DNA of 24,000 nucleotides, taken from the NCBI GenBank assembly GCA_023413135.1, contig JAEZQK010000061.1, positions 25,265 through 49,264 of the forward strand, read 5' to 3'. Source of the DNA: Bacillota bacterium (GTDB lineage: Bacteria; Bacillota; Clostridia; Christensenellales; Aristaeellaceae). The first letter of the stretch is position 1. Every line of letters starts with the position of its first letter. The notes beneath the pieces were generated by a model, which searched no databases, had not been told where the DNA came from, and saw nothing but the letters and a program-made list of their open reading frames with translations. Shown here one piece after another: positions 1-24,000 of this stretch. A program made the position numbers and the translations under genes.

Positions 1-1099
1 TGCGGACGGCGATCCCCGCCGCCTTCGCCTCGTCCGCCGTCATCCCCACACAGGCGATCTCCGGGCGGGTATACACGCAGGAGGGCACCAGGTCTTCCCG
101 CACGGACGGCGCATGGCCCGCCGCCCGCTCCACGCAGGCGATCCCCTGGGCGGAGGCGGCATGGGCCAATTGGATGCTCCCGGAAACATCCCCGATGGCA
201 TATACGCCGGGAACGCTTGTTTCATGGTTTGCATCCGTTACGATACGGCCACGGTCTGTTTCTACGGAGAACCCTTCTCCGAACAACCCCTGAGTATTAG
301 CCCGGCGGCCGATGGCGGCCAAAACCGTATCGCCCGCGGCCTGTCCCTGCTTGCCGCCCGCCTCATACGAAACGGTCAGGCTGCCGTCTTCGGCCTTTTG
401 TATCTGCGTTACCCGTGCCCCGGTCAATACAGCAGCGCCGCGCTTTTTAATGATCATGCCAAGGTTTTGGGAAATCTCCCGGTCCATCTGGGGCAGCAGC
501 CTGTCAAGCGCCTCCAGAATGGTGACCTCATAGCCCAAAGCCATGAACAGGGAGGCAAACTCCACCCCGATCACACCGCCGCCGATGATAACGAGCCGCT
601 TGCCTGCCGGGAGAGATGAAAGCAGCCCGTCGCTGGTCACAACCCCGGGAAGATTTATACCTGGGATATTGGGCAGCACAGGCGCTGAGCCCGTGGCGAT
701 AAGGATGCGCTCCGCCGTCAACACCTTGTCTTCCACCGCAACGGTGTGGCTGTCCCGGATCACGCCCACACCTTTCACCAGCGTGATGCCATTTTGGGCA
801 ACCAGCCGCCCAATGCCATCCCGCAGGGTGGATACAATTTCGTCTTTGCGGCCATACATTTTGTTTAGATCAAAAGAAGCGCCTTCCGCAGTTATACCCC
901 AGGCGGAAAGGCTTTTGATTTCTTCATACCCCATGGCGGCATGGAGAAGCGCCTTGGTGGGCACGCAGCCGCGGTTTAAGCACGTACCGCCCACCTCGTC
1001 CTTTTCTACCAGTGCCACCTTTTGTGTAAGCTGCGCCGCCCGGATGGCCGCCTCATAGCCCCCCGGTCCCGCCCCCAGGATGATCCAGTCAAAATCCAT
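1..1099 (-). CDS. lpd: Dihydrolipoyl dehydrogenase (E3 / glycine-cleavage L-protein); 3' end runs off the left window edge
   Basis: Absent from the ORF track because it has no in-window stop. My translation from ATG 1099-1097 reads MDFDWIILGAGPGGYEAAIRAAQLTQKVALVEKDEVGGTCLNRGCVPTKALL..., which includes the FAD GxGxxG motif and the redox-active CxxxxC motif. SD GGGAGA lies 5 nt upstream. It follows lplA in the same orientation. Confidence 0.9.
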   Translation of the reverse strand, partial: MDFDWIILGAGPGGYEAAIRAAQLTQKVALVEKDEVGGTCLNRGCVPTKALLHAAMGYEEIKSLSAWGITAEGASFDLNKMYGRKDEIVSTLRDGIGRLVAQNGITLVKGVGVIRDSHTVAVEDKVLTAERILIATGSAPVLPNIPGINLPGVVTSDGLLSSLPAGKRLVIIGGGVIGVEFASLFMALGYEVTILEALDRLLPQMDREISQNLGMIIKKRGAAVLTGARVTQIQKAEDGSLTVSYEAGGKQGQAAGDTVLAAIGRRANTQGLFGEGFSVETDRGRIVTDANHETSVPGVYAIGDVSGSIQLAHAASAQGIACVERAAGHAPSVREDLVPSCVYTRPEIACVGMTADEAKAAGIAVR

Positions 1100-1111
1100 G
1101 GTTGTCTCCCT

Positions 1112-2110
1112 TTAAAAGTTCTGGTTTGTCAAGAAAGATTGCAGATCCCGGCAAATCTCCTCCGACTGCGCACCAACGGGCGCAATGGCTTCCTTAAGCG
1201 CCGTTCCGTTTAGATGGCATCCGGCGATCAGGCCGGGAAGGCTACGGATCAGGCCTTCATCCAGCGCGTCGGAATAGGCGGCGCATTCCTTGACGCGGCC
1301 CGATTCCACCGAAAATTGCAACTGGATGCCGCCCCAGGCAAAGCGTGCTTCCCCCTCCCACGTGAAGGGGATGGGGCGGCCATAAAGCCAATCCCAGGCC
1401 GAAAACCTCGCCCTTCCCGCGGCCACCTTCTCTCCGTCGATACGGGAAGCGGGCAGTTCCTCGGGCGCTGCGCCGTATACCTTCTCCAAAGCCGAAATCA
1501 GCGCATCCCGCAGCGCAGGGATGGTGAGCGCCGGGCACAGTTCCTGCAGGTTCACCACCCGCGCCCGGACGGAGGATACGCCCTTGGACTCCAGCTTTTG
1601 CTGAGGCACGTTCAAATACCGGGCCAGGTTGTCCATATCCACATGGGTAAGCAGCGTGCCGTGGTGATAGGCATTGGCGCCGCTTTTATAAAAGGCGTTG
1701 CCGGAGAATTTGCGCCCGTCCACTGTGATATCATTGCGGCCGGTGCGCTCCGCCGGGATACCAAAGGAGCGCACCGCCTGCAAAATGACTTCCGTCTGCC
1801 GGGCCACATCGTAGTCGGCCTGGCTTACAAGAAACGTAAAATTAAGATTACCCAGGTCGTGATACACCGCGCCGCCGCCGGAAAGCCTGCGCACCAAATT
1901 GCCGCCATCCTTCTCAAGGTCCGGCACCCGCACTTCCTTCCAGGCGTTTTGGTTGCGGCCAATGACCACCGTATGCCGGTTCTGCCACAGGTACAGGATG
2001 ATTTCCCCCGGCTGTACGGTTTCCAGCAGGTGTTCCTCCAACGCCAGGTTGTCATAGGGAGCCGTGCATTCCGTCACTACATAGCGGCACCGGTTGATCA
2101 AGCGTGTCAC
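1112..2110 (-). CDS. lplA: Lipoate-protein ligase A
   Basis: The 332-aa ORF contains [26 protein letters not shown] and GRKFSGNA, typical of the LplA/LplJ family. The GTG start overlaps the gcvPB stop (GTGA), so the exact start is uncertain. Confidence 0.88.
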
Positions 2111-3525
2111 TCCTTCTCAAATGTATACCGCAGTTTGGGATTCCGGGCCGCCGCCACCTCGTCGGGCCTGCCGATGGGGGTGGTCATTGGGGTCAAATGC
2201 AGGCTTTCCGGGTCGTCCTTGGCACGCTGGGCGATTTCCTTCAGCGCGGCAATGCCTTCCTCCAGCGTTTCCCGGCTCTCCGTTTCGGTAGGCTCTATCA
2301 TCAGCGCCTCGTGCACGATGAGGGGGAAGTACATCGTCGGGGGATGCATGCCCTTGTCCAGCAGCGCTTTGGCCACATCCAGCGCGGACACGCCCGTCTC
2401 CTTCTTGAGCCCTTCCAGGGTCAATACAAACTCATGCATGCAGATGTGGTCATAGGCCAGGTCGTAGTTGTCCTTCAGCCGGTTCATCATATAGTTGGCA
2501 TTGAGGACCGCGTTTTCCGACGCCTCGCGAATGCCTTCCCGGCCCAGGGTGAGGATGTAGGTCAGCGCCCGTACCACTACCAGGAAGTTGCCATAGAACG
2601 CCTTTACCTGGCCGATGCTTTGGGGGCCGGGGTTTTCACCCAGCGCGGAAGCCGGCAAAAAGGGCGCCAGGAAGGCTTTGCAGCCCACCGGTCCGGAGCC
2701 GGGCCCGCCTCCGCCGTGGGGCGTGGAGAAGGTTTTGTGCAAATTCAAATGCACCACGTCAAAGCCCATGTCGCCGGGCCGAACCACGCCCATGATGGCA
2801 TTGAGGTTCGCCCCGTCGTAATAGGTAAGCCCGCCCTCCTCATGAACGATGCGGGTGATCTCCAATATGTTCTTGTCAAACAGGCCCAGGGTGTTGGGGT
2901 TGGTGAGCATGAGCCCTGCAGTATCCTCCCCCACTGCGGCCCGCAAAGCATCCAAATCCACGCAGCCATCCGGGCCGGAGGGGATGCTTACCACCGTATA
3001 GCCTGCCATGGCGCCCGTGGCCGGATTGGTGCCGTGGGCGGAATCGGGCACGATGATCTTTACCCGCTTATTGTCGCCCCTGGACTGATGATAGGCCTTG
3101 ATGAGCAGCACGCCCGTAAATTCCCCATGGGCACCGGCGGCGGGCTGAAAAGTCATCCTGTCCATGCCGGTGATCTCGCACAGGTGCTTCTCGGCGGTAG
3201 ACAAAACCTCAAGGCAGCCTTGCACCGCCTCCTTGGGCTGCAGGGGATGGATGTTTGCAAAGCCTGGCAGAGAGGCCATCTCCTCATTGATGCGGGGGTT
3301 GTATTTCATGGTGCAGGAGCCCAGGGGATAAAAGCCGCTGTTCACGCCATGGGCTCGCCGGGCCAGCTTTGTATAATGGCGGCTGATGTCCGTTTCCGCC
3401 ATCTCCGGCAGATGCGGGGCTTTTTCCCTTTGCAGTCCCTCCGGCAACGCAGCCTCCGGCACGTCGCACTTGGGCAGCAGGCTTACATGATGACCGGGGC
3501 GGCTTACTTCAAAGATCAGGTTCAT
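2107..3525 (-). CDS. gcvPB: Glycine dehydrogenase (decarboxylating) subunit 2
   Basis: The ORF 2107..3597 is trimmed to [11 protein letters not shown]... at ATG 3525, with a GGGAGG SD and an ATGA overlap with the gcvPA stop. The translation is strongly P-protein beta-like ([18 protein letters not shown] pyridoxal-Lys region). Confidence 0.95.
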
Positions 3526-4844
3526 TTTCCGCACACCTCCCGGACGGTTTGAATCACGGTATCGAGCTGTTCCCGGCTTACCTGCTCGGTGGCGCACCAG
3601 AGCAATTGATCGTCTCCTACCGGCAGCCCGCCAAGAATATCCTTTGCTTCCAGCGCCTTCAAGATAGCCTCCCGCTTTCCGCCGCAGGCAGTGACGAATT
3701 CATGGAAGAAGGGCGCATATCCTACCCGGCGGATACCGGGGACCTTTACAAGCCCCGCCTCCAGGTAATGGGCCTTGCTCATGGATTGCACGGCCACTTC
3801 CTTGAGGCCCTCCGGCCCCATGGCGGAAAGGTATACGGCGGCGGTGAGGGCGCACAGCGCCTGGTTGGAGCACACATTGGAGCTGGCCTTTTCCCTTCTG
3901 ATGTGCTGCTCCCTGGCCTGCAGCGTCAATACAAAGGCACGGTTGCCGTTATGATCTGTCGTTTCGCCCACGATGCGGCCCGGCAGCTTGCGCATCATAG
4001 CCGTGGTGGCAGCCATAAACCCAAGATACGGCCCGCCGAAGGACAGGGGCATCCCCAGCGGCTGGCCTTCGCCCACGGCAATGTCGGCCCCCGCCTCAAA
4101 GGGGGACTGCATTACAACCAAAGCAATGGGATTCACGCCCAGGATGTACTTGCCGCCTGCCGCGTGCACCTTTTCGCCCAGGAGCCTTGCATCCTCCAGC
4201 GCGCCGTAAAAGTTGGGCTGCTGAACGTAGAGGCATGCGGTATCCTCGCCCAGCATGCTTTCCAGCGCCGCAAGGTCGGTAACGCCGTCCTTCTCCGGCA
4301 CGATGCGCATGGACGCATTGGCCGCATCGCAAAACGTTTGGATGGTGGCAATGGTATCCGGGTGGGTAGTGGCCGACACCAGCGCTGTCACCCGTTTGCG
4401 CTCCCGGCACATGGCCACCGCTTCCGCCGCGGCCTCGGCCCCGTCGTACATGGAGGCGTTGCTTACGTTAAGTCCGGTCAGCTCGCAAATCATGGTCTGA
4501 TATTCAAAAATGGATTGCAAAATGCCCTGGCTGATCTCCGCCTGATAGGGCGTGTAGGCGGTCACGAATTCCTCTTTGGAGGTGACGTATTTCACGATGG
4601 AAGGGATGTAGTGGTTGTACGCCCCCGCGCCCCGTAAAATCACGGAATAGGTTTTATTCTTCCGGGATATGTCCGTCATCTCCCGGCGTACCTCAAACTC
4701 TGTCTTACCCTCAGGCAGGTTCAAAGCAGACTGCAAAAGTACCTGCCGGGGCACATCTAAAAACAGTTCCGAAATATTCTTTAAGCCCAGGGAGGAGAGC
4801 ATTTCCTGCCTCTCCTCCCCGGTGGTGGGAATATAACTGCCCAT
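3522..4844 (-). CDS. gcvPA: Glycine dehydrogenase (decarboxylating) subunit 1
   Basis: The ORF 3522..4931 is trimmed to [22 protein letters not shown]... at ATG 4844, with AGGAGGAG SD immediately upstream. The translation is P-protein alpha-like ([12 protein letters not shown]). Confidence 0.95.
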
Positions 4845-4846
4845 GC

Positions 4847-5224
4847 TTACTCCTCCTTGGGCATGGCCGCGTAGGCATCGGCGTCCATAAGCTCCACCGT
4901 GGCCGTGACGTCCTTTACCCTGATGAACCAAGCCTCATAAGGCGCCTGGTTGATGTTTTGCGGGCTGTCCAGCAATACTTCGTTGATCTCCGCCACTTCG
5001 CCGGAAACGGGGCTGTACACATCGCTGACGGCCTTCACCGATTCCACGTCGCCAAAGGTATCCCCCGCCAAAACGCTGTCACCGGGCTGGGGCAGGTTCA
5101 CAAACACCAGGTCGCCCAGAGCCTCCTGGGCGTAATCCGTCAAGCCGATTTCCACCATTCCGCCTTCCAAGGTACGCACCCATTCGTGGGTTTTGGTATA
5201 CCGAAGCTCTTTTAAGGTGTTCAT
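4847..5224 (-). CDS. gcvH: Glycine cleavage system H protein (lipoyl carrier)
   Basis: The 125-aa ORF reads YTKTHEWV...GDVESVKAVSDVYSPVSG, which includes the lipoyl-lysine motif (ESVKA). Confidence 0.95.
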   Translation of the reverse strand: MNTLKELRYTKTHEWVRTLEGGMVEIGLTDYAQEALGDLVFVNLPQPGDSVLAGDTFGDVESVKAVSDVYSPVSGEVAEINEVLLDSPQNINQAPYEAWFIRVKDVTATVELMDADAYAAMPKEE

Positions 5225-5239
5225 GATGATAGCCTCCTT

Positions 5240-6328
5240 TTATTTAGCCTTTTTGTAAAAGGGCAGGGGAACGACCTTGGCCGCGATGCGCCGGCCCCGG
5301 ACGTCCACCTCCACCTGTGTGCCCAGCTCCGAGATTTCTTTTTCCACCAACGCCATGGCCACCGCCTGATTGAGATACGGGCAGAAGGTGCCGGAGCTGG
5401 TGGTGCCCACCTGCTTCTCCCCCTGAAACACCGCGCAATGCTCCCTGGCGATGCCACGGCCCGTCATGATTAGGCCCACCCGGGCAATTTTCGGCTCACC
5501 CCTGCTAACAAGCGCCGCCTTGCCGATAAAATCCGGTTTGTTCATCTTCACAAAGATGCCAAGGCCGGTCTCCAGCGGCGTGATGTCATCGTCCATCTCA
5601 TGGCCGTAAAGGGGCATGGCCGCCTCCAGCCGGAGGGTATCCCTGGCGCCCAAGCCGCAGGGCACAAGGCCCAAATCCTTTCCCGTATCCAGCAGAAGCT
5701 GCCACAGCCTGGGAGCATCCTCATTTTTGCAGTAGAGCTCGAATCCGCTTTCCCCCGTATATCCTGTGCGGGAAACGATGCAGGTAATACCGCCTACGGT
5801 TCCTTTTTCCACAAAGTAGTAGTACTTCTTGGGAATATCCTCATCCTTGACCAGCCGGGCCAGGATCTCACCGGCCTTCGGCCCCTGCAGCGCCACCTGG
5901 GCCGTTTCGTCGGACACATCCTCCATGCGCACATCCCCGAAAAGGTGCTGCCGCATAAAGGCCACATCCTTTTCCCGGTTGGAAGCGTTCACCACCATCA
6001 TGTACCGGTTCTCGCCCATACGGTAAACGATCAGATCGTCCACCACGCCGCCCCGCTCGTTGCACATGGGGCTGTAGCGCACCTGCCCGTCCACCATGCT
6101 GCCCATATCGTTGGTGACCAGGTTTTGAATGTTGGCCAGCGCATCGGGCCCCGTGAACATGACCTCCCCCATATGGGATACATCAAATAGCCCGCAGGCC
6201 GTGCGTACCGCCATGTGCTCGGCAATCACCCCGGCGGGATATTGTACCGGCAGAATATACCCCGCAAAGGGCACCATCTTGCCACCCAAGGCAACATGGC
6301 TGTCATACAAGGGCGTTTTCCTGTCCAT
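5240..6328 (-). CDS. gcvT: Aminomethyltransferase (glycine cleavage T protein)
   Basis: The ORF 5240..6349 is trimmed to MDRKTPLYDSHVALGGKMVPFAGY... at ATG 6328, with GGAGGAG SD 6 nt upstream. The N-terminus is canonical for GcvT. Confidence 0.95.
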   Translation of the reverse strand: MDRKTPLYDSHVALGGKMVPFAGYILPVQYPAGVIAEHMAVRTACGLFDVSHMGEVMFTGPDALANIQNLVTNDMGSMVDGQVRYSPMCNERGGVVDDLIVYRMGENRYMMVVNASNREKDVAFMRQHLFGDVRMEDVSDETAQVALQGPKAGEILARLVKDEDIPKKYYYFVEKGTVGGITCIVSRTGYTGESGFELYCKNEDAPRLWQLLLDTGKDLGLVPCGLGARDTLRLEAAMPLYGHEMDDDITPLETGLGIFVKMNKPDFIGKAALVSRGEPKIARVGLIMTGRGIAREHCAVFQGEKQVGTTSSGTFCPYLNQAVAMALVEKEISELGTQVEVDVRGRRIAAKVVPLPFYKKAK

Positions 6329-6356
6329 GATTACTCCTCCTATCATCATGTTTACA

Positions 6357-6560
6357 TAAAACAGAAGCGAACAGGCCGCCTTCGCAGCCTATCCGCCTCT
6401 GTTATCGAACCTGAAAGATTCCTCCCCGCGCAATCTAGCACGAAGGAGTTGCTTCTTCGGTGCATCAATGCTTTCCAGAGTTTCGTCCCGGTTTAGTCTT
6501 TTTGCCTGAGAGTTTGTTGCGTCTTCCCCTTCGGCGCCGCCAAATGGCAGTCTCTCCTAA
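6357..6560 (-). promoter_or_regulatory. Tandem glycine riboswitch with terminator expression platform
   Basis: On the minus strand, aptamer 1 reads GGAGAG..CGCCGAAGGGGAAG..CTCTCAGGCAAAAAGAC. Aptamer 2 reads CTCTGGAAAG..GCACCGAAGAAGCAA..TCTTTCAGGT..ACAGAG. A hairpin follows, ACAGAGGCG(6402-6394)/CGCTTCTGT(6369-6361) plus UUUUA. Its 5' arm overlaps the 3' P1 strand of aptamer 2. The element sits directly upstream of gcvT. Confidence 0.85.
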
Positions 6561-6598
6561 ACCGTTCACCCGAAATATGCAATTTTTATTCCGCTGAA

Positions 6599-6627
6599 AG
6601 TGTACAATGACCGCCGTTTTTTGTCAA
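6599..6627 (-). promoter_or_regulatory. Sigma-A type promoter of the gcv operon
   Basis: Minus strand: TTGACA (6627-6622), 17 nt spacer, TACACT (6604-6599). It lies about 40 nt upstream of the riboswitch GGAGAG. Confidence 0.6.
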
Positions 6628-6633
6628 TCTATT

Positions 6634-6685
6634 TTGGAGGGCTTTGCCCTCCAAACCACCCGCTCAAGGACTTGAAGTCCTTGAG
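6634..6685. repeat. Two adjacent perfect hairpins (REP-like module)
   Basis: TTGGAGGGC-ttt-GCCCTCCAA (6634-6654) is a 9-bp perfect stem. CTCAAGGACT-tga-AGTCCTTGAG (6663-6685) is a 10-bp perfect stem. Neither strand has a U-tract after them. Confidence 0.5.
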
Positions 6686-6762
6686 AATCCTGGAATAGGG
6701 GAATTTATTCCGCATAGACCGAAATAACCATGATTGATGCCGGCATGGAGGACATTGTAAAT

Positions 6763-6819
6763 CGTAGGGCGATTATGAATCACCCGCCAAGCGGCATTTA
6801 TCGCCTGCATAAGATAGCC
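6763..6819 (+). repeat. REP-like intergenic repeat, copy 1
   Basis: CGTAGGGCGATTATGAATCACCCGCCAAGCGGCATTTATCGCCTGCATAAGATAGCC is a direct repeat of 6958-7016. It holds two internal hairpins, each with one mismatch. Confidence 0.6.
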
Positions 6820-6957
6820 AGCCGCTCGCTGCCCCTCCCGGTTGCTTTACACCGGAACATGCGGGAGAACACAATCGCCCCCTCGTCGCAGTTTGTTTGT
6901 TGACTTCACTGCCGGCACATTTAGGGGCCGGAAGCAAAGCCAATACACTCTTTACGG

Positions 6958-7016
6958 CGTAGGGGCGATTATCAATCGCCCGCCAGGCTGCACTTATCGC
7001 CTGCACCGGATAGGCC
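6958..7016 (+). repeat. REP-like intergenic repeat, copy 2
   Basis: CGTAGGGGCGATTATCAATCGCCCGCCAGGCTGCACTTATCGCCTGCACCGGATAGGCC. It contains the perfect hairpin GGGCGATT-atc-AATCGCCC and the hairpin CAGGC-N10-GCCTG. Confidence 0.6.
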
Positions 7017-7034
7017 TCGGTCAAACAGGAATCA

Positions 7035-8741
7035 TTACTTATTTTTATTTTGAACCGGCATACCGCAGGGATATGTACTCTCCTGTAAGCCGGGCAGCTC
7101 CACCTTCACAGAAGCATACAAGCGGTATCCCCCTGCCAGATTATAGGCATCAAACCCGTTCTGAGTGAGGATGCGGCAGGCAATGTAGCTGCGAAGGCCG
7201 CTGTGGCAGTGGACGTAAACAGGCTTGGTTTTATCCAATTCGGAAAGCCTTTCCCGCAGCCCATCCACGGGGATATGCACCGTGCCCTCCATCTTTCCCC
7301 GCAGCCGTTCGAAAGACGTGCGCACATCCAGCAGCGTCACGCTGCCATCCCGGGGCAGGCTATCCACGTCATGCCAGTGGAACTGCTTCACCTTGCCGGT
7401 GAGCAGGTTTTCCGCCATGAATCCCGCCATATTTACCGGATCTTTGGCAGAGGAGAAGGGCGGCGCGTAGCACAGCTCCAGCTCCGTCAGGTCATACACC
7501 GTCATCCCGGCCCGGATGGCGGTATTGATCACGTCGCACCGCTTGTCGACGCCTTCAAAGCCCACAATCTGCGCCCCCAGCACCTTGCCGCCTTCCGGGC
7601 TGAACAGCAGCTTGATGGTTTGGCTGGTGGCACCGGGGTAATAGGAAGCGTGGGAATTGCCGAAGGCGTACACCTTGTCATAGGCCATATTCGCCGCCTT
7701 CAAGGCTGCTTCGTTCATCCCCGTAGCCGCCACCGTCATATCAAAGAGCTTTAATACCAGAGCGCCCTGGGTGCCCTTGAAAATGCTTGGAATGCCGCAG
7801 ATGTTATCCGCGGCGATGCGCCCCTGCTTATTGGCGGGCCCCGCCAGGGGCACAAAGACCGGCTGGCCGGATACGAAATGCTTCACCTGCACCGCGTCGC
7901 CCACAGCATAGATGCCCGGGTCGGAGGTGCGCATATGCTCATCCACCAAAATAGCACCCTTGGGACTTACATGAAGCCCGGCCGCCTTGGCCAGGCTGCT
8001 TTCAGGCCGCACGCCTACGGATAAAAGCACCATATCGGCCGGCAGGCTGTTTTCCCCCGCCTGAACCATCAAGCCGTCTTCCTCCGGCACAATCGCCTTG
8101 ACACCTGTATTCAGAAGCAAACGGATGCCTTTTTTCCGCACATAGCCATGGACATCGGAGGCCATGTCAAAATCCAGCGGAGCGATCACATGGTCCAGCA
8201 GCTCCACCACGGATACTTCTAGCCCGGCCTTAAGAAGGTTTTCCGCCATCTCCATGCCGATAGCGCCGCCGCCCACCACCACCGCTCGCCGGGGGTGCTT
8301 TTCTTCAATGAAATCCAGGATTTTTAGCGTATCCGGGATGGTACGCAGCGTGAATACCCTGGGATCCTTCACGCCGGGAATGGGCGGGATCACCGGCTCC
8401 GCGCCGGGGGAAAGAATCAAAGCATCATACGATTCCTGATACGAAGTTTCGTCCTTCAAATTCTTCACCGTGACCGTTTTCCCGGCGGGATCAATGGCCA
8501 CGGCTTCCGAATGAATGCGCACATCCACCCGGAATCTATCAAAAAAGCTTTCCGGCGATTGCAGCGCCAGTTCTTCCTGATCCGTGATAACGCCGCCCAC
8601 ATAATAAGGCAGACCGCAGTTGGCGTAGGAAATGTACGCGCCGCGCTCCAGCAATACAATGCCGGCCTGCTCATTCAGCCTGCGTAAACGGGCGGCGGCG
8701 CTGGCTCCGCCCGCCACGCCGCCGATAATGACAACTTTCAT
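7035..8741 (-). CDS. CoA-disulfide reductase / NADH-dependent persulfide reductase family flavoprotein with C-terminal rhodanese domain
   Basis: The 568-aa ORF reads MKVVIIGGVAGGASAAARL (FAD fold) and YISYANCGLPYY (redox Cys). The C-terminal domain VYVHCHSGLRSYIACRIL has a rhodanese active-site loop. Confidence 0.85.
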   Translation of the reverse strand: MKVVIIGGVAGGASAAARLRRLNEQAGIVLLERGAYISYANCGLPYYVGGVITDQEELALQSPESFFDRFRVDVRIHSEAVAIDPAGKTVTVKNLKDETSYQESYDALILSPGAEPVIPPIPGVKDPRVFTLRTIPDTLKILDFIEEKHPRRAVVVGGGAIGMEMAENLLKAGLEVSVVELLDHVIAPLDFDMASDVHGYVRKKGIRLLLNTGVKAIVPEEDGLMVQAGENSLPADMVLLSVGVRPESSLAKAAGLHVSPKGAILVDEHMRTSDPGIYAVGDAVQVKHFVSGQPVFVPLAGPANKQGRIAADNICGIPSIFKGTQGALVLKLFDMTVAATGMNEAALKAANMAYDKVYAFGNSHASYYPGATSQTIKLLFSPEGGKVLGAQIVGFEGVDKRCDVINTAIRAGMTVYDLTELELCYAPPFSSAKDPVNMAGFMAENLLTGKVKQFHWHDVDSLPRDGSVTLLDVRTSFERLRGKMEGTVHIPVDGLRERLSELDKTKPVYVHCHSGLRSYIACRILTQNGFDAYNLAGGYRLYASVKVELPGLQESTYPCGMPVQNKNK

Positions 8742-8753
8742 GTATTCGTTCCC

Positions 8754-9077
8754 TCACTTTTCCAGGGGGCCTGCGTAACCGGAAATGCCGCCGATGTTCA
8801 CAACCTCCGTATACCCGAGCCGCGCAAAGCCCCGGCAAGCCGCCTGGCTCCTTGCGCCGCTCAGGCAATAGACGTACAGAGGGGCGCCCTTGTCGGGAAC
8901 CTTCTCTTGAATTTCTTCCCACCGGTCCAGCGGCACGGAAAGGCTGCCGGGAATATGACCCCGGCTGTATTCTGCGGGTGTCCTCACATCCACCAGGCGG
9001 GCATCCGGGTTGTCCTTGGCTGCAGCCACAGCCTCCCCCATGGGCATGATGCCGCCGCGGTCAAACAAGCCCGGCAT
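8754..9077 (-). CDS. Single-domain rhodanese-like sulfurtransferase
   Basis: The 107-aa ORF reads LVDVRTPAEYSRGHIPGS...YVYCLSGARSQAA (CxxxxxR loop). GGAGG SD lies 6 nt upstream of ATG 9077. Confidence 0.85.
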   Translation of the reverse strand: MPGLFDRGGIMPMGEAVAAAKDNPDARLVDVRTPAEYSRGHIPGSLSVPLDRWEEIQEKVPDKGAPLYVYCLSGARSQAACRGFARLGYTEVVNIGGISGYAGPLEK

Positions 9078-9078
9078 T

Positions 9079-9390
9079 TTACGCCTCCAACAGCTTCAGG
9101 ATGTCCTGCTTGGAACGGACTCCCACCATGGACCCGGCCAGGTGGCCATTCTTGAACACCGCCAGGGTGGGGATGCTCATTACGCCGAAACGGGAAGCCA
9201 GCTCCGGCTGCTCATCCACGTTGATTTTGCCCACCACGGCCTTTTCGCCCAATTCTTCCGAGATGCCTTCCACCACGGGGGCAATCATCCGGCAGGGGCC
9301 GCACCAAGGGGCCCAGAAGTCCACCAGCACAGGCACCTGCACGGCCAGCACGTCGTTGAAGTTTTCCTTTGTAACCTTTATCGCAGCCAT
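9079..9390 (-). CDS. trxA: Thioredoxin
   Basis: The 103-aa ORF carries the WCGPC active site (VDFWAPWCGPCRMIAP) and the cis-Pro region SIPTL. AGGAGGA SD lies upstream. Confidence 0.95.
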   Translation of the reverse strand: MAAIKVTKENFNDVLAVQVPVLVDFWAPWCGPCRMIAPVVEGISEELGEKAVVGKINVDEQPELASRFGVMSIPTLAVFKNGHLAGSMVGVRSKQDILKLLEA

Positions 9391-9525
9391 TGTATATTTC
9401 CTCCTCTGTCCTTTCGGACAACTTTGATAGACATACTATACCCGCATTTGCGCCATTCGAAAGTGATAAAATCACAAAACGCGGACTTTTTAAAGAAAAT
9501 CGATGACTTTTCTTACGTAAAAAGC

Positions 9526-10101
9526 TTATTTCGCCAGCATGGCGTTCAGAACCTTAAACCCTTCCCCGGTGAGCGCCATGCTGCCAAGCTCCAGCACGGG
9601 GGTGTCCAGCACGAATCCCGGCTTTTGGGCCGCCTCCTTTACCGTTTCCACAAAGTAGGCGTAGAGGTGGGACTGCTCGTACTCCTGATACGCGTACCCG
9701 GTAAGGCGTATATCGTAATCCAGGGTGACCAGCCCAAGATCCTCAAGGGATGCAAACAGTGCGCCGTTTGCTTTCACCGTGTCCATATCGTCCGCAATAT
9801 CTGCAATGTACACGGGTTCCAGCGCCACGGCGTATGCGTCCGCATCCCGGCTTGAGCGCAAGGCAAACCGGGCGATAGGCAGGTATCCCCGCTGATGTAT
9901 GGCCAGCAGCACATCGGCTTGTGCCTCAGTAAGAGCGCCCGCTTCAGGCACAATGTGCGCGTGGTGATGGCCGCAGCCGCAGCCGTCCTCGTGGGTATGT
10001 TCGTGATCGCAGCCGCAGCCGCAACCTTCTTGATGGGTGTTGTGATGGCCGCAGCCGCAGGTTTCGTGATGTTTGTGATGCAAAGGATTTCCGCCTTTCA
10101 T
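9526..10101 (-). CDS. Hypothetical protein with His/Cys-rich (CGCG-repeat) N-terminus; family not recognised
   Basis: Start ATG 10101 overlaps the thpR stop (ATGA). The N-terminus is MKGGNPLHHKHHETCGCGHHNTHQEGCGCGCDHEHTHEDGCGCGHHHAH. A globular domain of about 140 aa follows, which I cannot place. Confidence 0.7.
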   Translation of the reverse strand: MKGGNPLHHKHHETCGCGHHNTHQEGCGCGCDHEHTHEDGCGCGHHHAHIVPEAGALTEAQADVLLAIHQRGYLPIARFALRSSRDADAYAVALEPVYIADIADDMDTVKANGALFASLEDLGLVTLDYDIRLTGYAYQEYEQSHLYAYFVETVKEAAQKPGFVLDTPVLELGSMALTGEGFKVLNAMLAK

Positions 10102-10676
10102 AGTATATTGCAAATGACCGCCCGATGTCCCGCCGCGCCTGTGCTATTTACAAGAGGGCAGCGCATAAGGGGCACATACCGCAATTGTTCCTCCACCCGG
10201 CAGCTTTCAAACAGGGTGATTTCCTCCACCTGCTGGCTTGCGGGAGCCACAGGGATCATGGAGAGTGATACGGGATCCAGCCGTGCCTGCCGTGCCAGGG
10301 TGATGTGGGGATGAAAAGCCCCGTCCTCCAGCCGGAACCCTGCCCGAATCAGCCTTTCCTTCAGATCACTTGCCAATCGTTCCAAAGGCGGCGATTTTGC
10401 AAGGCCGCAAAAAAGCACGGCATCCTGTGGCCGCCGGAAAAAGGAGAGGCCTGTAAGCATTATGGAAAAAGGATCAATCTGCCCCGCTGCGTCTTTCATG
10501 GCTTTTTCTATGAGCAGGACGGCCGCCGTATCCGCCTGGCCAATGAATTGAAGGGTGCAGTGATAGTTGTCCCGCACCGCGTACCGCCCCGGGAACAGCT
10601 CTTGCGCCTGAAGCGCAGCTGCTGACAGCGAGTCTTTCATTCCCCGGTCAAGGCCTATGCCGACAAACACCCGCAT
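10098..10676 (-). CDS. thpR: 2H phosphoesterase, RNA 2',3'-cyclic phosphodiesterase / 2'-5' RNA ligase family
   Basis: The ORF 10098..10742 is trimmed to MRVFVGIG... at ATG 10676, with GGGAGGA SD. It has two HxT motifs (HCTL and HITL) at the expected spacing. Confidence 0.8.
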   Translation of the reverse strand: MRVFVGIGLDRGMKDSLSAAALQAQELFPGRYAVRDNYHCTLQFIGQADTAAVLLIEKAMKDAAGQIDPFSIMLTGLSFFRRPQDAVLFCGLAKSPPLERLASDLKERLIRAGFRLEDGAFHPHITLARQARLDPVSLSMIPVAPASQQVEEITLFESCRVEEQLRYVPLMRCPLVNSTGAAGHRAVICNIL

Positions 10677-10700
10677 GCAGTTTTTCCTCCCATCGTTTCC

Positions 10701-10729
10701 AGCATAGGCATATTTTGCCCGTCTGTCAA
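10701..10729 (-). promoter_or_regulatory. Candidate promoter for thpR
   Basis: Minus strand: TTGACA (10729-10724), 17 nt spacer, TATGCT (10706-10701). Confidence 0.5.
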
Positions 10730-10750
10730 TGCACAGCCGCAAGATTTTTG

Positions 10751-10779
10751 TTGACAGGCCGCCTTTGCGGGTGTATCAA
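10751..10779 (+). promoter_or_regulatory. Candidate promoter for rhaM
   Basis: TTGACA (10751-10756), 17 nt spacer, TATCAA (10774-10779). It sits back-to-back with the thpR promoter. Confidence 0.5.
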
Positions 10780-10827
10780 TGTACTGGATGGCCGCGAACA
10801 GAATATGATGCCGGGGAGGAAAACAAT

Positions 10828-11139
10828 ATGGAACGCTTTGCATGGAAAGCTATCGTGCTTGAGGGGATGCTGGAAGAATACAGGCGCCGCCACGATGAGA
10901 TTTGGCCCGAGATGACGGCTCTATTAAACGAGGCAGGCATCCATAATTATACGATCTGGAACGTAGGCAATGAGCTTTTCGGCTATTATGAATGCGAAAG
11001 CATCGAACGTGCCAACCAGGTGCAGGCTCAAAGCGGCGTGGTCAAACGTTGGAACGAATCCATGGCACCGCTGATGCGCATGGTGGCCGACGGAAGAAAA
11101 GGCGAAGGCGGCATGGTGCAGGTGTTTTATCATCCGTAA
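10828..11139 (+). CDS. rhaM: L-rhamnose mutarotase family protein
   Basis: The ORF 10729..11139 is trimmed to ATG 10828, with GGGGAGGA SD. The translation MERFAWKAIVLEGMLEEYRRRHDEIWPEM...HNYTIW...LFGYYE is typical of the RhaM family, at about 104 aa. Confidence 0.85.
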   Translation: MERFAWKAIVLEGMLEEYRRRHDEIWPEMTALLNEAGIHNYTIWNVGNELFGYYECESIERANQVQAQSGVVKRWNESMAPLMRMVADGRKGEGGMVQVFYHP

Positions 11140-11150
11140 TACGTAGAAAG

Positions 11151-11170
11151 CGCCTGCCATTTGGCAGGCG
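11151..11170. terminator. Hairpin between convergent genes (possible bidirectional terminator)
   Basis: CGCCTGCC-attt-GGCAGGCG is an 8-bp GC-rich stem. The U-tracts are weak on both strands. Confidence 0.4.
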
Positions 11171-11196
11171 TTCATGCCACCTTGGTCATTTTTGCG

Positions 11197-11787
11197 TCAC
11201 TCTGACGAAGCAGCCTGATGGCGGAACACTGGGGATAAGTAAACATCCGTGCGTAAGCCAGTAGTCTTAGTTATCCTTGTCACTCGCAATAATTTCAAGG
11301 TAGACTGACCGTTTCTATACATAGATTCTTCATGTGGAACGAAAATGCTTGCTGGACATACAATGCCTTCTGTATCCCCATTCAAAAACAGATACGTGTT
11401 ACCATAATGGAACTGCTTTATAATGATATATTTTGCATTAATCCGGGAACCACGCACGATGTTAGGATTAAATTGGATCACAAAGTCACATGACTCTATC
11501 ATTTCTTCAATTCTTAGGATGCACTGTAACCTTTCAAAAATAAGAGTAGCGCGTTTCGATTTTTCTATAAGCGCATCGGTTATACTTCCGGAATCTATAT
11601 GGGTAAATATGTCAGACCTGTTTCTAAAGGTTTGAATAGTGTCCGCATAGTGAAAACCGGCCAAATGATAAAAATCATCAAGACAAAAGCTAATGACAAA
11701 CTGGAACAGCTTTGATTTCCTACCTGCCACTATCTCGTATTCATAATTAGTGAGACGCCTGTAGGCTTTAACACTCTCGTCCAGCAT
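11197..11787 (-). CDS. Hypothetical protein; possible BECR-fold (PBECR4-like) RNase/toxin domain
   Basis: The ORF 11197..11808 begins at a TTG and is trimmed to ATG 11787. AAAGGAG SD lies at 11804-11798. The N-terminal pattern YEYEIVAGRKSKLFQFVISFCLDDFYHLAGFHY, and later FVIQFNP...RINAKYII...CPASIF, resemble my recollection of PBECR-type phage nuclease domains. The functional call is tentative. Confidence 0.7.
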   Translation of the reverse strand: MLDESVKAYRRLTNYEYEIVAGRKSKLFQFVISFCLDDFYHLAGFHYADTIQTFRNRSDIFTHIDSGSITDALIEKSKRATLIFERLQCILRIEEMIESCDFVIQFNPNIVRGSRINAKYIIIKQFHYGNTYLFLNGDTEGIVCPASIFVPHEESMYRNGQSTLKLLRVTRITKTTGLRTDVYLSPVFRHQAASSE

Positions 11788-11810
11788 ATAAACCAGACTC
11801 CTTTGCAAAT

Positions 11811-11840
11811 AAAAAACATGGACGCTTTTATACGTCCATG
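11811..11840 (-). terminator. Rho-independent terminator immediately upstream of the 11787 ORF
   Basis: Minus strand: CATGGACG-tataaaag-CGTCCATG followed by TTTTTTATTT. The U-tract ends 6 nt before the SD of the downstream ORF. Confidence 0.8.
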
Positions 11841-11990
11841 CTGCGCATTTTCTTTCGGCGTTTCCGCCTATTCAAGTTGTGGTTGTTGCGCAACCCCCCG
11901 AGAGCTCCGTGTGCACTGCGACTTGAAACAGAAACACACTTCAGCGCTCAAGATGGACTCAAGATCCATCTGGCATTTATCTTTGCCGCC
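11841..11990 (-). ncRNA. Structured non-coding leader / candidate regulatory or antitoxin RNA
   Basis: The segment lies between a consensus promoter and a terminator and has no SD-preceded ORF. It contains the hairpins AGATGGA-N7-TCCATCT (11951-11971) and GGCG-GAAA-CGCC (11857-11868). It also has the palindromes GTGCAC (11911-11916), GAGCTC (11902-11907) and GTTGCGCAAC (11885-11894). Confidence 0.45.
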
Positions 11991-11996
11991 ACTAGT

Positions 11997-12025
11997 ATTA
12001 TATTTCAAGACACAAAATATGTCAA
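11997..12025 (-). promoter_or_regulatory. Perfect-consensus sigma-A promoter
   Basis: Minus strand: TTGACA (12025-12020), 17 nt spacer, TATAAT (12002-11997). It starts 14 nt after the stop codon of the 12040..12351 ORF. Confidence 0.7.
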
Positions 12026-12039
12026 GAAATATCTGGGAT

Positions 12040-12351
12040 CTATTTGCTTGTTTCCCCAAACAGCTCGTCAACGATCTCCTTTGCGTTAGAAATATGTGAA
12101 AACGGAACATAAAACCGGTACCGTTCAAACGCGGGGCCTGTTCTCATGGCCAATCCCGCCCCCAATACGGGTTTATTCGTAAAAGGGATATTTTTTTGAT
12201 TTAGGACGTCTTCCAGCATTCCGGCCCAAATCGTTTCCTTCTCTGTAAGAAAGCAGAAATCGCCATCCTCCGGTGCCTTCAGATCCCTTCCTCCACATGC
12301 CGGACAAACATCTTCTTGAGACAACAACATGCATTTTTCACAATAATACAT
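12040..12351 (-). CDS. Small zinc-ribbon protein, function unknown
   Basis: The 103-aa ORF begins MYYCEKCMLLSQEDVCPACGG (CxxC..CxxC). AGGAGA SD lies 7 nt upstream of the ATG. The remainder is a small alpha/beta-looking domain. Confidence 0.7.
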   Translation of the reverse strand: MYYCEKCMLLSQEDVCPACGGRDLKAPEDGDFCFLTEKETIWAGMLEDVLNQKNIPFTNKPVLGAGLAMRTGPAFERYRFYVPFSHISNAKEIVDELFGETSK

Positions 12352-12439
12352 AAGTAATCTCCTTTCTGTCGCAACGTTCTTAATGTGAGACTAGAAAGTC
12401 TATGTTCAAACCCCAGCTTTATTCAGGTATAATTTTACA

Positions 12440-12508
12440 GCAAAAAAAGAAAAAAAGCAAATTAAAACCTGACGCGTACCGCCCGCTTTATGCAGCGCCC
12501 GCGTCAGG
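12440..12508 (-). terminator. Terminator of the opp operon
   Basis: Minus strand: CCTGACGCG (12508-12500) pairs with CGCGTCAGG (12476-12468). The sequence UUUUAAUUUGCUUUUUUUCUUUUUUU follows. Confidence 0.65.
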
Positions 12509-12588
12509 CAGTTGATCCCGCTGAAGGAATACTCATAATACAACGATGTGCGGTACCTTCCTGCCGCAGAATTGGGATGGTTAATGGA
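12463..12588 (-). pseudogene. Diverged relic of an oppF 3' end
   Basis: The translation INHPNSAAGRYRTSLYYEYSFSGINCLTRALHKAGGTRQVL aligns without gaps to oppF IPHPNPTVEKRRTSLHYDYATSGIDYLKGKFHLVEGTHRVL. My hand alignment gives 19 of 41 identities. It has no start codon and is out of frame with oppF. Confidence 0.55.
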
Positions 12589-12596
12589 TTGGTTTT

Positions 12597-13520
12597 CTAT
12601 AACCACTTTTGCAATTCATCATCTGTCGCCAATACCCGGTGGGTCCCCTCTACCAAATGGAACTTTCCCTTCAGATAGTCGATTCCGCTGGTAGCGTAAT
12701 CGTAATGCAGCGAGGTGCGGCGCTTTTCCACCGTAGGGTTCGGATGGGGTATGGCCGACAGCAGCGATTTGGTATAGGGATGAATGGGATTGCGGAAGAT
12801 TTCTTCCGTGGTGCCCGTTTCCACCATGTGCCCCAGGTGCAATACGCCAATGCGGTTGGAGATATACTTCACCATGGAAAGGTCGTGGGCAATAAACAAA
12901 AATGCCGTTTGGGTATCCTGCTGGATACTCTTCATGAGATTCACAACCTGGGCCTGAATGGACACATCCAAGGCACTGATGGGCTCATCCGCAATGATCA
13001 AGTCCGGATTCATGATCAGCGCCCTTGCGATGCCGATGCGCTGACGCTGGCCGCCGGAAAACTGGTGCGGATACCGGCTGGCATGCTCCTGGCTCAGGCC
13101 CACCTTATGGAGCATTTCGTATACCTTTTCTTCCCGCTCCTTGCGGCCGCTTAACAAGTGATGGATGTCCATGCCCTGGGCAATGATATCCAGAACCTTT
13201 TTGCGGGGGTTCAGGCATGCCATGGGATCCTGGAAAATCATCTGCATCTTGGTGTGCAAATAAGATTCATCCTGACTGGAAAGCTTCCCGGAGATATCAC
13301 GCCCGCCGAAGGTGACCTTCCCGTCTGTGGGATCATATAACCGTATGATGGTGCGCCCGATGGTGCTTTTCCCACTTCCCGATTCTCCCACCAGTCCATA
13401 GATTTCGCCGGGATAAATGTCAAAGGAAACGTCGTCCACCGCCTTGACGGTAAACCGGCGGTTGATGCGGAAATACTGTTTCAGGTTGCGCACCGAAAGC
13501 AACGGTTTTCGCTCTGTCAT
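12597..13520 (-). CDS. oppF: Oligopeptide/dipeptide ABC transporter ATP-binding protein
   Basis: The 307-aa ORF has Walker [10 protein letters not shown], signature FSGGQRQR and Walker B IIADEPISALD. Confidence 0.9.
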   Translation of the reverse strand: MTERKPLLSVRNLKQYFRINRRFTVKAVDDVSFDIYPGEIYGLVGESGSGKSTIGRTIIRLYDPTDGKVTFGGRDISGKLSSQDESYLHTKMQMIFQDPMACLNPRKKVLDIIAQGMDIHHLLSGRKEREEKVYEMLHKVGLSQEHASRYPHQFSGGQRQRIGIARALIMNPDLIIADEPISALDVSIQAQVVNLMKSIQQDTQTAFLFIAHDLSMVKYISNRIGVLHLGHMVETGTTEEIFRNPIHPYTKSLLSAIPHPNPTVEKRRTSLHYDYATSGIDYLKGKFHLVEGTHRVLATDDELQKWL

Positions 13521-14588
13521 TTATTCCGCCTCCTTTAGCAGCCGCCGCATCCTGTCCCGAAGCTCTATGGGCATATCCACCTTGGGCGCATTTTCATGCA
13601 ACAGCCAGGTAGCGGCATAATGGGTATCGGTGATTTTGAACATGGGCGGCTCCTGGCGGTAATCGATGTTCAGCGCGTAGATGTTCCGGGGCGCGTAGGC
13701 ATCCCCGTCCACATGATGCAGAAGGTTGGGCGGATTGCCTGGGATGGTGTAAAGCCTCTCGTCCCTGGTATCCAGGTCGGGCATGGAAGACAGAAGCCCC
13801 CATGTATAAGGATGCCTTGGATCGTAGAATATTTCTTCTACGGTTCCTTTTTCCACAATCTTGCCGGCGTACATCACCGCCACGTCGTCGGCCACCTTGG
13901 CTACCACGCCCAAGTCGTGGGTAATGTAGATGACCGAAATGCCAAGCTTCTTCTGAAGTTCGGCAATCAGTTCCAAAATCTTTGCCTGTATGGTCACATC
14001 CAGTGCCGTAGTGGGTTCGTCACAGATCAGTATCTCCGGTTCGCAGGCCAGCGCAATGGCGATCACCACACGCTGGCGCATGCCGCCGGATAATTGATGC
14101 GGGTAACTTTTCATGCGTTTTTCCGCTTCGGGTATGTTCACCAGATTCAAAAGGTTGACGGCTTTCTTCCATGCCTCCGCTTTGGAGACCTTGTAGTGGT
14201 AGCGCATTCCCTCCATGATCTGGGCCCCCACGGTCATGGTGGGGTTTAAGGATGTCATGGGATCCTGGAATACCATGGCAATCTTCGTGCCGTTGATCTC
14301 CCGGCGGATCTGTTTGTGGGGCATTTTCAAAAGATCAACGGTAACCGGCTTACCATCCTTTTGATAGGTGTAGGCAATGGCGCCGGAATTGATTTTTCCG
14401 TTGGAGGACAATATGCCCATGATGGCCTTGACGGTAACGGATTTGCCGCTGCCCGATTCCCCCACAATGGCCAGTGTCTTGCCCTTTTTCAAATCCAGGT
14501 TGACGCCCCGGATGGCATTTACCGTGCCGGCGGAGGTGGTGAAGGAAACGGAAAAATCCCGGATGGACAATATATTTTCTTTTTCCAT
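13521..14588 (-). CDS. oppD: Oligopeptide/dipeptide ABC transporter ATP-binding protein
   Basis: The ORF is trimmed to [12 protein letters not shown]... at ATG 14588, with GAGGAGGAGGAG SD. It has [17 protein letters not shown] and [12 protein letters not shown]. Confidence 0.9.
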
Positions 14589-14599
14589 GCTCCTCCTCC

Positions 14600-15646
14600 T
14601 CACATTTCCTTCATTTTGGGGTCAAAGGCGTCCCGCAGACCGTCTGCCAACAGGTTGAAGGACAGCATGATGATGCCCAGTACCACCACAGGGAAGATGA
14701 TCATATACGGATGGGTGGTAAAAGACTTGAACGCCTCGCTGATCAAAGAGCCCAAAGAAGCCAGGGGCTGGGGCACGCCCAGGCCCACAAAGGCCAGGAA
14801 CGCCTCGGTAAAGATGGCGTTGGGGATGGAGAACATGGACATGATGATCAACTGTCCAAATACGTTGGGCAATATTTCCCTGAAGATAATATAAAAGTTC
14901 TTGGCCCCAAGCGTCTTGGATGCCAGCACAAACTCCTGTTCCTTGAGCTTTAGCACCTGTGCCCTGGCAATGCGGCTCATGCCGATCCAGCCGGTGATCA
15001 TCAGGGAAAAAGTGATGGTAATCAGGCCGGGCTTTAAAACCAGTATCAAAAGCGTTACGATGACAAGGTTGGGGATGCCGTTTAAAATCTCCACAAACCG
15101 CTGCATGGCGGCATCCACCTTGCCGCCGAAATAGCCGGATATCAGGCCATAGCTCAGGCCAAAGAGCATATCCACCAGCACGGCCACCAGCGCAATGTAC
15201 AGGGAGATACGGGTCCCCTCCCAGGTCCTCGTAAACAGGTCCCGGCCCAGGGTATCGGTGCCGAACCAGTAATATACATTCTCCAGCCCGGTGGCCTTTG
15301 TTTCGCTGACATACTTGTTCACTTCTTTGGTGCCGGTGGAGGTGCGCAGTTCTTCCGATCCGTCAAATATGCCAAGCTTCTCCAGCCCCTGCACCCTGGG
15401 GGCCAAATTTTGATGCTTGATGATCTGCGCGTCGTAGGTACGCCCGCTCAGGCCCGGCCCGATGACAGCCAGCAGCGCCACCAGCAGAATGCAGCACAGA
15501 CCTATAACGGCACCCTTATTTTTGCGGAATCTCGCGAAAATGTCCTTCCAGTAAGGCTGGCTGGCAAAGGTCTCATCCACAAAATCATCATGGGTGTTGC
15601 CCCGCAGCTGAAAGTCATCCTCCCGGAATACAGGCATGTCAGGCAT
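14600..15646 (-). CDS. oppC: Oligopeptide ABC transporter permease
   Basis: The ORF is trimmed to ATG 15646, with AAAGGAGG SD 6 nt upstream. The translation is a multi-TM permease with the OppC-type N-terminal extension, and the gene overlaps the oppB stop by 8 nt. Confidence 0.88.
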   Translation of the reverse strand: MPDMPVFREDDFQLRGNTHDDFVDETFASQPYWKDIFARFRKNKGAVIGLCCILLVALLAVIGPGLSGRTYDAQIIKHQNLAPRVQGLEKLGIFDGSEELRTSTGTKEVNKYVSETKATGLENVYYWFGTDTLGRDLFTRTWEGTRISLYIALVAVLVDMLFGLSYGLISGYFGGKVDAAMQRFVEILNGIPNLVIVTLLILVLKPGLITITFSLMITGWIGMSRIARAQVLKLKEQEFVLASKTLGAKNFYIIFREILPNVFGQLIIMSMFSIPNAIFTEAFLAFVGLGVPQPLASLGSLISEAFKSFTTHPYMIIFPVVVLGIIMLSFNLLADGLRDAFDPKMKEM

Positions 15647-16586
15647 GTTTGGCCTCCTTTGCAAGGCGGATACGGGGGTCGATCACGCCGTAAAGAATAT
15701 CCACCACAAGCATGATGAAGATATACAGGGCGCTGTATATAAACGCCAAGGATACGATGACGTTATAATCGTTGGATTGAATGGCTGTCACCAAGAGACT
15801 GCCGATACCGGGTATGGAGAAAATCTTTTCCACCACCAGGGAGCCCGTCATCAGGCCTACCACCAGGGGGGCCAGGACGGTAATAATGGGGATCAGCGCA
15901 TTGCGCAGCGCATGGCGGAAAATAAGGCGGAAGCCGGATATGCCCTTGGACTGGGCCAATAGCATATAATCGGAGCCCAGCACCTCCAGCATCTCGGTTC
16001 TGGTAAACCTGGCTACCGTAGCAATGGTAAACATGCTTAAAGAAATGGTAGGCAGCACGGAGGAATGCAGCGCATTTTCCGCCTGATACAAAAGGGGGAA
16101 CCATTGCAGCTGATACCCCAGGCTATAGCTTAAAGCAAGTGCAAATACATAGGAAGGCAGGCTGACGCCCAGTACCGATATCACGGTCGTCAGCGTATCC
16201 CAAATGGTGTTGTGCTTGAGGGCTGCCACAATACCCAACACCAACCCGATCAGCGTACCCAGCAATACAGCCTGGCCGCCGATGCGGAGCGAAGTGGGAA
16301 GCCGCGACGCAAGGAGCTGGGTGATGGGCGTATTTTTGGAAATGGTATAGCTCACGCCGAAATCGCCCGTGACCATGTGACCTACATACCGGAAAAAGCG
16401 AATGAATACCGGCTGGTCCAGCCCGTATTTGGCGTTAATTATGACACGCTGCGATTCGGTCAGCTTCTCATCATTGAAAGGGGAGCCGGGCATCACCTCC
16501 AGCATGAGGAATAGAATCAAAAGGATGGCCAAAAGTATGACCACCGACATGCCCAAACGTTTGAGTATATATTTTTTCACCGGCAC
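15639..16586 (-). CDS. oppB: Oligopeptide ABC transporter permease
   Basis: The 315-aa ORF begins KKYILKRLGMSVVILLAILLILFLMLEVMPGSPF, a typical OppB/DppB N-terminus. The start is GTG at 16586 or 16580; this is uncertain. Confidence 0.88.
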   Translation of the reverse strand: MPVKKYILKRLGMSVVILLAILLILFLMLEVMPGSPFNDEKLTESQRVIINAKYGLDQPVFIRFFRYVGHMVTGDFGVSYTISKNTPITQLLASRLPTSLRIGGQAVLLGTLIGLVLGIVAALKHNTIWDTLTTVISVLGVSLPSYVFALALSYSLGYQLQWFPLLYQAENALHSSVLPTISLSMFTIATVARFTRTEMLEVLGSDYMLLAQSKGISGFRLIFRHALRNALIPIITVLAPLVVGLMTGSLVVEKIFSIPGIGSLLVTAIQSNDYNVIVSLAFIYSALYIFIMLVVDILYGVIDPRIRLAKEAKHA

Positions 16587-16603
16587 TCCCCCCAGAAATA
16601 CAC

Positions 16604-16668
16604 GACAGCGGCGCAGGGGAAACCGTCTGCGCCACTGCCGTGCTTTTTCCCCTCAGGCTACAGCCTGA
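16604..16668 (-). promoter_or_regulatory. Intra-operon hairpins between oppA and oppB
   Basis: Minus strand: TCAGGC-tgta-GCCTGA (16668-16653). A second hairpin, GGCAGTGGCGCAG/CTGCGCCGCTGTC (16639-16604), is a 13-bp stem with 2 mismatches. Confidence 0.4.
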
Positions 16669-16671
16669 CGG

Positions 16672-18291
16672 TTATTTTTTGACGACGTTCTTGTAGATGC
16701 GGTTGATGCCCACGGAATGGAATTCAATGCCCTCCACGCCGGCTTTGATCATTTCGGCGTTGCCCTTCTGGTACACGGGCCAGATGACGGCTTCATCCAT
16801 AACGATCTTCTCGGCGCCCTTCAAGGCTTCCCAGCGGGCAACAACGTCCAGGGCCAGTTCGCCCTTCTTGGCGGACTCGATGACGGCGTCATATTCGGGA
16901 TTGCTCCAGAAGCCGTAGTTGTTGGGGCTGCCGGTGGTCCACATATCCAGGTAGGTCATGGGATCGGCATAGTCCGGGCCCCAACGGGTGAGGCCAAGCT
17001 CGAAGTCGCCATCTTGCATGCGCTCCACGCGGTTCTTTTTGGGCATGGTCAACAGCTCGATGGTGATGCCGGGCAGGTTGGTCTGGATCTCAGCTTGGAT
17101 GAACTGTGCCACGTTGATGGCGGACTCGGTGTCTTCCACCACCATGGAGTACTTGAGCTCGCTGACACCAAGCTCTGCCTTGGCTTCTTCCCAAAGCTTC
17201 TGGGCTTCTTCCTTGTTGGTCGCAAGATAAGGTCCGCCGGCGGTCTCGCGGTAGTCCTTACCGTCGGGGCCGGTAGCCAACAGGGTGGGCACGGCAAAAT
17301 CAGCCACGATGGAGCCATCCTTGAGGATGATATCCGTCACGGCAGACTTGTCAAAGGACATGGCCATGGCCTGGCGGAGCTTGGCGTTCTCCAGGCCCTT
17401 TACCTTCTGGTTGGGGGAGATGTACCACAGATAGCCGGCCATAATGTTGTGGAACTCGGGATCGTCCTGGAACAGTTCCACCTGCTCACCGGAGAGGGTG
17501 GCAACATCCAGATCGCCGTTCTGGTAAGACAGCATAGCCTGCTGGGAATCCTTGATCACAAGGAACGTGATGCCGCCCAGCGATACTTTGTCGGCATCAT
17601 AATAGGTGGGGTTCTTCACAAGCTTGATGGTGGTGGCGGCGGGCTCATAGGCTTCCACAACGAAGGGGCCATTGGCCAGCAGCGTTTCGGGAGAAGTGGC
17701 ATACGTATCCCCGGCAGCAGTGAAGAAGGCTTCGTTCACCGGCAGGAAGGAGGGGAATGCCATCAGGGACTCAAAATAGGGCACGGGAACGTCCAGCTTG
17801 ACTTCCAGGGTCTTGTCGTCAACAGCCGTAACGCCCAGATCCGTCACGGGCTTTTCACCCTTGCTGATAGCGCCGGCGTTCACGAAACCGGCGATTTCGG
17901 CGATGAAGGCATACTCGCTGGCAACAGCGGGATCAACCAGCCGCCTCCAGGCGAACACGAAGTCATTGGCAGTCACGGGGGTGCCGTTGGACCAAGCCGC
18001 ATCCTTCAGCTTGAAGGTGTATGTCATGCCATCGGCGCTCTTTTCGGCAGATTCGGCCATTGCCAGAATGGGGCTGCCGGCTGCATCAATGGAATACAGG
18101 CCTTCGGTAATGGCGGCCTGCACTTCAAAAGAAGTACCGTCGGTTGCAATTTGGGGATCCATGGATGCAACTTCCACATCCAGGTGCACATTCAGAATGG
18201 GGCCCGCAGCTTCGGCCAGGGACACAGTGGGCACGCCCAAGAGCATCGCAGCGGCCAACAGGAGAACCAGCAGTTGTTTGCCCAGCTTCAT
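16672..18291 (-). CDS. oppA: Extracellular peptide-binding protein (ABC family 5 SBP)
   Basis: The ORF is trimmed to MKLGKQLLVLLLAAAMLLGVPTVSLAEA (signal peptide) at ATG 18291, with GAGGAGG SD. The mature region is family-5 SBP-like. Confidence 0.9.
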   Translation of the reverse strand: MKLGKQLLVLLLAAAMLLGVPTVSLAEAAGPILNVHLDVEVASMDPQIATDGTSFEVQAAITEGLYSIDAAGSPILAMAESAEKSADGMTYTFKLKDAAWSNGTPVTANDFVFAWRRLVDPAVASEYAFIAEIAGFVNAGAISKGEKPVTDLGVTAVDDKTLEVKLDVPVPYFESLMAFPSFLPVNEAFFTAAGDTYATSPETLLANGPFVVEAYEPAATTIKLVKNPTYYDADKVSLGGITFLVIKDSQQAMLSYQNGDLDVATLSGEQVELFQDDPEFHNIMAGYLWYISPNQKVKGLENAKLRQAMAMSFDKSAVTDIILKDGSIVADFAVPTLLATGPDGKDYRETAGGPYLATNKEEAQKLWEEAKAELGVSELKYSMVVEDTESAINVAQFIQAEIQTNLPGITIELLTMPKKNRVERMQDGDFELGLTRWGPDYADPMTYLDMWTTGSPNNYGFWSNPEYDAVIESAKKGELALDVVARWEALKGAEKIVMDEAVIWPVYQKGNAEMIKAGVEGIEFHSVGINRIYKNVVKK

Positions 18292-18399
18292 ATGGTCTGC
18301 CTCCTCGAATATTTCATCTCTCTCTATTTCATATTGCCGGCATTGGCGCTGGTCCAAGCAAGGACAGGCCTTTGCCCCTACAGAGAAATATGATATTTA

Positions 18400-18427
18400 A
18401 GTATACGTTATTTTGTGAAAATGTCAA
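18400..18427 (-). promoter_or_regulatory. Candidate opp operon promoter
   Basis: Minus strand: TTGACA (18427-18422), 16 nt spacer, TATACT (18405-18400). It lies about 100 nt upstream of the oppA ATG. Confidence 0.5.
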
Positions 18428-18685
18428 GAATCGCCCCTTGTGAAATGCACAAAAAGAACATCGATCAAAGCCTTATTCTTCTTCAGCTTTTTCACAATTT
18501 GTAGTATAATAAATATTTTATTCGTATGCATCACATAGAGATTTTATTCATAATTCATATCTATATAGGCAACGGGTGTATGCTCTTGACGCCTGGATAT
18601 GCACATGGCTATGCTATTTGCAAATGCAGGATCGTCTCGGGAACAATGCATATACATTCTTTTTGACATGTTATGCACATTTGGA

Positions 18686-20176
18686 TTATGGCATCCTCTG
18701 CATGACCGTATGGAACAGTGTCAAGCCATAAGCGGACTTGAACGGCGGGCCTTCCAGCATGCGATAGGTATTGCTTCCATCCCGGCTCCGCTGCGCCTTT
18801 AAGAACAATGTGTCGCTGGATGAGTGTTCGTATACGTCCATGGCGTAGCCGTACAAATGCGTCACAAAAATGACCAGGACCTGGGATTCCATAAGTGCCG
18901 GAACGATCTCCCCCGCAAGGCGCTTTGCGTCGCCGGGCGTGGTTGTCTGGAACGATTCGTTCATCAAAAGCAGCGCTCCGGGCCGCAAATCATCCACCAG
19001 TCCGCTAAGCTTTCTTAGCTCCACCTCCAGAAGGCCCATTTGCATGCGGGAATCCTCCCCGTTGGGGAAATGTGTGAATATGCCTGTGTACACCGGGCAA
19101 AGGTATTGTTTTGCCGTAATGAACATGCCGCACTGAGCCAGTAATTGGGCAAGGCCTACACTGCGCAGGAACGTGGTCTTTCCGCCCTGGTTGGGCCCGG
19201 TAATCAAGACCTGGCGCTTTTTCGAAAAGCATAGATCGTTGCCGGCCGGTACGTTTTCCTCTTTCAGCGCAAGCCCTGCATCCACTAGCAGTGCCGCCTC
19301 ATGTCGCCCTTCCACAAATTCCGGATAGCAGACCGGCACGTCAAGGGATGCAAGCCTTTGGTGCAGCCTTATGCAGCCGACAAAGAATTTCATTTGAAAT
19401 TCCAGCTTTTCTAAAAAGCGCTGCACCGCCCTGTTAAAGCCTGTGATGGTCGCGAGGACGGGTGCCAGCGCCTTTTCCGTAATCTCCTGCGCATTTTGGA
19501 TCAGCGTGATGCTGTTGAGGGGGATCACAGCGCCCCGGGCCGCAAAGGATAAGCGGGTCTTTTTCTCCGGTCCCATAACCCTGTTCAGCACGACATCCGC
19601 CTGCTTGAGCCCATCTCCGATCCGGCCGCTGATCCAAACGCCGCACCCCTGCCGGAGGGCTAACAATTCCTCTATCCGCGATTGGATGCTGGAAAGGTAT
19701 TCATCTGAAAGCGTGTCCTGTACCGCATCGCATAAATGAAGCAAACCATCTGCCTTAAAATTGCACCTGTGCCGGCTCAAGAGCGATTTCAGCTTATGCA
19801 GGCCCTGAATGAATATCCTGGCGATCTCCGTTTCATTGACAATTTTATTGCTGTTTGAAATCACCTTGTCGTATTTGGGTTTCACATACTCGACGTACTT
19901 TTGCATACGTTCCAGCGTCCCTCTGGTCTCCGTCCATAGCGATTCAAAGGCTTCCCCGTTTTTCACCGCATCCCTTACCACCAAATTGCGCATCTGGATG
20001 GAGTGTGCATCGGTAAGCGGATTCGTCAAAACCGCCGCGCAAGCATCGTAAACAGATTTGTCGCCACCGGACATCACACCAAGAAGGATATCCAGCTTCA
20101 AATCCCTGATGAGATCCTTGGCCCTGGGTGTTTGCTCCCCGAGCGGAGCATCCATAAACAACAGATCAAATTCCAT
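18686..20176 (-). CDS. MutS-family ATPase, domain-V-only paralog (B)
   Basis: The ORF is trimmed to MEFDLLFMDAPL... at ATG 20176, with AAGGAG SD, and overlaps the upstream paralog by 11 nt. It has Walker A ITGPNQGGKTTFLRSVG, Walker B-like LLLMNESF and a VTHL motif. It has no mismatch-binding domain I and no Smr or nuclease domain. Confidence 0.85.
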   Translation of the reverse strand: MEFDLLFMDAPLGEQTPRAKDLIRDLKLDILLGVMSGGDKSVYDACAAVLTNPLTDAHSIQMRNLVVRDAVKNGEAFESLWTETRGTLERMQKYVEYVKPKYDKVISNSNKIVNETEIARIFIQGLHKLKSLLSRHRCNFKADGLLHLCDAVQDTLSDEYLSSIQSRIEELLALRQGCGVWISGRIGDGLKQADVVLNRVMGPEKKTRLSFAARGAVIPLNSITLIQNAQEITEKALAPVLATITGFNRAVQRFLEKLEFQMKFFVGCIRLHQRLASLDVPVCYPEFVEGRHEAALLVDAGLALKEENVPAGNDLCFSKKRQVLITGPNQGGKTTFLRSVGLAQLLAQCGMFITAKQYLCPVYTGIFTHFPNGEDSRMQMGLLEVELRKLSGLVDDLRPGALLLMNESFQTTTPGDAKRLAGEIVPALMESQVLVIFVTHLYGYAMDVYEHSSSDTLFLKAQRSRDGSNTYRMLEGPPFKSAYGLTLFHTVMQRMP

Positions 20177-21797
20177 TTGCGATCCGCTCCTTGATTTTTG
20201 TCGCGGTAAGGTGGTGCCTGCACGCGATTTCATTGGCGTACGCCTGTCCGTCGGGTTCCGCCCGTATAATCTTGTACATCCGCTGCCCGCTTGTCTTTTC
20301 TATCTGTGCCACCATGCTTACGGCATGCTGTAACCGCAGCCCGTCTATGTGCGTGACGCATACAACGTGAGCCCCCGCCTCCGCGAGCAGTTCCAGCGTG
20401 CGGCCGGCCATATCCAAGGCGTCCTGGGCGGTGGCAGAGGAAAAAAGCTCGTTGAGGATCACCATGCTGTTTTTCCCGGCGCCTTGCAGGATGGGCCTGA
20501 GCCTTAATAGCTCCTCCTTGAGCTTGCCGTTGTCCACGGTGGCATCCTCCGCCTGGGTAAACTGCGAAAAAATGGCATTATACAGCGGCAGGCATGCCCG
20601 CTGACACGGAACAGGCAGCCCCAGCGCCGTAAGCACCGCAATCTGCCCGATGCTCCTGGCATATGTCGTCTTGCCGCCCTGGTTCGCGCCTGTGATGACC
20701 GCGCTTTTTTCCTCCTGTGACAAAATGAAATCATTGGGCACCACCGTATCGGTACCGATGGCAAGTGCCAGGTCGTACGCACCCTCGAGGAAGACTTCCC
20801 TCTTCACGGCGATTTCCGGATATGTGAAGACGTGACCTTTGCCGCGCAGCATAATCATTAAGTCCAGGTACAGGAAATAAAACCGGATTTCCTTTACAAA
20901 GCGCCCGATAAACGGCACCGGGAGAATCGATGTTTCCTCCGCGGCTTCGTGCGCTTCTTGGAAAACCTTTGGATGCTTTTCCATCAGCGCCTTGATGATC
21001 ATCACTTCCAAAGGAGACAGCTCTACCTGCCTGAAAGGGAGTATCTCCATCTGCCTTTCGCCAATCTCCGTGCCCCACCTTGCATTTGTATCAAAATCCT
21101 GATACAGGGCTTGTGCGTAATCAGCCGTATCCGCCTCAAAATCCACATGCAGGATGCCGTCATTCACGCGAAGGCTGTATGAAATCCGCTCTAGCGCGTT
21201 CTTGGCCCGTAAGGCATGATCCTCCAGCTTCTTAAACCGCGCTTCTTTTATATAAGCCCGAACCGCGTCCAGAAAGCCCGTGAGGCCCTGGGACCGGATC
21301 GGCAGCGTGGATGTTTGATCAAGCAGATTCTGAATGGCAGCACAGTAAACAGCGGTACCATCCAGCGCATATTTGTCCCTCTGACTGGGATGGTGCGCCT
21401 GCCTGCCATATTGAAGGAGCCTTCCCGCCTTTGCCATGGACTGAAGAAATGTTCGAAAAGCGCTGCCTGTCTTTGTTTCCTCCAGTGCCCGCATCACTTC
21501 CTGGCGGTAAAGCACCATGGCGGCATCGGGGCAAAAATGATAAAACAACTCCCGCAGTTCCTCATCAGCTTCATGGCATAGCACATTATCCATGACCTGA
21601 TCCAGGTTCAGGTCCAGATAAAGTCCCGGGCGCATAGGCGCATCCGGTTTGCCCACCTTTGGCGCCAACATGATCTTGTTGCCGCGAACAGTATACTTTT
21701 CTCCTTTTTTATCATCCGCCCGTTCTGTCAGCCAGGGATGGTTCCCGGACCGCGCCTCATCTTCCAAAGAGGGAAACAAAATGCTGTAAAACGCCAT
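20166..21797 (-). CDS. MutS-family ATPase, domain-V-only paralog (A)
   Basis: The ORF is trimmed to MAFYSILFPSLED... at ATG 21797, with AAGGAG SD. It has Walker A ITGANQGGKTTYARSIG, Walker B-like MVILNELF and a VTHI motif. It has no domain I and no Smr domain. Confidence 0.85.
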   Translation of the reverse strand: MAFYSILFPSLEDEARSGNHPWLTERADDKKGEKYTVRGNKIMLAPKVGKPDAPMRPGLYLDLNLDQVMDNVLCHEADEELRELFYHFCPDAAMVLYRQEVMRALEETKTGSAFRTFLQSMAKAGRLLQYGRQAHHPSQRDKYALDGTAVYCAAIQNLLDQTSTLPIRSQGLTGFLDAVRAYIKEARFKKLEDHALRAKNALERISYSLRVNDGILHVDFEADTADYAQALYQDFDTNARWGTEIGERQMEILPFRQVELSPLEVMIIKALMEKHPKVFQEAHEAAEETSILPVPFIGRFVKEIRFYFLYLDLMIMLRGKGHVFTYPEIAVKREVFLEGAYDLALAIGTDTVVPNDFILSQEEKSAVITGANQGGKTTYARSIGQIAVLTALGLPVPCQRACLPLYNAIFSQFTQAEDATVDNGKLKEELLRLRPILQGAGKNSMVILNELFSSATAQDALDMAGRTLELLAEAGAHVVCVTHIDGLRLQHAVSMVAQIEKTSGQRMYKIIRAEPDGQAYANEIACRHHLTATKIKERIANGI

Positions 21798-21835
21798 AGT
21801 AGCTGCTCCTTGCCTTGGCTTTCCGCCGCACATAT

Positions 21836-21866
21836 AGCATAGACCCTGACGCATGTGCAGAGTCAA
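21836..21866 (-). promoter_or_regulatory. MerR-type promoter (19-bp spacer with dyad) for the MutS-like pair
   Basis: Minus strand: TTGACT (21866-21861), 19 nt spacer, TATGCT (21841-21836). The imperfect dyad GACTCTG-N9-CAGGGTC spans the spacer. Confidence 0.5.
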
Positions 21867-21936
21867 CAATATCTTTTCTTCCTCTTGATAATGGCATATA
21901 ATGATGGTATGAAATGCGGCAAAGGGAGTTTCGAAT

Positions 21937-22383
21937 ATGAAAATGAAAATCGGCGAATTTGCGGCCTTCAGCGATGTATCCATCCGTGCGCTGCGCTTAT
22001 ACGATAGAATAGGGCTATTGAAGCCCTCCTTTGTGGATAAGGAATCCGGCTACCGGTATTATCTTCCCGACCAGATACAGACGCTTTACACCATCGTAAG
22101 CTTCAAGAAGGTCGGTTTTTCCCTCAAAGAAATCAAGGAGATGATATCCGCCCATCTTGACCGGGAGGCTGTGATCAAACGGCTGCGTGCAAAGCAGCGG
22201 GAAAATGAGCGTACCGCAGCCATATGCCAATACAATATGGAGAATATTCAAAAAATGCTGGACGCGCTGTCCGCTGCTCCCGAAGAGCCTGATGATCAAA
22301 AGCAAGCCCAGCGCCTTTCCCGGATCGCTTGCCTGGATAATGATAAGCTGGAACACGATTTTTCACAGATCCTGTGGCTGTAG
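21937..22383 (+). CDS. MerR family transcriptional regulator
   Basis: The 148-aa ORF begins MKMKIGEFAAFSDVSIRALRLYDRIGLLKP...GYRYY, followed by a coiled-coil. AAAGGGAG SD lies upstream. Confidence 0.9.
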   Translation: MKMKIGEFAAFSDVSIRALRLYDRIGLLKPSFVDKESGYRYYLPDQIQTLYTIVSFKKVGFSLKEIKEMISAHLDREAVIKRLRAKQRENERTAAICQYNMENIQKMLDALSAAPEEPDDQKQAQRLSRIACLDNDKLEHDFSQILWL

Positions 22384-22411
22384 GACACCTTTGCCGAATC
22401 ATTCCCATCCA

Positions 22412-22440
22412 TTGCGTTTTTTTCGGATCATTGCTATAAT
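22412..22440 (+). promoter_or_regulatory. Candidate promoter of the GntR/RCK_C regulator
   Basis: TTGCGT (22412-22417), 17 nt spacer, TATAAT (22435-22440). Confidence 0.5.
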
Positions 22441-22496
22441 ATTTCCGATTCGGGCAGGATGTGTTTGAAATATTCCCTGCCAAAGGACGCGTGATT

Positions 22497-23123
22497 ATGA
22501 CCGGCTCCGTCACATCCCCCGTCTACTCCCAGATCGCTTTGGACATCGCCCTGCGCATTGTAAGAGGCGAGCTGAAGGAAAACACGAAGGTATATGGCCG
22601 TTCCACAATGGCCTCCGAATACGGCGTTTCCCCCGAAACCATCCGGCGGGCCATGAAGCTGCTGGAGGATATGGAGATCATTGAAGTACGCCAGAACAGC
22701 GGCGTGGTGATCCTCTCCAGCGAAAAAGCCAGGCTGTATGTGGATAAACATAGCGAGCAGAACGACATCCGCCTTCGGCAAAAGGAATTGAACCAATTGC
22801 TTTTGCAGCAGGTGGAACTGGTGCGGCGCATTGAGGATGTGGCCGGTTCCATCGTGCACATCAACGAGCGCTTTTCTAAGACCACCCCCTTTTTAAATTA
22901 TGAGGCTGTACTGCCGGAAGGATGTCCCCTGATCGGAAAGAATCTGGGCGAACTGAAGTTCTGGCAGCAGACGGGGGCCACCGTCATCGCCATCCGCCGG
23001 AAGGACAGGATCATTCTTTCCCCGGGCCCCTATGCCACCCTGGAGGAAAAGGATGTCCTGCTGTTTGTGGGCGATCTGAACTGTCCACGCGCGGTCAGCA
23101 CATTCCTGACACAAGGCTACTGA
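22497..23123 (+). CDS. busR: GntR-family regulator with C-terminal TrkA-C/RCK_C domain (BusR-like)
   Basis: The N-terminal wHTH reads YSQIALDIALRIVRGELKENTKVYGRSTMASEYGVSPETIRRAMKLLEDMEII, followed by a coiled-coil. The C-terminal GKNLGELKFWQQTGATVIAIRR...ILSPGPYATLEEKDVLLFVGD is RCK_C-like. The start at ATG 22497 is preferred over GTG 22461. Confidence 0.72.
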   Translation: MTGSVTSPVYSQIALDIALRIVRGELKENTKVYGRSTMASEYGVSPETIRRAMKLLEDMEIIEVRQNSGVVILSSEKARLYVDKHSEQNDIRLRQKELNQLLLQQVELVRRIEDVAGSIVHINERFSKTTPFLNYEAVLPEGCPLIGKNLGELKFWQQTGATVIAIRRKDRIILSPGPYATLEEKDVLLFVGDLNCPRAVSTFLTQGY

Positions 23124-23130
23124 ACGATAT

Positions 23131-23156
23131 GGCGCCGAAAATGACGGCGCTTTTTT
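23131..23156 (+). terminator. Rho-independent terminator after the busR-like gene
   Basis: GCGCCG-aaaatga-CGGCGC followed by TTTTTT. Confidence 0.8.
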
Positions 23157-23221
23157 CATATCTGCTCCTTCCGCTGCATATGATCCGTTGTGCGCTTTTG
23201 AGGGGCCCTGTTTTTCGTTGG

Positions 23222-23250
23222 TTGACATCTGACAACTTGTACACTATAAT
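23222..23250 (+). promoter_or_regulatory. Perfect-consensus promoter of the osmoprotectant ABC operon
   Basis: TTGACA (23222-23227), 17 nt spacer, TATAAT (23245-23250). The partial dyad GTTGACATCTGACAAC overlaps the -35. Confidence 0.7.
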
Positions 23251-23297
23251 TAAGTTGCCACTTTTAAGAAATGCATTTTTGTTGAAGGGATGATGAG

Positions 23298-24000
23298 ATG
23301 ATCGAATTTGAGCACGTATATAAAAGCTACGGCCGCAATCTGATCCTGGACGACCTGAGCCTTAGCATCAAAGCCGGGGAGTTCGTAGTATTGATCGGCC
23401 CTAGCGGATGCGGCAAAACCACCACTCTGAAAGCGATCAACCGCTTGATCGAGGCGGACCGCGGCGCCATCCGCATCGGCGGAAAAGATATCAAAGCCCA
23501 GGACCCGGTAGCCCTTCGCCGCACCATTGGGTACGTCATCCAGCAGATCGGATTGTTCCCCAACATGACAGTCGAACAAAACATTGCCGTTGTGCCAAAG
23601 CTTTTGAAACAGCCAAAGGAAAAATGGCGGGAGACGGTGCATTCCCTTTTGGAGCTTGTGAATATGCCCTACGACCAGTATGCCAAAAAGTATCCATCGC
23701 AGTTATCTGGCGGGCAGCAGCAGCGCATCGGCGTGCTTCGGGCACTGGCTGCCTCGCCGCCCATTGTTTTGATGGATGAGCCTTTCGGTGCGCTGGATCC
23801 TATCACGCGGGACTCCCTGCAGGAAGAAATCAAGCGTATTCAAAAAAAGCTGAAGAAAACCATTGTGTTCGTCACCCACGATATGGAGGAAGCGCTGCGC
23901 CTGGCGGATACCATCGTGTTCATGGACTGTGGCAAGATCGTGCAGACGGCTTCACCGGAGGAAATGCTCAAAAGCCCTGCCGCACCCATTGTGCGCAGCT
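23298..24000 (+). CDS. opuCA: Glycine betaine/carnitine/choline-type ABC transporter ATP-binding protein; 3' end runs off the right window edge
   Basis: Absent from the ORF track because it has no in-window stop. My translation reads MIEFEHVYKSYGRNLILDDLSLSIKAGEFVVLIGPSGCGKTTTLKAINRLIE...IGYVIQQIGLFPNMTV...LSGGQQQRIGVLRALAASPPIVLMDEPFGALDP...VFVTHDMEEA. AAGGGA SD lies upstream. Confidence 0.9.
   Translation, partial: MIEFEHVYKSYGRNLILDDLSLSIKAGEFVVLIGPSGCGKTTTLKAINRLIEADRGAIRIGGKDIKAQDPVALRRTIGYVIQQIGLFPNMTVEQNIAVVPKLLKQPKEKWRETVHSLLELVNMPYDQYAKKYPSQLSGGQQQRIGVLRALAASPPIVLMDEPFGALDPITRDSLQEEIKRIQKKLKKTIVFVTHDMEEALRLADTIVFMDCGKIVQTASPEEMLKSPAAPIVRS

Follow-up and report, generated by a model that had tools for sequence, protein, structure and literature searches.

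A drum-family RNA precedes a PBECR4 gene in a mobile cassette and may act as its RNA partner

The window, a 24,000-nt stretch of contig JAEZQK010000061.1 from a Clostridia bacterium, contains a compact locus in which a promoter, a structured leader, an intrinsic terminator, and the gene for a predicted endoribonuclease follow one another on the minus strand (Table 1). An earlier note on this DNA had described the promoter as perfect, and we found that it is the sole perfect match between positions 11000 and 12700; it begins 14 nt past the stop (12040) of a 103-aa Zn-ribbon ORF. The terminator described there was also recovered, with an 11-pair stem that leads into a T6 run at 11816–11811, and the Shine-Dalgarno sequence of the downstream gene lies 6 nt past this run. 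The start codon of that gene is likely the ATG at 11787 and not the TTG at 11808 that was listed mechanically. Gene callers extend PBECR4 ORFs through the RNA, as seen in a 274-aa call at another locus (L087) and in the TTG start in the window.

Table 1. Positions of the cassette and its parts in the window
Feature	Position	Strand	Description or basis
Whole cassette (promoter, 5' hairpin(s), drum RNA, terminator, Shine-Dalgarno, PBECR4 ORF)	11197–12036	minus	blastn against L066
Sigma-70-type promoter, TTGACA-17-TATAAT	11997–12025	minus	12/12 match; predicted start near 11990
Small 5'-terminal hairpin, GGCA-N8-UGCC	11972–11987	minus	MFE and centroid folds
P0, conserved 5' stem-loop, AGAUGGAU-CUUGA-GUCCAUCU	11951–11971	minus	ends 1 nt ahead of drum core
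Drum core RF02958: P1, K-turn-like GA/GGA internal loop, P2, P3, P4 (GGCG-GAAA-CGCC hairpin)	11840–11949	minus	Rfam match
Pseudoknot 5' strand UCAAG, P2 loop	11922–11926	minus	pairs with 11876–11872
Pseudoknot 3' strand CUUGA, just ahead of invariant AAUAG	11872–11876	minus	pairs with 11926–11922
Intrinsic terminator	11807–11842	minus	11-bp stem 11842–11815, then UUUUUUAUUU; sequence scan
Shine-Dalgarno AAAGGAG of PBECR4 gene	11798–11804	minus	10 nt ahead of ATG at 11787
PBECR4-domain protein, 196 aa, predicted metal-independent endoRNase	11197–11787	minus	Pfam PF18813

Comparison of the leader with Rfam, which the earlier note had proposed as a check, identified it as a drum RNA (84.7 bits against a gathering score of 43, E = 6e-15), and the match spans the full length of the model (positions 1–112 of 112). 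The leader is thus a member of a published family (Weinberg et al., 2017; PMC5737381) and not the new or unclassified RNA that had been suspected. In Rfam and MAFFT alignments, the window RNA carries P1–P4 together with the invariant single-stranded blocks GGGUU, ACCNCAA, GAAUAG, and CGAAAGAAAA, and about 37 nucleotides of drum are invariant in the MAFFT alignment. All of the drum helices covary: across 37 sequences, 90.9% of cells were paired, as against 75.8% after shuffling and 29–39% after sliding. The family is also predicted to contain a K-turn (PMC11702757). As the earlier note had inferred from its hairpins, the leader is highly structured; folding of the 188-nt transcript gives -68 kcal/mol (z = -3.68), a value that none of 200 shuffled sequences matches.

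The pseudoknot helix was absent from the model used to build the alignment, and it shows covariation there (CAAG/CUUG, CGG/CCG, and CAGG/CCUG variants), with changes on both sides in four of its five pairs. P0 lies outside the Rfam model. Of 38 distinct flanks, 34 have a hairpin that ends 0–2 nt ahead of drum P1, and its arms come in 13 different sequences; the hairpin at this position reached dG <= -6 in 25 of the 38 flanks compared with 2 of 38 control segments. The smaller 5'-terminal hairpin is confined to the window and one other locus, L066, in which the stem is kept and the loop differs; it is absent from other loci. A kissing interaction between the P0 and P2 loops was considered and set aside, as it was significant only in a window-like subgroup (the window, L001, and L077) and not generally. 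To the published description of drum we add the protein associated with it, PBECR4, and a covarying P0 and a promoter at fixed distances. Most drum loci have a promoter at the equivalent position, with the -10 element ending 30–47 nt ahead of the drum core.

The leader contains just two ATG ORFs, of 5 and 33 codons, as the earlier note had reported. The longer is 28 codons in L066, which is 85% identical, and 23 other drum loci lack an equivalent. We rejected it as a translated gene: neither position, frame, nor length is conserved, and some loci contain no ORF at all. A repeated module had also been proposed at the two ends of the leader. Its strings are present in the sequence at no more than the frequency expected by chance, and they were missed both by TRF and by a gapless direct-repeat search. 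TRF found no tandem repeats in 11700–12100, and the direct-repeat search returned only short two-copy matches. The 5' copy of the module is altered in L066, where AAAGATAAATGC becomes AAGGTTGATTGC, and it is absent from other loci.

The protein encoded downstream matches PF18813 with E = 4e-21 (76.6 bits against a cutoff of 27, residues 4–154), and its family comprises 531 representative clusters. PBECR domains are predicted BECR-fold endoRNases with an active site of His and Ser/Thr (PMC5512222). H41 does not vary among 60 PBECR4 sequences, of which at least 90% carry S147; an AF2 model (pLDDT 94.5) places H41 in a helix (38–43) and S147 in a strand (142–149). The conservation of the two residues agrees with the active site described for PBECR domains, which combines a His in the N-terminal helix region with a C-terminal Ser/Thr (PMC5512222). 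Foldseek against the PDB gave weak BECR matches only, the best being the tRNase CdiA-CT EC3006 (E = 0.037, probability 0.25). The family name and the two conserved residues suggest that PBECR4 is an RNase and that it is toxic. PBECR4 was the sole Pfam match of the window protein, with no ToxN/AbiQ-type domain, and PADLOC returned no match. A full-text literature search found no functional data on either drum or PBECR4.

Promoter, RNA, and gene recur together in L066, which has different neighbors and encodes a PBECR4 protein 88% identical to that of the window. When the two loci were compared by blastn, 12036–11197 alone aligned (85% identity), and nothing further out did so. This 840-bp cassette, present again in another genomic context, contains no second protein gene that might encode an immunity protein or antitoxin in the region common to the window and L066. 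The Zn-ribbon ORF falls outside the common region, and we therefore discarded it as a part of the module. In the window, the cassette lies within a low-GC island, at its AT-rich end, with a GC content of 36–46% compared with about 52–60% in the flanks.

We examined the association between drum and PBECR4 from both sides. Starting from the protein, we sampled 15 PBECR4 genes from gut Clostridia and from plasmids of Enterococcus and Streptococcus suis; their products share 24–88% identity with the window protein. All 15 have a drum RNA on the same strand, ending 34–83 nt ahead of the start codon. The layout set out in the earlier note (promoter, RNA, terminator, nuclease gene) is real and is kept in all 15 of these relatives; the order of promoter, P0 hairpin, drum, terminator, Shine-Dalgarno, and start is retained, as is the arrangement from terminator through Shine-Dalgarno to start codon.

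Starting from the RNA, we classified 117 drum loci, which were found by exact patterns of conserved bases, so that decayed drums lie outside the sample; most loci come from gut metagenomes. PBECR4 lies immediately downstream on the same strand in 73, and a divergent PBECR4 lies tail-to-tail on the other strand in a further 10, so that PBECR4 adjoins drum in 83 loci when both orientations are summed. In the remaining 34 no PBECR4 was detected, although some of these may hold undetected partners, because the PBECR4 HMM missed the divergent subfamily. Across the 117 loci, A-type PBECR4 occurs nowhere except immediately downstream on the same strand. The one exception is L018, where an IS200/TnpB insertion cuts the locus and a PBECR4 fragment lies 5 kb downstream on the opposite strand. 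The association is near-obligate and one-directional: in the loci sampled, a PBECR4 gene of the main subfamily is always found directly downstream of a drum on the same strand. About a dozen of the 73 downstream genes are split or fragmentary beside a high-scoring drum, and in metagenome assemblies such splits could be sequencing errors. At one locus (L085), two complete drum units precede a single PBECR4 gene. The divergent subfamily (Pfam E = 6e-30) has a leader of its own, in which a promoter, two tandem 52-nt repeats, a terminator, and a Shine-Dalgarno sequence follow in order; an example lies at 1664–1912 of L127.

Drum–PBECR4 cassettes occur on plasmids, in prophages, and beside recombinases, with AbiH, SIR2-HerA, TIR, and AbiLi-like genes among their neighbors. 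At L068, a skipping-rope RNA directly follows the cassette. The neighbors of drums that lack PBECR4 vary and include a DUF6061 protein, type II antitoxins, an AbiLi-like ATPase, and an acidic phage protein; some drums close a prophage lysis operon, and nothing follows them on their strand. Two sets of candidate partners were rejected. The 210-aa ORF convergent to prophage drums gave no Pfam, PADLOC, or hhalign signal of a hidden PBECR4 and encodes an acidic poly-D/E protein, and the small ORFs that follow drum in L007, L012, and L040 were negative in hhalign comparisons with PBECR4. A tblastn search of a phage collection returned no match, and a scan of viral contigs for the 52-nt repeat unit returned one uninformative match, beside a tRNA.

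The many drum loci without PBECR4, with their varied neighbors, would be expected if drum were an unrelated small RNA with its own function and PBECR4 merely used leaky read-through from it for low-level expression. We regard this as improbable. The dependence of PBECR4 on drum (15 of 15) holds in both Clostridia and Bacilli and for proteins as little as 24% identical, and RNA and gene move together as one 840-bp unit; this combination of dependence and joint mobility is hard to explain without a functional link.

A second possibility is that drum is a cis-acting leader, a riboswitch-like element or a protein- or tRNA-sensing attenuator, that controls read-through into PBECR4. Its position is suggestive, as the 5' leader of PBECR4 contains drum, separated from the gene by a terminator, in the window and in 73 of the 117 loci, and the RNA is conserved to a degree that resembles riboswitches (PMC5737381). 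Each of the 21 loci analyzed has a terminator behind drum, made up of a hairpin and a U-run (dG -10.6 to -21). The antiterminator that the earlier note had proposed, a pairing of GTCCAT with ATGGAC, can form in the window, but it is no better than shuffled controls (z = -0.97) and is not conserved. Nor did the duplex energy between the terminator 5' arm and the upstream RNA reveal any antiterminator tendency beyond that of shuffles in the 21 loci (mean z = +0.31), and we found no other conserved alternative pairing with the terminator. Terminator sequences vary freely among relatives, whereas the drum core is invariant. Moreover, drum is not confined to 5' leaders, as is apparent from the 34 loci without a detected PBECR4, the 10 tail-to-tail loci, and the drums at the end of prophage lysis operons. 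Weinberg et al. likewise judged drum an improbable riboswitch (PMC5737381). The suggestion of an unclassified cis-regulatory leader is accordingly disfavored, and we consider regulation in cis quite unlikely. An internal promoter based on the TATAAA of the terminator loop was also rejected, as the promoter scan did not flag it and the loop sequence is not conserved.

We tentatively favor a different reading, to which we assign nearly an even chance: that drum is a trans-acting RNA partner of PBECR4, probably its antitoxin, and that the terminator sets the ratio of RNA to toxin. According to this proposal, the locus would be a self-sufficient cassette of two parts, in which a strong constitutive promoter would produce a stable RNA of ~180 nt composed of a protective 5' hairpin, the drum core with its K-turn and pseudoknot, and the terminator. 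The majority of transcripts would end at the terminator, and a minority would read through into the PBECR4 gene, which would have no promoter of its own, so that drum RNA would always be in large excess over PBECR4. We infer that drum would bind PBECR4 protein in trans and neutralize it, following type III logic, possibly with a role in defense or plasmid addiction. Should transcription be shut off, the element be lost, or a phage infect the cell, the supply of drum would fail, and the released RNase would then arrest the cell. In the loci sampled, the predicted toxin is never found without the RNA, while many drums lack the toxin, a pattern that would be expected of an antitoxin. Also in favor of this reading are the self-contained cassette, its fixed architecture, the lack of a riboswitch-type switch in the 21 loci, the tandem-repeat leader of the divergent subfamily, the two drum units at L085, and the plasmid, prophage, and recombinase contexts. 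The layout is real and conserved and the cassette lacks a protein antitoxin, and an analogy to type III toxin–antitoxin (TA) systems is therefore a reasonable working model.

The structure of drum itself fits this model less well. It is a single-copy, repeat-free RNA that combines a K-turn and a pseudoknot with about 37 invariant positions, which is atypical for an antitoxin and more elaborate than known type III RNAs. Drum might instead be an obligatory RNA subunit (a cofactor, scaffold, guide, or substrate) that PBECR4 needs for activity or targeting. The association of 15 of 15 would be equally strict in that case. The K-turn (PMC11702757), the pseudoknot, and the invariant nucleotides seem to exceed what a simple inhibitor needs, and Weinberg et al., who read the features of drum as a sign of "sophisticated biochemical function," suspected a complex biochemical role (PMC5737381). 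A cofactor, however, should vanish along with its enzyme. PBECR4 was undetectable at no fewer than 34 drum loci that are intact and bear a promoter, and broken PBECR4 genes adjoin about a dozen drums. In addition, a 1:1 cofactor does not need the large excess of RNA that a strong terminator would provide. The BECR RNases characterized so far are not known to require an RNA cofactor. We therefore think it unlikely that drum is a subunit of an active PBECR4 enzyme.

We consider a broader proposal possible but somewhat doubtful. The cassette could represent a new type III-like family of RNA-antitoxin TA or abortive-infection systems, in which a single-copy RNA with a K-turn and a pseudoknot neutralizes a BECR-fold RNase and a terminator sets the stoichiometry. 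Orphan drums, including those at the ends of lysis operons beside a poly-acidic protein, might then be anti-addiction or anti-defense decoys. Pseudo-ToxI reportedly acts as such a decoy for phage PhiTE. PBECR4 toxins might generally pair with upstream terminated RNAs, with drum serving one subfamily and the 52-nt tandem-repeat RNA another.

Drum was among a handful of widespread bacterial RNAs that were flagged in 2017 as likely to be "sophisticated" in function (PMC5737381). In the sampled subfamily, every PBECR4 gene stands behind a drum and its terminator, within a mobile unit of 840 bp that has no protein immunity gene, and the questions about drum and about PBECR4 therefore merge into the single testable question of whether drum serves as an RNA antitoxin to a BECR RNase. 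If so, RNA antitoxins would reach beyond repeat arrays and ToxN-like toxins, the orphan copies of drum in phages would be explained, and a function would be suggested for the sister motifs (the skipping-rope and DUF3800 RNAs).

The window locus resembles the published drum motif in all of its helices, its invariant nucleotides, its 3' Rho-independent terminator, and its adjacent conserved protein gene. The DUF3800-I and skipping-rope RNAs (Weinberg et al., 2017) are similar in that they fall into the same published group of highly conserved RNAs, which end in a terminator and are compellingly tied to a single protein family encoded nearby; their RNA structures and partner proteins differ from those of drum. 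Terminator-based riboswitches and T-box leaders are similar in that a conserved 5' leader with defined structure precedes an intrinsic terminator located shortly before an ORF. Drum differs in that it lacks competition between terminator and antiterminator, and some of its copies have no gene behind them on their strand. PBECR4 is predicted to resemble colicin D/ImmD, CdiA-CT/CdiI, and RelE/RelB in its BECR fold, metal-independent RNase chemistry, and role in conflict systems (PMC5512222). Those toxins are paired with protein immunity, whereas the 840-bp cassette has no adjacent immunity or antitoxin gene, and its sole other conserved component is an RNA.

There is a parallel in logic with the type III TA systems (ToxIN, AbiQ/antiQ, CptIN, and TenpIN), which likewise combine a promoter, a noncoding RNA, an intrinsic terminator, and an endoRNase gene (predicted in our case), have no protein antitoxin, and are carried by plasmids and prophages; RNA should far outnumber toxin mRNA in both. 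In type III systems, the toxin inhibits growth, cuts the RNA precursor, and is neutralized when the RNA binds it directly. The type III layout suggested by the earlier note stands as regards this order, and the lack of tandem repeats and the PBECR4-only toxin place the locus outside the known families. Where type III loci carry an array of roughly 34–36-nt repeats, drum is one 110-nt pseudoknotted K-turn unit, and the toxin is a predicted BECR-fold PBECR4 protein and not a member of the ToxN, AbiQ, CptN, or TenpN families. On the favored reading, drum–PBECR4 is type III TA-like in logic and lies outside the known type III families, and the leader of the divergent PBECR4 subfamily has the classical type III layout.

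An Rfam scan of the whole window identified the leader, which the earlier note had taken to be either a new variant or unclassified, as a full-length drum RNA (RF02958). The palindromes that had been picked out by eye map onto the structure of this family: GGCG-GAAA-CGCC is P4, GTGCAC lies within the 3' arm of P2, GAGCTC is the 3' strand of P1, and GTTGCGCAAC covers the invariant GGGUU block and the 5' strand of P3. All drum helices covary in an alignment of 37 sequences (90.9% of cells paired, versus 75.8% after shuffling and 29–39% when partners were slid), and a covarying pseudoknot, absent from the model behind this alignment, joins the P2 loop (11926-11922) to the strand preceding the invariant AAUAG (11876-11872). 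Every defining feature of the family that we tested was present, and the RNA is a member of it. Drum has been described as seldom located in 5' UTRs and as tied to a nearby protein gene, with no function given (PMC5737381), and it is among the RNAs listed in a structural paper in which a K-turn is newly predicted (PMC11702757). In full-text searches, we found no subsequent functional study of either drum or PBECR4.

The transcript, with a predicted start at about 11990, is structured, as had been proposed: its folding energy of -68 kcal/mol (z = -3.68) was equaled by none of 200 shuffled sequences. Most of the positions originally assigned to the promoter, terminator, Shine-Dalgarno (SD) sequence, and ATG were confirmed, all on the minus strand, and the promoter starts 14 nt past the stop codon of a minus-strand ORF encoding a 103-aa Zn-ribbon protein. 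The leader contains only the 5-codon and 33-codon ATG ORFs already recognized, and no ORF is conserved within the drum RNA across loci. Two further proposals were not borne out: repeat-finding tools failed to recover a module said to be repeated at both ends of the leader, the 5' copy of which is altered already in an 85%-identical relative, and the suggested pairing of GTCCAT with ATGGAC is at chance level in the window and missing in other loci. The palindrome AGATGGA-N7-TCCATCT forms a 5' hairpin (P0) outside the Rfam model. Among 38 distinct flanks, 34 carry this hairpin, and its arms come in 13 different sequences; its location at the extreme 5' end fits a role as a stabilizing stem-loop. 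The P0 loop, CUUGA (11959-11963, minus strand), duplicates the 3' strand of the pseudoknot and could be an alternative partner for the P2 loop (11922-11926, minus strand). This complementarity is found in the UCAAG/UCAGG subgroup (the window and loci L001 and L077), where at most 4% of shuffles match it, and in none of the other subgroups.

Features of the drum-PBECR4 cassette and of the leader of a divergent PBECR4 gene
Feature	Location	Strand	Detail
Promoter TTGACA-17-TATAAT	12025-11997	-	Sole 12/12 match in 11000-12700
Drum RNA (RF02958), full length	11949-11840	-	84.7 bits (gathering score 43), E = 6e-15
Terminator	stem 11842-11815	-	11-bp stem, then T6
SD AAAGGAG	11804-11798	-	6 nt past T6 run
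PBECR4 start ATG	11787	-	
PBECR4-domain protein gene	11787-11197	-	PF18813, E = 4e-21
Divergent PBECR4 leader	L127 1664-1912	- (own strand)	Promoter, 2 tandem 52-nt repeats, strong terminator hairpin, SD

In a 60-sequence alignment of PBECR4, a predicted BECR-fold RNase domain, residue H41 shows no variation and S147 almost none. The AlphaFold model of the window protein is confident (pLDDT 94.5), and a Foldseek comparison with the PDB gave only weak matches, the top one being the BECR tRNase CdiA-CT EC3006 (E = 0.037). ORF callers over-extend the 5' end of the gene in the window, where a TTG start called mechanically at 11808 lies inside the U-tract of the terminator, and in L087, where a 274-aa PBECR4 call (2501-3325) extends through the drum RNA.

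The nearest relative of the window protein, P0002 (88% identity), is encoded in very different surroundings, beside TIR-GGDEF and PemK-like genes (locus L066). The blastn alignment of the window with this locus comprised 12036-11197 and nothing more, indicating that the moving unit is the 840 bp that carry the promoter, leader RNA, terminator, and PBECR4. There is no second protein gene in this unit, and no protein immunity gene. A low-GC island, whose AT-rich end is the cassette, also holds the Zn-ribbon ORF (12040-12351, minus strand; CxxC...CxxC, weak DUF1272 match); we rejected this ORF as a cassette component because it is outside the unit common to the window and L066. About 450 nt past the PBECR4 stop codon is a LigT/2H phosphoesterase gene (10098-10742, minus strand). 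2H enzymes work on the 2',3'-cyclic phosphate ends left by metal-independent RNases; as this gene does not belong to the cassette common to the window and L066 and is located in higher-GC DNA, its proximity to PBECR4 is probably a coincidence. Two adjoining glycine riboswitch aptamers (6397-6569, minus strand; RF00504, 63.6 and 36.6 bits) show the usual tandem arrangement and are unrelated to drum-PBECR4.

We sampled PBECR4 loci by protein, taking 11 proteins that are 24–88% identical to that of the window, with contig size as the sole criterion, and adding four genes carried by plasmids of Enterococcus and Streptococcus suis. A drum RNA above the Rfam gathering threshold was present upstream of all 15 genes, on the same strand and ending 34–83 nt before the start codon. 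This link, together with the co-mobility of drum and PBECR4, makes it very improbable that drum is an unrelated small RNA whose read-through is exploited by PBECR4.

Sampling by RNA, we obtained 131 drum loci by scanning contigs of genomes, viruses, and metagenomes (gut metagenomes predominating) with patterns that select intact drums, and confirmed the matches by Rfam or our own covariance model; 117 had sufficient flanking DNA to be classified. PBECR4 was directly downstream on the same strand in 73, about 12 of which have the gene broken into two frames or as a fragment; in 10, drum lies tail-to-tail with a divergent PBECR4 encoded by the other strand (Pfam E = 6e-30); and 34 had no detectable PBECR4, a class that may be overestimated because one divergent subfamily escaped our HMM. 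None of the 117 loci had PBECR4 of the main subfamily upstream of drum or beside it on the opposite strand; the lone displaced copy is a fragment in L018, which lies 5 kb downstream behind an IS200/TnpB insertion and on the opposite strand. These counts show that the dependence runs one way: no PBECR4 was found without drum, and drum often occurs without PBECR4. The orphan drums weigh against drum being a required cofactor, guide, or substrate of PBECR4, which we consider unlikely.

Nearly all loci share one order: a sigma-70-type promoter, the 5' hairpin 0–2 nt before P1, drum, a hairpin and U-run terminator, the SD, and the start codon. Complementarity of the terminator arm to upstream RNA was at chance level (21 loci, mean z = +0.31), so that a riboswitch-type switch is unsupported, and a terminator-type riboswitch was rejected. 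A role for drum as a cis-acting attenuator is decidedly unlikely, given the missing antiterminator and the orphan and convergent copies of the RNA. The best-supported reading, which we favor tentatively, is that drum acts in trans as an RNA partner of PBECR4, most probably as its antitoxin. The strong promoter and the terminator would provide drum in large excess, PBECR4 would be produced solely from read-through transcripts, and loss of the drum supply would free the predicted RNase. We infer the toxicity of PBECR4, its RNA binding, its neutralization by drum, and the biological role of the pair.

The settings of drum and PBECR4 are mobile elements and defense islands. Known or candidate defense neighbors are SIR2-HerA (L077), AbiH (L083), and the TIR-GGDEF and PemK-like genes (L066); an ORF in L008 was judged by eye to have an HsdR-like N-terminus. 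Before a single PBECR4 gene, L085 carries two complete drum units in tandem (1937-2500; 49 and 82 bits), each of which has a promoter, a 5' hairpin, and a terminator; this element also bears ParA/ParB, SSB, and a giant SNF2 protein. In L068, a skipping-rope RNA (3069-3140; RF02924, 65 bits) that has a terminator of its own begins at the stop codon of a PBECR4 gene led by drum and is followed by no clear ORF. IS200-type TnpA (with TnpB in L018) lies just past the drum terminator, at the expected place of PBECR4, in L018, L128, and L141. After orphan drums in L090, L121, and L166, the place of PBECR4 is taken by genes for type II antitoxins of the RelB or Phd/YefM family, and another orphan drum, in L056, is directly followed by an AbiLi-like ATPase, a known or candidate defense gene like those above. 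Orphan drums in the viral contigs L047, L032, L023, L030, L016, L052, and L054 have no obvious promoter, and lie about 30 nt past the final ORF of a lysis-type prophage operon. They are convergent with a conserved 206–211-aa protein without a Pfam domain, whose long poly-D/E tract recalls nucleic-acid mimics.

The locus adds a member to an established RNA family and does not represent a novel type of element. What makes it valuable is its setting: within a small, mobile cassette, a structured RNA is paired strictly and in one direction with a predicted RNase toxin, which gives each part a testable function. Drum shares one published class with DUF3800-I and skipping-rope RNAs. The analogy to type III toxin-antitoxin systems drawn in the earlier note holds for the layout and fails for membership in a known type III family: the window leader has no repeats, and PBECR4 is the sole family that the predicted toxin matches, ToxN/AbiQ-type families giving none. 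In the divergent PBECR4 subfamily, beside which drum is effectively an orphan, the leader of L127, whose repeats agree over 43 nt at 91% identity, has no Rfam match, and its arrangement recurs in L096, L106, L116, L143, and others. This is the classical type III layout on a PBECR4 relative and, as all examples come from one lineage, serves as a pointer and not as proof.
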